Shown here: positions 1-64,000 of the stretch, piece by piece | Position numbering within the stretch: position 1 is the stretch's first letter | Layout of the letters: every line of letters begins with the position of its first letter | Origin: an uncultured virus (IMG/VR IMGVR_UViG_3300025030_000088) | Taxonomy: Duplodnaviria > Heunggongvirae > Uroviricota > Caudoviricetes | IMG/VR virus record: IMGVR_UViG_3300025030_000088 | Coordinates: 1-64,000 of that record | Direction: 5' to 3' (one strand) | DNA: 64,000 nt | Program-made: the position numbers and the translations under genes | Notes under the pieces: model-generated | Told to the model about the DNA's origin: nothing | Databases searched by the model: none | What the model saw: only the letters and a program-made list of their open reading frames with translations

Positions 1-79
1 TTATCATTAAAATCACAACTCTTAACTATCCCTGTTTATTTATTAATTGTTTTTATACTGTATTTAATTTAACTATTGC

Positions 80-1191
80 TTACTCAATCACATCAATAAT
101 TACCATTTGATTGGAAGCATCTGGGAAACATTCTGCTACGAAGTCAAAAACAGAAGGGTCCAAAAATTTGTTATCCTAGAAGCTTTTTATCCTCTAGTTC
201 TTATAGTTCATATTCCTATAAGTTCAGCATATATTTTCAACTCTTAGAGTTGTCGAGCACTCGTGGTACTTAATAAATTAAGTAGTGTCTTAGACACGAG
301 AATTATATTCTTTATTAAATATTTAATAAAGTTTCATCTCCTATGCGTTACGGTAAGCCACATATTTTAAAATGTGCTTTACCTCGGTATTGGGAGAACT
401 TAAAAACATATGTATTAAGTCCATATCTCACCTTTCACCGATTTTGCTCGATGTTTACTTGTAACTCACGCTACAAGGGGGCAATCCTTCTTACCCTCAC
501 TAGCCATCGTAATAGTAAAGTTTGAAGCCATCTTCGATCTGGGCATGATAAATTTAGCTGGTAAGTCTACACCATCGGATTCTCTTCTCCAGAGACAATC
601 GGCCTCAATTCTAAAGTAACCGCTAAATTTACCGCTATCAATTACAAATTCTTTTGCTGTAGTAGCAGAATTATAATAATAATCTACAATTACTACATCC
701 CCTACTGCCATAAGATGACCGCCTACAGTTCCAGCAAATGTAATTGTAGGAGTTGCTAATTGATAACCATTTGTAGCATTACTAGGTACTGTGGTTCCAA
801 TAGCAGATGTGTCACCACTTTCAGTTATAAATACAAACATTGGATTAGTTGCATCAATAACTGGTGTTTGAGTCAAAGTAACTTGTAAAGAAGAATTTAA
901 AGTCAAAACTTCCTTTTTATGTACTTTTACTTGTTTTGTAACTACTGCTGTTCCTGACAAAATTGCAAAACTTTGAGCAGAAATAAGAGCATCGGACATA
1001 TTAAATTTTACTTCTTTGTTAGATTCCCACATGAGGCGTTTGGGATTTCCAGCTCCTCCACGAGCATATACCGCATCTGCTGTTACTTCTGTCGAACTAG
1101 TTTTTAATGTCTCCAAATAAAGCACAGGTTTTAAAGTAGTAATATCTCTAAATACTACATTTGCAATTTCCCGAATACCGTATCTTGACAA
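80..1191 (-). CDS. Major tail (tube) protein, spliced: exon 1 1191-493, exon 2 160-80
   Basis: Last gene of the morphogenesis block in this window. TTG start after AGGAG. Exon joining gives ...TITMASEG|DPSVFDFVAECFPDASNQMVIIDVIE*, restoring a GDPSxF motif I recognise from SPbeta-like tail-tube proteins. Confidence 0.75.
161..492 (-). ncRNA. Group I self-splicing intron without ORF (332 nt)
   Basis: 5' exon ends in U (GAGGGU) and pairs with intron GCCCCC (P1). Intron ends in G. AGAAGG pairs with 3' exon CCUUCU (P10). Core elements AAAUCGGUGAA, AAUACCGAGG, CCGUAACGCAUA and AUAUAUGCUG (P7 GCAUA/UAUGC) are present. Confidence 0.9.
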
Positions 1192-1306
1192 AATAATCAC
1201 TCCTTTTTATTTTTTCTTTGTTTTATATAATTAAAAAATCACTACCTAAAAAGATAGCTACTATTAATATTAATGAAAATATTAACTTAAACCAACCAAA
1301 ATTATC

Positions 1307-2107
1307 TCAATCATTCCCCAACCTACAAACAAAATTCTTAATCTCAACTTTTTTAGGATCTGCTCCATGTAATAAACTTTGAATACTAATGTCATATTCA
1401 TTAATTTTTTGCATTCGCTTAAACTGATCATAAAATCTAAATATTGTCATTTCATAAACCCTATCTAAATCTATTTTCTGATAAGTAGAAAAAGCAGAAA
1501 TTATATCAAATAAATCAAGTGATTCATTATTTTTTGCTTTTAATTTATTAACTTTCTCTCTTGATTTTCTTATTTTATCAGCAATTTCTTTTGCCTTGTC
1601 ATTTGCTGGATTATAATCATCATCTTCATTGTTTGTTTTTAAGCAATTTGATTTTTTTATTGTTTCAATTATTAAATCAAAATTATTATCAGAAATAATT
1701 TTATCTTTGTCAATCGTATCAATGTGTAAAAATCCATTCTCATAAAAATAAACTTTCTCTTTAAAGAAAAAAGACAAAGCATCCAAATAACTTTGTCTCA
1801 AATGAATATTTTGATATAAACTAATATAAATAAACTGAAAAATACTTAGTTTATTTATTTCTTTTTCAAATTCTTCTCTTTCTTCAAAAGATAACTCATT
1901 ATTTAAATTGTTATTTTTTTTAAAATAATCTTTATCTAAACTTATTAGACCAAGATAATTATTATATTCTAATTCACCAATTTCAGCAATTTCAATTAAC
2001 TTTGGAGAATATATTTTACCAACATCTTTAATTTCTATTGGTAAATTTCCTAGTAAACGTAAGTTTAAGTCTTTGTCGTTAATTTTGTTGTTAGTATTGT
2101 TTGCAAT
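1307..2107 (-). CDS. Phage tail-region protein of unknown function
   Basis: ORF in structural operon. Likely ATT start at 2107, 8 nt after GAGGTG; the longer ORF-track start overlaps the upstream gene. Confidence 0.6.
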   Translation of the reverse strand: MANNTNNKINDKDLNLRLLGNLPIEIKDVGKIYSPKLIEIAEIGELEYNNYLGLISLDKDYFKKNNNLNNELSFEEREEFEKEINKLSIFQFIYISLYQNIHLRQSYLDALSFFFKEKVYFYENGFLHIDTIDKDKIISDNNFDLIIETIKKSNCLKTNNEDDDYNPANDKAKEIADKIRKSREKVNKLKAKNNESLDLFDIISAFSTYQKIDLDRVYEMTIFRFYDQFKRMQKINEYDISIQSLLHGADPKKVEIKNFVCRLGND

Positions 2108-2165
2108 TTTGTTTTCACCTCGATTAATTGATTTTAATTTTGTTAAGATTAATTGAATTAATTGG

Positions 2166-2654
2166 CTAATTGAACTCGTAAGTTTTAAATTCAATGCAAC
2201 TCCCCAAAAAAGTTGATGAATTATCTGTAGTAAATTCATACATGCCCTCAAACTGAACTCGTCCTATACCCACCAAACGGGTTTGGTTAAAAATCTTATC
2301 CATTTCCGATATGATGAAGTCATTTACAAGTCCTTGATCACAACTCATTAGCGATTTGTGAGAAATAACATATAAATAAAAGTTTGAAACTTTATACATA
2401 TTATCATGAGGTTTGAAAACAAAATTACTGGTGATATGTATATTTGCTTCATCGGTTATCTGAGGAATATATTTCCAAGGCCATATCTGAGAATAAAGGA
2501 GTGATGTACGATCAAATTCTGGTGGTATAACTCTATCAAGAAAACTAGACGTATCTTTTCGATATAATAAAGCTTTAGTTATATTATCATTGTTATAAAT
2601 TGCTTCCATTAATTTTATTTTGTTGATGCTAAGGTCTTCAAATCTATTGGCAAT
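2166..2654 (-). CDS. Putative tail completion/terminator protein
   Basis: Position between head-closure and tail-tube genes. In-frame ATT at 2654 follows AAAGGAGG. Confidence 0.5.
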   Translation of the reverse strand: MANRFEDLSINKIKLMEAIYNNDNITKALLYRKDTSSFLDRVIPPEFDRTSLLYSQIWPWKYIPQITDEANIHITSNFVFKPHDNMYKVSNFYLYVISHKSLMSCDQGLVNDFIISEMDKIFNQTRLVGIGRVQFEGMYEFTTDNSSTFLGSCIEFKTYEFN

Positions 2655-2669
2655 ATTAATCGCCTCCTT

Positions 2670-3992
2670 TTATTGTAAATTTAATTCTCTTTGAAGAATA
2701 GATTCGATGTTGTCAAAGTCATAATACCAAATTTCTAATAATTTTATATTGTTATCAACACAATATTGTCTTTTTCTTCTATCATGCTCTAATTGTTTTT
2801 CAAAATCCTTTTTTGACTTATGGAAACCTTTTATATATCTCTCATGTTGTTCGCCTTGATATTCTATAAGACCATATTCTGGTAAATAAAAATCATAAGA
2901 TAATAAACCATTGTTTAATCCAACTAAACCATCAAATTCTTTTTGTGGAATATAGTTTATATTTTTATTTATAAAATAATTACTAATTCTTTCTTCACCT
3001 TTGGAATATGCACACTCTGGGCATCTAAAATCACATTTATTAGAATTACAAATATCTCTAATATAATCATCATGTTTTCCATTAGGACATTTCCAATATA
3101 CTTCTTTATCACTTTTAGGTGCATACTCATATGGCGATTTTTTATTTTTATCAGACCATAATTCTAAAGATTTTGGAAATAATGTACCTAAGCTATCTAA
3201 TGAATGTACCTTGCCTCCACGTTTACTACAATAAGAACATCTGTCACCCATAATAAATCGATAACAACTTATATCATAATTATTATGATATTTTTTTTCT
3301 TGACATCTTATCCAAACTTTTCTTGTATTATTACATTTACTTATATCCCAAGGATTAATTGTATTTTTCTCACAATCCCAATACTTCTCGAAGAAATCAA
3401 CGCCTAAATTATCAATTCCCCATTGAGCAAAGGAATTACATAGTTTACAATCCATACTTCCTTCTTGTCCACTTGTTAAACAATTAATTTGTTTTAATTC
3501 GCTTTTATGTATTCCCATTGGGCATTTAAAATAATATTTTTTATCCACCCCATATGTAATTTCACTGTGCTTGCAATCATTTAATTCATAATCCCAACGT
3601 AAAAGAATATCCTGTTTATTATTTTCAATACACCATTGCTCAAAAGATTTGCTGTTTTTTAATTTAGTTTTTTTATATGTTGGTCTTCTAAATAATTTAT
3701 TGGCACATTTTTGACAATAATATACACCATTTTCTCCAACATATCTTTTATATGCTTGCCATATAACATTTTCTATTTTTCTCCCACAATCATCACATTC
3801 AATATTTACTAAAGCATGACTATTATCTAATAAATCTTCAATTTTTACCAATATGGGGTTTGTAGTATCATATACTAAAATATTTTTTCGTTGAGAATGT
3901 TTTTTCTTCGGAATTATATATCCTAAATTTTCATAATGTTTTGTATTTACCCCATTCATCTTAACTAACACTGTTTCATTTATCAATCCCAT
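2670..3992 (-). CDS. Free-standing zinc-ribbon-repeat endonuclease (C-terminal PD-(D/E)xK/DUF559-like domain)
   Basis: Multiple CxxC and WKC..H..CP.C repeats. C-terminal SKGE...YDFYLP...IEYQGEQH...HD..K..YC....IKLLEI motif. Confidence 0.75.
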   Translation of the reverse strand: MGLINETVLVKMNGVNTKHYENLGYIIPKKKHSQRKNILVYDTTNPILVKIEDLLDNSHALVNIECDDCGRKIENVIWQAYKRYVGENGVYYCQKCANKLFRRPTYKKTKLKNSKSFEQWCIENNKQDILLRWDYELNDCKHSEITYGVDKKYYFKCPMGIHKSELKQINCLTSGQEGSMDCKLCNSFAQWGIDNLGVDFFEKYWDCEKNTINPWDISKCNNTRKVWIRCQEKKYHNNYDISCYRFIMGDRCSYCSKRGGKVHSLDSLGTLFPKSLELWSDKNKKSPYEYAPKSDKEVYWKCPNGKHDDYIRDICNSNKCDFRCPECAYSKGEERISNYFINKNINYIPQKEFDGLVGLNNGLLSYDFYLPEYGLIEYQGEQHERYIKGFHKSKKDFEKQLEHDRRKRQYCVDNNIKLLEIWYYDFDNIESILQRELNLQ

Positions 3993-4036
3993 AAATATTA
4001 ATCCTCCTTTAATCTTTGAAATATAAAAATAAGTAA

Positions 4037-4195
4037 TTAAATTTCTCTATTTAACCACTTTTTTAATAATTCTTTAAATATTTGATTTTCTTCAAACTCA
4101 ATATAAGTTTTGCATTTATTTCCTAAACCACAACTTATAGGAATTGCACCATGTTTAATAAAAACGTCTGCCTGTTCAATATTAAATATTTTCAT
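4037..4195 (-). CDS. Small hypothetical protein (52 aa, MKIFNIEQADVFIKHG...KWLNREI)
   Basis: ATG after AAGGAG; fills the gap; below the ORF-track size cut-off. Confidence 0.6.
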   Translation of the reverse strand: MKIFNIEQADVFIKHGAIPISCGLGNKCKTYIEFEENQIFKELLKKWLNREI

Positions 4196-4204
4196 ACATT
4201 CTCC

Positions 4205-5440
4205 TTACAATACTGACCTCAACTTAACATTAACCTGCACACTATTCGTTGGAAATTCCACATCAGTAGCTTTTAAATCCACGAAATAGCTATATCCAAG
4301 TGCTTTCAAAGATGTTGTATTCCCTGTGAGTGTTAGAAATTCATATTTATTTGTTGGTGTCGTATCTGGAATGACCTCAAATGTAAAGTTAACTCTTGTT
4401 TCTAAAACTCCATTTTTGTAACGAGATGCTGTAAATACCTTAGTCTGATTGTACTTAACCTCATTGCTCGGAAGCATATTTGCCACAAGTTCATAAGTAT
4501 AATTTGTTTGTGTACTTTCTATTATTTCAACATTTATAGTATCCTTTATACTATTATCAGAAGTTAAAGCGACAGTAAATATAACACTATCAGCAGTTAA
4601 AATTGTTACAACTCCAGTAGTGCTGTTGATTGTAGCCACACTTGTATTTGAACTGGAATATGTAAGTTGTGGACTAGACACAACTATATCATTATCTTTT
4701 AATTCTGCATTAATAGTTAATGGTTGCGTTCTGCCAATTTGTAGCGAATTTCCATTGGTGATTGTCAATACATAGTTAGCACTTTCAGCACTCTCAGCAA
4801 CCCACTTGAGTTTAAGTACTAATATACCATTATCAATTACATCAGATATATTTTCTACTCTCCAATTCCATTTGTTCCCAAGTTTAAATATATCATTAAT
4901 TGAAATTAATTGAGAATCCACATTGTTAACAACTCTTACTATAATAAAATCATCAATATCGGAAACATATTTCATTTCATCAATACCTAGCCCCATACTG
5001 TTTCCAACTGTTGAAATTACACATGGAATTGTATATGAAATATGATTTTTAACAAACTTTAAATTATTATTACATTGTTGCACTACACAACTTTTTATAT
5101 GATCTATATTATTTGTTGACGTTACTAACCACGTATTACTATCAAATTGTAATAAATCACCAGATTCACACACAAAATCTAAATCCTTAAAAACTACTCG
5201 TTTCACATCATCAAGCGCAATTTTCTCAGTATCTTTCTTAGCCTGAAATACATGTATCTTTACACCAGTAGTATAATTTAATTCATTCCTTTTTTTATAA
5301 GAAACTTCTTTATAACTTACATTGTAATCAAAACTATCAGTAAAACTATCTGTAATAGAATTAATATATTCATCCCTAATAGTTAATCCATCAATAGATA
5401 ATCTTGACTTATAACTATTTACAATATCAGAAAAACTCAA
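4205..5440 (-). CDS. Head-closure/neck protein with Ig-like domain
   Basis: GDLLQFDSNTWLV head-closure-like segment. YSSSNTSVATINSTTGVVT is an Ig-like (Big_2) signature. Confidence 0.6.
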   Translation of the reverse strand: MSFSDIVNSYKSRLSIDGLTIRDEYINSITDSFTDSFDYNVSYKEVSYKKRNELNYTTGVKIHVFQAKKDTEKIALDDVKRVVFKDLDFVCESGDLLQFDSNTWLVTSTNNIDHIKSCVVQQCNNNLKFVKNHISYTIPCVISTVGNSMGLGIDEMKYVSDIDDFIIVRVVNNVDSQLISINDIFKLGNKWNWRVENISDVIDNGILVLKLKWVAESAESANYVLTITNGNSLQIGRTQPLTINAELKDNDIVVSSPQLTYSSSNTSVATINSTTGVVTILTADSVIFTVALTSDNSIKDTINVEIIESTQTNYTYELVANMLPSNEVKYNQTKVFTASRYKNGVLETRVNFTFEVIPDTTPTNKYEFLTLTGNTTSLKALGYSYFVDLKATDVEFPTNSVQVNVKLRSVL

Positions 5441-5530
5441 AACTATCCACTCCTTCTTAACTATTATATAATGTCAAAACTACAATAATCATAATAATCA
5501 TGTTTATAATTAATTAAATCATAAACATTA

Positions 5531-6010
5531 TCACAACGAATTTGCACCACTAGAACCCTTTAATTCATCACTATCTTGTTGATATGAATTCATAACCATA
5601 TCTTGAATTAATTCTTCTCTAACATTTTTTATAGTTTCTCTAACCTCTTTCATATGATTTGCTTGACTATGTACTTGATAATCCCTACCATATACTAACT
5701 GATTTAAATGTTTTTGCTTTTGTAACTGAAATTCAAGATATGGCACAGTCATTCCTCTTGCAATATAAGTAATTTCTTGATCATTTAAATCATCAGTAAA
5801 ATTACCTATTGTTATTCCATCAGAACTTGTTTTTGTATAATTATTTATATCAACTCTTGGAATTAAATAATTTCTACATATACCTATTGACCTATATATA
5901 TACTTAGACAATTCAATTGCTAAATTATCTTCTGTATAATTATTGATAAATTTAGGATCATCTATAATCAACAGAAATTGTTCAAATGGTAATTCAAAGG
6001 AGGTAGCCAA
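5531..6010 (-). CDS. Putative head-tail adaptor protein
   Basis: Position after capsid genes; GNFTDDLNDQEI and SQANH segments typical of SPbeta-like adaptors. Confidence 0.55.
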   Translation of the reverse strand: MATSFELPFEQFLLIIDDPKFINNYTEDNLAIELSKYIYRSIGICRNYLIPRVDINNYTKTSSDGITIGNFTDDLNDQEITYIARGMTVPYLEFQLQKQKHLNQLVYGRDYQVHSQANHMKEVRETIKNVREELIQDMVMNSYQQDSDELKGSSGANSL

Positions 6011-6026
6011 ATATATTTCTCCTTTC

Positions 6027-6776
6027 TTAATTAATCACATATTTATTTGAAAATTCTTGAATATTAATATTAAAAACATTATTTAAAACTTCCCATTTAT
6101 TTTTATCTAAATATTTTGGATTGTTTTTAGCTACATTTGAAATGATTAATGCTAACACTGATTCTTGCAGTGGTTTTGACAATGACTTTATTTTTTCTAT
6201 TAATTTATTTGTATCTAATTCTATAATATTATCAATTTCTTCTTTTGAAATATCATATTTTTTATAATTTTCTCTAAGATATAAAGTATCAATTACATCA
6301 TCATCGTTTAATATTCTAATTTCAAGATTTTCAAAATGATCGCGATATCTAGATACTAAACTTTCAACATCTTCAAAACGCACAGGATTTATATGTCCAT
6401 AGTTATTAAATCTAATAAGTTTATTGTTATGAGTAAAAAAACTACCTCCTGCATGTTCCATTTGCATTAACAATACTCTCTTTGTAGGATCTATCGTCAC
6501 ATAAGATTTAAATCCTTTATTTGTTTCAGATTTTATTGTTTCTATATCAGATTTATTTTCATTTATTTTATTTTGTGATTCTAATAGTTTTTCCATCATA
6601 ATAGTAATATTATTAATTTTATCTTCAAGATCTTTATTTTTTTGATTTGTTAATTCTAATTCTTTCTTTAATTCTTCTGAAATATCAATTGAATTAGAAT
6701 TAATTTGATTAGTTTCTTCATTAATTATATTATCTAAATTAGAATCTAATTTATTTTCACTTTTTGATTTTGCCAT
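6027..6776 (-). CDS. Hypothetical protein downstream of capsid gene
   Basis: 249-aa ORF with GGAGG RBS; coiled-coil N-terminus. Confidence 0.6.
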   Translation of the reverse strand: MAKSKSENKLDSNLDNIINEETNQINSNSIDISEELKKELELTNQKNKDLEDKINNITIMMEKLLESQNKINENKSDIETIKSETNKGFKSYVTIDPTKRVLLMQMEHAGGSFFTHNNKLIRFNNYGHINPVRFEDVESLVSRYRDHFENLEIRILNDDDVIDTLYLRENYKKYDISKEEIDNIIELDTNKLIEKIKSLSKPLQESVLALIISNVAKNNPKYLDKNKWEVLNNVFNINIQEFSNKYVIN

Positions 6777-6952
6777 AAATTGTTTTTAATGCCTCCGATA
6801 TATTGATTTATTAATGATTAGTTAATTATATATATTATTTTCTTAAATAATAAATAAAAGAGATATATAAATATATCTCTTTTATTATATTTATTAAATT
6901 TTCAATACCTATAAAGAATTATATTATTATTCTAAAATAAAATTATAAATTA

Positions 6953-8062
6953 CTAGCTCACTTTTACTATCCCAAAATATGCCATCGAAATAATCTTGAG
7001 ATCCCAACTATCTGTAATAGTATAAGAATTCGTGCCGTCACTAGTTTCGTATTCTTTTGATGCCCTTATAGTAGAACGTCCCTCAGTACCAATTTTTACC
7101 AATTTATCAGTAGCAATAGACATAAGTATCACATAATTATTATCTAAAGCAAAATCATAAGCACTGTTTGGGTTAATGGATTGCTCTAATTTCAAAGTAG
7201 GAATTCCGAATGGAGCTTGAATATAACCAACGTCTACATATTCTCTGCCTATAGGCATTTTCATATAGTCATTAGTAGGTAAAATCTTATTTAGAGCAGT
7301 TTTTGTACCTACAGAAGTTGCAGTTATACCACCATTAGCAGCAGCAACTCTTTCTGCTAAACGAATATATGAATCTTGAGCATAAGTAGTTTCTTTAAAA
7401 TTAGTTGCAAGAGTGGAATATGCACCATAAATAATATTAATTACTTCTTGTTGCAACTTAGTTCTAAAAGATTTAACTACCTGATTCAACAACCAACCCC
7501 AATCATACATTCCTGTTGCAAGACGATATGTATCAATCTTTACGCCAATTTTCTTTCTTTTAGGATTTAAAGTAATATCTTCTTCCCAGAGGTTTTGGAA
7601 ATGTACACTTCTCACACCATTAGCAACAGTAGATACAGACAATAAATGGTTTGACGGAATGTGGAAAGTTAAACTATCTCCATCCGCAATAGATTTTACC
7701 TCTGCAAAATTTAAAGCTGATTCAATTTCTGTTTTTGCGTTAATTTTATTAATAACTGCTTCTACTACAGAAAAATATGCTCTTTCAAAAGTTTGAAAAG
7801 CAAAAGCATCTCTAATTCCAAAACGTTCTTTATCCAAACCAGAAATCTCATAAGCCTCATCAGCAAGCATATTACTAAAAATATTATTTTTATCTTTAAA
7901 AGAAATTACATGACCACTATTATCAGTAGTATTAGCAAAAGTAGCAAATCTACTATATTGTCCTAAATTATTTTCTCTTTCATAAAGATAATGTTTGTAT
8001 AATTCTACACCTAAATCAACCGTAGCAATTTGTTTCTTAGAAAACTTAGTAAGTATATTCAT
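6953..8062 (-). CDS. Major capsid protein
   Basis: 369 aa following protease/scaffold and decoration genes; FAEVKSIADGD segment typical of SPbeta-like capsids. Confidence 0.8.
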   Translation of the reverse strand: MNILTKFSKKQIATVDLGVELYKHYLYERENNLGQYSRFATFANTTDNSGHVISFKDKNNIFSNMLADEAYEISGLDKERFGIRDAFAFQTFERAYFSVVEAVINKINAKTEIESALNFAEVKSIADGDSLTFHIPSNHLLSVSTVANGVRSVHFQNLWEEDITLNPKRKKIGVKIDTYRLATGMYDWGWLLNQVVKSFRTKLQQEVINIIYGAYSTLATNFKETTYAQDSYIRLAERVAAANGGITATSVGTKTALNKILPTNDYMKMPIGREYVDVGYIQAPFGIPTLKLEQSINPNSAYDFALDNNYVILMSIATDKLVKIGTEGRSTIRASKEYETSDGTNSYTITDSWDLKIISMAYFGIVKVS

Positions 8063-8097
8063 TATTATTTTTCATCCTTTCCTTTTTATATTTTTAT

Positions 8098-8613
8098 TTA
8101 GTCTTTAATTACGCGAATAATTGTAGCTGGAATAGCAGTCTTTCCAGTAAAAATATTACAAGTAGAACCAGTTTCTTCAACTACAAATGCCAATCTTGTT
8201 CCGCCAGCTAAAGTAGCAGCAGAAGCAAGTGTAAAAGTTCCATTAGCAGGAATTACATACTGTCCAACAACAGGAGTGCCACTAATAGCAGAAGTATTAA
8301 TTTTAAATCTCATACCAACTCTCATTCTATAAGCACGGACTGGCATCCCTGCGATATAAGTAAAAGTTGCCTTATTATGTACCGGAGTTCTAAACCCAAA
8401 TGCATCAATATGGACTTCTGCACCAACAACCATTACTACTTCATTAGTAGTTACAGCAGTAGCAGTAGCAATTGCATATAAATCTCTTTCTCCAGATACT
8501 AAACCAGTTAATTCACCTACATAACCATCATCGAGTGCTGTTGAAGCATGTTGTACACTTAATACATCAGCATCAAAAATTGCCTCATTCATAAATTCAC
8601 ATATATTGCTCAC
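8098..8613 (-). CDS. Head decoration/minor capsid protein
   Basis: 171 aa, Ala/Gly/Thr-rich, lies between scaffold and capsid genes. Confidence 0.6.
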   Translation of the reverse strand: MSNICEFMNEAIFDADVLSVQHASTALDDGYVGELTGLVSGERDLYAIATATAVTTNEVVMVVGAEVHIDAFGFRTPVHNKATFTYIAGMPVRAYRMRVGMRFKINTSAISGTPVVGQYVIPANGTFTLASAATLAGGTRLAFVVEETGSTCNIFTGKTAIPATIIRVIKD

Positions 8614-8639
8614 TAAAAATTCCTCCTTTAAATATTAAT

Positions 8640-10601
8640 TTAATTTTTTTCTTGATAATCTTTTACATAATCAGTCCAATGTTCACCTTCAGGCTTAGTT
8701 TCATTTGTTACAACAATTCCCATACGAGAATAACTTGCAAAATCTTTCTTTCCTTTAGTTTCAGCTTCATATTTATCACAAACAAAAGCTTTAACTTCTT
8801 TCTCAAATTCTTCAACAGTATTAAATTTTTCAAGTTTACCAAATAAATCTTTTCTTTCATCTTCATTAATTTTCTTTGCGAATTTAGAAAGAATAATTTC
8901 TGCTTGAGTTTCTTTCTTTTCTTTAGCAAAATTAACAATATCAGTTTTAAGAATCTCATTCTCTGTTTTATAAGTCTCAACTTCAGATTTAAAAGTTTCA
9001 ATTTCTGTTTCTTTGGCAGAATATTGTTCTTTTAAACCATCTAGTTCTTGACCTAAAGAAACAATAGAATTTTGTTTTTCTTCTAATTGAGTGGTGAATT
9101 CCGCTAATTGTGTAGTAAATTCTTCTGATTTAGTAATAAATTCTGCTTTAATAGTTTCTTTTTCAGATTCAAAAGTAGATTGTAAAGTTTCTTTTTCTTG
9201 AATAAATTCCACATTTTTTTCATCTACTTTTATTTTAGCAAAACTATTAAATTCTTCAGTAAGAATTTCTTTTGCAAATGCCTTTAAATCTTCTGCTTTT
9301 ATTTCACTAGCATTGACTATATTACCCCACATTTCATTTGCTACTGCATTAAAATTTTTTGCAAACTCTTCCTTATTAAATACCACCTTATCTACCTCAC
9401 TTTCTTTAAAATTATTTATATCTTCAAATAGATAACTATAATCTTCTTTAGTTAAATTAAATTTTTCAAAGTTATCCATATTAAGACCCAATTGTTTATA
9501 ATGTTTTTTTAAATGTGATATAGGACTACCAGTTATACCTTGTGCTCTTGCTCTGCTTAATGCAGATTGAATTCCCCTATAATGTACCACTAAATTACCA
9601 TCATTTATAATATGATGTGGATAATGGACATTATTAACAGATAAATCATTATCTACATTTTCATCAATAATTAAATATGCTTCTTTTATAAGCGAAGCAT
9701 GATTGCTTGCTTTAAGTAGACTATTTAACATCTTCGCTCCAGGATCTTCCCAATCACCAACAACAGAATTATCTTTATCATTTTTTATTTCAATTGAATT
9801 AGATTTACCTAATTCAATTCCAACTGAAAATTCTTCATTCTTAAAAATTTTTAATTCATCTTCTGCATACCACTCATGCTGTTCTTCATCGCCAATAAAT
9901 TTAATTGCATAATAATAGCCATTTTTTACTTCTGAAATTATTCCTGTTTTACCTTCGTGTTCTGGCATGTGTAATTCTGTTGGTATTACGGAATCACCTA
10001 ACTGAAATTTATTGTCTGTGTCTTGTTTTGCAAAAGTTTCTATTGTACTTTTACAAAAACTTGCATATGCTTCTCTTGGTTTATTTAAAACTTCAAGATG
10101 TGCGTTTTTCATACCAGTTGCTATTTCTAGTTTATCTCCTAGAATAGTTATACACTGATAAATCCACTCCTTAAACCTAAACTTACCACTAGATAGTTTT
10201 TCTTTTTTAAGAACTTCAATTTCTATACTTATTTTTTTTGTGCCACTTTTGAGAATATTCTCGGATTCCTTTGTGAGGTATTCTTTTTGGATCACGCCTA
10301 ATGCTGTGGCATACTCAAGATTTTCATATATTTCATACCCATATTCACAATCTTCTAAACTTAATATACTACCTAACGGATATTCATCAATTTCATGTTC
10401 TTTAAAATCTCCATTTTTAAATTTACCACAAATCGGCGTGTATCCTATAAAATTTTTATTATTTTCATAATCTTCCTTTTCGATTACACTACCATTATAG
10501 TTAGAACCGATAAGTCCAAAGAAAAATTTACAAACCAAAAATCTAGGATCATCTCTTATTATAGTAAATTTATCACAATTAAATTTTACTATTTCACTCA
10601 C
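8640..10601 (-). CDS. Prohead protease-scaffold fusion
   Basis: N-terminal protease-like domain (NYNGS..., H, ISIEIEV, CITILG); long acidic coiled-coil C-terminus; lies between portal and capsid. Confidence 0.7.
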   Translation of the reverse strand: MSEIVKFNCDKFTIIRDDPRFLVCKFFFGLIGSNYNGSVIEKEDYENNKNFIGYTPICGKFKNGDFKEHEIDEYPLGSILSLEDCEYGYEIYENLEYATALGVIQKEYLTKESENILKSGTKKISIEIEVLKKEKLSSGKFRFKEWIYQCITILGDKLEIATGMKNAHLEVLNKPREAYASFCKSTIETFAKQDTDNKFQLGDSVIPTELHMPEHEGKTGIISEVKNGYYYAIKFIGDEEQHEWYAEDELKIFKNEEFSVGIELGKSNSIEIKNDKDNSVVGDWEDPGAKMLNSLLKASNHASLIKEAYLIIDENVDNDLSVNNVHYPHHIINDGNLVVHYRGIQSALSRARAQGITGSPISHLKKHYKQLGLNMDNFEKFNLTKEDYSYLFEDINNFKESEVDKVVFNKEEFAKNFNAVANEMWGNIVNASEIKAEDLKAFAKEILTEEFNSFAKIKVDEKNVEFIQEKETLQSTFESEKETIKAEFITKSEEFTTQLAEFTTQLEEKQNSIVSLGQELDGLKEQYSAKETEIETFKSEVETYKTENEILKTDIVNFAKEKKETQAEIILSKFAKKINEDERKDLFGKLEKFNTVEEFEKEVKAFVCDKYEAETKGKKDFASYSRMGIVVTNETKPEGEHWTDYVKDYQEKN

Positions 10602-10698
10602 AAATTAACTCACCTCCTTTAAATTGGTTAAATCGAAATTAAAATTATCAATAAAAAAAGAAGTTAATTTAGTTTTAACTTCTTTAAAATTATTTTTT

Positions 10699-10893
10699 CT
10701 AACTATTCCATTCCTTTAAATAAATTTCTAATTCATCACTCATCAAAAATATCCAATAAAATTTACCTTCTCCTTTACTTTTTTTTATATATTGAATATT
10801 TTTTACATTACATAAGAAATTTTTAATTTTAATATCATAACAATAATAAAGTTCATCTTTAGAAAATATTTGTTCTGCATTTTTTATGTACAT
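10699..10893 (-). CDS. Small hypothetical protein
   Basis: 64-aa ORF with RBS, similar in layout to 4037-4195. Confidence 0.55.
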   Translation of the reverse strand: MYIKNAEQIFSKDELYYCYDIKIKNFLCNVKNIQYIKKSKGEGKFYWIFLMSDELEIYLKEWNS

Positions 10894-10989
10894 ATATTAT
10901 CAACTCACTTTTTGTTGTTATTTATTACAAATAAAAAAGACTATAAACATATAGTCTTTAACTTACTTTTATATTATTGTATTTTTATT

Positions 10990-12648
10990 CTATCCAACTA
11001 ATTTTTCATAATCTGATTTGTACATCCATTTAAAACCACCTGCATGATTATATTTACCAAGACAACAAGAAGAAATATTTGAATGATTTATTTTTAATTG
11101 TCTTTCTGCTTCAATAATACTATCAAACTCCGAAATATATTCTTTATTTAGTGATAGTTGAACAACTTTTTTAACATATGGAGATTTTTTATATTGTTTT
11201 ATTTCGCTTTTATTATAATCTGAAAGAAACATCCATTGATATCCACCAGCAGATTTTAATTTACCTCTGCAACAAGATGAAATACTCATAATAATAATTC
11301 CTGTTTGTTTTTCAGCTTCAACCATGCTACTATATTCTTGAACATATTCACCACTTAACGACAATTGAACAACTGGTTTCGCCCCTGATTTTCCTAATCT
11401 TACCCCACTTGCTTTTTGTATTTCATTGGCATCATAATCACACCACCCCAATTTACTACATTCATTAAGATATCTTATAACTGTTCTCTTTCCTAAGTTC
11501 AGAATAACACTAATTTCTGATGAATTTTTAATTCCAGCATTCCATAATTTAGATGTTTCTTTTACTAAATTGTTACAAGCAAACTCATGACATTTTAACC
11601 AATCAATATTAGATAAATCAAATATCTGTGCTAATCCACTAACTAAAATATTATCTCTAATATATTTCATATCTGATTTTACACAATCAATTCTAATCAT
11701 CTTAATATTATGTTCTTTTGCTTTTTTATCTTTATAATCATCTATAGCTTGAGATTCTTCAGGGGTGGTTCCATCTAATGTTTTTTTATTACCATGTCCC
11801 AATGCTCTATCCATTTCAATTATATATTTTTTATTATTAAATTCAAAATAACTATCATATCTCTTAGGTTTAATCCAATCCGGTGAATATTCGAATTTTA
11901 TATATTTTAATTTGTATGTATTATTTAATTGGTTTAATAAATTACGTCCAAACTTATTGGGGTATGAAATATTATCTCCACAAATAGAACATCCCACTTG
12001 CCCACGTGTAATAGCATTCATACTTCTTTCAAATATATGATTACAGTCTAAACATTCCCATTTAAGTTTTACATCATAGCCAATGTACTCATCACTCAAT
12101 CTAATATTATAATTATTTATTTTACACCAATTATTAATATTTTGATATATGTATATATTAGATTTATAAAACCCTTGTGGTATATAACCTTTTTTTATGC
12201 TGGAAATTTTAATTTTACTATACATATATCCATCCGAATTAATTAAATCTACATTAATTTGAGTATTTATTATTTTAACATTAAGTAATTTCCAAGTATC
12301 TCCTAAGTTATTATTAATTATTTGCTTAACTTCTTGTGCTTTAATTCCATTAATATATAATGAATTAAAACAATTTATACAATAATGTTGTTCATCGTCT
12401 TTAATATATTTTCGATAATCATTCAATGCTATTGTTTTTAAATATTCTCCACACTCATCACATCCAATATCAACTTGCACCTTATAACTATCTAATAAAT
12501 CCTCTACTTTAACTAATATTTTTGTATTCTGTGGAACTGACAACCTTCCTTGATTATCTTTTTCCCTTGGTATTATATATCCTTTATTTTTATACCATTT
12601 AATATGTCTTCCACTTAAGCCAATTTCTACTTCTTTTGTTAGCAACAT
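10990..12648 (-). CDS. Free-standing endonuclease with zinc ribbons, PD-(D/E)xK-like core and two NUMOD1 repeats
   Basis: CxxC pairs; RYDSYF...IIEMD...GHG. Two C-terminal KPVVQLSL..EY.S..EAE.....ISSCC.GK..SAGG..W repeats. Confidence 0.75.
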   Translation of the reverse strand: MLLTKEVEIGLSGRHIKWYKNKGYIIPREKDNQGRLSVPQNTKILVKVEDLLDSYKVQVDIGCDECGEYLKTIALNDYRKYIKDDEQHYCINCFNSLYINGIKAQEVKQIINNNLGDTWKLLNVKIINTQINVDLINSDGYMYSKIKISSIKKGYIPQGFYKSNIYIYQNINNWCKINNYNIRLSDEYIGYDVKLKWECLDCNHIFERSMNAITRGQVGCSICGDNISYPNKFGRNLLNQLNNTYKLKYIKFEYSPDWIKPKRYDSYFEFNNKKYIIEMDRALGHGNKKTLDGTTPEESQAIDDYKDKKAKEHNIKMIRIDCVKSDMKYIRDNILVSGLAQIFDLSNIDWLKCHEFACNNLVKETSKLWNAGIKNSSEISVILNLGKRTVIRYLNECSKLGWCDYDANEIQKASGVRLGKSGAKPVVQLSLSGEYVQEYSSMVEAEKQTGIIIMSISSCCRGKLKSAGGYQWMFLSDYNKSEIKQYKKSPYVKKVVQLSLNKEYISEFDSIIEAERQLKINHSNISSCCLGKYNHAGGFKWMYKSDYEKLVG

Positions 12649-12764
12649 TAATTATTACCTCCGACAGCAATTATTTTTATTTTCCGAGAATTTTAAATAA
12701 GGGAAAAGAACTCGGATATTCTCTTATCAATAAGGCTCATGACTTCCTTATCTATCCCAATATT

Positions 12765-12793
12765 ATTATACTATTATTTTATAACTTTGTCAA
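12765..12793 (-). promoter_or_regulatory. Consensus sigmaA promoter TTGACA-17-TATAAT for the endonuclease gene
   Basis: Exact consensus hexamers and spacing. Confidence 0.85.
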
Positions 12794-12814
12794 TAATATT
12801 TATATTTAATTTAA

Positions 12815-14428
12815 TTAGCTTATAACTTTTCCATCGTTTGAGTCGTAGTCCCTAGTAGTGGCTCCTCCGTCATTTAGCTGGTCATCAGGTTTTTTCTCCC
12901 TACCACCTAAATTACTAGGATTGCTTCCGCTTTGAGTATAAGACGTACTAAAAGGAATGAATTGTTGCGTGTCCCAACTATATAGTGTCTCATCATCCAT
13001 CTGCATTTCATATTCTTCTGGTAATTTTCCCAAAGAAGCGAGATATTCTTTACGACACACGCCAAGGGTTGCAGCGTTCTTATACCTATTCGAAACTTCT
13101 TCACGACTAAATGAGTCCCCGAACATCTTAATCCCAAATTTATAAGAACCCGTTCTTTGTGCTAATTGATAATTTATATTTTTAGTATATTGTCTGTACA
13201 TATGATTTATAAATTGCATATCAGTAGTATTACTATTTTTAACAGCAGAACCAGATTTACCATCTGCTGAACCATATGTTAACGGTGATATACCAGAATT
13301 TTGCCACATACTATTTCCCACTATACTTGAAATTGCTGCTATACTTTGATTGTCAGAGGTCTTGATTTCTGTGGCACTCATTGGAGAGGAAAATACTGTA
13401 GTTCCGAAATTTAAGCCAGCTTGACAAGCCGCCACCCATTTGGCAGTAGTATTGAAATCTATGGAAGGTTTTCCATCTTTATCCAGTGGTGCTTGTAAAT
13501 ATATTAATTTAAATGTGTCTAACATCGTTTTGGTCTTCAAGAGTTGACGATATTCATCTATTCCTAACACATCTCTAAACAAACCCCTTAAAGGATTCAA
13601 TCTAGCAGCCTTGGTGTCATCAAAAAGAAACACTACCGATTTTTTAGGTGGCATTTGTATAAAATAATTTTGATTAGTCTTAATATCCTCATAAAAATCT
13701 TCAAACCAATCAGTAAATTCAGAAGCATAATCATTAAGTGATTGTGGTGTACGAAGGAAAAACGTCATGTCAAAGGCATATGTGTATCCTAAACTTGTTC
13801 TTCCATTTATAATACATCTATTATCTCCAGAAGGCATTTCTTGATAATCAATATAATTATCCGCTTCTCTTAAATAGTAAAATTTTCCACCCTCACGTAT
13901 GACACCTAAAGTTATATTAAAAAATTGTTCTTGAATTCTAAGTTTCGTTAAAAAATCTAATGCTTTCTTTTTAGAGTTTTTATATGTAGCAAACGCTTTT
14001 TTATCTTTTTTAGGATCGGGAACGGGAGTGATAGGATAAATGTAATAATAAAAATCAAGATTAGATGCAAAATGATAAACTACACGTTCAAATTGTAAAG
14101 ATACCCCCTCAAGATACTGTGACAAATTACTTAATTGTTGTTCATATCTATGAGGTTGTAATAACCATTTCTCAATCTCTTGAGAAGTAGGTTTATATGG
14201 AGATATATTTATATCTTTCATCAAAGAGTTACTATAATGTGGATAGTATCCTTGATTATTATTTATCTTTCTTAACAAACTATATAATGTATTAGAATAT
14301 GTTTCTAAAAATTTATCTGGTGACATATCTGTATTTGATATATCACTGTTTATATTACTATTTATATTATTATTACTATTTGTTGTAACAGAAAGTGATT
14401 TTTGCTTTTTTCTTGCCAAATATTTCAC
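12815..14428 (-). CDS. Portal protein
   Basis: ~537 aa directly after terminase; C-terminal PFSTSYTQSG...GGR motif typical of SPbeta-like portals. Confidence 0.8.
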   Translation of the reverse strand: MKYLARKKQKSLSVTTNSNNNINSNINSDISNTDMSPDKFLETYSNTLYSLLRKINNNQGYYPHYSNSLMKDINISPYKPTSQEIEKWLLQPHRYEQQLSNLSQYLEGVSLQFERVVYHFASNLDFYYYIYPITPVPDPKKDKKAFATYKNSKKKALDFLTKLRIQEQFFNITLGVIREGGKFYYLREADNYIDYQEMPSGDNRCIINGRTSLGYTYAFDMTFFLRTPQSLNDYASEFTDWFEDFYEDIKTNQNYFIQMPPKKSVVFLFDDTKAARLNPLRGLFRDVLGIDEYRQLLKTKTMLDTFKLIYLQAPLDKDGKPSIDFNTTAKWVAACQAGLNFGTTVFSSPMSATEIKTSDNQSIAAISSIVGNSMWQNSGISPLTYGSADGKSGSAVKNSNTTDMQFINHMYRQYTKNINYQLAQRTGSYKFGIKMFGDSFSREEVSNRYKNAATLGVCRKEYLASLGKLPEEYEMQMDDETLYSWDTQQFIPFSTSYTQSGSNPSNLGGREKKPDDQLNDGGATTRDYDSNDGKVIS

Positions 14429-14452
14429 CTGCCTACTTTTTTAAGTGATTAA

Positions 14453-16291
14453 TTAGTAATTTGAAAATTTTTCCCAAGGTTTTGATGTTGGAGCAATAAA
14501 GAAATTTTCAAGATCATCTTCTTCTTTTTCTTTTAATAAATCTTGTTCTAATAAAGAAATAAAATACCCTCCATAACTGCAACTTGTATACCTATCTTTC
14601 CTTGCTGTACCAATTGTTTCTAATTTAATATTTCCATTAAGTATGGTATATTCTAAATTAATAGTCTCATTAACCATTTCTGAAAATTGTCTATATGGAT
14701 GAATATACCATACAGTTAAATTAATATCTTGATTGCGAGAAAAATCTTTATTTGTTTTATTTAGATATTCTTCACCATCATTTTCATCAATAAGGAAATT
14801 ACACATATTTCTTTGTAGTTTATCTTTAAAATCTACTGCAATATCACTATTTAATCTAGCATTAGCTAAAACAGGATATATAACAGGTTTTGCTTTTGCT
14901 GCTAAAGTTTTTTCTTTTAATTCATCAATCAATGATTTATCGAGAGATTTATGTTCATATACTGTAAAAGCATCATATTCAATTCCACGTTCATCATCTT
15001 TTGTTACTGTTGCAAGTCTCTCGAAAATTGTAATACCTACGTTATGTAAATCAAGTACAATATAATCTGCTTCAAAATCATGATAAATTTGTTTTATTCG
15101 TAATGCTTGTTTTTCGGTATGCTCACCTTGTTTTGATTCCATATAAACATATTCACGGTGATATCCTTTTAATGTAGGTAATGCTCTTATACAAGTAATA
15201 ATTGTATTGTCATTTTTCTGACCTTTTCTTGCAGCAATATCTACTGAAACAATTCTAATTTCTCCATCTACTCTTTTTATTTCATTTGGATTTTTCTTTT
15301 TATTTAATATATCATGTCTTAAAGGATAAAACGACTTCTTTAATTTTCTATTTTTTTGAAACATATCTAATTTAAAATAAGAATTACTGTTCTCTCCAAA
15401 TGGGATATTTTCATATTCTTCTAAAAAAGTTATTGCATCCATAGTCGATCTGTCTCTTGCTATTGCTTTTTTAGTTTTAATATTATGTTTAATAGCAATT
15501 AAATAATCAAAAGCAATAAAACCTGCATCTTTTCCTTCTAACATCATTTTTATAGTGTCTAAAGTTTCTTTATACCACCATAATCCTTTATGATAAGCAG
15601 AAGATATAAGAACTTGTCTTGGTTCTTCAATTAAAATTTTTTCATTTGCATATTCTGGTTTCATTAAATATGGTGTTTGTCTAGCATATGAAAATGGTTT
15701 TACTATCGCATCAAATTTTGTTTTGTCCATTATACGAAATTCTTCACCAATTGTGAAAGTAGATCTTTCTCCTCTCCCACTTTCCTGACAAGCTACAACC
15801 TTAATAGTTGTTCCATTTTGTAAAGTACAACTACAATTATTTTGAGTATCTGAAAAATCTTTTACTTCTCTAGAAATATTTGGATAGTCATCTTTTAATC
15901 TTGACATTTTACCAAATATAATACCTGCCTGTTTCATTGAGGCTGCTACAATTACAATTTCACTATTTGGATAAAGTACACCTCTAGCATAAGCCAATAA
16001 AGCAATTAACCATGACTTTGCTGCTGCTCTACTTGCAATTGTAACAAAACTTTCACATATACTCATAAAATATATCCAAATTATTTGATACCAATATAAT
16101 TGTACTCCAAAATAATGTTGAATAAATCTATGAATATTACGTCGATAAAAAGTAGTCCAATCAATTAAATTTTCTTGCCATTGTTCATTTCTATCTTTAT
16201 CTTTTATCATTGACTTAGGTGCTTTAAATTGATTACTATGTCCAGAATACTTACTATGATTATTTTGATAATTATTATAACTACGACCCAT
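14453..16291 (-). CDS. terL: Terminase large subunit
   Basis: LYWYQ adenine-binding motif, Walker A-like ASRAAAKS, Walker B TIGEEF, ISSA coupling motif, RNase H-like SVDIA and KDRY. Confidence 0.9.
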   Translation of the reverse strand: MGRSYNNYQNNHSKYSGHSNQFKAPKSMIKDKDRNEQWQENLIDWTTFYRRNIHRFIQHYFGVQLYWYQIIWIYFMSICESFVTIASRAAAKSWLIALLAYARGVLYPNSEIVIVAASMKQAGIIFGKMSRLKDDYPNISREVKDFSDTQNNCSCTLQNGTTIKVVACQESGRGERSTFTIGEEFRIMDKTKFDAIVKPFSYARQTPYLMKPEYANEKILIEEPRQVLISSAYHKGLWWYKETLDTIKMMLEGKDAGFIAFDYLIAIKHNIKTKKAIARDRSTMDAITFLEEYENIPFGENSNSYFKLDMFQKNRKLKKSFYPLRHDILNKKKNPNEIKRVDGEIRIVSVDIAARKGQKNDNTIITCIRALPTLKGYHREYVYMESKQGEHTEKQALRIKQIYHDFEADYIVLDLHNVGITIFERLATVTKDDERGIEYDAFTVYEHKSLDKSLIDELKEKTLAAKAKPVIYPVLANARLNSDIAVDFKDKLQRNMCNFLIDENDGEEYLNKTNKDFSRNQDINLTVWYIHPYRQFSEMVNETINLEYTILNGNIKLETIGTARKDRYTSCSYGGYFISLLEQDLLKEKEEDDLENFFIAPTSKPWEKFSNY

Positions 16292-17243
16292 TAAAATCAC
16301 CATCAATTTTCCCAACATCAACACTATCTAAATCAGCATCAATATTATCATCAACAAAGAAATTTCTAACACCTGTAAGAAAATTTTCAATGGGACGAGA
16401 AATATAATTTTTCAGATATGGTTTAAATCCATCTATATCTTTATATTTATCTTGTTGTTCATACCATTCTGCTGGTCTAAATTGTTCAATATCTTTTACC
16501 CATAAACCAAATGCTTCATGTGATTTTCCAGCACTTGCTTGATTAGCTTTTGCAGGATCAACTGATGCTGTTTTAAAAAGTTCTTGTAATTCTTTTACAT
16601 CTTGTGATACGCCTTCTTTATCTGCACGTTTATTTCTTATTATTAATATTTTTACACAAATTTCTTTCAGTAATGTTATTTCAGCTTGATTATCACATTT
16701 ATGTGTTTGTTTCCAATTTGACAATTCTAATTCTAAAAATATATAATCATCTAATGAAAATCCTCTTCCCCAAAATAAAACTAAATCATCATCAATTTCT
16801 TCTTCAACTTGATCATTAATAATATTTTCAAATTCACTATCTTTAAATCTAAATGATTCTAATTTTTCATTATTCTTACTTGTGGACCCAAGTTTACTTT
16901 TATAATATCCAAATAATTTACTTGCTTTTTTACCTTTAGACATTAAATTTTCTACATGCGATTGTGCTTGTTTTAACGCTTCTTCGCTATACCTTACATC
17001 TAAATCTCTACATGTTAATTTTAAAGCAATATCTATATTATTATGTATTGAGAAATAATTATCGAAAATCTCATTACAATGATCTCGACAAATTGAAAGA
17101 TAACCATTTTTATCTATATTTGGATTTGTACATTCATAAAAATAAGATATAGGATGCATTTTCATACAAATTCTACAATAACCTTCTCCAGATACAGTTT
17201 TAACTTCTTTAATATTCTTAATAGTTTTAGTTAATCTTGGCAT
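16281..17243 (-). CDS. Putative terminase small subunit-like protein
   Basis: Overlaps terL start; N-terminal CxxC..C..C zinc motif; FGLWVKDIEQFRPAE. Confidence 0.5.
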   Translation of the reverse strand: MPRLTKTIKNIKEVKTVSGEGYCRICMKMHPISYFYECTNPNIDKNGYLSICRDHCNEIFDNYFSIHNNIDIALKLTCRDLDVRYSEEALKQAQSHVENLMSKGKKASKLFGYYKSKLGSTSKNNEKLESFRFKDSEFENIINDQVEEEIDDDLVLFWGRGFSLDDYIFLELELSNWKQTHKCDNQAEITLLKEICVKILIIRNKRADKEGVSQDVKELQELFKTASVDPAKANQASAGKSHEAFGLWVKDIEQFRPAEWYEQQDKYKDIDGFKPYLKNYISRPIENFLTGVRNFFVDDNIDADLDSVDVGKIDGDFNGS

Positions 17244-17628
17244 CTGGCATCATCTCCTTTTAAAGTAATATACTTGTATTCATTATCTAATAAATTATCA
17301 AATTTAAAATTATAATATTTATTAAAATTATCTTTATCAATTATTAAATTACCGTTACACAAATATTTTTAAATTTATCCTCCATTTCTCCACGCATATA
17401 AAAATAAAATAGAAATTAGGATGTGTAGAGAGGGAATAGCTAATTCCCAATTACTTAACTTCTTAAAATAAACATATTTAAAATTATTATATTTATAATC
17501 TAATACTAACCTAAAAAATATTACAACCAAATCTCACTTCTATACTAAATAATAAACACACATTAAAACCCATTAAGATAATAATTAATGGGTTTTATCT
17601 ATGATTATTTAATTGTCCTTCCGACTAT

Positions 17629-18309
17629 CTAACCCCATCTAGTAGAATTATTAATCATGTTAAGTATTTGTTCAGCAACTTTATTCATATCATCTTTTGT
17701 ATTATTAACAGTTAAATTACATGTAATATTAGTTTTAGATTCTTTTTCATTTTTATTTGTATCATTAACAAATTCCTTTTCACAATCGTTCCATCCAATT
17801 TCCTTACCCAACATAAACAATTCATATAAAACATTTTTTATACATGAACTACAATCACAATCTAAGTTTTCAATTCGATCATAAAATTCTTCAATAATAC
17901 TAATATCTAAGCATATATCTTTATTTTCACAATCATCACATTTATCAACTGATTCCTCATCATAATCTTCAATAAAATTATCCGCAAATTCGTCTAAAAT
18001 AGATTTAATAGAAATTTTATTTCCATTTGTCTCTTGAATTCTCTTAGCAAATAATTCTAACAATTCTCCGTAATCAAATTCATCTTCTTTACATCCTTCG
18101 CAATCTTCACAACAATCACAAACTTCATCGTCATCGTATGTATAAGGACTATCATTTATTTTTTTTACTTCTTCTTTATTATATTCACTTAAACCACCAA
18201 CAAAATCTTGATAAGATTCAAAATCAACTTCTTCACCATCAATATAAAACTTACTTTTTACGTGTTCAAAAGTTTCATCATCATAGTAATGTTTGGTTGT
18301 TAGTTGCAT
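17629..18309 (-). CDS. Acidic Cys-rich hypothetical protein
   Basis: ORF with AAAGGAG RBS; repeated C-x-x-C and D/E-rich segments. Confidence 0.6.
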   Translation of the reverse strand: MQLTTKHYYDDETFEHVKSKFYIDGEEVDFESYQDFVGGLSEYNKEEVKKINDSPYTYDDDEVCDCCEDCEGCKEDEFDYGELLELFAKRIQETNGNKISIKSILDEFADNFIEDYDEESVDKCDDCENKDICLDISIIEEFYDRIENLDCDCSSCIKNVLYELFMLGKEIGWNDCEKEFVNDTNKNEKESKTNITCNLTVNNTKDDMNKVAEQILNMINNSTRWG

Positions 18310-18373
18310 GTTTTAATATTCTCCTTTAAATTTATATTATTATTTTATAATTGTAATAAATATAATTTAATTA

Positions 18374-18748
18374 TTACAACATATCTTTTTCCTTTAATAT
18401 TGTCGCATTTTTAGAACTCTCAATAGTAGCATTAGCATTTATATTAGTTATTTGTACACTATGATCGACATTCATTTTATTCAGAATTAACGTAATAGAA
18501 TCATCCATTGAAATACCTGAATTAATTAAACCTGTGTAAAAACCAGAATAATATGAAGAATCTTTTAATCCTCTTTTAAATTCATCTAAATCTAATTGAA
18601 TATTAGTATCTTCTGCTAGATTATCAGTTGATATCTCTAATGGTTCAAAGAATAGAATCACTTCTGATGTAGAAGAGAGTAGGGGAGTGGTATTTAATTC
18701 TTGTTCTTGTATTTGTGTTTGAGATATTGTTTTTGTTTTATCGTTCAT
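18374..18748 (-). CDS. Hypothetical protein
   Basis: ORF with AAGGAG RBS in operon. Confidence 0.6.
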   Translation of the reverse strand: MNDKTKTISQTQIQEQELNTTPLLSSTSEVILFFEPLEISTDNLAEDTNIQLDLDEFKRGLKDSSYYSGFYTGLINSGISMDDSITLILNKMNVDHSVQITNINANATIESSKNATILKEKDML

Positions 18749-18759
18749 ATGTTTTCTCC

Positions 18760-19365
18760 TTAAATTAAATAATCAACTACTTTTAGATTGTCTTGACATG
18801 CTTCGCTTCCCCAAAAGTACCAATCATATTTTAATTTCTTAATTTCTTCTAATCTTTCTTCAGTTATATTAGTATTATTAATAACTATCTCTTTTAACTT
18901 TTTCCACATAGTATTAGTTTCTTCCATATCATCAATCATTTCTTGATGTTTACCAAATGAACCTGATATAATACTATGAACCATAATTCTAGAATCAGGT
19001 AATGCTCTACGTTCTGAACCACATATAAGCAACCAAAATCCACCAGAAAAAGCTGTAGTATGAACTGTTATGATAATATTATATCCTTCATTAATCATAC
19101 TTTTTATTTTGGAGCATAAAGCAATTGTTGAGTACGCATCACCACCATATGTGTCTAAAACTATTTCTATTGGTTCTTTAGTATTATTTTTCTTGTCAAG
19201 TAATTTAAGTCTATCTAGCCAATACATTACCTTAAAAATAGAATCTCGTTCTATTTCCTCAGAAAATAGAATACGTCTGTCTCTCATAGCAGAGTTAATA
19301 CGCATTTCATCCATTATTCTATCATTTGGTATTAAATATTCCATGTATATATTACCTTTCGGCAT
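18760..19365 (-). CDS. clpP: ClpP-like protease proteolytic subunit
   Basis: TYGGD, AFSGG (catalytic Ser), R.ALP.SRIMVH (catalytic His). Confidence 0.85.
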   Translation of the reverse strand: MPKGNIYMEYLIPNDRIMDEMRINSAMRDRRILFSEEIERDSIFKVMYWLDRLKLLDKKNNTKEPIEIVLDTYGGDAYSTIALCSKIKSMINEGYNIIITVHTTAFSGGFWLLICGSERRALPDSRIMVHSIISGSFGKHQEMIDDMEETNTMWKKLKEIVINNTNITEERLEEIKKLKYDWYFWGSEACQDNLKVVDYLI

Positions 19366-19371
19366 TTTATT

Positions 19372-20586
19372 TTAATTCAAACTAATATTATATTCAATTG
19401 TTTTACCAACACATTCTTCAAAAACAACAAATGTAGAACTTGCTTCAGAAATCTTTTTAATTTTTAAACTAAAATCATCTAATCCACAGATTGAACCAAC
19501 ACCAATAGTACCTTTAGAAACACCTAAATTTATACTATTTGCATGATGTTTATGACCAGTTACAAGGTAAGAAATATCTTCATTATACATATATGAATAA
19601 TCTCTAATTGATTGTTGAACATCTTTTTCTTCACCATGAGTACCTAAAACATTAAATCCTGCAATTTGTGTATATATCATTTCCGTTTCATTTTCCATAC
19701 ATTCAATATTAGGATTATCTTTTAATATTTCTTTTGTTAAAACAAAAATTACTTTGCTAATATTTTCATGTGGCAATTCCCCTTTTTTAGTACCTAACAA
19801 TCTCAAGTCTGTATGGTTTCCACATGTAGAATAAAATTTTATTTTAACATTTTCACTTAATAAATTTAACCATGTTGCTATGAAATAAGAATATTTAATT
19901 GCTGATTCAATAACACCATATTTTAAATTTATAAGTTGTCCTAGATGAATTAATCCATCTAATTCATCACCAAGATTCATTATATGTATTTCTGTTAAAT
20001 TTTCTTTTTTACAAATTTCTATAGTTTTATCAAGTAGTTTATACATTCTTTGTTTAAATATATCTTCATTATATTCATTAATAATCTCACCTTTAAGTCC
20101 TTTAATTAAAATTTCTTTTCCAAAATGTGCATCAGAAATACACAACAATCCTTCTGTTTTATTTTTATTATTAATAATTTTAATAGGGGATGGAAGAGGT
20201 TGAATTTCTTTTATTGCTTGAATTGCTCTTTCAGTAAATAATTCAAATCTTGCATCCTCTCTTAATAATTGTGATAATACTGCTTTTTCTGTTTGAACTT
20301 TTATTTTTTCTTTTTGTAATTCTTGTAATTTTTGCTCATACTCATTCAATATCTTATCATCACTAATATTAATTATCTTTTCTTTATCAAGATAAGGAAG
20401 AAGCATTTTTAAACCATAATACCTTTTCCTACATTCATCAGAATTCAATGTTACCCCAAATGCTAATTTAAATAATTCAACATAATCAATATCATAAATT
20501 CCATTTGATTTACCTTCAATAAGTCTAATTATATAATCATAATCTGATTCGTTATCTTTTCTTAAATGTTCCATACAATTCCTCAA
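19372..20586 (-). CDS. Calcineurin-like metallophosphoesterase
   Basis: SDAHFG, GDELDG, GNH, THG and GHKH motifs. Confidence 0.85.
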   Translation of the reverse strand: MRNCMEHLRKDNESDYDYIIRLIEGKSNGIYDIDYVELFKLAFGVTLNSDECRKRYYGLKMLLPYLDKEKIINISDDKILNEYEQKLQELQKEKIKVQTEKAVLSQLLREDARFELFTERAIQAIKEIQPLPSPIKIINNKNKTEGLLCISDAHFGKEILIKGLKGEIINEYNEDIFKQRMYKLLDKTIEICKKENLTEIHIMNLGDELDGLIHLGQLINLKYGVIESAIKYSYFIATWLNLLSENVKIKFYSTCGNHTDLRLLGTKKGELPHENISKVIFVLTKEILKDNPNIECMENETEMIYTQIAGFNVLGTHGEEKDVQQSIRDYSYMYNEDISYLVTGHKHHANSINLGVSKGTIGVGSICGLDDFSLKIKKISEASSTFVVFEECVGKTIEYNISLN

Positions 20587-20637
20587 TTCAATTTAAAATA
20601 GTGTAGAAGAGGTATAGAATATCGACCATTATTCTTT

Positions 20638-21858
20638 TTAATCCTTCCAATCCATTTCACTTACCATTTTACTAATTTCACTTCTATGATCTTCTATCAT
20701 ATTAACTTGCCCTGCAATATATTTATCTTTGAAATTATTGCTTGTAACAGTTAATCCATTTCTATTTAAACAGTATCTATTATCAATCTGCATAGTAGAA
20801 CCATCTAATAATACAAATGTTCCTTCACCAATTCTAGAAAGTAATCTTTCCATTTCAGAAGGTGTAAAATCTTGTGCCTCATTTATATACAATATAGAGT
20901 TACGAAGTGATCTACCTTTAGCAAATTGAATAGGTAAAATTTCTAATCTATTATTTCTAAGTAATATATCCATTATATTATCTTCCGAGGTGGTATCACA
21001 TAAAACACCAAGTAGAGGAGATGTCTTTTCTACTACATCTCCTGGGATTGCAGGAAATTCTCTTCTTCCTTTAGGTGGTGAATCACTTTTTACAAAATAT
21101 AACTTATCAACTTTTTCTTTGTCTAACATTTGCAATGCCCAATGTATCATCAAAAAACTTTTACCTACGCCATATTTTGAATCAGTTATTTTAATTTTTA
21201 TATTATCATTTTGAAGCATATGTATAAATGCTTTTTGATAAATATCTAATGGTACAATTTTATTTACATATTTATTTATTATTGGTTTAATTTTTACTTC
21301 TTCAAAATACTTATTCCATGTAAATAAATATTCATCATTAGATGTTGTATTATGAATTATTATATATTCATTAGGTTGAAAATTATATAAATTAGGATTT
21401 TCAAGTAAATTAACATATTCTTGCTCTGTCAAAGTTAGTTTTCTAATGCCATTATATTTATCATTACTCTTACCATCTTCAAACTCAAACATTTTACATG
21501 GTAATCCTAATGCTTGTGCTTTAACAATTAAATTGTAATCATCTGAAATAAAAATCATATCTTTATCATTATTTTCATAAGTAGTATATGCCATAGACAG
21601 TATCATATTATCATTACTTTGATTAGAAAACATTACACCACAAATATTAACACCATTCATTATAATATCTACATTATCAGCAGAATTAATATTTTTAATT
21701 GCTTGTCTTGCTTGATATGATATTCGTTCATCTCTTTTAAGTTTGTCTAATTCTTCAATTGAGACAATACTTATATATATACGAGAATAATTATCAAAAT
21801 TAAATTTTGGACTTAAGAGTACATTTGTATCTACAAAAATCTTTTTTAATTCTTTCAT
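20638..21858 (-). CDS. phoH: PIN domain - PhoH-like ATPase
   Basis: N-terminal VDTNVLL PIN motif; GVGKS; KGRSL; INEAQD; LSRIGEG; DGSTMQID. Confidence 0.85.
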   Translation of the reverse strand: MKELKKIFVDTNVLLSPKFNFDNYSRIYISIVSIEELDKLKRDERISYQARQAIKNINSADNVDIIMNGVNICGVMFSNQSNDNMILSMAYTTYENNDKDMIFISDDYNLIVKAQALGLPCKMFEFEDGKSNDKYNGIRKLTLTEQEYVNLLENPNLYNFQPNEYIIIHNTTSNDEYLFTWNKYFEEVKIKPIINKYVNKIVPLDIYQKAFIHMLQNDNIKIKITDSKYGVGKSFLMIHWALQMLDKEKVDKLYFVKSDSPPKGRREFPAIPGDVVEKTSPLLGVLCDTTSEDNIMDILLRNNRLEILPIQFAKGRSLRNSILYINEAQDFTPSEMERLLSRIGEGTFVLLDGSTMQIDNRYCLNRNGLTVTSNNFKDKYIAGQVNMIEDHRSEISKMVSEMDWKD

Positions 21859-21895
21859 AAGATATCAATTCCTCTCGGAAAATTTTTGTTGCTTA

Positions 21896-22087
21896 CTATT
21901 CTATAACATCTTTCTTATACATATCCTTAAAAACTCTATCTGCCATCCAATCAGGTACTAAAATCTTTTTCCTTTTACTTTTCTTCTTTTTTGAAGTACC
22001 AGACAAATCAGGATACTTCCCACCTTCCATTTTTAAAATTTTTTTAGAGATTAACCATTCTTTTTCTTGTTGACTGATTTGTTTCAA
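21896..22087 (-). CDS. Small basic hypothetical protein
   Basis: TTG start after AAAAGGAG; Lys-rich. Confidence 0.55.
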   Translation of the reverse strand: MKQISQQEKEWLISKKILKMEGGKYPDLSGTSKKKKSKRKKILVPDWMADRVFKDMYKKDVIE

Positions 22088-22299
22088 TGTTACGTTGATT
22101 CTCCTTTTGTAGTTTATTTTATTTAGTTTATTGTATTTCAAATTTTTTAATAGGAAACGAAAATAGAAAACGAATGAGGAAATTAAAAAGAGAGCAGGAC
22201 GCATCCTAACTCTCTAAAGTGTAGTCCGAAGACATCCACCGTGATTACTTATAGTTTCCATATAAGATTTTTCTTATATATAGTTATAAAACTCTTTAT

Positions 22300-23094
22300 T
22301 TATAATGGTTTATTACTATTTTCTATTTTCCTACTTTTATCATATTCTCTTTTCCACAACTTATTTTGTTCTAATTTATTTATTTTAGCACAATCACTAC
22401 AATATTTATTTTTATTATTTCTCATTATAATTAATCTACAACAATTATTTCCTTCACAAACATCAATTCTATAACCTTTCCAATCTAAATATTCATATAT
22501 AAAATCTATAAAATCAATAATTTCAATAGCAACTTTACCTTCATCTTTTGCAAATAAAACTTTCATATTAGTACATTCAACTTTTCTTGACACCTCTATT
22601 AATTCCATATCTTTTAATTTATTAATCATTAAACCTTGATCTTTTTTACTTATTGCCATTTTTGTATCACTAAAAATATCTTTTAAACTTGAATTAACCC
22701 AATTAGCTTTATTTTTATTCATTTGATTATATATTTTAGAATAAACAAGTAAGACAAAAGCTAATTTTTCTAATCTTAAATTATTAATACTATTTATAAT
22801 TTCTAGTTCATCTTCATATACTAATATATTTATAATATAAAAAAATTCATAATCAGATAAATTACTAACTTGTTTTACAATATTCTCAATGGTATTTTTC
22901 CAATTCATAAAATTATATTTCTTATAATTATTGCTCATAAAATTATCAATAGAATCAATAACTTGTTCCTTATCTTGACCAATCTTAAAAAAATGTTTTG
23001 CTAATAATTTTATTGTGATACTTGGTTTATCATCAACATATCCATCATTTAATGATTTATTTAATAATACTTTTTCATTCAATATTATTTTCAT
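22300..23094 (-). CDS. RNA-polymerase-adjacent protein with C-terminal zinc ribbon
   Basis: ATG after GAGG overlapping the RNAP stop; C-terminal C...C / YCSDC. Confidence 0.6.
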   Translation of the reverse strand: MKIILNEKVLLNKSLNDGYVDDKPSITIKLLAKHFFKIGQDKEQVIDSIDNFMSNNYKKYNFMNWKNTIENIVKQVSNLSDYEFFYIINILVYEDELEIINSINNLRLEKLAFVLLVYSKIYNQMNKNKANWVNSSLKDIFSDTKMAISKKDQGLMINKLKDMELIEVSRKVECTNMKVLFAKDEGKVAIEIIDFIDFIYEYLDWKGYRIDVCEGNNCCRLIIMRNNKNKYCSDCAKINKLEQNKLWKREYDKSRKIENSNKPL

Positions 23095-26000
23095 TAATAT
23101 CCTCCGTAAACATCGAAAATTTATTACCACCAAACTCAATATCACCAAATTTATTTAAAATAGGGTATGATACAATATAATTATTATTTTTTAATAAATT
23201 GTTAATAATTATATCTCCACAAATATCCCATGCAAATTGTTTAGAATTATTATTCTTGTAGCAAATACTAATTACAATATTACATAATTCTTCAGCATTA
23301 CTACATAATTCATATGCTTTTTTCTTAAAAGTATCTTTTAAAATTTGTCTATGTATTTTATTTTCTTCATTATCAATTCTTTTACTTTTTATATTTTGAG
23401 AATATTGTTGTGTTTTTTCAGTATAATCTTGATATAATTTATTAATAGCATTGTATCTACCTTTAGAATATTTACTATTTGTCATTAGTATTGAATAATC
23501 AAAATCATTATTATTAATTATATTATAATTATCAAACTCTTTTTCAATTCTCCAACAAATACGATTCATCACAGATTTACTTATAGATACAGGCATTTTA
23601 ATATAATACCATTTAAGATATTCAATTTGTTCCTCTGTTTTATTTTCTAAACTTATTAACTCATCTATGGTTATACCGAATCTCATAAGACAAGTATTTT
23701 TAGTTTGGTTTATATATCTATCATATACTTTCTTCCTATATGGATATATATAATTAAAAAAATAAGGTTTTTTATTTGCTACAATACTCTTATCAAAATC
23801 ACTAATAGCAGAACGATAATCATACCATTCTTTAGGTATTTTTTTACTAACTATACCTTTAATTTTATCTATCGCATTTTGTTGATAATTTTGCCCACAC
23901 ATAATTCTATTTAATACTTCTTTATATTCTTTACTATCTTCTTTAAATTTTACTAATACATCAAACATTGAAGTGATATGATTTGTTGTTACACCTATAT
24001 CATCTCCAAATCCATCTTTATTTGATTTTATAAAATCTTTTTTCTTAGGAATTATTTTATCTGCTGTTTTTTGCACACAAAATATTGCATCTGTTTCTTT
24101 AATGGAATTAAGTATCGTAGAATTATTAGTTGTAAATACACAATCACTCGATTGTACCCCTGCTTTCGCAGTATTTCAAAAGGGACTAGACTATATCATC
24201 ATCCTTAAAAAATTAAGGAGTCCGGCACTTCGATTTAAGGGAATTTCACCCACTGTATCGCTACAGTCCTACTCCTATTGTGGAATTTCACCACTATTTC
24301 AGGATAGTCGTTTAACGATTATCTTAATAATTATTAAGATTTCGCACAGGATTATCATATGTGTGTTTATTTATATTAATTTAACTAACAAATTTATAAT
24401 AATGTTTTAAATATGATTTATTATTATTAATACTTAGTATTATATTACCTCTTATAGAATCAACTTTTGCTTTTGTAAAATTATTATCCCTTAAATATTC
24501 TGCACAAGCACCTATATATTCAAAAGTATCTATATAATTATTATTAATATCATATAATTGTATTTTTCTTGCTCTGCCATTTTGCTCTTTTGGTCTAGAA
24601 TTATTTAGTTTTGCTAATTCTGGATTATTCATGTATTTTAATTTTAAACTATTATTGTTATAATTTGGATTATTTTCACCTTTCATTCTTCCATCTCTTG
24701 CAATATGTCTATTATGTAAAACTGTATATTTAATATTATATTCATGTGTTTCCCACTCTAAATTATCGACATGATTATTAGTTCTATCAAAATCTTTATG
24801 ATTAACTTCTGGATAATTATTAATATTATTAATAAATAATTTTGCAACCAATCTATGTAATCTTTCAGTTATTCTACAATCATTTTTCCCAACAGTTACA
24901 CAAACATATCCATCTTTATTTAATCTAGTTTTTAATAATTTTCCAGAACTAACTCCTATAATATTACCATAATTACTAACCTCATAATCCAGACCATTTA
25001 TATTAATATTTTTCCAAACTTCTATATTTTATTCCTCCTTGATTATAAACACACACTTAGACTTCCCCTGTTAGCCACATTGTTAAGTAGTCATTTCCTA
25101 CTACAAACAATTAAGTCAATGTGACACCTTGCTCTGCAAGTTCACCGGATTTTTCATATGTTATTACTAACATAAGGGACTGTAATCAATCCTTATCTAA
25201 ACCATTTAAAGCATGAGCAGTAGTATCCCATGAATTAAAAATTGTAATTGTATTCATATATTTATACCATTTTCGCATATCTTCTGTATTCTTCAAATTT
25301 AATATTCTAATATTATTGTGACAAGTCATAGGAGCACGAAAACAAGCAACTTTATCTACATCTAAATCATTCCAATATTTAGAATAAAATTCTCCTTCTT
25401 TTAACAAACCTGTTACTTCCATTCCAAATATATTTTGACATAAACTAAAAATATCACCTGAAACAATAGAGTAATTTGCCTTTGTCTTTAATACACCTAT
25501 CTTAGCATCTTTAATTCTTTTTTTAATCGTATTATGTATTTTATTTTTGACAAAAGAATCATCTATCATTCTTTTATCAATCATTAACGCTTTAATAAAA
25601 TCATTTTCTTCATTATTAAAATTAATTTTATCTAAATGTATACCTTTAAGAAATAATATACTTTTTCTATAATCCTTACTAATAATATCATGTATTTCTT
25701 CTGTCGTTGGTTTAATTAACTGTTCAATACCTTCAGTATTTAAGTATAAAGATTGCAAAAATTGGTAATTTGTATGTCGTTCATTTTCCAATACTTTAGG
25801 TGTATGTTTTGTAATACTAAATGAATATCCATTATTTTTACAACAAGATAGATAATGTTCAAGTGAATCATAAGAATCCCAAAGTTTAAGCATTGAGGTT
25901 GTTAAAATTAATTCTATATTTCTAATGTCTCTATCTTCATTCCAAACATCCTTAACTATATATTTTTTATTTGCTATATTTTTTGCAAAATCTTGGAAAT

Positions 26001-26862
26001 TAAACGAAAAAATCATGCCTTTACAGAAAGAATTACGCAGACAATATCCACTAGGTATAAAATATTCTTTATCTTCTTCATCAATACTTTTATCATTATT
26101 AATTTCTTTTATCCATCTTCTACTTAATTCAGGTGAGATAATACCATACCCATCACTATCATTTAATTCAATAGGATAATCTTTTTCATATACAATATCA
26201 GGATACTCTGATATAGTATCATCTATTTTAATTACATTTGCTTTAAAATTTGTTATACAGTCATTTACAACTAGTATTCCTTTTGGATCTGATACAGGAA
26301 TACTAGAAGAAGTAACTAAAGATTTATATGATTCTAGTTTTGCAGGTATAAAATTATTATTCATATTTCTACCATTATCTATTTTATTTTCTAAATCTTC
26401 ATAAACATTTTCACTAACATAAGTTATTGTATATTTTTTTACTCCTCCAGGAGTGCCTAGTAGATGTTTAAATTTAACACCGTTAATATAAAATCCTTTC
26501 TTACTATTCATTCTATCAAAATCTTTATTGTTATCTATTACTATACAAACATAATCCTTTATCAATAATAAATCATATATTTTATTATATAATGATTTAA
26601 TTTTTCTACGATTATCAATAGAAGTAGGTAGTTTTTTTATCTTGCTTATATCCCTATAAACATTATTAACTTTTTCATATATAGATTTAGTGTTAACTTT
26701 ATTTATAATATCTATAAATCTAATTAATGCACTTTCTGCCAAAGAAACTAATTCATTTTTATCAGATGCTTCATCAATACTAATATTTAAATTCCATTTT
26801 GATTTTCTTAATCTAGTAGAATTAATTTTATATATGTATCTTTGTGGTGGGTAATTTGACAA
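23075..26862 (-). CDS. YonO-like single-subunit DNA-dependent RNA polymerase, spliced: exon 1 26862-25189, exon 2 24148-23075 (~915 aa)
   Basis: DGYG, R....KG, FRAP, LNGLDKD|SD catalytic motif across the splice junction, IG..TN, Q..AID..KG, KPYFF.YIY. Confidence 0.85.
24149..25188 (-). ncRNA. Group I intron (1040 nt) carrying a homing endonuclease ORF
   Basis: 5' exon AUAAGGAU pairs with intron GUCC(C)UUAU (U.G). Terminal G. P10 UGAUUAC/GUGAUUG. P3 UCCGGU/GCCGGA. P7 GACUA/UAGUC (AAACGACUA ... GAUAUAGUCUAG). Confidence 0.9.
24381..25025 (-). CDS. Intron-encoded NUMOD4-HNH homing endonuclease
   Basis: EVWK...YEVSNYG (NUMOD4), HRLVAKLFI, VNHKD..RTNNHVDNLEW (HNH). Probable ATA start after AAGGAGG. 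Confidence 0.85.
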   Translation of the reverse strand: MEVWKNININGLDYEVSNYGNIIGVSSGKLLKTRLNKDGYVCVTVGKNDCRITERLHRLVAKLFINNINNYPEVNHKDFDRTNNHVDNLEWETHEYNIKYTVLHNRHIARDGRMKGENNPNYNNNSLKLKYMNNPELAKLNNSRPKEQNGRARKIQLYDINNNYIDTFEYIGACAEYLRDNNFTKAKVDSIRGNIILSINNNKSYLKHYYKFVS

Positions 26863-26896
26863 TAAATTAATCCTCCTTTAATAATTACATTATTAT

Positions 26897-27385
26897 TTAT
26901 TTTTCCATCATATGGTCATACCAAGCAGCTAAATGATCATCTACATCCCAATCATTAATATCTTTTGATTCATAATTGCTATGTCTCCAATTATTGTCAA
27001 TTATAAAATCATCATAACTATAATTAAATAAATCTTCACAAGTATCTTTTATAATATCTTCATCTTCAGAATTAATTATTTTAGATATTAAATCATTTTT
27101 TGATAAATTATCAGAAGTGTCATGTTCAATATCTAATTTATTTACTAATTCGATTAAATCATCTTCGTTAAAATTATATAAATAATCTTCTATTTGATCT
27201 TCTTCGTATTCATTATCGTCATCTTCATAATTTTCATCTTCATCAATTAATATAATATTTACTTCTTTTAGTTCATCATTAGTTTCTAATTCAAAATCAT
27301 CATAAAGATTATAATTAATATTAATATCATAATCTTCTTTACCTTTAAGTGTTTCAAATAATTCTTTTACTTTCATAATTATCAT
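26897..27385 (-). CDS. Highly acidic hypothetical protein
   Basis: ORF with AAAAGGAG RBS; D/E-rich. Confidence 0.6.
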   Translation of the reverse strand: MIIMKVKELFETLKGKEDYDININYNLYDDFELETNDELKEVNIILIDEDENYEDDDNEYEEDQIEDYLYNFNEDDLIELVNKLDIEHDTSDNLSKNDLISKIINSEDEDIIKDTCEDLFNYSYDDFIIDNNWRHSNYESKDINDWDVDDHLAAWYDHMMEK

Positions 27386-27479
27386 TCTCCTTTTATAAAT
27401 ATTATTTTATTTTGATTAGTATAAGAATTAAATATTCTTATACTAATCCCTAATTATCAGTAATAACTTACCTAATTAA

Positions 27480-27920
27480 CTAACAATCCATCATATAATC
27501 ATTAAACTTCTCATAAATATCTTCCTTATCTATCCCATATATACTTTCACACTTCTGTATAATTCCACCTTGTATCCATTCAAAAACATTTCTACTCTCA
27601 AACTTGCCGTCAATATAAAATGGTTTGCTACCATTATATTCCAACATCATACTAATACTCTCATTTCTAACTCCATGACCTTTAATTAAATAATTATATT
27701 GCGAGAAAATAACTTCTAACCATAATTCACATCTAAATTCATCTTTAAAACATCTCATATTATCATCCATGTATTCTATGTATTCTGCTTTAACTTTTAT
27801 ATTTTTATAATTTTCTTCACCAAAAGTTTCTACTACAAATTTATGTAATTTTTCTTCCATAATTGCTTCAATTTCATCTAAATCATATTCAGATACAATG
27901 AAATTTTTACTAATTTTCAT
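27480..27920 (-). CDS. Hypothetical protein
   Basis: ORF with AAAGGAG RBS. Confidence 0.6.
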   Translation of the reverse strand: MKISKNFIVSEYDLDEIEAIMEEKLHKFVVETFGEENYKNIKVKAEYIEYMDDNMRCFKDEFRCELWLEVIFSQYNYLIKGHGVRNESISMMLEYNGSKPFYIDGKFESRNVFEWIQGGIIQKCESIYGIDKEDIYEKFNDYMMDC

Positions 27921-27955
27921 AATATCATTTCTCCTTTATTATTTATATTATATTT

Positions 27956-28390
27956 TTATAGTGTTTTATCTGTCGTTAAACTAATCAAATCCATCATTAA
28001 CTTTTTATCTTTCTCACTCATATTATTAACTTTATACACAACATCAATCAATCTCTCAATAGAATATGTCGATATACCACTTAAAGCATTACTAACTTCT
28101 TTAACCTGACTTGTAGCTTTCTCTAATTCAGGTTTTAATTGTGTAATCTTATTTTTCAATTCATAAATCTTCTCATCATAAACTTTTTTAAGTTCAGTTT
28201 TATAAGTTAAACCAAATGATTTCAATCTTAATAAATCATCATCTAAATTTTCAATACTATTTTGAATATCTAATTTTCTTTCCTTAATTAACTTATCAAC
28301 AAAATTATTCTGACTGACTTCTGAATTTAATTCTTTAAACATTTCTGCTTGACCTTTAGTTACCCAAATTAACTCTCTGTTATCACTCAT
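27956..28390 (-). CDS. Hypothetical coiled-coil protein
   Basis: ORF with AAAGGAG RBS. Confidence 0.6.
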   Translation of the reverse strand: MSDNRELIWVTKGQAEMFKELNSEVSQNNFVDKLIKERKLDIQNSIENLDDDLLRLKSFGLTYKTELKKVYDEKIYELKNKITQLKPELEKATSQVKEVSNALSGISTYSIERLIDVVYKVNNMSEKDKKLMMDLISLTTDKTL

Positions 28391-28444
28391 AATATAATCT
28401 CCTTTATTTATATTTATTAATTTAAATTTATATGTAAATACTAC

Positions 28445-28645
28445 TTAATATCCTATAATTTCTAGAATCAACTTATAATTCTCTCTTAAAAATTCCCCTT
28501 TGCACCATTTATCACAGAAAATATTATTATCTACATCTTTCACAACGTCTTTATCCTTACTATCCAATTCCCTCAAACAATTAGAACAATATATAATATT
28601 ATTCTTGTTATCCATACTCCTTTCATTTATATTATTTTGTCCCAT
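28445..28645 (-). CDS. Small zinc-finger protein
   Basis: CSNC...FCDKWC motif. Confidence 0.6.
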   Translation of the reverse strand: MGQNNINERSMDNKNNIIYCSNCLRELDSKDKDVVKDVDNNIFCDKWCKGEFLRENYKLILEIIGY

Positions 28646-29015
28646 CTATAATATCTACCCCTAACCCTGCAATTTCCTCTAATGCACTACTACTGATTTC
28701 TATATCAATATCTAATCCTACCGAATTAAAAAGCACTTCTTCTAAATCTAATCCATTTACATGATAACTATCTAAACCATACTTATCTAATTTTTTAAGC
28801 AATCTTCCATCCTGCTCATCATATAGTATCTTACAACCTTTTAAAATCTTAATATCTATATGATTGCTATACCAACAATCTATTTTCTTTAGAATTGTAG
28901 ATATATTTGTTGTTTGGGTAGGGGAAGAGAGGATGTAGTCACCACGATCTGAATATGTAAGTTTTCCTGAATATGTAAAAGTTTTATTTAATTTATTATT
29001 ATTTATTTTATTCAT
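28632..29015 (-). CDS. Hypothetical protein
   Basis: ORF with AAGGAAGG RBS. Confidence 0.55.
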   Translation of the reverse strand: MNKINNNKLNKTFTYSGKLTYSDRGDYILSSPTQTTNISTILKKIDCWYSNHIDIKILKGCKILYDEQDGRLLKKLDKYGLDSYHVNGLDLEEVLFNSVGLDIDIEISSSALEEIAGLGVDIIDGTK

Positions 29016-29480
29016 ATATATTTACCTTCCTTTTTATTATTTATTAATTTATTTTATTAATATATTATATTTTATTGTTCAATTAACTATCTAATACTAT
29101 TTATATTATTCACTAACCTAAATAAATTCCAATATAATCTTGTTGGTCTACTTTGCATTACTATATAATTTCTATTTCTTGTAATTAAATTTCTCATATA
29201 AAATTTAATTAAAACGCAAAATTATCACTCAAATTTGCTCTTTAAAAATCTATGCCCATAACTATATAAAAATTTACACAACTCTTGAATATGACCTCTG
29301 AAATTCAATTTTAAATCACAATTATTCCTAAAAGTGCTACAAAACATTAATATTATTGACTTTATAGCATATTACCACAAACTACTGATTTATAAGGGTT
29401 TATCGCAGTTTTAAAATTAATTGAATTTAGATCAATATGAAAATTTCTAACAAAAATTAAAAAATAATAATACTAATTTA

Positions 29481-29867
29481 TTATACTATTTTCTTACTTT
29501 CCTTTTCTAACTTTTTCTCTAATTTTTGTTGACGTTTAAATTCTTTTAATTGTTCTAAACGTCCTTTTACTTTAAATTTAAGTGCTAAATCCAATTTATC
29601 TATGTATTTTTCATTTACTAATAAAATAGATTCTGTATCGCCTTGTGCTAAGATAGTATATTCAATATTTTGTTCATCTAATTTATTGATGGTTTGATTA
29701 CTAGGAAAATATATTGCCAGTGTGTCTTTAGAGTATCTGTATATATATGTACCTGAATTTCCTTGAAGATATTGATTCTTTTCATTTGTCATTTTGTCTA
29801 TTATTGTTTCATTTGTATTATAGTAATTTTCTGTAAAGATGTTGTAAATTCCTAAGTATTTCTGGAT
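29481..29867 (-). CDS. Hypothetical protein
   Basis: Frame stays open upstream of the ORF-track ATG to an ATC at 29867, 7 nt after AAAGGAGGT. Confidence 0.55.
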   Translation of the reverse strand: MQKYLGIYNIFTENYYNTNETIIDKMTNEKNQYLQGNSGTYIYRYSKDTLAIYFPSNQTINKLDEQNIEYTILAQGDTESILLVNEKYIDKLDLALKFKVKGRLEQLKEFKRQQKLEKKLEKESKKIV

Positions 29868-29921
29868 AGGGTAGACCTCCTTTCTTATAGATTTTATATA
29901 AGTTTAAATTAAATTAAACTT

Positions 29922-30113
29922 TTATTCTTCATCATTTTCTAATATTGTAAAAGTAACCATAGGATTATTTACATATTGTAATAATTCTGATCTTATTATA
30001 TCTGTTATTTTATTAAGAATAATAGGAATTATTTCATTTGAATTATTTAGATTTGAATTATTAGTTTCAAACTCAACTTTATATTCATATTTACCCATAT
30101 GGGGATTTTTCAC
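29922..30113 (-). CDS. Small hypothetical protein
   Basis: ORF downstream of a TTGACT-18-TATAAT promoter (30182-30211). Confidence 0.5.
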   Translation of the reverse strand: MKNPHMGKYEYKVEFETNNSNLNNSNEIIPIILNKITDIIRSELLQYVNNPMVTFTILENDEE

Positions 30114-30248
30114 CTCCTTTCTTATAAGATTTGTATTACTTTTAAGATTTTTGTTTATGTATTTGTTTATTGATTAATTGTATTATAGCATGAGAGTAGG
30201 GTAGAAGTCAATAATTATTTTTATATTATGTTAAATATTTTTAAATTA

Positions 30249-32231
30249 TTATGTATTTTTATTATTCAATCTTTTCTCTGCAATATCACAATAATCCTTA
30301 TTCATTTCAAATCCTATATGATCAAAACCCGATTCTCGACAAGCAAGAAATGTTGTACCTGAACCTTCAAATGGGTCTAAGCATATACCATTAGGTGGAG
30401 TAACTAATGTGACTAAATATTTAATTAATGATAATGGTTTGACGCATGGATGATTATTTCCTTCACCACGTTCCTTTTTACTTGCTTTAGCACAATACAT
30501 AAAATTAATATAATTTCCTTTTTTCTCTTTGATATTCTCTGTGATATTTATTATTAGATTCTTTGTTGATATATCTCCATTCTCGTAATTTTTCTCTTGA
30601 ACAATTTTTACAATATCCTTGATAACATTCATTTCTTTTATAAAATTCATTAATATTTTTATATTCTCCACAGTGTTGACATTTTCTATATTCAATTCCA
30701 TCAATAATTTTATGATCTTTTCTTGCATCTCCATGTAATTTATTATGTTTATATTTTGATAATAATTCCAAATTTTCAATTCTATCGTCAGATTTGTCAC
30801 TATTAATATGATGCACTTCAAATCCAACAGGAATTTCTCCATAGTTTTGTTCCCATATATATCTTGCTCTACGTTTTGAATAAATTTTTCTATCTCCTGG
30901 ATTACGCCATTTAATGTACCAACGACCTTCAGATTTTCTATAATATTCCCACATATATAATCATCCTCACAATATAATATATTTAAAAAATATCTACTTG
31001 CTCCACCTGTATCACCATGTTGATTTTGTAATGTTGATTTACCTCTTAAAAATCCCGTATTAGATTCTCCTTTATAAGCATCTTTATTTTCTTTTACTTT
31101 TCCACTTTTAGTAATACCACTTTGCAAATCTAATATTTTCCCTGCTTCTTCGTCCATAATTATATTTGCAGGGAATCTACCTTCATTATTAACACATTCT
31201 CTTGCTTGGTTTAATGGTGTACTACCTGTACCATATAAAGTATCTGATGTACCAAATCCTATTGATTTAGAATTCTCAGTAAAGTTACATTTTGCTTTAA
31301 CAATTTTTAAATCTTCTTCTGATTGATATTCAACCCTACAATCATCAATATTAATTCCACCAGTGTTCCATTTTAGAACATTATCTACTATAGTTTTTTC
31401 ACTTAGAGGTTTTCTTGCTACTATAATTGGTTCGTGTGCTGGTTTAAGGGATGTACCGTATCCAGACCATTGCTTTGCTTCTTCTGTTGCTAAATCAAAT
31501 AATTCTTCTGTTTTTGAATTTGATTGTGAACCAACAATTTTAGCAAAATCATTTCCACCACTTCTTTGATGCACAATTTCACCAATCTTTTTACCTTTTT
31601 TGCTAATAAATTGTTCTCTAAAATATGGTTTGTCCTGCAATATTTCTTCTAACAATAAATATCTTTTTTCATTGGGATTTTGAGGACAAGGAGTATTAAT
31701 ACCAATCCAATGATCTATTTGTCTAGGTGTTACATTACAATGTTTTGCAACATCTTTTTTATCTAAATTTAATAATTCCATTCTTTTTAAAATCCATTCA
31801 CCTATATTAACTTTACATCTTCTTTTTTCCATTTCTTTTGAGATATTCATTGATTTGGGAAAACCAGTCGAATAGATCCAGTCAATTTGATCTCTAATTT
31901 CAAATACTGCTAATCTTAAACTTATACACATTAAATCATATGTACGTGTTCCAGCAAAGCATAATAAGTATCCTCCTGGTTTTAATACTCTATATGCTTC
32001 TTTCCATATAGAAGGATTGGGAACAAATGAATCCCATGCGACATTCATAAATCCTTTTGAATTATGTATGTATTCTTCATTGTTTAACCAGTTAGTTAAA
32101 ACCTCTACTATATTTGGCTCTTTAGATAATCCGTAAGGTGGGTCGGTGACAATTGATGATATAGAATTATCTGGTAGTAACTTCATACCTTCTTTACAGT
32201 CTTGATTATAGATTTTATTTAGTTGTAGCAA
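30249..32231 (-). CDS. Beta-class N4C/N6A DNA methyltransferase with an XRE-HTH-like insertion and a 163-codon in-frame insertion
   Basis: VTDPPY (motif IV) near N-terminus; LKPAHEPI; GRFPAN; GGASRYF...YCAKAS; NHPCVKP; LDPFEGSGT (motif I). Confidence 0.9.
   Translation of the reverse strand: MLQLNKIYNQDCKEGMKLLPDNSISSIVTDPPYGLSKEPNIVEVLTNWLNNEEYIHNSKGFMNVAWDSFVPNPSIWKEAYRVLKPGGYLLCFAGTRTYDLMCISLRLAVFEIRDQIDWIYSTGFPKSMNISKEMEKRRCKVNIGEWILKRMELLNLDKKDVAKHCNVTPRQIDHWIGINTPCPQNPNEKRYLLLEEILQDKPYFREQFISKKGKKIGEIVHQRSGGNDFAKIVGSQSNSKTEELFDLATEEAKQWSGYGTSLKPAHEPIIVARKPLSEKTIVDNVLKWNTGGINIDDCRVEYQSEEDLKIVKAKCNFTENSKSIGFGTSDTLYGTGSTPLNQARECVNNEGRFPANIIMDEEAGKILDLQSGITKSGKVKENKDAYKGESNTGFLRGKSTLQNQHGDTGGASRYFLNILYCEDDYICGNIIENLKVVGTLNGVIQEIEKFIQNVEQDIYGNKTMEKFLLDLKCIILIVTNLTIELKIWNYYQNINIINYMEMQEKIIKLLMELNIENVNTVENIKILMNFIKEMNVIKDIVKIVQEKNYENGDISTKNLIINITENIKEKKGNYINFMYCAKASKKERGEGNNHPCVKPLSLIKYLVTLVTPPNGICLDPFEGSGTTFLACRESGFDHIGFEMNKDYCDIAEKRLNNKNT
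30505..30954 (-). CDS. HNH endonuclease nested in an alternative frame of the methyltransferase gene
   Basis: RYIWEQNYGEIP.G.EVHHINSDKSDDRIENLELL...HNKLH (HNH), then KCQHC...EFY...YCKNC zinc ribbon; own RBS GAGGATGA. Confidence 0.85.
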   Translation of the reverse strand: MWEYYRKSEGRWYIKWRNPGDRKIYSKRRARYIWEQNYGEIPVGFEVHHINSDKSDDRIENLELLSKYKHNKLHGDARKDHKIIDGIEYRKCQHCGEYKNINEFYKRNECYQGYCKNCSREKLREWRYINKESNNKYHREYQREKRKLY

Positions 32232-32318
32232 TAGGGGAGTCCTCCTTTTTATATTTTGGTTTATTTATTATATGAATTAACAAAAAATATGTATATGTAA
32301 AAAATTTATATTTATATT

Positions 32319-33710
32319 TTATCGTATTTGTTCTAATTCTAATAACATTTCTTCGTAATCTTCTTTATACATCCATTTGAATTTACCTGCTGTTTTAGCT
32401 TTGCCACTACAACATAATGATATACCTCTTATATTTAACTCTTTTTCTGCCTTTGTAATACTTTCCCATTCTTTTATAAATTTATTTTCAAGTAATAATT
32501 GAATAACTTTTCTTTTACCTTTATTATAATCACAGAATCCTGATTTAACACCTTTGTTTAAATATGAAACAATAGTAGCATGACATAATTTCATTAATTT
32601 TGCTATTCCTTTTGTACTTTTGATACCATTATTCCAATAATCACATGCGATTTTTACTAAACTCTTATTAGTAAATTCTTCACATTTATTCCAGTCTATT
32701 ATGGATAAATCAAACAAATTATTTAATTGACTATTTAATATATTGGTTTTTATATATTCTAATTCACTTTTTAAACAATCAATTCTTATTACTTCTATAT
32801 TATGCTGATTTATAAATATATCTCTTTGTTTATCATCTTCTTTAGATTCTTCTGCTGTTTTATTAATTAGTGTATTTTTATTCCCGTGACCTATACCGCC
32901 ATCCATTTCAAAATTATACTTTTTATTATTTAATTCAAAATAAAAATCTAATCTATAATTATAAAAATTATGTTCAGGTATAAAGTCAATTCCTAATTGC
33001 TCTAATAAATTAAATCCTACTTTATTAGCAAAAGAAATTCCATCTCCGCATTTTGGACAACTAAAGCCAAATCTAATTATGTTATAAGGAAGATATAATT
33101 TTTCATATCTACAATTAGGACAAACAAATAATTCATAATTATGCTTTCCTTGACTTATTTTATATCCTAATTCTTTATCCTTTAATAATTTTGCAATATG
33201 TGGATGAGTAGTCCAAAGATCGTTATAACCTTTTAAAACTTTCTTTGAGGGAAAACAACAAACATTACAACCTCGTTTACCATCTAATTTACTTTCACTT
33301 ATTTGATCTTCGTTTCCGCATTTTAAACACTTATATTTATAACCTTTTTGCATATCTATTTTACGAGGAATTCTAATTTGTTCTATTATTTCTATTTTAC
33401 TAAATTTGTTTTCTATAATATCGCCAATATTATATTTATAATCTTGAATATGTTTATTTAATAAATTACCCAATCCACAATTAATAAAAACATTAGTAGT
33501 TATACTTACTGTTCTATCATTATATTTAATATCTAAATAATTTTGATATTTTATTTTATAATAATTAACAATTTCTAATTCGTCTTCAATATTATCATAA
33601 ATAAATTTTAATTTGTACCCTACACTATTCTTCCAATCATAACATAATTTATTAATATACATACCTTTACCATATTTCTTAGGTAAATCATCTAAGAAAA
33701 CTTTTCTCAT
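32319..33710 (-). CDS. Free-standing zinc-ribbon endonuclease with NUMOD1
   Basis: CLKC, CNVC, CPNC, CPKC; RLDFYF..EMDGGIGHG; C-terminal NUMOD1. C-terminal half clearly paralogous to 10990-12648. Confidence 0.75.
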   Translation of the reverse strand: MRKVFLDDLPKKYGKGMYINKLCYDWKNSVGYKLKFIYDNIEDELEIVNYYKIKYQNYLDIKYNDRTVSITTNVFINCGLGNLLNKHIQDYKYNIGDIIENKFSKIEIIEQIRIPRKIDMQKGYKYKCLKCGNEDQISESKLDGKRGCNVCCFPSKKVLKGYNDLWTTHPHIAKLLKDKELGYKISQGKHNYELFVCPNCRYEKLYLPYNIIRFGFSCPKCGDGISFANKVGFNLLEQLGIDFIPEHNFYNYRLDFYFELNNKKYNFEMDGGIGHGNKNTLINKTAEESKEDDKQRDIFINQHNIEVIRIDCLKSELEYIKTNILNSQLNNLFDLSIIDWNKCEEFTNKSLVKIACDYWNNGIKSTKGIAKLMKLCHATIVSYLNKGVKSGFCDYNKGKRKVIQLLLENKFIKEWESITKAEKELNIRGISLCCSGKAKTAGKFKWMYKEDYEEMLLELEQIR

Positions 33711-33730
33711 ATAATTCCTCCTTCTTATTA

Positions 33731-35512
33731 TTATATTTTATTGTTCTTAAAAAATTTATATCTCATAATTAAATATTCTTTAAGTTTCTCGCTAAAACAA
33801 ATTCTAAAATTTGACCTTGTAATTCCAACATATATAATATTTGCCTCTTCGTAAAAATCTTCTATTTTAAAATCAATGTCATCACCTTTATTTATATATT
33901 CCTTTCTAAAAACAGTAGGAAGATCAAATATATCATCAGAAATATAAATTGGTAGTGTTATTGATTTTCCTTTAGATTTATGTATGGTACTAAATAAAAC
34001 ATTTGCTTTATTTGTATCATTAGTTGTATTATTTTTTATTCTATCTATAATATCAGGAATTAAACTACCATACTTTTCAATCATTCTATTAATAGCAATA
34101 ATCTCTATATCTCCTACACGATCAGCATATTTTATCATCTTATTATAATCTTCAAATTTATTAAATAAAGGATTATTAACTTTGTGACCTTTATAGAACC
34201 AGTAGGCATCTTTCAAAACTGAAAAATTATAACTAGAAAAACCAGATTCAAAATAGAGTTTAGCATTTTTATTAGCACTAATAACTTCAATTGCTTCACC
34301 TAATATAAATGCATTAGTTCTACATAAACAAACATAAGGTTTAGATTTATCAATATTATCCACAATTTTTTGTTTGTCATTAAATCCCTTCATATTAATA
34401 TCAATTTTATAAATATCTTTAATTATAAGATTAGCAATATTAGCAATATTCTGACTTACTCTAAAAGAAGTGGTTAATTTGTATTCTTTACCTTCAAATA
34501 AAGGTAGTATATTAGTTGAATCTCTCCACTTGTATAAACTTTGGTAAACATCACCACAAATTACTATACCTTTAACATTAGATGATTTAAGTATATCAAG
34601 TAATAATTTCGACAAATCTTGACATTCATCTACCATAATTATGTCAAATTTGTTAGATAAATCCATTTTGCTAAGATGGAAGAGTTTTAAATAAAAATCA
34701 TGTTCCACCTTGACTGAATTTTTATAATCCTTTTTTAATTCCCATAATTTTTTACATTTATGTATAATCAAATCTCTTTGTTTTGTTGTATTGCCATCTT
34801 CATCTTTAAATAATTCAATCTCTTCAAATTCAATTTTATCAGATAACATATATTTTTTCATCATTGCATCTATTTTAACTGCTAATTCCATATCTTTATT
34901 CCAATCAAGTTTTAAATCCTTAATAATATCTACAACTCCATAATTGAATGTTAATTTATTTTTGTAAAATTTTCCTACTATGCCATAGGCAAATCCATGT
35001 TGAGTTTTCACAGTAACATTATTTAGTTTAGAATATAATCTATCGGCTTCCTCACGCATACTTTTATTATATACTACGTAGAGAATTTTTTTAAAGGGGC
35101 GTGTTTTAGCGTAATAATAAAGAGTCGTACTTTTCGACGAACCACTTAAAGCTGCAATCTTTATCCTATCCTCTTTTGCAAATATAATATCTTTCTGTTC
35201 CTGAGTTAAATAATAACCTTCCTCAGACATGTAATCTGATAATTCAATATGTACATCATCAAATGTTTTATTATAATATTCTCTATTTAGAATATCTATT
35301 TCATTAGATGATAATATTTTTTCATTATTCTTTAACATTAAATTAAATTTTAATTCACAATCTTCACTCCCATTAGGATGAGAAAAATATTGTCTACTAA
35401 TACCAAAGTTTCTTATTAATTCTTCTTTACATACTGGACATATGTATGTTTCTTCTTTAGTAGATTCTATAATATCTACTAATTTTCCATATTTACTTAA
35501 TGCTTTCTTCAA
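33731..35512 (-). CDS. UvrD/SF1 helicase-like protein with N-terminal zinc finger
   Basis: LTQEQ, ALSGSSKS, VYNK, VDECQD, GDVYQSLY.WR, LTTSFR, STIHKSKG, YVGITR. Confidence 0.85.
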   Translation of the reverse strand: MKKALSKYGKLVDIIESTKEETYICPVCKEELIRNFGISRQYFSHPNGSEDCELKFNLMLKNNEKILSSNEIDILNREYYNKTFDDVHIELSDYMSEEGYYLTQEQKDIIFAKEDRIKIAALSGSSKSTTLYYYAKTRPFKKILYVVYNKSMREEADRLYSKLNNVTVKTQHGFAYGIVGKFYKNKLTFNYGVVDIIKDLKLDWNKDMELAVKIDAMMKKYMLSDKIEFEEIELFKDEDGNTTKQRDLIIHKCKKLWELKKDYKNSVKVEHDFYLKLFHLSKMDLSNKFDIIMVDECQDLSKLLLDILKSSNVKGIVICGDVYQSLYKWRDSTNILPLFEGKEYKLTTSFRVSQNIANIANLIIKDIYKIDINMKGFNDKQKIVDNIDKSKPYVCLCRTNAFILGEAIEVISANKNAKLYFESGFSSYNFSVLKDAYWFYKGHKVNNPLFNKFEDYNKMIKYADRVGDIEIIAINRMIEKYGSLIPDIIDRIKNNTTNDTNKANVLFSTIHKSKGKSITLPIYISDDIFDLPTVFRKEYINKGDDIDFKIEDFYEEANIIYVGITRSNFRICFSEKLKEYLIMRYKFFKNNKI

Positions 35513-35548
35513 ATTATTAATCTCCTTTTTAATTATATTGTATTTTTA

Positions 35549-36691
35549 CTATTCTTCAAAATCAACATGATATTTTTCTGCTAAAGTAATTTTTATTTCA
35601 TTACTTAAATCTTTAGCATTTGCAGGTACAGTTAATTCTGATAACATCTTAAAATCTTTTACATATGCTTCAACTAATCTAAATTGTTTATTATACTTTA
35701 TTTCACTTGGATTTTCACAATCTGCTAATAATTTATTTAATTTATCCTGTTCTCTTTTACTTACTTTAATTGCTTTATTTTCAATATAATCCATAAAAAT
35801 ATTATTAAATTCTTCAATAAAATTTTCACTTCTATAATCTAATATAGATTCAAATTTAGATAATACATTTTCAACTTCTTTTTTATTTTTACAAAAAATA
35901 TTATACGCTTGATATGTAAATAAAATATCTTTTTCAATAAGCAATTCACTTAATTTATCTTTATATAATTTTGCCTTAATGCCATAAAATTTTTCTTTAT
36001 TATTAATTATACCTGCTTCTTCTTTTGCTTTATTTTCACAATCAATTACAAATTTTCTATCTTCATCTGAAATTTCTTCATCTATGAAATTACATTTAAA
36101 TTTTATTTTAATACCTTTAATACTTTGATCGCGAATAATTTTTCTAACCTTGGTAACTGAATCAAATTCTATTAAATCTAATCCACTCTTATTACTCAGG
36201 ATCTTTAAAATTTTTTCCAAATAATACCGAATACAGTCGTCCATTTTATTAAAATAGTCAAACATTGTATTTTCATCTATTTTTAAATATTTACTACTTT
36301 TCTCTTGATGGTATCTCATTAAATTATAATTACCATTAATCATTTGAAATTTTTGTGCCCAACTTATAAAAGATAATGTTATTTTATAATTATCATCTTG
36401 TTCATTTAATAATTTAGTTAGTATTAATGGAGTTATATATTGAGATAAACCTTTTAATAATGGAAATATTAATTCATCATTATCCATATCTAAATTAAAA
36501 ACTTTATGTATTTTAAATATTCCTTGACCAGAATCTTCTATCTCACAAAATTTACTTGCCTTTTTTATTATACCTTCCTTTATTCTATTATTTAATTTTT
36601 TATCTTTTTTATAACCTTCTTTTTGTTTATCTGTGCCAAATATATTTACTAATTTCTTAATATCTATTTCTCCAACTTTTAACTTTGCCAA
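35549..36691 (-). CDS. Hypothetical protein, possibly replication initiator
   Basis: 380-aa ORF next to helicase and a structured non-coding region; function inferred from context only. Confidence 0.45.
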   Translation of the reverse strand: MAKLKVGEIDIKKLVNIFGTDKQKEGYKKDKKLNNRIKEGIIKKASKFCEIEDSGQGIFKIHKVFNLDMDNDELIFPLLKGLSQYITPLILTKLLNEQDDNYKITLSFISWAQKFQMINGNYNLMRYHQEKSSKYLKIDENTMFDYFNKMDDCIRYYLEKILKILSNKSGLDLIEFDSVTKVRKIIRDQSIKGIKIKFKCNFIDEEISDEDRKFVIDCENKAKEEAGIINNKEKFYGIKAKLYKDKLSELLIEKDILFTYQAYNIFCKNKKEVENVLSKFESILDYRSENFIEEFNNIFMDYIENKAIKVSKREQDKLNKLLADCENPSEIKYNKQFRLVEAYVKDFKMLSELTVPANAKDLSNEIKITLAEKYHVDFEE

Positions 36692-36963
36692 ATAACCATC
36701 TACTCCTTATTATTATTGATTTTATTACACTTTTTATGAAAGAGTTTTTTTCTATATAAGGAAGTATATTATATAGAAACTTTCTCTTTTTTACAACACA
36801 CTACAAACACAATTATATTAATACTTTGTTAACTATTTAATCAATAAATAATATTATCTTTTAAATACTAAAAAATAAAATCCAATTAATACAGAAATTA
36901 AATACACCTTGTTCACCCCTTTTTTATTATTTATTATTTATTATTGAATTTTACCTTGTCCTT

Positions 36964-36992
36964 ATTATACACAATAATAAAATAAATGTCAA
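36964..36992 (-). promoter_or_regulatory. Consensus sigmaA promoter TTGACA-17-TATAAT
   Basis: Exact consensus. Confidence 0.8.
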
Positions 36993-37044
36993 CACTTATT
37001 TATATTAATATTCTATAAAATTTATAAAAAATACAAAAATACCA

Positions 37045-37154
37045 TTGTCGCTTTCTTTTGCTTCTTTTCTTTGGCGACAAAAATTTTCTTTCGGCGTGCG
37101 GAGTGACGTAAGGAACGACAGCAGGGCGTTAGAAAATTATGCAAAGAAAAGAAG
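37045..37154. other. Long imperfect hairpin with GC-rich apex
   Basis: CTTCTTTTCTTTG (37061-73) / CAAAGAAAAGAAG (37142-54); AATTTTCT / AGAAAATT; TTGTCGC / GCGACAA. Confidence 0.7.
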
Positions 37155-37178
37155 AGATATAATCATAAAGCGTAAATA

Positions 37179-38051
37179 TTAGTCCATAATTAAATTTTCT
37201 TGTATAAATTTCCAAGTAAATATATTTATATTATTAATTTTAGCATGTTCTAATATTTTATTTAATAAAAATTCAAAACCTTCTTTTGATATAGAAGTAA
37301 TAAAATTTGTTATTGGAAATTTATTTTTATTATTATTTAAAATTTTCTTTTCAAATTTAAACATTCTACTATCATTTATTAAACATTTATTTTTATTATT
37401 TAATATGCCCATATGTCTTAAAAGTAAAAATGTATCTGTTGTATTAAATCCAATATCTTTTAGTACATTAGACAATCTTATAAATTCTTCATTAAATATA
37501 TAATTATTACATATATTTTTAACAATATTTTTATTTTCTTCATTATACAATAAATTTATATAATTTTCATTACTTAATTGAGATATATCTAATTTAGGTT
37601 TTACATTTTCTTTTAATGAATTTCTAGTTGGAATATAAATACCTTTATTTTTTTTAATATTTTTTATTACACTTTCTAATATACTAACAAAATTCTTATT
37701 AGGATCAAGAGTATTAAAAATTTGTTTTTCACCTTTTAATACTAATTCCAAAGTATTTTCAACATTATAACCATCATCAATACTATTATATTGTTTTATA
37801 TATTTATCTTCTAATATGTATAATAAGCATTTTTGTATTATTGGTTTTAAATCTTTGTCTATTTCCTCCAATACTTCAAATTTAAAATTATCTTTACCAT
37901 ATGTATTATAATCTTTTTGTAATTTATAACTATGATGATTGCCACATTTTAATTCTTTCTCATGTTCATTCCATCTTTCTTCAATATTCATAGATTCACC
38001 TATATACACCTTACCATTTATTATATTAGTAATTTTATATACTCCTATCAA
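37179..38051 (-). CDS. GIY-YIG endonuclease
   Basis: GVYKITN..NGKVYIGES...RW..H ... E...I...NS...GYN. Confidence 0.9.
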   Translation of the reverse strand: MIGVYKITNIINGKVYIGESMNIEERWNEHEKELKCGNHHSYKLQKDYNTYGKDNFKFEVLEEIDKDLKPIIQKCLLYILEDKYIKQYNSIDDGYNVENTLELVLKGEKQIFNTLDPNKNFVSILESVIKNIKKNKGIYIPTRNSLKENVKPKLDISQLSNENYINLLYNEENKNIVKNICNNYIFNEEFIRLSNVLKDIGFNTTDTFLLLRHMGILNNKNKCLINDSRMFKFEKKILNNNKNKFPITNFITSISKEGFEFLLNKILEHAKINNINIFTWKFIQENLIMD

Positions 38052-38263
38052 AAATATAATCCTCCTTTTATTTTATCATTATTTAATTAGTTTATTGATA
38101 AATAACTATATTTATTTCTACACTATAATTACCTCCTTTCAACAAAATATATTTATCCTGTCCACATTATACTAAATATTCATACAGAAGTCAATAGAAC
38201 AATAAAATAAATATTAATAAATAATATACTAATAAATCAACAACCTATATAATATATTTCACA

Positions 38264-39109
38264 CTACAATCCAATCCTCAAATTATTAATTTTCTTCTTA
38301 ATATTTTCTTTTCTTGCTTGTGCATAAATGCCTACGGTATTTAGTTTGCTATGACCGAGTTGATTCTGTAATTCTGGTAATGTAAAAACTCCTTGTTCTA
38401 TTGCACTCGTAGCCATATGATGTCTTAATTGGTGAATTCCAACCTTACAATCATCACCATAACTATTAAATATATAATTAATTGTACTTTTATCTAATTT
38501 CTCACTTCTTTCAGATAAAAATATATATTGACTACTAGCAAATTTATGTTTCTCTCTAACCTCCAAATAATCTTTAATAACTTTTATTGCAACATCATTT
38601 AACAATACAGTTCTTTCCTTATCACCTTTACCAATTAATTTCAATTCTCCTTTTTCTATATCTAAATTTCTTAATTTCAAATTTGTAATTTCTTCTCTCC
38701 TAATTCCTGTATGAGCAATAAGAAAAACAATAGCAATATTTCTATCTCTATGCAAATTATATTTATTACTAACTTTATCTAAAAATTCAGACACTTGTGA
38801 TTCTGTTATATTTGTTGGATTGCCTTTACCTTGTATCTTAATAAAATCCCTTTTAATAACTTTTATACTATCAATTAACCCTAACATTAATAAAAATTCA
38901 TTAAATGATTTAATTGCAGATAATTTTCTATTAATAGAGGAAGATGATAAATTATTAATCTCTTCCTTATATTTAATAATAGAATCCCTACTAATATCAT
39001 CATGTAAAGTAAAGAAGTGATTTAAGTCTGACACATATGATGATATTGTATTATTTGATTTTGCTTGATTAATTAGATAATTTTTGTATTGTTCAATTTT
39101 ATTTTTCAT
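38264..39109 (-). CDS. XerC/D-like tyrosine recombinase
   Basis: TGIR, GKGDK.R, HQLRH, LGH and catalytic Y all present; N-terminal SAM-like domain (S.NT..SY). Confidence 0.9.
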   Translation of the reverse strand: MKNKIEQYKNYLINQAKSNNTISSYVSDLNHFFTLHDDISRDSIIKYKEEINNLSSSSINRKLSAIKSFNEFLLMLGLIDSIKVIKRDFIKIQGKGNPTNITESQVSEFLDKVSNKYNLHRDRNIAIVFLIAHTGIRREEITNLKLRNLDIEKGELKLIGKGDKERTVLLNDVAIKVIKDYLEVREKHKFASSQYIFLSERSEKLDKSTINYIFNSYGDDCKVGIHQLRHHMATSAIEQGVFTLPELQNQLGHSKLNTVGIYAQARKENIKKKINNLRIGL

Positions 39110-39210
39110 ATTATATACTCCTTTTGTAATTTATTTGTAGAATTATTCTACCATAATAATATTATTGTTGTCAATAGGATTATAAAAATAATTTATAATA
39201 TTTTATTATT

Positions 39211-39261
39211 TGTCATACACCTGTCATACACTAAATATTTCCATGTATAATATGTCATACA
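39211..39261 (+). repeat. Three TGTCATACA operator-like repeats around a TATAAT
   Basis: Copies at 39211, 39222 and 39253. Confidence 0.75.
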
Positions 39262-39301
39262 GTCAAATATAATTAAAAACAAATAAAAAGGAGTGATTAA
39301 A

Positions 39302-39562
39302 ATGATGATTAGTTTTAGATTAAACAGAAAAAGTGACAATGAATTAATTTTATTACTAAGTAAATATGAAAATAATAATATGTCTGAATTTATTAGATGT
39401 GCATTGAGGAATAATTTATTAACTAGTAAAGATACTACTGAAGATCCATTTACTAATAGTAATGCATCCAATACGGATAAAGTTGAAGTTAGGAATATTA
39501 ATAAGAAAACAGAAATTAATAAATATAAATCTATTAAATGGGATAATCAAAAATTAAAATAA
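39302..39562 (+). CDS. Putative ribbon-helix-helix DNA-binding protein
   Basis: MISFRL....D.ELI..L......MSEFIR.ALR pattern. Confidence 0.6.
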   Translation: MMISFRLNRKSDNELILLLSKYENNNMSEFIRCALRNNLLTSKDTTEDPFTNSNASNTDKVEVRNINKKTEINKYKSIKWDNQKLK

Positions 39563-39583
39563 TCAAATTGAGGAGGTTATAAT

Positions 39584-39880
39584 ATGTATAAATATATTAT
39601 ATTATTAATTTGTTTACTATACCCCCTACCTTGCTATGCTTCACCTTTAGGAGATATTGCAAAAGATTTCTTTTCTCTTCATGGTGAAGGTTCATTTCTA
39701 ATAAAATTAATGTTACTTGCAGTAGTAGGATGGATATTAGAGAATTTAGCATCAATGTTTAATAATAATAGATTGGCAGGATATATTAAATTAGGCACAA
39801 TAATGATAGCAATAGTTATGATGACATTTCAAGCCATTAAAGTATTGAAAAATGTTACAGCATTAATTTATATTGATTAA
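39584..39880 (+). CDS. Small membrane protein with signal peptide and two TM helices
   Basis: MYKYIILLICLLYPLPCYA leader followed by two hydrophobic segments. Confidence 0.65.
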   Translation: MYKYIILLICLLYPLPCYASPLGDIAKDFFSLHGEGSFLIKLMLLAVVGWILENLASMFNNNRLAGYIKLGTIMIAIVMMTFQAIKVLKNVTALIYID

Positions 39881-39893
39881 GAGGTGATATTAA

Positions 39894-40217
39894 ATGTGGT
39901 TAGTAAATATTATGTTTATAATTTTAGTAGGATTTATTGTAATTATTATATGTAGAGCAGTAAATAATAGAAATTTAGCAATTATGGCATGGATTATGAT
40001 GATATTTAGTATAATTAATATTTTTTTAGGTACATTTTCACCTGTTTTAAAATATGCAGAAGTTAAAAATAAAGAATTACAAGAGTATGTAGAGAAATAT
40101 AATAAAATAGATAATGTTAAGGATAATGTAAAAGATACTATTGTTAAAGAATTAAAGAGTAAAGAGAAATCATTTTGGCAAACACTAACTGAATTTCCTT
40201 TGGATAATAATAAATAA
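39894..40217 (+). CDS. Small two-TM membrane protein
   Basis: Two N-terminal hydrophobic helices, then a coiled coil. Confidence 0.65.
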   Translation: MWLVNIMFIILVGFIVIIICRAVNNRNLAIMAWIMMIFSIINIFLGTFSPVLKYAEVKNKELQEYVEKYNKIDNVKDNVKDTIVKELKSKEKSFWQTLTEFPLDNNK

Positions 40218-40233
40218 AAATGGAGGTAATATT

Positions 40234-40761
40234 ATGCCAACAGTTATTATGAATAGTAAGATTATTATATCTGGTGTAATGACAATACTATTATTAGTTA
40301 GTGGTATTAATAGTAGTTTAAGTATGATGTTTAGTGGTAGCAAGAATTATGCAGAAATAATTAATTATAATAATGAAATATTTTATGGAAATTATATTAT
40401 TGATGATAATAAGATACCTATTATTGTTAGAGTAGATGAAGGAAATGAGAAAATTTACAATGAAAATAAAACTTATGATGAAAACAAGAAAAATGAGAGA
40501 ATTAATCAAAATGAAAAAATTATAGATGATAAAACTCCTGGTAAAATTAATATTAGCTTTAAAGATGGTAGTGGATTAGAGATAAATTATAATAGAGATA
40601 TAGGAAGTAAAGAAATGTCTGAGACAGATAAAGAATGTTTATACAAAATTGTAGATGCGATAATTAAATATATTGATAATAGTGTTGGTAAGCAAATAAC
40701 TAAAGGCACTAAAAAATTTTTAAATTTTATTAAGAAAGATGTAAATTATAAAGGGAAGTGA
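40234..40761 (+). CDS. Membrane-anchored hypothetical protein
   Basis: N-terminal hydrophobic segment; GGAGG RBS. Confidence 0.55.
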   Translation: MPTVIMNSKIIISGVMTILLLVSGINSSLSMMFSGSKNYAEIINYNNEIFYGNYIIDDNKIPIIVRVDEGNEKIYNENKTYDENKKNERINQNEKIIDDKTPGKINISFKDGSGLEINYNRDIGSKEMSETDKECLYKIVDAIIKYIDNSVGKQITKGTKKFLNFIKKDVNYKGK

Positions 40762-42074
40762 TAATATTGAAATTAGATAAAGATAAAATTATTAAGAATA
40801 TTAAAAAGAAAATTAAAGAAGTAAGTGATAATTATATGAGGAATTTATCTTATGAACCATTAAAACCTCCTACTAAAGAAAATATTAGACAAATGATTAA
40901 GAAAGAAATTAGAATGAGGAAGAGTAGAGAAATAGAAGCAGAAATAGAGAATATAATGTTTGAATGTAAATTATATAATACTAAAGGTGAATATCCTCTC
41001 CATATAAATACTAATAAAAAAGGAGATAATCATTATCAAACATTTTGGAAATTATCGTATGGATTAAATTATGAAGATATTATTGATAAGAGTAAATATT
41101 TTGCAGATGCTTTAACTGCACAGATTAATATTGAACCAAGAAAAGGATTATTAATGATTGAAGTTATTAAAGGAATTATACCTGAGAAAATACAATATGA
41201 ATTTAATTATATTGAACATATGGATAAGAATGTAGTTGTACCACTTGGTTATGATCAATCTGGTTTAGTTGTTTGGAATCTTGAAGATATACCTCATTGT
41301 TTAATTGCAGGTGTAACTCATAGTGGAAAATCAATTTTATTAACTGGTTGGGTAGATGCATTATTGCAAAATCCAAATGTTATATTATTTGTAATTGATT
41401 TAGCAATGGCAGATTTTTATCATGTAAAAAATTATTGTATATTTGGTAGTACATTAGATGATGCAGAAAATATATTAGAATATCTTATAAATGAATGTAA
41501 TAGAAGAATACAATTAATGACACTTAAAGCAGGAGTAGTTAAAATACAGAAATATAATAATAAGTATCCTAATGATAAATTGCCATATCTTGTATTAATG
41601 ATAGATGAATTTGCTTTCACTTCTCCTAGAAAATATGATGATAAAGACACAAAGAAATTAAGACAAAGATTACAAGGTATGACTGATCAACTTGCTCAAA
41701 TGGCAAGGAAAGCTGGCATACATTTAGTTGTTGCTATGCAAAGACCATCAAAAGAGTTAATACCAATGGAGATAAAAAGTAATTTTCCTGGTGCTATAAG
41801 TTTTAAAACTGTTAATTTAGGTACTAGTAAAACTATATTGGAAAATACAAGTGCATTTTATTTGCCTAGAATAAAAGGTAGATTTATGGCACAATGGGAA
41901 AGTAAACAGATAGAAGTTCAAGCAATGTTATTAGAACAAGAGGATTCTATTAGAAGATTAAAAATGTATGATAAAATCACAGATAAGATGAATGTTAAAG
42001 GAGATGATATTTATAATAGATTATGGCAATATCAAATATATGAACACACGACAAAAAGGTTATTACCGAGATAG
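40758..42074 (+). CDS. FtsK/SpoIIIE-family ATPase
   Basis: PHCLIAGVTHSGKS (Walker A), LVLMIDE (Walker B), ARKAGIHLVVAMQRP. Confidence 0.9.
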   Translation: MIILKLDKDKIIKNIKKKIKEVSDNYMRNLSYEPLKPPTKENIRQMIKKEIRMRKSREIEAEIENIMFECKLYNTKGEYPLHINTNKKGDNHYQTFWKLSYGLNYEDIIDKSKYFADALTAQINIEPRKGLLMIEVIKGIIPEKIQYEFNYIEHMDKNVVVPLGYDQSGLVVWNLEDIPHCLIAGVTHSGKSILLTGWVDALLQNPNVILFVIDLAMADFYHVKNYCIFGSTLDDAENILEYLINECNRRIQLMTLKAGVVKIQKYNNKYPNDKLPYLVLMIDEFAFTSPRKYDDKDTKKLRQRLQGMTDQLAQMARKAGIHLVVAMQRPSKELIPMEIKSNFPGAISFKTVNLGTSKTILENTSAFYLPRIKGRFMAQWESKQIEVQAMLLEQEDSIRRLKMYDKITDKMNVKGDDIYNRLWQYQIYEHTTKRLLPR

Positions 42075-42711
42075 ATTAATAGTTTCAACAATTGAAGATT
42101 TTGAAGTGTTGAGTACAGAACAAATATATTATTTATTCTTCTCTGATATTAAACATGGTATTATTAAATGCAGGGAGAGATTAAGACAATTAAGAAAAAG
42201 AGGGAAAATATTATCATATAGATTAGATATAAATGAATGTAGTTATCATTTTATAGATAAAAAACCATATTATTTACAACATAACGTGAATAGAAATTGG
42301 GGATTTATGTATATAATGAATATGGTTAAATGTGAATATAAATATTTAAAGTTTGATGAAATAAGATTAGAATATTATATGAAGTGTGGTATTAGGACAG
42401 ATGGAATAATAGGATTTAAGAATTATGTGACAGGTGAATATAGATATTGGATATTAGAAAGTGATAGAAATGATAGTAGGAATAAGTTTACTAAGATTAA
42501 AAACTACAATGATAAATATGGGAATAATGGTGAGGAATATAGGAATGAGTATTGGTTTGATAGAGTAGAAAGGTTTCCACATGTATTGATTGTATGTGAT
42601 AATAATAAAAAAAGAGATAAGATATTGAATATGATTGTTGATGATAATATGAATGGTTTAAAGTTTATTGTTGTTACTGTAGATAAAATAAAAAAGATGT
42701 TGAGATTATAG
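41992..42711 (+). CDS. Replication-relaxation family protein (wHTH + PD-(D/E)xK)
   Basis: RD..I...IEDF.VLSTEQI...F, RL..L, H, IRTDG, ILESDR, FTKI.NY, FP.VLIV. Confidence 0.7.
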   Translation: MLKEMIFIIDYGNIKYMNTRQKGYYRDRLIVSTIEDFEVLSTEQIYYLFFSDIKHGIIKCRERLRQLRKRGKILSYRLDINECSYHFIDKKPYYLQHNVNRNWGFMYIMNMVKCEYKYLKFDEIRLEYYMKCGIRTDGIIGFKNYVTGEYRYWILESDRNDSRNKFTKIKNYNDKYGNNGEEYRNEYWFDRVERFPHVLIVCDNNKKRDKILNMIVDDNMNGLKFIVVTVDKIKKMLRL

Positions 42712-43138
42712 AATATGTTTAGATATTTAAAATTTATAAATTTAATAGTATATTATATAGAAGTTGAATTTATAACTTCTATTTTATTTGTATAATTTTA
42801 GGACAAGTTGAACAATATGAGTAAAGATACAAGTTACAATACATATAGGAATACATATTGTAGAAGATATGAATTTACTTATCCAATACTATATAATTAC
42901 TATAAAATTAAAACGAGTAAGAAATTAAAGAAGAAAAAATAGAAGATGGTACTAGGAAGAGATATTGTGAAGATTGAAATATGTTAAGGTACGCCCCTCT
43001 ATATAATTAACTAACAGTATAGTAATTTAGATATATTATTATTTAATTAGTATGAATATTTAATTGTTAATATTTACAAGTATAAAATTTAATTTTAAGG
43101 TTATTATAATTACAAATACGAAAGGATGGTATATTAAT

Positions 43139-43333
43139 ATGGAAGGATTATTAAAATTTAGTTCAATAGTATGTATGTGTATATTTACCTATATAGGAAA
43201 GATAATTATGGGTATTGATGTAAATGAAAATGATAAAATGATTTATAATTATATAGGTATTATTAGTATTGTAATAGGAATGTTCAGCAGTGGAATATTA
43301 GGTTATTTAGGACATAGGATGAGTGAAGATTGA
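43139..43333 (+). CDS. Small two-TM membrane protein
   Basis: ATG after GAAAGGATGG; two hydrophobic segments. Confidence 0.45.
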   Translation: MEGLLKFSSIVCMCIFTYIGKIIMGIDVNENDKMIYNYIGIISIVIGMFSSGILGYLGHRMSED

Positions 43334-43964
43334 GTATAAATTTAGATCTCCTCAAAATTATAAGTAGACAATGTAAATAGGGTTAATATAGTTAAATTTA
43401 ATTCTTTGAAATGGGGATTAATTTTTTGTAAAAAGTAGTTGTATATATAAAGTAAGAGTATAGATAATAGAAATGAAATAATAATAAAAAAAATTTACCA
43501 AAGGTGAAAAAATAATAAATCACTGTAAATCATTGTTACATAAGCGTTTAAAGCATATAGCATGGACAAGTTGTATTATATTATATACACTTTATCTGAG
43601 GGATGTTGCCTAAAATATTGTATGGTAAGGAATTGATGGTTATTTGGTTTAAGTTAAGTTTGGTAAATTTTTAGGTTGTTATTTTAAAAACATAATTAAT
43701 AATTAAATATAATAAATTATAAACAAAAATCAAAATTGTTTATATAGTTAAAAACTAACCAACGTATCCAAATTAGGTTTAGTTATATTGGTTTGGTTTT
43801 GTAAAAGTGATATAAATGTAGATAGTATAATGGATGTAGGGATGTTTAGGTAAAATATATTAACACTATTTTATATAAATTTAATGGTAAAAATATTATT
43901 CGATGTTTATGAATTTAATTTTATTTATTTGGTATATTATGAGTATATTTTAAAGTGTAATTAG

Positions 43965-43996
43965 AGTATGATTAAAGTATGATTAAAGTATGATTA
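43965..43996 (+). repeat. Tandem repeat AGTATGATTAA x3
   Basis: Direct reading of the sequence (third copy 10/11). Confidence 0.85.
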
Positions 43997-44276
43997 GGAT
44001 AAATTTAATGTGTGAGAGATTGTTGGTATTATTTGATTTGTGATATAATAAAGGAGAGTGAAATTAGTGAGTAGAGTGAGGATAAAGTAGTATTTGTTGA
44101 TAAAATTTGAACGATTTTATTGATTAGAATTAAAAATATGTGGTGTAGGAGTGATTTAAAAGTGTTTTGATTATTATGTGTAAATAGTTGTTATTTATGA
44201 TGTTGTACGATTGATTAGCGATAATCGCAAGTTAAAAATAAAATGGACGTGAAGATGCATCTGATTAGGTGGCATA

Positions 44277-44291
44277 TGATAATGATTATCA
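44277..44291. promoter_or_regulatory. Fur box (perfect 7-1-7 TGATAAT-G-ATTATCA)
   Basis: Exact match to the Fur 7-1-7 consensus. Confidence 0.7.
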
Positions 44292-44338
44292 CTCTCAATT
44301 TGTAAACTACGCCCCGGTACTGCTCCCGACTTTGAATA

Positions 44339-44366
44339 TCTCTACATAATAAACCTTATGTAGAGA
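44339..44366. other. dif-like tyrosine-recombinase site (11-6-11 perfect inverted repeat)
   Basis: TCTCTACATAA-TAAACC-TTATGTAGAGA; 28 bp; arm resembles the Firmicute dif arm TTATGTAAACT. Confidence 0.75.
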
Positions 44367-44675
44367 ATTGTTGGTTGAATATGGTAGTATTGGGAATTGT
44401 TAGAATATTTGTTTGTCGGCTGAGTGGCTGCTTGTTGTAGCTATGAGTGGTAAATGTATAATTGTATATGTGTGAGTGGCATAAATACCCTAGAATAATA
44501 TTTACATTTGATGTGGTCGTCGTGAAGCTACATAAAATAGAATTGATGATTATTCCGGTTAATATTCTCCTGCCAGCTTCGCCGGGAATAATTTTGTCGT
44601 GAATATAAATTATAGAACATTGAGTGTGAAGAATTAAGTGGTAAACTGTGAAACACAATCAAAAAATAATTATAA

Positions 44676-44691
44676 TGTTCCACGTGGAACA
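44676..44691. other. parS site
   Basis: Perfect palindrome TGTTCCACGTGGAACA matching the ParB/Spo0J parS consensus. Confidence 0.85.
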
Positions 44692-44807
44692 TTTTTAACT
44701 GCTGTCTTGTCAGGTGTATATACAGCTGTCTTGTCACATCGTTTTAGATAACAAACAGCGTTTTGTTTAACACGTTACTACTTTAACACTTTACCATACT
44801 AAAGGAT

Positions 44808-44840
44808 TTATCCACAACCTTGTTAACAAATTGTGTATAA
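44808..44840. promoter_or_regulatory. Two inverted DnaA boxes
   Basis: TTATCCACA (44808-16) and TGTGTATAA (44832-40; reverse complement TTATACACA). Confidence 0.65.
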
Positions 44841-45367
44841 CTTTTTACATCTAATACTAATTAATACTACATAATTATCACACAATTACAAAGCAATAAA
44901 CACTACAACATATAGTTATACAATCAATATCACATAGTAATATAAACTATCTAATATAGAAATGATTTCTATATAATAATCTGACAATTTAACTATTGTA
45001 TAAGTGTACTAGTAACCTCATACACTGTATCATAATGTAACATTATTGCACACTGTGTAACTTTATACAATGTATATAAGTAAACAACGTATAATAATAT
45101 ACATAATACAAAATATCTAACAATTTTAACAACTCCGACTACTAAGTCAGAACAACATAAAACATAATATACATATATCTACATATTCATATAATACAAT
45201 ATAGTATACCAGTGTATTATCTCACTCATACACTAAAATCAATCTCCCACTAAACATACATATAATACTCTACTATATACCATACTATAGTATATATAAA
45301 ACCAACAACTAATAAAACCATATACAACAGCTATTCCACAACCATGATAATAAAATGTTGATAACTT

Positions 45368-45887
45368 TGTTACCAAAAAACATAAACACATAAATATAAA
45401 ACAAGTCATCAATATTAATATCATGCTATCAAAGTGCTACCAAAAATCAATATATACCACATCATACGTTACCAATAATATAATCAACTAACATACACTA
45501 TATTACAAATCATGTTACTAATCATATTACTACTAATACTTAAATTATAAATTATCTATTATAAATCATCTATTACCATTTAATAAAGTATCACGCATTG
45601 TATATTATTACTCTATGCTACCATACATATTATCAACTATGTTACTAAAATAATATATCATGCTACCACGAATAAATATAAATTATTGCCTAATCTATTA
45701 CCTAACATGCTACCAATATAAAAGTATTATATGATACCAAATATTTAGTATCGTTACCAATATTACTATGGATATGATACCTATACATATATACCATATT
45801 ACCGCATTATGATACTATATAATACTTTACTGCTACCACATAAAACAAATATCATACTATCACATACTACCATCAATAGTGGTATCA
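45368..45887 (+). repeat. Dispersed array of YG(C/T/A)TACCA-like octamers
   Basis: TGCTACCA at 45435, 45616, 45661, 45708, 45831; YGTTACCA at 45368, 45467, 45752; TGATACCA at 45732 and inverted at 45880; plus variants. Confidence 0.75.
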
Positions 45888-46412
45888 TCTAAGTATCACT
45901 CTAATATCACCTAATATTTACCAAATCCAAATATCCACACATTAAAATCATAATACACCTACACGCATAAATAATTATACCTGTCTTAAACCCTCTCACA
46001 ACGCCAATAAACCCTATTGTAGTATACCTTAAATTTTAACGTAAAATAAAATCACATACACTAGCACCTACAGAATATAAATATAAATAAAACCAACCAC
46101 GAATCAAACAATATATTATATAAACTATTCCAAAATATCATATATAAACAAATATAAATTTTCCTCATATCTAACCAAATAAGCCTTAATTTATACTAAA
46201 AATATGTTCCATTCTAACACAATAAATCACCTTATTGTTCTATTTTAATACACTATTGTTCCATTATAGAACATGTAATTGTATCATTACAATACACTAA
46301 TAAATTCCAACACAATCCACACAACACATATCAAATATACCCTATATAGTATCATATATAAACAACCTAAAAACCCTATATATAATCACAGATACAAATT
46401 AATTAAATCACT

Positions 46413-46429
46413 ATACCCTATAAGGGTAT
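46413..46429. promoter_or_regulatory. CsoR-type operator-like palindrome
   Basis: ATACCCTATAAGGGTAT (7-3-7), resembling the B. subtilis copZA CsoR operator. Confidence 0.5.
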
Positions 46430-46521
46430 CTAACAGAATATAAATATAATAAATGGTATAAATATTGCATATAATATAGGTAGGTACATATATTTTTAAA
46501 ACGAATAAGGAGGCCGACATA

Positions 46522-46953
46522 ATGACTATTACTAGAGAGGACGCAAAAAATTATTTTATCAAATTGTCCGAAAACGAACCAGAAGATTATTATTTCCAGT
46601 TTATTGCAAAATGTGACATTGTACCTGATGAAATATTTGCTAAAATGGAAAATAGGTCAGACATACGACCGACAGTCATTGAGTATAAAATCCCTAAAGT
46701 TAAAAAACCGAGAAAACCAAGCAAAAAAGCCTATTATGCATTAATTTATAGTGGAGATAGATTTACGGAAAAAGCAACGGGATTTATTACTGGAAGTAAT
46801 AATATGCATGGTGCTAGACATATGGTATATTTAGAATTTGTTGCCAATAGCTTAATAATTGAGCAGGACGACAAGAAGTATATACCAGCTTGGATTGTAG
46901 TGGAAAAAGGACTTTGGGACTTTGTTAATAAAGATGATAAAATCACTGTATAA
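46522..46953 (+). CDS. Early-region hypothetical protein
   Basis: AAGGAGG RBS; terminator follows. Confidence 0.7.
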   Translation: MTITREDAKNYFIKLSENEPEDYYFQFIAKCDIVPDEIFAKMENRSDIRPTVIEYKIPKVKKPRKPSKKAYYALIYSGDRFTEKATGFITGSNNMHGARHMVYLEFVANSLIIEQDDKKYIPAWIVVEKGLWDFVNKDDKITV

Positions 46954-46976
46954 CCTCTTAGGAGGTTTATTTTTTT
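46952..46976 (+). terminator. Intrinsic terminator
   Basis: AACCTC-TTAG-GAGGTT followed by a T tract. Confidence 0.75.
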
Positions 46977-47350
46977 GCCTATCTATACATAATAAAATCC
47001 TTCATATAAGGCCGAATAAGACGGGTTAAATCGAATACACCTACACTAGATAGTAAGATTTCTTAAATCAACTCTCACAACAATAATTAAACATAATTAA
47101 ATAAATCTATATAATTATAATGACCTAAAATTCATATCAATTTACAATCAATAAATAAATATAAACCATAAACAACCACCAACAATATCTACAATAAACA
47201 TAAACAATTCTATCTATTATCTATATTATCTACAACACTATACAAACAATCTAACACAATATAAAAATAATACTATACAAATACACCTTGTTTTGATATA
47301 ATATTAATTGAAGTATATATAATTTTAAATTTTTGAAGGAGGATGAACAA

Positions 47351-47620
47351 ATGAAACTATCCGCATACGTCCGTGACAGATAAACTAAGCAATATAGTTA
47401 CATAACTAGAAAATACCCAACTAAATCAGAATTTAAATCCGTTCTAATCTCTAATGGATACATAGTGGTAAGAATAGACAACAATAGAGATAAAGAAGCA
47501 CAGGAACATGGCTTTAAGTCTTTTTCAGGAATGAAAAAAGGTATGTGTGAAGGGTTTGAAATAAGGGATAAAGACAGTTGGAAGAATGAAATTGAACGTA
47601 TTAATAAAATTGATTTATAA
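47351..47620 (+). pseudogene. Hypothetical gene with in-frame TAA at codon 11
   Basis: AAGGAGG RBS, MKLSAYVRDR*, then 78 more open codons in the same frame. Confidence 0.7.
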
Positions 47621-47706
47621 GAGGGTTTAAACCTCTTATAAAGTCCCTTAACACTATAATATTTTATAACACTAAGGGATTTTATAAAGGGTTTAACTAA
47701 AAGGAG

Positions 47707-48069
47707 TTGATGTCAATGGAATACAAAGGTTTTAAAATTATTTGTAACGTGCATGAAGTTAACCCAGTTTATAAAACTAAACTATCCGACCAAATTGTAA
47801 GCGCTCAGTGGGGAACTAAAGCTAAAATTGTATACCAAGATGATAATTTTAAAATTTGGCATAAAATAACCAACGCATATAAAAGAATAGGTGGATTAAC
47901 TTCACATAGATTAATTTTCCTGGCTGAATATAAATATAACAATTCTGGAATAAGTGTCTATGTTAAATATAAATCTAACCAGACAGTCCCAAAAGATGTG
48001 GAAACAATGCTTAAAAAAGTATTATGTAAAAAAATCCTAGAAGTGTATAATGTTAAAATAAGTAAATAA
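47707..48069 (+). CDS. Hypothetical protein
   Basis: AAAAGGAG RBS. Confidence 0.65.
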   Translation: MMSMEYKGFKIICNVHEVNPVYKTKLSDQIVSAQWGTKAKIVYQDDNFKIWHKITNAYKRIGGLTSHRLIFLAEYKYNNSGISVYVKYKSNQTVPKDVETMLKKVLCKKILEVYNVKISK

Positions 48070-48140
48070 TAAACTACATACAATATCCCTACATTGCCAA
48101 ATGTAACATGATGTAGGGATACATAAAAGGAGGAACCAAC

Positions 48141-48806
48141 ATGATGCACCACGAATTCTGTATTTTAACAGCTATACAAATACCATATGAGCAGTATGCC
48201 AACGAAATTGAACCATTATACATGAATTCACCTTTGCAGAAGCAAGAATTTTGCGCTAAATGGTTAAAGAAGTATAACAGAGTAAATACACCTGTTAAAC
48301 CAGCTTGCATTCTAAAGGACATTAAAAAAGACATTATATCCAGTATCAAAAATGAAATTGATAACAGGAAATATTATAACATTGAACGCAAAAAGCTAAT
48401 TGCAGAACAATACAAAGTTTTCAAATCCTATTATGATTTTTATGAAGATTTAAATGGTGACTGGTGGAAATACTTACCAGAAAATTATAGACGTACATTT
48501 ATGACTGAAAGGTTTAATTTAATCGAAAGACATAGTTGTGAATGCTCTTATCAAATTATTTATCGAGATGGTACTGAAAGAAATTTTAGTTCTGATGATA
48601 TTATAACATGGCATGAAGATGCAAAAAATATAAACTATAACAATATTGTATATATGTGGATGTCTACTGATAGTTGCGAAATAGACACTGAAAGAGGAGA
48701 ATTTTTATACGATGTATCCGAAGACAACCAATTAGAAGCCAGGGCAAAATATTTTGCTAATATTGAGATTAAATATAAAACGGCTTGGGGTTTAAAACAC
48801 TCTTAA
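48141..48806 (+). CDS. Hypothetical protein
   Basis: AAAGGAGG RBS; terminator at 48795-48825. Confidence 0.7.
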   Translation: MMHHEFCILTAIQIPYEQYANEIEPLYMNSPLQKQEFCAKWLKKYNRVNTPVKPACILKDIKKDIISSIKNEIDNRKYYNIERKKLIAEQYKVFKSYYDFYEDLNGDWWKYLPENYRRTFMTERFNLIERHSCECSYQIIYRDGTERNFSSDDIITWHEDAKNINYNNIVYMWMSTDSCEIDTERGEFLYDVSEDNQLEARAKYFANIEIKYKTAWGLKHS

Positions 48807-48882
48807 CATAGAGTGTTTATTTTTTGCTTAATTTTACTATCTACCACATCCAACACAACCACAAAATAAATAATCCCACAAT

Positions 48883-48898
48883 TGTTCCACGGGGAACA
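48883..48898. other. parS site (1 mismatch)
   Basis: TGTTCCACGGGGAACA. Confidence 0.7.
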
Positions 48899-49164
48899 CA
48901 TAGTATTAAATACTACATATAATCCATAATAACCATAATAACCAAATACAAATTATACCAAAAAACAACCACAAACAAAAAATTAAAACCTCACACAATC
49001 ACCATATACCCACCTAAAACAACACAAACTACCCTTAAATCCAATCCTAGCAACATATAAGCCTATTCACCCAATTAATTATAAAATCTAACATAAAAAA
49101 TATAAAAACCACGCATAAATTTTAATAAAAAATCATAAAATATTAAAAAAATATAAAAATAAAA

Positions 49165-49192
49165 GAAGGAATTCAGCTACCCGTTGGCGAAT
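49165..49192 (+). promoter_or_regulatory. sigmaH-type promoter
   Basis: GAAGGA-N18-GAAT (TGGCGAATAC). Confidence 0.7.
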
Positions 49193-49246
49193 ACTATATA
49201 TAGTAGTACAAATTAAAAAACAAATAAAAAAAGGAGTTGCTGAACA

Positions 49247-49621
49247 ATGGCATTAAACAAAGCTATAAAAATTAATCAGGAATTAACAAACTTATACACC
49301 GCAGGAAACAGAGACAAAAACCAATATTTTAACGTAACTAAACAATACGCCAATTTACAATTTTTATCCTTAAATAAAAACAATTCAACTTGGGAACTAA
49401 ACGGCAAAACATATACAATGTATCATAGTTTTAGCAATCTTGACATTAATTGTAATATGTTTGTGGAAGATGCTACCATGATGATTTATAGGCTAAATAA
49501 TGGCGAAGGTCACAATACTATGTCTTTGTGTGATATGATTAGAGAGGAATTATTAAAACAATTTGAAGACCAACTGCAATATGATGCAGAAAATAGAAGG
49601 AACGAAGTATACTGGATTTAA
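49247..49621 (+). CDS. Hypothetical protein
   Basis: AAAGGAG RBS downstream of the sigmaH-type promoter. Confidence 0.7.
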   Translation: MALNKAIKINQELTNLYTAGNRDKNQYFNVTKQYANLQFLSLNKNNSTWELNGKTYTMYHSFSNLDINCNMFVEDATMMIYRLNNGEGHNTMSLCDMIREELLKQFEDQLQYDAENRRNEVYWI

Positions 49622-49711
49622 TCTTTTTACATAGAGCAGGTTAATGTTATTTCCAAAAAAATTGATTTAACCTGCTTTTTATAAAGAGATTAACCAAACC
49701 AACCAAAGGAG

Positions 49712-50062
49712 GTGAAACAATTGCAAAACATACAATTTATTACAAAATATACATTAACTATCAACAAAGGCACCATCACAGAAGACATCCAAAAATTAGA
49801 AATATATAAAGAAACACCTAAAATTTATTATGTAAGAAATAACCATCCTTATAAAATCCATAAATTAGAAGATATTAACATAATAGCTTATAGTGCCTGG
49901 AATCGATATGATGGTAGTCTATCATCTTGGATTTATTTACTAGATGAAACATTAATTCCAGGATATAGGGATAAAATCCTAGATGGCTATAAAAATGGAT
50001 TAATAAACCATAAAGTAGCTATTATGCTAAATTTAGAAGTAATTATTAATTATATTAAATAA
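49712..50062 (+). CDS. Hypothetical protein
   Basis: AAAGGAGGTG RBS (true start probably TTG at 49721). Confidence 0.65.
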   Translation: MKQLQNIQFITKYTLTINKGTITEDIQKLEIYKETPKIYYVRNNHPYKIHKLEDINIIAYSAWNRYDGSLSSWIYLLDETLIPGYRDKILDGYKNGLINHKVAIMLNLEVIINYIK

Positions 50063-50076
50063 TAGGAGGTTTTACC

Positions 50077-50313
50077 ATGATTTGTATCCTATGCGACAAA
50101 GAGTATAACACAGAAAATATCCTATACTGTCCTGAGTGCGAACAAAAAATTATATCAAAATGCGGAATTCAGGACGATATAACCGAGGAAGAATTCATAG
50201 AAGAATTTCACAAACCAAGTAAATATAGCCATTATCCCGAACCAAACGAACACTACACCTGCAATTGTCGCGGGGCAGGTTGTGTCCAATGCCAACCAAA
50301 AAACTATTTATAA
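50077..50313 (+). CDS. Small Cys-rich zinc-binding protein
   Basis: CxxC..CPEC and C.C..GC..C motifs; terminator follows. Confidence 0.65.
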   Translation: MICILCDKEYNTENILYCPECEQKIISKCGIQDDITEEEFIEEFHKPSKYSHYPEPNEHYTCNCRGAGCVQCQPKNYL

Positions 50314-50489
50314 ACTAGAGCTGAAAAGCTCTTTTTTATTTTCTTTTTTCTACCCAACCAAAAATTATTTTTCAAATATAATTTAAACAATTATAAAAAT
50401 AATTGTATAAACTTATACATAATTTAATATAATATAGGTTATTTTTACTTAAAATAATTTAAGAAATAATAAAATAAATATCTTAAAAA

Positions 50490-50516
50490 GAAGGTATTAA
50501 AAATCTTTTGGCGAAT
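50490..50516 (+). promoter_or_regulatory. sigmaH-type promoter
   Basis: GAAGGT-N17-GAAT (TGGCGAATAC). Confidence 0.65.
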
Positions 50517-50561
50517 ACTATAGTAGCAACAAAATAATAAATACATAGGAGGAATACAACA

Positions 50562-50726
50562 ATGATTAACACCAACACAACCAACTTTTGGGTATGGATA
50601 ACCGCATTGAACGAAAATAATTCCCCATTTGAATTTTTAGAACGAATAGTAGCAAAAAATCGTTACCAGGCCGAAGCTAAAGCCCTAGATCAATACCGTT
50701 GGGCACAATCAGCCAAAGCAGTATAA
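50562..50726 (+). CDS. Small hypothetical protein (54 aa)
   Basis: AGGAGG RBS, own promoter and terminator; MINTNTTNFWVW...AKAV. Confidence 0.65.
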   Translation: MINTNTTNFWVWITALNENNSPFEFLERIVAKNRYQAEAKALDQYRWAQSAKAV

Positions 50727-51043
50727 AATATAAATATAAATAAACCCCTCACTGGGTTTATTTTTTTGCTCATCCCTAACAATTCCATGCCTCACACAAT
50801 CAATTTTAAGACCACTATAATATAATTTACATACTCCAACACCTATAATTCCTTAAATCGACTCTACAACGATAATTATATAAACATAGATATAATAATT
50901 ATTCAATCAATTATCTATCAACTATCTAACAACCTTCTAACCATATTAAATAGTTATACAAATATATATAAACATATACATAATATCTATGTCCGAACCA
51001 ACAAAAAATAAAAATAAAAATCTAAAAAATATCTAATAAAAAA

Positions 51044-51071
51044 GAAGGATAAAACAAGGCCGATGGCGAAT
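51044..51071 (+). promoter_or_regulatory. sigmaH-type promoter
   Basis: GAAGGA-N18-GAAT (TGGCGAATAC). Confidence 0.7.
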
Positions 51072-51135
51072 ACTATATATAGTAGTACAATTTATTTTTA
51101 CATTCTTAAAATTATATCAATAGGAGGTTGAAAAA

Positions 51136-52281
51136 ATGCCAGAATTAGTAAGTTGTTTTCATTGTGGTTTTACTGATATATCTGACAATATGTATCAACG
51201 AGATGGAAATTTTACAGAGTATGAATTTTATTGTGACGAGTGCGCTCAAGAAATTAAAACTTGTAGTTTTTGTAATACCGAATACCATAAAAGTAATATA
51301 ACAGAAGGTCATAATAATTATGCTTGTCATAACTGCATAGAGGAATTAGATTTAATAATTTGTTCCGAATGTGAAAATATTGTTGAACGTGATAGCACTG
51401 AATTATGGCAGAATGAACCAGTTTGCGCTGATTGTCAGAATGACATTAAGAAAAATTTAACTTTTATTCATGACTATAAATATACACCGGAAACTTTAAA
51501 TTTTCATTTTATGACTGGCGAGGTAACAAATACATATTATGGAATAGAATTGGAAATTGACAGAACAGAAGAGCAGGAATATAATTGTTACGAATCTAAG
51601 GAAGACCATGCTTTAGAGATTCATGATCAAGCCAATGGAACAGATTTAACTGAGTATGAAAAATATCTTTATATTAAAAAAGATGGTTCGATTAAACGTG
51701 GTATGGAACTTGTTTCACATCCTTGTACATATAACTACCATATGAAAAATATGGGATGGCGATATATACTAGATGAATGCGATACAAAAGGATATTCTAG
51801 TCATGACTCGGGCACCTGTGGGATGCATATACACATTAGCAAGTTAGCTTTTGGCGAATCAGAACACGAACAGGATTTAAATATTGCTAAACTATTATTA
51901 TTTTTTGAGACTAATTGGGATAACATTAAGAAATTTTCCAGAAGGAAGAATAGTCAAATTGTAGAATACTGTAACCGTTATAATAATCTATCAACAGAAG
52001 AAGAACCTGCTGAAATTTGCAAAAAAGCTAAAGCTGAAGGTAGATATTTTGCGGTTAATTTAAAAAATGATAATACTGTAGAAATTAGAATTTTCAGAGG
52101 TACGTTAAAAATTGAAACTTTTAAAGCTAGTCTACAGTTTACACATTTATTAACTGAGTTAATGCCTACCATTAGTTTACAGGATACATTAAAATTAACC
52201 TGGACAGATTTGATCCAAGTAGCAACAGAAAAAGGCTATAATGAATTTGTTACTTACTCCAAATCTAAAAACTTGGAATAA
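51136..52281 (+). CDS. Putative amidoligase (COOH-NH2 ligase) with Cys-rich N-terminal repeats
   Basis: YGIELEI, K.DGSI, ELVSHP, TCGMHIH, RY.AVNL, TVEIRIFRGTL. Confidence 0.85.
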   Translation: MPELVSCFHCGFTDISDNMYQRDGNFTEYEFYCDECAQEIKTCSFCNTEYHKSNITEGHNNYACHNCIEELDLIICSECENIVERDSTELWQNEPVCADCQNDIKKNLTFIHDYKYTPETLNFHFMTGEVTNTYYGIELEIDRTEEQEYNCYESKEDHALEIHDQANGTDLTEYEKYLYIKKDGSIKRGMELVSHPCTYNYHMKNMGWRYILDECDTKGYSSHDSGTCGMHIHISKLAFGESEHEQDLNIAKLLLFFETNWDNIKKFSRRKNSQIVEYCNRYNNLSTEEEPAEICKKAKAEGRYFAVNLKNDNTVEIRIFRGTLKIETFKASLQFTHLLTELMPTISLQDTLKLTWTDLIQVATEKGYNEFVTYSKSKNLE

Positions 52282-52436
52282 TAATATAAAAATAAATATC
52301 CAGCAAAATACTTTTTCTTTGCCCATTGTCAATTTAATAAAATATCCATATATTGCCATAACAGCAGACAGTGGGTAACATAAAGATATTTAACAATTAT
52401 AACCATTAAAACTATAATAAATTAGGAGGAATTATA

Positions 52437-53510
52437 ATGACAGAAGAAAGAAATTTTCCCTATCTATGCCAGTGGAACGAATCAATCAACGATGATCAAC
52501 CAGTCTGTTCAATTGATCCAAACTACGCCAATGCCATAGCTGAAATCTTATCACTTCCGGAAAAAATCTCCTTGTCGATTCTCCAAAATATGTATGTAGT
52601 ATTTTACCCGACAGAACAAACCTGCTCAAATCCTAGTAAATGGAATAAATTGAAATATACCCTAGATTGTTTAATTCCTATTGAATTGCAGGAAATTGAC
52701 GATCAAGATAACACTAAGTATATCTTTGTAGGGTTTTTACAATTAAACCACAAAGTTATAGATACAGAGGGTAACATAATTCCATATTTAGACAGATATA
52801 ATATATTAGAAATGTCAGAATTTACAGAAGATAGCACCTTTAATTTTCGCTGTCACATAACAAAAAATAGATATTCCTACCAGGAAATCTATAACAATAC
52901 ATATAATTTCTTCAATAACAAAATACGTTCATATAACCAATATTATGCATTTATTGGTCATATGAATAAACTGAATAACAGACTAGATAATAGCACCCGC
53001 GACGACTATGCGGAACAGAACAGACAAGCAGCCATAACTTCACCTCATTTAAATCTGTCAAAATATTCATATTCACATGGTCTGACAGCATTTAACAATG
53101 GTTCACCTTGGAATAACCTACATTATATCCAAGATACAATTAAATACAATAACAAAATAGAAATATGTTGTAGCACTCCCAACAAACCAATTGGACTTAT
53201 GGGAATATATGTAAAAGGAGAAGTAATATTAGCATCTTGTACAGATATATACACTTATATACAGGATGATGTTCACATATTTGACGATATAAACCGTTTT
53301 ACTCCTGCATTCTCTTATACCCAACTTTACAAAAAACACCAGGGATATTATGGAGAAAATGCTCATAACGAAATTATCCTAATTCCTGGTGAAATAACTA
53401 GAATATGGGTGAAGGAATATGCATCTACTGAAGCTAAGGAAGATGCACAAAATATGGCAAAACAGTTAAATGTTAGTTTGTCAGTCGTGAGTGCATGGCG
53501 AGAAGAGTAA
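52437..53510 (+). CDS. Hypothetical protein
   Basis: 357-aa ORF with AGGAGG RBS. Confidence 0.7.
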   Translation: MTEERNFPYLCQWNESINDDQPVCSIDPNYANAIAEILSLPEKISLSILQNMYVVFYPTEQTCSNPSKWNKLKYTLDCLIPIELQEIDDQDNTKYIFVGFLQLNHKVIDTEGNIIPYLDRYNILEMSEFTEDSTFNFRCHITKNRYSYQEIYNNTYNFFNNKIRSYNQYYAFIGHMNKLNNRLDNSTRDDYAEQNRQAAITSPHLNLSKYSYSHGLTAFNNGSPWNNLHYIQDTIKYNNKIEICCSTPNKPIGLMGIYVKGEVILASCTDIYTYIQDDVHIFDDINRFTPAFSYTQLYKKHQGYYGENAHNEIILIPGEITRIWVKEYASTEAKEDAQNMAKQLNVSLSVVSAWREE

Positions 53511-53977
53511 CAAAATAACCGGGAACTAACCAAAATAGTATAGTCAACAACGATATACTATTATTTTTTTGCTCAAATCTCTAATCCTCTATAACAGCAA
53601 CCGACATAACACTTACCTAAAATTCACCCTCACAGGACGGTCAACAAGCCACTTAAAATTTAATTAAGGTATATTATTTCTACAATTCCTTATATCTTAT
53701 CCTATAGTAATAATTAGATATAAATTCGATACAAATATAAAATACTTAGATATAATAACTATAAATATGTATTAAATATCCTGTAAATATACTGTAAATT
53801 CTATACATAATAAAAAAATAAATATTTACTTAAAATCTATTGCAATTATCTCAAAAATCTATATAATAGTATTTAGCACCAAACAACAACATAATATAAA
53901 TACATAAGTATTAAAACCCGTAACACCTCGTAACAATTCTTTGAAAACTAAATATAATTTATAGGAGGTCATTCAAA

Positions 53978-54802
53978 ATGGCATTAGCAACAAGATTTGG
54001 CAAAAACAGCAACGCATTAAGGTCAAATATCCCTTTAGACAATTCACAATTATTCAGGATTGCACCCAGTATATTCGCTAATGAGGCTCATGAATCCAGG
54101 TCTGCCAGATACACCTATATTCCTACAATTGATGTTCTTGACGGTCTCAGAAAAGAAGGATTTCAGCCATTTTTTGTGGCACAATCCAGATCAAGAATAG
54201 AAGGTAAATCCGAATTTACTAAGCATATGCTTAGATTACGTCAAACAGGAGAAATCGAAAAAGCAGAAGCCAACGAGATTATTCTTATTAACTCACATGA
54301 CGGAACATCTAGTTACCAAATGATGGCAGGTTGTTTCCGGTTCATATGTCAGAATGGTATGGTTACAGGTGACATTGTAGAGGATATACGAGTTAGACAT
54401 AAAGGAAATATTGTCCACAATGTAATAGATGCAGCTTATACGATTGTAAATGATTTTGAAACAGTGACCGAAAGTATTGACGGTATGAAGTCAACATTAT
54501 TGTTACCAGCGGAGCAGGAAATATTTGCCGAAGCGGCTTTATCATTGAAATACGACGAAAACGAAGCACCGATAACACCTAACCAATTATTGTCAACCAG
54601 AAGAATAGCCGATAGGAATCCAGATTTATGGTCAAATTTTAACCGGGTACAAGAAAACATTATCAGAGGCGGTTTAAGAGGCAGAACGGCAAACGGAAAC
54701 CGTACAACAACCAGGGAAGTAAAATCAATCGACAATAATGTTAAACTCAATAAGGCACTCTGGATATTGGCAGACGGTATGAGACAATTAAAACAAGCAT
54801 AA
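53978..54802 (+). CDS. DUF932/DUF945 family protein
   Basis: APSIFA..AHESRS.RYTYIPT, EFTKHMLRLR, NSHDGTSSYQM.AG.FR..C.NG, DLW..FNR.QEN. Confidence 0.9.
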   Translation: MALATRFGKNSNALRSNIPLDNSQLFRIAPSIFANEAHESRSARYTYIPTIDVLDGLRKEGFQPFFVAQSRSRIEGKSEFTKHMLRLRQTGEIEKAEANEIILINSHDGTSSYQMMAGCFRFICQNGMVTGDIVEDIRVRHKGNIVHNVIDAAYTIVNDFETVTESIDGMKSTLLLPAEQEIFAEAALSLKYDENEAPITPNQLLSTRRIADRNPDLWSNFNRVQENIIRGGLRGRTANGNRTTTREVKSIDNNVKLNKALWILADGMRQLKQA

Positions 54803-55000
54803 TTAAACTTTAAACCCTGTTTAGTAGCTGATTAAATTCAGTAAAATTGAATAGGGTTTTTATTATGTCCTTTTCCTTTTCTAACCGGAAACAACAATAA
54901 AATAACAAAAACAACCTTAAACTTATCACTTACAATAATTATTTACCTTCCTACAATCCCCATACAACCACTTAAAACCCTTAACACAAATTAATTATAA

Positions 55001-55028
55001 TTTATTGCTTTTATTGCTTTTATTGCTT
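55001..55028 (+). repeat. Tandem repeat TTTATTGCT x3
   Basis: Direct reading of the sequence. Confidence 0.8.
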
Positions 55029-55227
55029 GTTAATCATATAATACTTAGATAAAACTAAATAAATATATACTATATTGTATGTTAAATATCAATATGAAAT
55101 ATTAAATCTAAAAATTATATTTAATATTAACAGCTAAATACAGAGTAATAAAATAATATTCCTTGCAATATCTCATTGTATTCTTTATAATATTATCAAC
55201 TACATATTTTCAGATTTTTTAAGGAGG

Positions 55228-55872
55228 TTGAACCAATTGACCAAAAAAGAATTTAAAGAATTCTGGGAAGCTAAAACCTTGGGAGAAATCAGGGGTGTAT
55301 ACATAGAACGATCCAGAATATGCGACAATATGAAAAATTTAATTAAAGAAGATGCTGAGAAAATAGTTAATTTAAACGTAACATCTAAAACTTATTTGTC
55401 AAGGTTAAAGGATTGCTCAGACAGTATAAAGTATTATACTAAGTCACTTATAGAAGATTTAAAAATGCTTGAGCAGCTAAAGCCGATTCTTGATAAGAAA
55501 GAGGCTGAAGGATTGAATCAAACTGATTATGAAAAGTATATGGCAGATAATAAATGTAATATTGAATTGCTGATACTTAAAGTTAAGGAAATGGAATTAA
55601 ATGCCTTAACAACATGGAAGGATAAGGACGGAAATAAAATAAGTGAGAAGGATATTATCTATACTCACGATATTATGTTAAAAGAATTAATTTTCATGCT
55701 AAAGGATAAAATAGGGAATGTATTAGAAATAATAAGTCTAAACTATAATCCCAATAAAGGTATGGACGGAACCATAAAAGGAGAAAAGGGAAGTGTAAAC
55801 ATAGATACAATACTTGCAGGAGGATATAACATTCAAAAACTACACTATAGAACATTAATTTATAAATATTAA
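55228..55872 (+). CDS. Hypothetical phage protein
   Basis: AAGGAGG RBS; C-terminal TILAGGYNIQKLHYR. Confidence 0.7.
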   Translation: MNQLTKKEFKEFWEAKTLGEIRGVYIERSRICDNMKNLIKEDAEKIVNLNVTSKTYLSRLKDCSDSIKYYTKSLIEDLKMLEQLKPILDKKEAEGLNQTDYEKYMADNKCNIELLILKVKEMELNALTTWKDKDGNKISEKDIIYTHDIMLKELIFMLKDKIGNVLEIISLNYNPNKGMDGTIKGEKGSVNIDTILAGGYNIQKLHYRTLIYKY

Positions 55873-56022
55873 CCCTGTAAAGGGTTTTATTTTTGTCTGA
55901 ATTGCCATAAACAATATAAAAATAATATTCCCTATAAATTATCTAAAATCTATATACAGCTAACCATAATTATGTTATACTTATCTCACGGCAAACTATA
56001 TTATAAATTTTAGGAGGTTTTA

Positions 56023-56265
56023 TTGATGGAAAATGTTACTTTAAATATAAACAACTTAGAGGAATTAGAAACAATATATAATGCTTTAGGAGCTAGAAAA
56101 TGTTCCTTTGAGGAAGATATAATAAAATATAAAAAACAGGGATATGATAATCAGTATCACAAGGAAGAAGCAGGAAGATGTAAGAAAATTATGAAATATC
56201 TAGAACCATTTATAAATAATGCTTATGAAGAAGAATTTAAGAAAAATAATTGCTCAGAAGGTTGA
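56023..56265 (+). CDS. Hypothetical protein
   Basis: AGGAGG RBS; terminator follows. Confidence 0.65.
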   Translation: MMENVTLNINNLEELETIYNALGARKCSFEEDIIKYKKQGYDNQYHKEEAGRCKKIMKYLEPFINNAYEEEFKKNNCSEG

Positions 56266-56408
56266 AAAATACCTTCTTTTTCTTTGTCATTTTACACTAA
56301 AAATAATTAGATAAACCTACACATAACAACACAATATTATACACAATCCTACCTCAAATAACACCATAAAAGTATTGTTTTATATTAAGTGAATTTTATG
56401 TTTTTGTG

Positions 56409-56437
56409 TTGACATATTGAAAGAATAAGAATATAAT
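56409..56437 (+). promoter_or_regulatory. Consensus sigmaA promoter
   Basis: TTGACA-17-TATAAT. Confidence 0.85.
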
Positions 56438-56479
56438 TAATTATGTTTTAAATTAAATTTACTCAGGAGGTTAAACAAT

Positions 56480-56767
56480 ATGCAAATAAACGATTTAAAG
56501 CAAATCAAAAAGGAACTAAAAACTCTAATATATAAAAACGCAGGAGAAGACCAATCTTTACATATCATGATCTATCAAGATGAATATTTATTATTCAATG
56601 TGCAAATAGATTACCGTTTAAATAGAGAATCAATTGAAAATTGGTATCCATACGAAAATATAATAACTTTTGAAGAGGCAAATAAAAAAGCTAAACAAGT
56701 GTTAAACACCGTTAAAAAATGGTTTAATATAGAGATATGTAATAATATAGAATCATACCATATTTAA
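56480..56767 (+). CDS. Hypothetical protein
   Basis: AGGAGG RBS. Confidence 0.7.
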   Translation: MQINDLKQIKKELKTLIYKNAGEDQSLHIMIYQDEYLLFNVQIDYRLNRESIENWYPYENIITFEEANKKAKQVLNTVKKWFNIEICNNIESYHI

Positions 56768-56802
56768 CTAGCATTATAATGCTAGTTTTTCTTTTCTCTC
56801 AT

Positions 56803-56818
56803 TGTTCCACGTGGAACA
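56803..56818. other. parS site
   Basis: Perfect TGTTCCACGTGGAACA. Confidence 0.85.
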
Positions 56819-56950
56819 CAATCAAAAAATAATATCCCCAACAAATTCACTCCAAACTATAGACATTTAACGGCCAATTTGATATAATGTATTTGTTAGT
56901 ACAATTCTATTTAATCTTATCTCAGTTATAATTAAAAAGGAAGTGAAATA

Positions 56951-57301
56951 ATGAATATATTAAAACTATGCTACAATCTATCAACAAAATATTTAACTGA
57001 ATATCTCCCCAATATTCCAGAACTAAAAATAACAAATGCAATAACCTACAACGGTAGAGCCTACAAAAACATTAAAACTAACATAGTACATACAGTTGCA
57101 CTGTCAAAGCATAATCTATATATTTCTCCTAGTTTTATCGAGGAAGAAGATGTAAATAATATTATAGAAACAATTTGTCATGAATTGGCACACGTATTAT
57201 ATTTTGATCATAGTGAAAAACATAAAGAATTAACAGAATCATTTTATAAGATAGTTAACCTTTGTTTAAAAATAGATAATATTGATTTATTAGCTTGTTA
57301 G
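56951..57301 (+). CDS. Small zincin-like metallopeptidase (SprT/WLM-like)
   Basis: TICHELAH (HExxH) plus downstream DHS..H. Confidence 0.65.
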   Translation: MNILKLCYNLSTKYLTEYLPNIPELKITNAITYNGRAYKNIKTNIVHTVALSKHNLYISPSFIEEEDVNNIIETICHELAHVLYFDHSEKHKELTESFYKIVNLCLKIDNIDLLAC

Positions 57302-57362
57302 TAATACATATAACCCCCTTTTTCCGGTATAAGAAAGGTAAAATAAAAGGAGGCTCCACAAA

Positions 57363-57563
57363 ATGACAAATACAGAGTTAACACAAAAAGCCAAACAATT
57401 AAAACAAAAAATGCTTACCCTCAGAACCACTTCACGCGCAACAATAAAAGAAATCATCCTCTTACATCAATGTAAAGAAAAGGGGAATTATGAACAAATG
57501 TATAATACAAAATTATACAATAAACATTCTAGAGAATATTGCCAATACTTAGAATTAATTTAA
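57363..57563 (+). CDS. Hypothetical protein
   Basis: AAAGGAGG RBS. Confidence 0.6.
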   Translation: MTNTELTQKAKQLKQKMLTLRTTSRATIKEIILLHQCKEKGNYEQMYNTKLYNKHSREYCQYLELI

Positions 57564-57890
57564 CCTACATTTAGTAGGTTAAATTTTTGCAAATTTATCT
57601 ATAACAACATAACAGTAGCCATTAAATCAATATATTTTAACCCTATCACCTTAAAAACAACCTTCTACAATTCTCATTAACCCTTATAAAATTATTCTAA
57701 CCTGTATTATACCTATATATCCTAGAATCGGCTCATATATAGATTATTGGATAAAGTTATATATATTATTAATTATATTAATATAAATAAATTATCACAG
57801 AATAATAAAATATTTATTGCATTATACGGTTATATCCTTTATAATATTAATATCAACTTAATACATAAACTTAACAGGGAGGTCACACAA

Positions 57891-58241
57891 ATGAAACAAA
57901 TTAACCAAACTGAATTATATAAACTAACCTACATACAATTTTGTAACCATTTCCTCAATACTAACAAATATAGTAAAGCATACAAAGCTAATCCTGAGAA
58001 ATGGGAAAGTAAGAAAAAAGATTTATTGCAAGATTGGGAAAATATACTTCTACAACGTGCAGAAATTGGCAGTATACCTGAGAAAGTTATCCGGTCATAT
58101 GTCAACCTATTCGGAGAAAAAACTACCAGGAGAATGTTCAGGGGTACGACAGAAAAAGGTCTGCAAGAGTGGGAACAGACACAGATCAAGAAAATATACA
58201 GAGATTCAGAATTAACAAATATAAAGCAAATAATTTATTAA
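57891..58241 (+). CDS. Hypothetical protein
   Basis: ATG at 57891 after GGGAGG; the ORF-track start lies upstream of the promoter. Confidence 0.65.
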   Translation: MKQINQTELYKLTYIQFCNHFLNTNKYSKAYKANPEKWESKKKDLLQDWENILLQRAEIGSIPEKVIRSYVNLFGEKTTRRMFRGTTEKGLQEWEQTQIKKIYRDSELTNIKQIIY

Positions 58242-58353
58242 CCTACTTATTATAGCAGGTTTTTTATTTTACATCCTATTGTAATATTAATATAAATATG
58301 TTACAATATCCTCAGTACATTAAATAGTATCAAAAAAAGGAAGTGACCACATA

Positions 58354-58638
58354 ATGACACTAACCCACCACGCAAAATTAAGAATGTCCCAGCGCATAAT
58401 AACCCTCCAGGACATCTACACAACCGTTAAATGTGGCACTCCTTCCGAAGCAAAAAATAACTTAACCTGCTACACTTACGACAACATCTATGTTATACTA
58501 GATTCAACAACTCAAACAGTTATTACAGCTTGCTTTACAAAGTCCTATACCCGACAATTAGAGCAATACGCAAAACAACAAAATATAGGATTTTATACAG
58601 CAATCAAACAATTAAGGAGGTCACAAATTGTTAGCTAA
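58354..58638 (+). CDS. DUF4258-like (RelE-fold-like) protein
   Basis: LTHHAKLRMSQR.I...DI...V..G ... VILD....VIT. Confidence 0.6.
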   Translation: MTLTHHAKLRMSQRIITLQDIYTTVKCGTPSEAKNNLTCYTYDNIYVILDSTTQTVITACFTKSYTRQLEQYAKQQNIGFYTAIKQLRRSQIVS

Positions 58639-58804
58639 ATATAAAAATATTATTATTCTTACTATGTCATTTAATCCTGATCAAGTTATCGGAACTATTG
58701 CCGGAATAGAATTCAAGGCCGATATTCAGACAGATTCAAAAGGTAATCAGTATATTATAGTCAATAGAATTAAATATTACCTTAGTCAATTTAAGGTAAT
58801 ATAG
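58628..58804 (+). CDS. Small hypothetical protein (58 aa)
   Basis: TTG after AAGGAGG; open to TAG at 58804. Confidence 0.55.
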   Translation: MLAKYKNIIILTMSFNPDQVIGTIAGIEFKADIQTDSKGNQYIIVNRIKYYLSQFKVI

Positions 58805-59155
58805 TAAAATTATAAGAAAGGAGCGATCATCTTGTCCCAAACTACATTAATTTCTCTATTCATTGCCGGGAAAATAACGGAGCCACAATTCAGAAAATTG
58901 TTAACAAAAGTAAAAAATAAATAATCATACATAGAATTATTTAATACCTTGTTGTGAGGTATTTTTTATTTTCTCACTCTCCAACATCTTCCCACATTCC
59001 CTACAAGGCCGATAAAAAAATTATACCTGTATTCGCTCTATGGGGCTGTCAGAGAGGTTATAATTGATTTAGGTTTAATGTGACCGGATTTAAGCTGATT
59101 GGAATTAAAATTTTAAAGAATTTAAAGAATCAAAAAATAAATATTCAAAATGTTA

Positions 59156-59185
59156 TTGACATACCACTCCCACCTGTGGTAGAAT
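59156..59185 (+). promoter_or_regulatory. sigmaA promoter with extended -10
   Basis: TTGACA-18-TAGAAT with TG. Confidence 0.7.
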
Positions 59186-59348
59186 AACTTAACTTCAAAA
59201 ACGGACATAAGCAACACACCAGCAAGCTACTAGGTGAGGCGTTCCCTAGAAATGTTTTAAATGTTACTTGTCACTTAACTATTAGTCACAATGTCCCTAA
59301 ACTATGTAAATAGATTTTAAATAATATGTTACATAGGAGGTATGTTTA

Positions 59349-59696
59349 ATGGCGTTTATAAAACAGAATATTAACATAACTGGCAAGGGTTTAGTCAAGA
59401 ATGAAACAAGAATTATGTATGATCCGATGCTTCAAAGGAATTTTGTCTGGAAAGATAATCAACAATCTAATTTAATTCGTGCAATCATTTTAGATTATCC
59501 AATACCTGCCATTTACGCAAGGGATACAGGAGATAACAATTACTGGATTTTAGATGGAAGACAACGTATTACTACAGTTCAAAAATTCATTAAAAATGAA
59601 TTTGCACTATCTAAAACACTTGAAAATATCAATGATGTGGAAGTTGCAGGGAAATACTTCAAAGAATTACCAGAAGATTTCCAAGATGAAATATAA
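59349..59696 (+). CDS. Short/truncated DUF262 (GmrS/ParB-like) domain protein
   Basis: QRNFVW, LI..I..YPIP.IY, ILDGRQR.TT; stops right after F.ELPEDFQDEI. Confidence 0.75.
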   Translation: MAFIKQNINITGKGLVKNETRIMYDPMLQRNFVWKDNQQSNLIRAIILDYPIPAIYARDTGDNNYWILDGRQRITTVQKFIKNEFALSKTLENINDVEVAGKYFKELPEDFQDEI

Positions 59697-59809
59697 GAAG
59701 GATTATAATTGACAACATATTTATAATAACTTATTATCTTAATTGTGCTTGTATATTGCTTATAACAGCAGTAACAGGTAGAATTAAGATAATAAAGGGA
59801 GGCAACACA

Positions 59810-60046
59810 ATGAAAAATTTAACAATCCAAGATTTAATTGATATGTACGAGATCGAAGAAGGTTTACAAGTAGAATCAGAAGAATTAATAATGGAAGTTC
59901 ATCCTTCAGAATATTATCTAGGAGGTGAAAAAGGAGGGTATACAACAGACGATAATAGATATTTTAGCAGTTTAGAATCAGCTATTCAGTATATTGTCAA
60001 TAGTATGGGAGGTTTGGAAAAAATTATTAGGTATGAAGAAGCATAA
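59810..60046 (+). CDS. Hypothetical protein
   Basis: ATG after GGGAGG (MKNLTIQDL...). Confidence 0.6.
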   Translation: MKNLTIQDLIDMYEIEEGLQVESEELIMEVHPSEYYLGGEKGGYTTDDNRYFSSLESAIQYIVNSMGGLEKIIRYEEA

Positions 60047-60128
60047 CAGATCATTTACAACGGTTTATGGAGGTATACCCGTTAAAAACCTCCTACCAGA
60101 AAATTAGATTTATGAGGAGGAATTTTTA

Positions 60129-60479
60129 ATGTTATATTACCATCACGAAAACAGGGAGGGTGATTTTACCCTCAGATGGATAGCCGAAATAGTCGGCCAT
60201 GTTGACGGAATAGAAAGATGCTTTGAAGGGCCGTTTACTATCAGTATAACACCGACACTGTTAGTTTTTCGTGGTTATTCAAAATTCAACAAGAAGCATG
60301 TCGCTTATTGTGTTGAATTTAAAAAATGGAATAAACCTGAGAACTGGAAAGAAATTTCAAAAGACCATTTGTTAGTAGGAGAAATGCAGTTCGGGTGGAT
60401 TCAAGGAGGCAATCCAGGTTCTAGTTCGTATATGGGCTTGTGGCAGAAACCAGGACAGTTTCCTCTTATGCACGTTTAG
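60129..60479 (+). CDS. Hypothetical protein
   Basis: GAGGAGG RBS. Confidence 0.65.
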   Translation: MLYYHHENREGDFTLRWIAEIVGHVDGIERCFEGPFTISITPTLLVFRGYSKFNKKHVAYCVEFKKWNKPENWKEISKDHLLVGEMQFGWIQGGNPGSSSYMGLWQKPGQFPLMHV

Positions 60480-60558
60480 TTAGAGTTTTTAACCATATTC
60501 CTGCTTTGTCAGGGTGTTGGTGGGTATTAAAATATTATATAATAGGAGGAATTTATTA

Positions 60559-60981
60559 ATGAAAATGCACGATGTACATATTAATAATTTTTACCCATAC
60601 AAAGTTAATTGCCTGAGTTTTAACGGTTGTAATATTCATAATTGTAATATATTAAACATATCATCGTTACACGTTATTGGATTCGATAATAGTTATGTTT
60701 CTGGTTTCTTTTTCGTAAACCCAACAAAATCAGACTTAGAAGCAATTGAGAAACACTTACATGATCAGATTAAAAGAATCTTTCCTAAGTTTATTTATAG
60801 AGATTCTTTTAATTATCGTATTGATGAACCATCTATATATAATATTAAAGTGAATGGTAAGTTAAGGAAATTTAAAGCACCTTATTGTGAAAATGGTTGC
60901 AGACCATTTACTGCTGAAAAGATTAGTTTTTTTGCTAAAATATTAGATTTTATTCACGTCTATGATTGCGAACTATTATAA
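60559..60981 (+). CDS. Hypothetical protein
   Basis: ATG after AGGAGG (MKMHDV...). Confidence 0.6.
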   Translation: MKMHDVHINNFYPYKVNCLSFNGCNIHNCNILNISSLHVIGFDNSYVSGFFFVNPTKSDLEAIEKHLHDQIKRIFPKFIYRDSFNYRIDEPSIYNIKVNGKLRKFKAPYCENGCRPFTAEKISFFAKILDFIHVYDCELL

Positions 60982-61147
60982 ACCCTTGATAATCAAGGGT
61001 TTAATTTTGTCTATAACAGAACTATAATTTCCAAATTATTACCAAAATATAACATTGGAATCGATTAAGATATAGCTTGACATTTATATTAATAATCTAT
61101 ATACTTGTATTTAATCAATCAAATACATATTAAAAGGGGTTAACCAA

Positions 61148-61351
61148 ATGGCAAATGAACATTGCAAGGAATATCTAAAAGCATTCAGAAAAGCAGTAGG
61201 AGCGAAAAAGGACGAAAAAATTAACAAAAGATATAAAAGTATGTTCGGATGGTTAGCACCTGATGACAGGTATTATACAGGACATTGTGGCCATTGTGCA
61301 GAAGTTAAATATCTCAGTAGAATTTACGGAAATCAAGAAATTGATATTTAA
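61148..61351 (+). CDS. Small hypothetical protein
   Basis: Promoter TTGACA-17-TATACT at 61077-61105; HC...HCGHC. Confidence 0.65.
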   Translation: MANEHCKEYLKAFRKAVGAKKDEKINKRYKSMFGWLAPDDRYYTGHCGHCAEVKYLSRIYGNQEIDI

Positions 61352-61406
61352 CCTTCTATTGTAAAGGTTTTATTTTTATCAATAAATAAAAAGGAGGAGT
61401 ATTATT

Positions 61407-61547
61407 ATGATTTGTATACATAGATATAAACCATTGGAAATTGTAGGAAATGAATTAATTTTAATTTGCATTAAGTGTAAAAATATAGTATATAAGAAAT
61501 TACCAGGATTTAATTATAGAATCTTAGATAATCAAATATATAATTAA
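61407..61547 (+). CDS. Small zinc-ribbon-like protein (46 aa)
   Basis: AAGGAGG RBS; C.H...C.KC. Confidence 0.5.
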   Translation: MICIHRYKPLEIVGNELILICIKCKNIVYKKLPGFNYRILDNQIYN

Positions 61548-61561
61548 AAGGAGCGAATAAA

Positions 61562-61975
61562 ATGTCATATACTAAAATAGTTAAACAATGGGAAAGAGAA
61601 TCTAAAAGAAAGGATAAACAACAAGCAACCGAAAGAAAACGACAACAAGCAAGAACAGAACAATTTCAAGAAGCAATATACATAGCAAAGGGTAAACAGG
61701 AGAAACAAGAAAAGGCAGAGCAGGAGGAAAGGCAGCAAAGGATTAACAATATTAAGCAGGAAATATTTCTATCCTTGCAAAAGAATAACCCTTTTAATTA
61801 TCAGCAATTCCTAATAATTTATGATATTTTGTCCTATAACTTTAATCAGATTATATCAGACTTATATAAGAATAAAATAACCATAGCAGATATAAAGGCA
61901 GTTATTGAGTATATAGAAGAACACAGCAAAGAATTAATAAATGAATATTGGAAGGATAAACTGCAAGCAATATAA
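61562..61975 (+). CDS. Hypothetical coiled-coil protein
   Basis: AAAGGAG RBS. Confidence 0.65.
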   Translation: MSYTKIVKQWERESKRKDKQQATERKRQQARTEQFQEAIYIAKGKQEKQEKAEQEERQQRINNIKQEIFLSLQKNNPFNYQQFLIIYDILSYNFNQIISDLYKNKITIADIKAVIEYIEEHSKELINEYWKDKLQAI

Positions 61976-62076
61976 AGGCCACTGAGCCTTTTTATTTTTG
62001 CTTGAATTAACACTTTACAAATATATTACTATTGTGTTATAATAAATTAATAGATTATACAGGAGGTGCAGAGTAA

Positions 62077-62331
62077 ATGACCAAAAAGTTTTGGCAGGGT
62101 GGAGTCAATAAAATAATTGAAAAGATACTTAACGGCAAAAGAACTATTCAAGATGCTAAATTTTATATGGATCATAAATTTGTTGGAGATAGTAGGGAAG
62201 CATTTAACCATAAAGCATATATAGCAACATCAGCAGATCAAACTGCTGAAACGACTGTATATAACATGTTAAATGATGCTATTAAATTGGGATATGGGAA
62301 AGATACAAATTTTGAAAGAGTGTTCCGGTAA
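62077..62331 (+). CDS. Hypothetical protein
   Basis: AGGAGGTG RBS; own promoter. Confidence 0.65.
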   Translation: MTKKFWQGGVNKIIEKILNGKRTIQDAKFYMDHKFVGDSREAFNHKAYIATSADQTAETTVYNMLNDAIKLGYGKDTNFERVFR

Positions 62332-62380
62332 CATTAGCAAACTGGTATATTGTCACGATATTTGAAGGAGGTTTTTATAA

Positions 62381-62568
62381 ATGTTTAAAACTGAAAAAGG
62401 TATTAATGTTTTTGGTAAAGAATTGACAATATTAAGAAAAACAAAAAAGCAGGAGAAAAAATTCTACTAAAAGAGGGATTTATTAACAAATATCATAATG
62501 ATGCACTTGTAAAAGATGGTATTGTTGCATCCTATAGTAAATTGTGCGGATATTGGGTATTAGATTAA
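62381..62568 (+). pseudogene. Small gene split by a -1 frameshift at A AAA AAG
   Basis: Frame 0 stops at 62470; the -1 frame stays open to 62568, just before a terminator. Confidence 0.55.
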
Positions 62569-62684
62569 CATGAGTCGAAAGGCTTTTCTTTTTATCTATG
62601 AAAATAACACTTGACATTATTATATTTATAGTTTATTATAGTAAGTGTAGATAGTAAATACATATTTTTGAGGAGGGTTATAAA

Positions 62685-62888
62685 TTGAATAATAATATTT
62701 ATTGGGGTTTAAGACCACAAGCAAAAGGCGAATATATAAATATTAATATTACTACAGGGATAATTAATTATTGTATTGCTTCAGGTAAAAATATGTGTGG
62801 AGTGGTTTATAATATACCATCTAGTATTAAATTATCTGAGTATATAAAATCATATGGTAAATTGGAAAAAAGGATAAAAATACAATAG
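62685..62888 (+). CDS. Hypothetical protein (possibly extends to 62941 via -1 shift)
   Basis: Promoter TTGACA-17-TATTAT at 62611; GAGGAGG RBS. Confidence 0.55.
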   Translation: MNNNIYWGLRPQAKGEYININITTGIINYCIASGKNMCGVVYNIPSSIKLSEYIKSYGKLEKRIKIQ

Positions 62889-62989
62889 ATAAATTTGCAA
62901 AGGAGTATCCAATAGAATTTAATAAATATATCAATATGTAAAATAATTGAATAGATTAACGAATTTATAATGATATAGGAGGCTACAAC

Positions 62990-63225
62990 ATGAATAATAA
63001 TAAACTATTAAAGCTAAAAAATGATTTAGAACGTAAGAAAGATGATTTACAGGAATCACTCAGTAAATACAAAAGGACGTTCTACAACTAATCGAAACAG
63101 CAGACGCAGAAAAAATAACAGATATTAACAGTTATACAAGTTATGGTAAGATGTTTGATACAGCTAAACAGATTGAAGAAATTAACGCAAAATTGAGAGT
63201 ATGTAATTATTTGCTAGAAGATTAA
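62990..63225 (+). pseudogene. Small coiled-coil gene split by a -1 frameshift near 63071
   Basis: AGGAGG RBS; frame 0 stops at 63091; the -1 frame is open to 63225, directly before a terminator. Confidence 0.6.
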
Positions 63226-63327
63226 CAGGGGTTTTAATCCCTGTTTTTTCTTTGTCTCCCTCTTGACAACCTAAAAGAATAGTATTATAATTATATTTAG
63301 CACCACACATTAAAGGAGGTCATATTA

Positions 63328-63666
63328 ATGCTTAACAACCGTGATTTTATAAGGGTATTAAATAAAGTTAAGGAACTGGAGCAGAAAAAGAAATTAATGT
63401 TTACTGATTACACTATAGCCGAATTAAAGGATTATGTCGAGAATACAAATTTATTGCTTGATTATATAGTAGTATTAGAGGAAGGATTAAAGCAGGATAC
63501 AGTACAAAAGGGTTATTATTTTGCAGAGTATGACGAGAATTCATTATCTTATTGCGTATTCCATACAGATTTAAATTCAGGTCGTGCATATAGTAGTTTT
63601 TCAATTATGCAAGAGGCCACAAGAGATGCACAGAAAAGAAATTATGAAAGAACAACAGGAGCCTAA
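63328..63666 (+). CDS. Hypothetical protein
   Basis: Promoter TTGACA-17-TATAAT at 63263-63291; AAAGGAGG RBS. Confidence 0.7.
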   Translation: MLNNRDFIRVLNKVKELEQKKKLMFTDYTIAELKDYVENTNLLLDYIVVLEEGLKQDTVQKGYYFAEYDENSLSYCVFHTDLNSGRAYSSFSIMQEATRDAQKRNYERTTGA

Positions 63667-63772
63667 AAATTCCTGTTTTATTTTTGTCTAAAGTATTGCA
63701 ATATTATTATTTTTATATTATAATAGGTATTAAGCAGTACATAATAAATTAACTTAAAGGGAGTGCTGAACA

Positions 63773-64000
63773 ATGTTATTAAGAGCTAATTTAAAAAACC
63801 TTAAGCAGTACAACAGGGAACTTTTAGGCAATGAATACACTGAGGCCAAAGAAAAAGAACTTATTAACATTTGCACCAAGGATAATTATACAAACTACAA
63901 AGACGAACCAAGGGAGCATGAATCTTTTGCTATTCAACGATATATGGAAAAGATTGATAAAATTCTATGTACCTTTGGTGTTGAATCAGGTTATCCAGAG
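63773..64000 (+). CDS. Hypothetical protein, truncated by window end
   Basis: Promoter TTGCAA-17-TATAAT at 63696-63724; AAAGGGAG RBS; frame open to the end. Confidence 0.65.
   Translation, partial: MLLRANLKNLKQYNRELLGNEYTEAKEKELINICTKDNYTNYKDEPREHESFAIQRYMEKIDKILCTFGVESGYPE

Follow-up and report, generated by a model that had tools for sequence, protein, structure and literature searches.

The closest described counterpart of the locus analyzed here is the ShiLan element, an HNH endonuclease gene located in frame 3 of an actinophage methylase gene, the host frame of which is open (Genes 2025, PMC11855218). That report, which is in silico only, describes neither an intron nor an intein nor a ribosome binding site, and proposes leaderless starts (PMC11855218). 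The element is patchily spread (Genes 2023, PMC9957025). As far as these sources go, elements of this kind have so far been documented in one in silico paper and about ten phages, with no experiment. Nucleases encoded in frame 3 have also been reported inside inteins, which remove the passenger (bioRxiv 10.1101/2025.01.02.630785). Free-standing HNH genes that split other genes, as described for mobE in nrdA and for MobA with T4 gene 60, likewise sit within a host gene that has neither an intron nor an intein, the host ORF being broken or the ribosome hopping. Finally, phage HNH endonucleases often ride in group I introns, as do those of the I-HmuI type.

The window analyzed here, a stretch of 64,000 nucleotides from an uncultured virus (IMG/VR record IMGVR_UViG_3300025030_000088, positions 1 to 64,000), is part of a 71.6-kb contig that resembles an AT-rich phage and encodes an RdRP-like single-subunit polymerase and several HNH endonucleases. 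Metagenomes carrying matching DNA come from groundwater, sediment, and soil, and no RNA data set was listed among them. The methyltransferase gene of the window contains an insertion that is absent from homologues and is filled by a zinc-finger HNH ORF in frame 3, the host frame remaining open, as in the ShiLan case (PMC11855218). The two loci also share, within the published description of ShiLan, a common N6/N4 methylase family (E 3e-19 for the alignment between ShiLan gp65 and the window enzyme), the lack of an intron or intein, a patchy distribution, and a predicted helical loop away from the core. The window element is not the ShiLan domain itself. The ShiLan site, a KPxxEPxxxARKP motif, corresponds to residue ~265 of the window enzyme, whereas the window insert lies ~150 residues later; the HNH proteins share just 31% identity over the core and comprise 149 residues in the window versus 195 in ShiLan. 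In addition, the window phage is AT-rich, with a Shine-Dalgarno (SD) sequence in the window copy and an internal sigma70-like promoter in many relatives.

Comparison with the intein-borne nucleases, as these are described (bioRxiv 10.1101/2025.01.02.630785), reveals the same location in frame 3 of an open host frame, but no splicing domain flanks the window HNH. The likeness to mobE and MobA, as far as the accounts of them go, is limited to the presence of an HNH gene within another gene in the absence of an intron or intein; the window host ORF is continuous. As in the I-HmuI type and in an intron of the window polymerase gene (see below), an HNH_3 family nuclease resides in a conserved phage gene; the RNA core and the host-frame stops of the polymerase intron are both missing from the methyltransferase insert.

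Judged by its sequence, the window element is of a kind already described in 2025 (PMC11855218), and its site and HNH lineage are new. The family to which it belongs forms a separate lineage at a new site, with at least 21 diverged copies available as DNA and, at a threshold of 50% identity, 109 clusters of the host frame. In the literature searched, drawn mostly from outside subscription journals and including the main text of PMC11855218, neither this site nor the purging of stops nor an internal promoter was the subject of any paper. Within that literature, the comparative tests reported here of stop purging, nuclease-frame constraint, charge bias of the passenger, and internal promoter and SD are the first, and the latter two signals speak to the question, raised in the available text of PMC11855218, of how such nucleases are expressed.

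Organization of the nested genes

The initial annotation had described a complete HNH gene, with its own SD, nested off-frame in a methyltransferase gene. The family matches and the SD-like motif bear out both statements (Table 1). The HNH ATG starts on the third base of a host codon, which places the nuclease in frame 3 relative to the methyltransferase, and the HNH protein contains two CxxC pairs. The catalytic DPPY motif and the SAM-binding motif are encoded on opposite sides of the insert. A working beta-class methyltransferase requires both the DPPY half and the SAM-binding half. The DPFEGSGT motif was found in frame downstream of the insert in all 19 hosts examined, and can be reached only by read-through or removal of the insert. 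The initial annotation gave the length of the insert as 489 nt, which holds relative to the minimal GGASRFF-YCAKAS allele; relative to the closest HNH-less alleles (loci L166-L169), the window has 447 nt, or 149 codons, in place of two codons of a short linker.

Table 1. Coordinates of the methyltransferase locus and of the polymerase gene in the window.
Feature	Position	Strand	Evidence or remark
RdRP-like single-subunit RNA polymerase gene	23075-26862	-	insert ~24100-25190 in D-x-D-x-D-like motif
N6/N4 (beta-class order) DNA methyltransferase ORF, 660 aa	30249..32231	-	PF01555, E 1.3e-30; TTG start behind AAGGAGG SD
DPPY motif, N end of methyltransferase, upstream of insert	32133..32144	-	motif in sequence
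DPFEGSGT SAM-binding motif, C end of methyltransferase, downstream of insert	30354..30377	-	motif in sequence
Nested HNH_3 endonuclease ORF, C-terminal zinc ribbon, 149 aa	30505..30954	-	PF13392, E 1.3e-15; frame 3 versus methyltransferase
Minimal insert, 447 nt = 149 host codons	30510..30956	-	versus closest HNH-less alleles, which have two codons there
Insert versus minimal GGASRFF-YCAKAS allele, 489 nt = 163 host codons	30498..30986	-	limits of the initial annotation
Leader within host frame, holds HNH SD	30957..30986	-	TTGACn-17-TATAAT promoter absent in window copy
SD-like GAGGATG of HNH	30962..30968	-	AGGA core 9 nt before ATG; putative function
Second variable methyltransferase segment, in frame, ~residues 136-250	31482..31826	-	helical; HTH-like by eye; outside nested element

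The second variable segment of the methyltransferase is common to an HNH-less allele (P0030) and gave no family match. Directly upstream from the methyltransferase, an ORF of 463 codons (32319-33710, minus strand) encodes zinc ribbons and gave a weak homing-endonuclease match (phrog_4538); it is missing or diverged in some syntenic relatives. Across the contig, no further long same-strand overlap with a known family was detected, and three other overlaps of 95-109 codons were listed. Annotated phages contained no close relative of the nested HNH and no record spanning 80% of the methyltransferase.

The AlphaFold model of the methyltransferase (85 sequences, pTM 0.53) has a confident catalytic core (blocks at 78-98), with the insert predicted as four moderately confident helices carried by linkers that score below 50, and the adjoining YCAKAS region at low confidence. 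The predicted helices of the insert may reflect covariation from the other frame. The HNH model gave no fold match with E up to 0.001. Searches of the PDB by sequence and with Foldseek returned only weak Cas8-HNH and zinc-finger matches, which were not retained.

Stop codons and constraint in the two frames

Between the GGASRYF and YCAKAS motifs, positions 30498-30986 contain no stop in the methyltransferase frame, in agreement with the 163 open codons of the initial annotation, and the remaining third frame contains 29 stops across the HNH span. With the HNH protein fixed and codon use taken from 33 other ORFs of the window, 5.3 host-frame stops were expected, and the probability of finding none was 6.3e-4. 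Shuffling the real codons of the HNH gene gave a similar value (4.5e-4). The initial annotation had called such openness very unlikely by chance. It is indeed far from chance, but the methyltransferase-frame offset is the easier one to keep open, and the odds are therefore less extreme than this wording conveys.

Relatives were fetched through the HNH frame, so as not to collect open cases only. The host frame was stop-free in all 27 loci obtained in this way (53-100% identity), a set that includes some duplicates and two copies cut by contig ends. Openness of the host frame in every insert-bearing allele had been proposed as a check of the initial annotation, and it held in each of these loci. 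Their third frame contained 14-29 stops, except for L116, which was cut at 37 codons, and L096, in which 4 codons were counted. Among all 161 loci, the host frame was open in 31 of the 31 close ones, duplicates included, whereas distant HNH genes located away from methyltransferase genes had 6.1 stops per 100 codons in the same offset, over 8351 codons. For the 21 elements that remained after removal of four near-duplicates and the two cut copies, the expected number of host-frame stops was 3.9-7.5 per element. Since the elements are of one origin, counts across them are not independent; at 64% protein identity, there has been ample time for stops to arise. The leader was found in 12 different lengths (29-92 nt) in the 20 loci parsed out of 23, and the frame was kept in all of them. 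In L096, an early TAG kills the HNH and the host frame is still open; recoding of this TAG was considered and rejected, as TAG ends the host ORF of the same locus. Taken together, these comparisons indicate that the nested arrangement is real and well beyond chance. The T TTT TTA run preceding the HNH was considered as a -1 frameshift site, but a methyltransferase-HNH fusion was rejected, since the shifted ribosome would meet two TGA stops before the ATG.

Constraint was analyzed in 132 gap-free columns of the alignment of the 21 elements. Divergence at positions 1, 2, and 3 of the HNH codons was 0.29, 0.21, and 0.36, respectively. Protein identity was 64% in the HNH frame versus 50% in the host frame, with the former value exceeding the latter in 209 of 210 pairs, and pN/pS was 0.43 versus 0.82. 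As the initial annotation had anticipated, constraint is thus located in the HNH frame rather than in the host frame. Among ~130 columns, 35 were invariant in the HNH, including the His/Asn and the four Cys, as compared with 11 in the host frame. Of the 14 changes that separate the window copy from L006, 7 are silent and 7 replacing when read in the HNH frame, whereas all 14 are replacing in the host frame. One pair provides a counter-example: L007 and L098 reveal no constraint in the HNH frame (pN 0.052, pS 0.047), the HNH of L098 being shortened.

The host frame is not entirely unconstrained, as the composition of its peptide was biased. Relative to 60 free-standing HNHs of equal GC, silent choices in the nested HNH genes favored host-frame Glu (10.6% versus 5.2%) and avoided Arg (1.6% versus 4.9%) and Pro. 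The net charge of the peptide was under expectation, that is less basic, in all 19 elements, and the trend was the same with a background drawn from host exons. In the window, the charge was -4 versus +4.9 expected, a value reached in none of 300 draws, while the HNH proteins are basic (+7 to +22). In terms of helix propensity, the passenger had a lower cost in 17 of 19 elements, without significance in any single one. The low-charge bias fits a translated passenger, yet it could be one inherited accident.

Distribution, expression signals, and proposed propagation

Among 88 homologous proteins, 61 had the minimal GGASRFF-YCAKAS junction, 17 had a linker of 12-17 residues, and 10 had a long insert. 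Both insert-less and insert-bearing alleles, the existence of which the initial annotation had made a point to verify, were therefore found, and the syntenic close relatives L166-L169 carry the linker and no HNH, with 85-94% identity over the 240 nt past the site. In DNA run X7, one contig has such an HNH-less allele, joining position 30510 to position 30992 with 40 other letters, beside contigs that match the insert, although this is weak evidence, provided by a single contig with a 23-letter side. In a tree of 101 hosts, built after excision of the inserts, HNH-less linker alleles surround the window copy, and the starred branches force at least five changes. An AU test rejected a single clade of insert-bearing hosts (p 2.9e-14) with 16 insert-bearing and 24 HNH-less hosts, the latter picked after the tree had been seen. 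The distribution on the methylase tree is disjunct, subject to this choice of rows, to long branches and within-gene recombination, and to gains being indistinguishable from losses. A lost element could have left the short linker of the closest HNH-less alleles as its remnant.

Several loci indicate that this methyltransferase family is an insertion hot spot. In L202 (2424-2933), an unrelated ORF encoding zinc-finger repeats, HNH-like by eye and without a nuclease family match, is found at the site of the window element and in its frame. Second off-frame nuclease ORFs were found in the same methyltransferase gene in L100 (2182-2649), L106 (653-1243), L008 (424-1080), and L116 (847-1689). The first three gave HNH_3 matches, and those of L008 and L116 sit inside an intein at the YGC site. 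In L007 (1613-4063), two free HNH-type genes divide the methyltransferase into three ORFs, the middle one of which still bears the nested HNH with an open host frame. A profile search with the host-frame peptide, which detects open cases only, retrieved 109 clusters at 50% identity; 103 of these resemble this methyltransferase family, and some are located at a second site after YCAKAS. In another methylase class, a C5 cytosine methylase (L039, 1701-3764) contains an off-frame nested HNH_3 ORF of 213 codons with no intein match and is, on these features, the same kind of element.

Two other arrangements were observed. In L095 (131-2074), the methyltransferase is rearranged, with the segment ending in GGASRYF ahead of the DPPY half and the HNH located after the ARKP motif, reflecting either a permutation or a misassembly. 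Off-frame HNH ORFs were also present within intein-like segments of phage proteins, terminases among them (L009, L010, L034, L110, and L115), in both alternate frames, with Hint matches in four of these five loci.

A sigma70-like motif (TTGACn-17-TATAAT) with at most two mismatches was found in the host codons preceding the HNH in 10 of 22 loci versus 1.9% of shuffles. The motif is perfect in L103 and L164 and aligns at one place across elements. An SD-like word of at least 4 bases is located ahead of the HNH ATG in 11 of 23 loci, a count made without a control. In the leader of the window copy, the best promoter match has 4 mismatches and is equalled by 84% of shuffles; a scan of the window region detected 16 sites versus 16.1 expected, none of them in the leader on the coding strand. 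Having an SD and no promoter, the window copy would thus express its HNH from the methyltransferase mRNA.

We consider it likely that the insert is a splicing-independent homing HNH of the ShiLan kind, translated in the host frame as a passenger loop. In this view, a selfish gene for a homing endonuclease would have settled in a variable methyltransferase loop that separates the DPPY half from the SAM-binding half. Ribosomes translating the host gene would continue through the insert, producing a 660-residue enzyme that would be active despite a passenger segment of ~150 residues, and other ribosomes would start at the internal SD and ATG to produce the 149-residue HNH. In many relatives, HNH expression would be driven by the promoter that the leader conceals. 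In a mixed infection, the HNH would cut or nick an HNH-less allele near the site and the element would be copied in by recombination. The initial annotation had offered a dual-coding homing element in a tolerant loop or ribosomal bypassing as interpretations. The former passed the sequence tests (27 of 27 host frames open, constraint in the HNH frame, HNH-less alleles), and the latter is not supported (see below). If read-through and homing were confirmed at the bench, splicing-free homing would join introns and inteins as a third common route, and gene callers would appear to hide such nucleases within long methyltransferase calls.

Alternative fates and roles of the insert

Read-through followed by removal or clipping of the loop in the protein, either by non-intein processing or by proteolysis with the halves staying together, agrees with all the stop data. 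The methyltransferase family also tolerates being in pieces, as illustrated by the three ORFs of L007 and by ShiLan gp65, which ends after the motif. We nevertheless regard this alternative as unlikely, since the host-frame peptide displays no intein motif and no family match and its ends vary between elements. Autocatalysis is unlikely because the peptide is nearly unconstrained. In agreement with the initial annotation, the insert was not recognized as an intein: the Hint domain, the N-terminal Cys/Ser, the C-terminal His-Asn, and the +1 Cys/Ser/Thr were not found, and the same search did detect real Hint domains in other loci.

It is improbable that selection maintains the host-frame peptide as a second product, in the form of an acidic helical segment shielding the enzyme or binding and restraining the basic HNH. 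If this were true, the same bases would specify both a nuclease and an inhibitor of it, and the host codons would conceal the nuclease promoter. Retention of the two genes for the benefit of the phage, as a nested restriction-modification or toxin-antitoxin pair in which the methyltransferase or the acidic peptide protects against the HNH, would account for nuclease and methyltransferase being physically inseparable and for the neutral to acidic peptide facing a basic HNH. This possibility appears very improbable, as one HNH lineage is found in very divergent methyltransferases that do not form one clade, close syntenic relatives live without the HNH, other nucleases occupy the same and neighboring sites, and all 14 changes that the peptide underwent between close copies are replacing, none of them silent.

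An unrecognized intron, removed from the RNA so that the open frame would be incidental, is highly unlikely. Group I introns are common carriers of HNH genes, and Rfam can miss odd introns, but the HNH fills the insert and leaves no room for a ribozyme core. Rfam gave no match at gathering score in the window and none in 20 related loci; a snoRNA match over the insert was rejected as due to chance (E 0.85, opposite strand). The insert RNA folded worse than 100 of 100 shuffles, and the consensus fold of 18 elements was weak, with any double change in only 3 of 25 pairs. The conserved RNA core and fixed splice sites of group I and group II introns were not found: around the supposed 3' junction, the position of the HNH stop varies between 44 nt beyond and 49 nt ahead of the host Tyr codon, and in 7 of 21 elements it falls inside the host motif. 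The claim of the initial annotation that no intron is present is supported. The same genome provides a contrast case in the polymerase gene, the insert of which is a probable group I intron. This insert has a full-length match to RF00028 (24167-24408, E 0.0027, below gathering) and carries an HNH_3 ORF. Unlike the methyltransferase insert, it is full of stops, one directly after the exon and many more further on.

In T4 gene 60, bypass is reported to require a stop or hungry codon after take-off and a take-off stem-loop, and to span a 50-nt gap with no early landing codons (bioRxiv 10.1101/2022.08.31.505936). Ribosomal bypass from one Phe codon to a matching one ~490 nt on is scarcely credible for the methyltransferase insert: TTT codons do flank it, as the initial annotation had noted, and a Phe or Tyr-Phe run lies near both ends in many relatives, but the flanking codons are not conserved, three more in-frame Phe codons lie between them in place of a unique landing codon, no stop follows the take-off codon, no repeat or stem-loop is conserved, the ends are variable, and no purging of stops would be expected in a sequence that the ribosome skips. 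The TATTGTG repeat that had been pointed out at the two ends of the insert is present (30968-30974 and 30491-30497), but this word occurs 18 times in the window and lies at both ends in only two of 19 elements, namely in the window copy and in the nearest relative of it.

Follow-up and report, generated by a model that had tools for sequence, protein, structure and literature searches.

A probable genome-end locus of an SPbeta/c-st-like phage carries exchangeable sites of host operator type

A non-coding gap in the genome of an uncultured phage carries a cluster of sites resembling the operators of unrelated host DNA-binding proteins, and this gap probably coincides with the place at which the genome is opened for packaging. 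The DNA analysed here (the window) is a 64,000-nt part of a 71.6-kb virus contig; the gap, at 43340–46520, holds no credible gene, just three minus-strand ORFs of 61–100 aa. The original prediction, which was of a 3-kb array of sites for many host regulators, is partly confirmed by sequence comparison: the operator cluster is real, and two of its labels, NrdR and Rrf2-like, fail. The sites for host repressors might function as structural docking points for host proteins at the genome end, a reading to which we attach a probability of about 0.45.

Every string named in the original prediction sits where it had been placed, and the absence of genes holds; the spread over 3 kb does not, the signal being confined to 44260–45240 plus 46205–46430. 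The claim that the sites have no genes nearby to regulate is also supported for several of them, which match host operator contexts, and most of the operators are 1–2 kb before the first ORF. The suggested association with one end of the phage DNA agrees with the location at a probable genome end, beside small early genes, a region that had not been recognised as the pac/terminal-repeat region of SPbeta/c-st-like phages.

The gap as a probable genome terminus

Judged by its genes, which encode a portal, a terminase and head proteins of SPbeta type as well as a YonO-like RNA polymerase (25186–26862; best cultured match Clostridium phage c-st at 47%, with SPbeta at about 25%), the window belongs to an SPbeta/c-st-like phage. 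A spore former resembling Desulfotomaculum is its probable host. The RNA polymerase gene (23075–26862) is in two pieces of 558 and 333 aa that flank an HNH endonuclease (24381–24851), which probably reflects an intron, the polymerase of relatives being a single ORF of about 915 aa. On the left side of the gap are an FtsK module and a XerC/D-like tyrosine recombinase (38264–39109, minus strand), and an ORF (41992–42711) for which the label "Replic_Relax" was considered has no Pfam or NCBIfam match. Small rightward genes, DUF932 and GmrSD_N domains among them, start on the right side, the first of these early-type genes (46522–46953, plus strand) having no family match; an inverted repeat with 33-bp arms between the early genes (47627–47696) is also found in the relative L003. 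A search for tRNA and tmRNA found none, and blastn of the region against cultured phages gave 10 records, all of them short, chance-level matches.

Synteny and a shared sequence block together indicate that the gap is probably the genome-opening (pac/terminal-repeat) locus. The predicted start block (44262–44315, plus strand) aligns without gaps to the yonP–yonR gap of SPbeta, to the start of the c-st terminal repeat, and to four distant phages, in slices picked by eye of which the gaplessly alignable part is short (44299–44315, six invariant columns). For SPbeta, the opening point has been mapped to the yonP–yonR gap, just upstream of yonO (bioRxiv 2021.11.22.469490). The c-st genome ends, with an annotated terminal repeat of 404 bp, 18.1 kb from the start of its polymerase gene, and the corresponding distance in the window, from the polymerase gene to 44262–44690, is 17.4–17.8 kb; by the block alignment, the first base of c-st falls at about 44262. 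The GC skew flips directly after the parS site described below, and the same change from G-rich to C-rich is common to the gap, SPbeta, c-st and the distant phages compared; the gap, its length and its skew are therefore generic features of the terminus, and they extend to members of the SPbeta/c-st-like group in which operators were not found. In the G-rich non-coding flank to the left of the predicted opening point (43340–44260), which has an 11-bp tandem repeat at about 43950–44000, no host operator was found.

Run X2 shows an even contig depth over the whole gap, although contigs cannot show ends. Runs X6 and X12 have extra depth at 44261–44511, which is explained most simply by relatives that share the Fur block. 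SPbeta-like phages are reported to package their DNA leftward, and under a last-in-first-out rule the right side would then enter the cell first. A conserved, non-palindromic block near 44180–44220 is present in up to 21 of 27 relatives and another, at 44484–44530, in 11–12 of the 27 at two mismatches or fewer and in 16 at three or fewer; both are candidate sites for terminase or for another phage protein.

Locus L238 has a second terminus-like block at about 4165 on the minus strand, some 1.3 kb from the first and beyond a tyrosine recombinase gene, and L251 has the block in two copies. An ORF of 590–720 aa is inserted just to the left of the terminus block in L038, L054, L061, L066, L081 and L085. 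Many contigs found as RNA polymerase relatives (L110–L248) stop 3–5 kb upstream of the polymerase gene, and these stops are possibly genome ends.

The Xer site, parS and an exchangeable slot

Related loci were collected by a pattern search with the Fur block, which gave 39 metagenome loci, 29 of them non-redundant when the window is included; L085, a downstream duplicate of L051, was left out of later counts. Since the Fur block was the search pattern, its conservation cannot be measured from these loci; it is kept in two of the three relatives that were found by protein and reach the region, and is absent from the third, L003. The loci are kin rather than independent samples, and the family records are 17–66% complete; parB was not found in five of these partial records. 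Among other searches, 26 of 30 loci from a viral pattern scan were unrelated and were dropped, a single-protein genome scan gave 80 candidates of which none was confirmed, and most of the 160 RNA polymerase loci with 10-kb flanks fell short of the terminus, one having parS in a gap. The order of elements is conserved: a terminus block with the Fur box, the Xer site, parS, one swappable operator, and further operators in the C-rich spacer.

The Xer/dif-type site (44339–44366) is symmetric (11-6-11), with two 11-bp arms and a conserved inner core, and such a core lies between the Fur block and parS in 28 of 29 loci, compared with 1.6 in shuffles. Ten of these are host-dif-like, nine are symmetric as in the window, four are hybrids, four have an 8-bp spacer, and one (L065) is doubtful. 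In the symmetric version, both arms change together among loci, and this version may be a substrate of the phage's own XerC/D-like recombinase, which has the full set of catalytic residues (by eye) and appears intact. Both arms of the site in L064 are those of the dif predicted for Desulfotomaculum acetoxidans (PMC3025954). Of 60 dsrA-positive Bacillota genomes, 33 contain a match to the L064-type dif module, almost always a single one. An unannotated Xer-type core also lies in the c-st terminal repeat (L012, 93–120). Captured dif sites and operators also indicate the group in which the hosts of uncultured phages are to be sought.

A perfect parS (44674–44693), a 16-bp palindrome with the Spo0J/ParB-type consensus, follows the Xer site. 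The parS element, which was outside the search pattern, occurs at +366 to +786 from the Fur block in 27 of 29 loci. The 71.6-kb contig has three copies in all, the second (48883–48898) with one mismatch and the third (56803–56818) perfect. Taken together, the pac block, the Xer site and parS would form a coherent unit for packaging, for circularisation or dimer resolution, and for segregation driven by the host.

Directly after parS is a slot in which, by sequence comparison, related phages exchange one host site for another. In the window, the slot (44697–44741) is occupied by what had been listed as a local repeat; it is a tandem pair of NiaR (YrxA) operators, with the type I core described in PMC2330245, and a site ahead of a niaR gene agrees with it at 24 of 25 nt. 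Three of 19 host matches to it, including two of the top four, are at niaR, niaR-nadA and nadA. Over 28 loci, the slot holds NiaR sites in three, FapR sites in six and Rrf2-type sites in three. The FapR-slot palindrome has an exact match of 17–18 nt upstream of fapR in three genomes, and the Rrf2-type site resembles one upstream of an Rrf2 gene (a single match); searches with the slot variants of L054, L065, L087 and L038, in five genomes each, were uninformative. This swapping at one spot suggests that host proteins are either recruited to the genome end or soaked up there.

In most relatives, the exchangeable operator is followed by a short motif that stays constant (at about 44744–44770 in the window). 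L069 has a long array of short repeats with an 11-bp period, at roughly +570 to +720 relative to the Fur block, a shorter version of which is at 44765–44800 in the window; these repeats resemble PhoP-type boxes.

Host operator sites in the gap and in its relatives

The window was compared with 1000 local dinucleotide shuffles using 20 consensus motifs, two of them from PMC8457756, with mismatch limits that were fixed after the sites had been seen. The predicted excess over shuffles was found for parS and the two YtrA sites (P < 0.001), Fur (0.007), CsoR (0.008), DnaA (six boxes against 1.9, P = 0.009), the Xer arm (0.02) and CodY (0.028); it was not found for NrdR (0.48) or the Zur motif of C. 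thermocellum (0.40). For the window alone, parS and YtrA are the sole survivors of a 20-fold correction. None of 11 unclaimed motifs is enriched there, the best being CtsR (0.056), and a model-free count of palindromes containing G or C gave four, compared with 1.3 (P = 0.035), with none at 43340–44260.

The enrichment extends to the equivalent locus in relatives. Footprinting in 27 relatives, with 17-mers at two mismatches or fewer, recovered parS in 25, the left Xer arm in 11, the CsoR site in nine, YtrA in seven to eight, the CodY-like string in four and the Zur-like palindrome in two (the Fur box, in all 27, was the search pattern). When classes were counted with host-derived references, those for parS and DnaA being cut from the window, 28 loci contained parS (26), YtrA (20), CsoR-family (11, against 0.4), exact DnaA (8, against 0.8 expected in shuffles), FapR and Zur-type (6 each), and NiaR and Rrf2-type (3 each) sites. 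The mean is 2.96 validated classes per locus compared with 0.10 in shuffles, and the gap of the window has five, with no class present in 24 of the 29 tiles taken from the rest of the phage, counts that are partly circular in that the host references were retrieved with phage queries. The gene contexts in hosts are independent evidence for the operators; to obtain them, phage sites were searched in sets of Bacillota genomes (5 to 64 per search), and the neighbouring genes were read. In the family comparison, the arms of operators are kept and the spacers vary.

The Fur box (44277–44296) matches 16 of 19 consensus positions and falls within the terminus block, in its variable spacer; seven of 16 host loci with look-alikes are intergenic, including sites upstream of feoB, of feoA and at the gene for a solute-binding protein. 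The two YtrA-family operators (45003–45026 and 45211–45234) are long palindromes; the model matches 13 of 34 host genomes, and among 10 host loci the site lies ahead of three GntR genes, one further ABC ATPase and two permease-like ORFs with no Pfam match. The CsoR/RcnR/CstR-family operator (46413–46429) is close to the first early gene, some 90 nt upstream. Its model matches 27 of 34 host genomes, and 12 of 20 host loci are intergenic, including one CsoR-family gene, two rhodaneses, two SBF transporters and FTR1; the other eight, among them the top match, are inside ORFs, and copA/copZ is not among the 20.

A 10-1-10 palindrome and an adjoining CodY-like string (44954–44989) have candidate labels of Zur and CodY. 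They are co-inherited in five loci, with paired changes in the arms, and the window's Zur-like palindrome model found no metal gene at any of 14 host loci. A sister tandem module, in six other loci disjoint from these five, matches a site upstream of znuA (a single match), and Zur-type and YtrA sites occur in tandem, in up to three copies each. A head-to-head pair of DnaA boxes is at 44808–44840 and a degenerate second pair at 45332–45364; G144 has an intergenic cluster similar to that of the DnaA boxes in the window. A 17-bp imperfect palindrome is present three times at 46205–46273 and recurs in relatives upstream of the first gene; no host match centred on it was found. Searches that gave no informative host context were those with 44885–45000, 45025–45170, the Zur-like model of the window and this triple.

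Two labels did not survive. The NrdR-like string (44903–44918) is at chance level against shuffles and in none of 27 relatives, and the claim that dNTP synthesis would be derepressed is therefore unsupported. The IscR/Rrf2-like string (45134–45151) is likewise in none of 27 relatives, and its host matches are uninformative.

When seven distant terminal gaps were scanned, FapR, CsoR, Fur and exact DnaA sites were not found; parS was present in G004 and G005, and there was one YtrA match, in G004. Since the operator set is missing from these gaps, the array is dispensable for the wider SPbeta/c-st-like group.

Docking, titration or sensing, and known systems

We propose that the gap controls the genome end of a c-st/SPbeta-like phage that infects a spore-forming member of the Bacillota, and that it would act as a docking platform for host proteins. 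The opening by terminase would take place near 44262; provided that it lies within a terminal repeat, as in c-st, the Xer site would circularise the incoming genome and resolve dimers of a plasmid-type prophage; parS would load host ParB/SMC, for segregation and entry into the spore. The Fur, NiaR/FapR/Rrf2, YtrA, CsoR-family and Zur-type operators would then serve mainly as tight, normally occupied anchors that coat or organise the end, perhaps as a roadblock beside parS, as accessory architecture for Xer or as a shield for the first-entering DNA, rather than regulon-specific switches. This structural use is favoured because a fixed slot receives sites of unrelated regulons, strong promoters are lacking and the genes are distant; interchangeable operators in a fixed slot suit it at least as well as they do a regulon-specific decoy.

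Another explanation is that the replicating copies of the array titrate low-abundance host repressors, and sequester DnaA too, so as to induce the uptake of iron and zinc, the synthesis of NAD and fatty acids, and transporters of the envelope, the genome end simply offering free non-coding space. All of the identified regulators except ParB, Xer and DnaA are in repressor families, and the near-perfect symmetry of the palindromes, many of them in tandem, keeps titration viable. Tandem copies and a distance from the end of as much as 2 kb suit it as well as they do docking, and synthetic decoys are reported to function in bacteria (PMC7826281, PMC8599769). We nevertheless consider it less likely than docking: each genome has just one to three copies, the operators that match best in hosts (at fapR, niaR, gntR and rrf2) are autoregulatory, which would be expected to buffer titration, unrelated regulons swap within a single slot, and the dNTP arm fails with NrdR. 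Docking and titration can both hold.

A less probable alternative is that of a multi-input sensor, in which the operators would govern an early promoter, or small RNAs that lack annotation, and tie a lysis/lysogeny or packaging decision to the metal, cofactor and envelope status of the host. Such a role would suit the CsoR-family site and the 17-bp triple, neither of which is more than 320 nt away from the first early gene, and phi29 is reported to employ host Spo0A boxes in this way (PMC2731898). However, no strong sigma-A promoter was found in the gap (best match 10/12; 56 sites against 40 ± 7), an Rfam scan of the gap gave just two chance miRNA matches, the CsoR-family site shifts in relatives from +635 to +2130 from the Fur block, and close relatives differ in their inputs. 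Least probable is an ordinary pac/dif/parS locus with an AT-rich spacer of functionless host promoter fragments or chance palindromes, which would accommodate the two failed labels, the kinship of the loci and the partial circularity of the recount but not the excess of classes over shuffles and over the rest of the phage, the conservation of arms with variable spacers, or the host matches at expected genes.

Beyond the docking reading itself, we tentatively regard the locus as a cassette of modules in the form of operators taken from hosts (Fur, Zur, CsoR family, NiaR, FapR, YtrA, Rrf2 and DnaA) which may be exchanged like accessory genes and which might act as a protein-free takeover device, either as a natural multi-repressor sponge or as a cap for entering DNA. 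The takeover of hosts by phages has mostly been sought in proteins and RNAs; here, there are DNA sites for some ten classes of host proteins, family-wide, in one non-coding locus. Repressor titration, if true, would be a new mode of takeover; a structural role, if true, would provide a tractable model for the protection, circularisation and spore segregation of incoming linear DNA.

In the plasmid systems cer and psi, ArgR/PepA or ArcA binds accessory sequences beside the Xer site, so that a metabolic regulator of the host has a structural role there, as is proposed here; those systems have one accessory regulator within about 200 bp, whereas the window has at least five classes over 2 kb, which vary among relatives. 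In P1, the loxP recombination site circularises and resolves a phage-plasmid. Operator-titration decoys (synthetic ones, datA and FURTA) resemble the array in that they bind with high affinity, have no gene attached and could hold a regulator away from its targets; such decoys are engineered or specific to a single protein, and the array has several candidate regulators, for which titration is hypothetical.

The yonP–yonR gap of SPbeta and the c-st repeat share with the window a position upstream of a YonO-type polymerase block, the flip from G-rich to C-rich and a short sequence block, and the c-st repeat also shares an Xer-type core. They differ from it in that Fur, FapR, YtrA, CsoR, parS and exact DnaA sites were not found there, and the gap of the window is about three times as long as that of SPbeta and carries the operator array. 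Phi29, too, has several copies of host ParB/Spo0J sites; its Spo0A boxes serve its own promoters and origins, in contrast to sites of metabolic repressors that are clustered at an end and swappable (PMC2731898). The injection stop signal of T5 is likewise non-coding, near the first-entering end, and contains repeats, palindromes and DnaA boxes; the available part of that report describes no set of repressor operators, parS or dif (bioRxiv 2026.01.13.699316). A literature search by title and the start of abstracts, with most subscription journals outside its coverage, found no description of a phage decoy or operator array. Single elements of the locus have precedents, and the use of host sites at phage genome ends in the form of an array is, as judged from these comparisons, a new variant.
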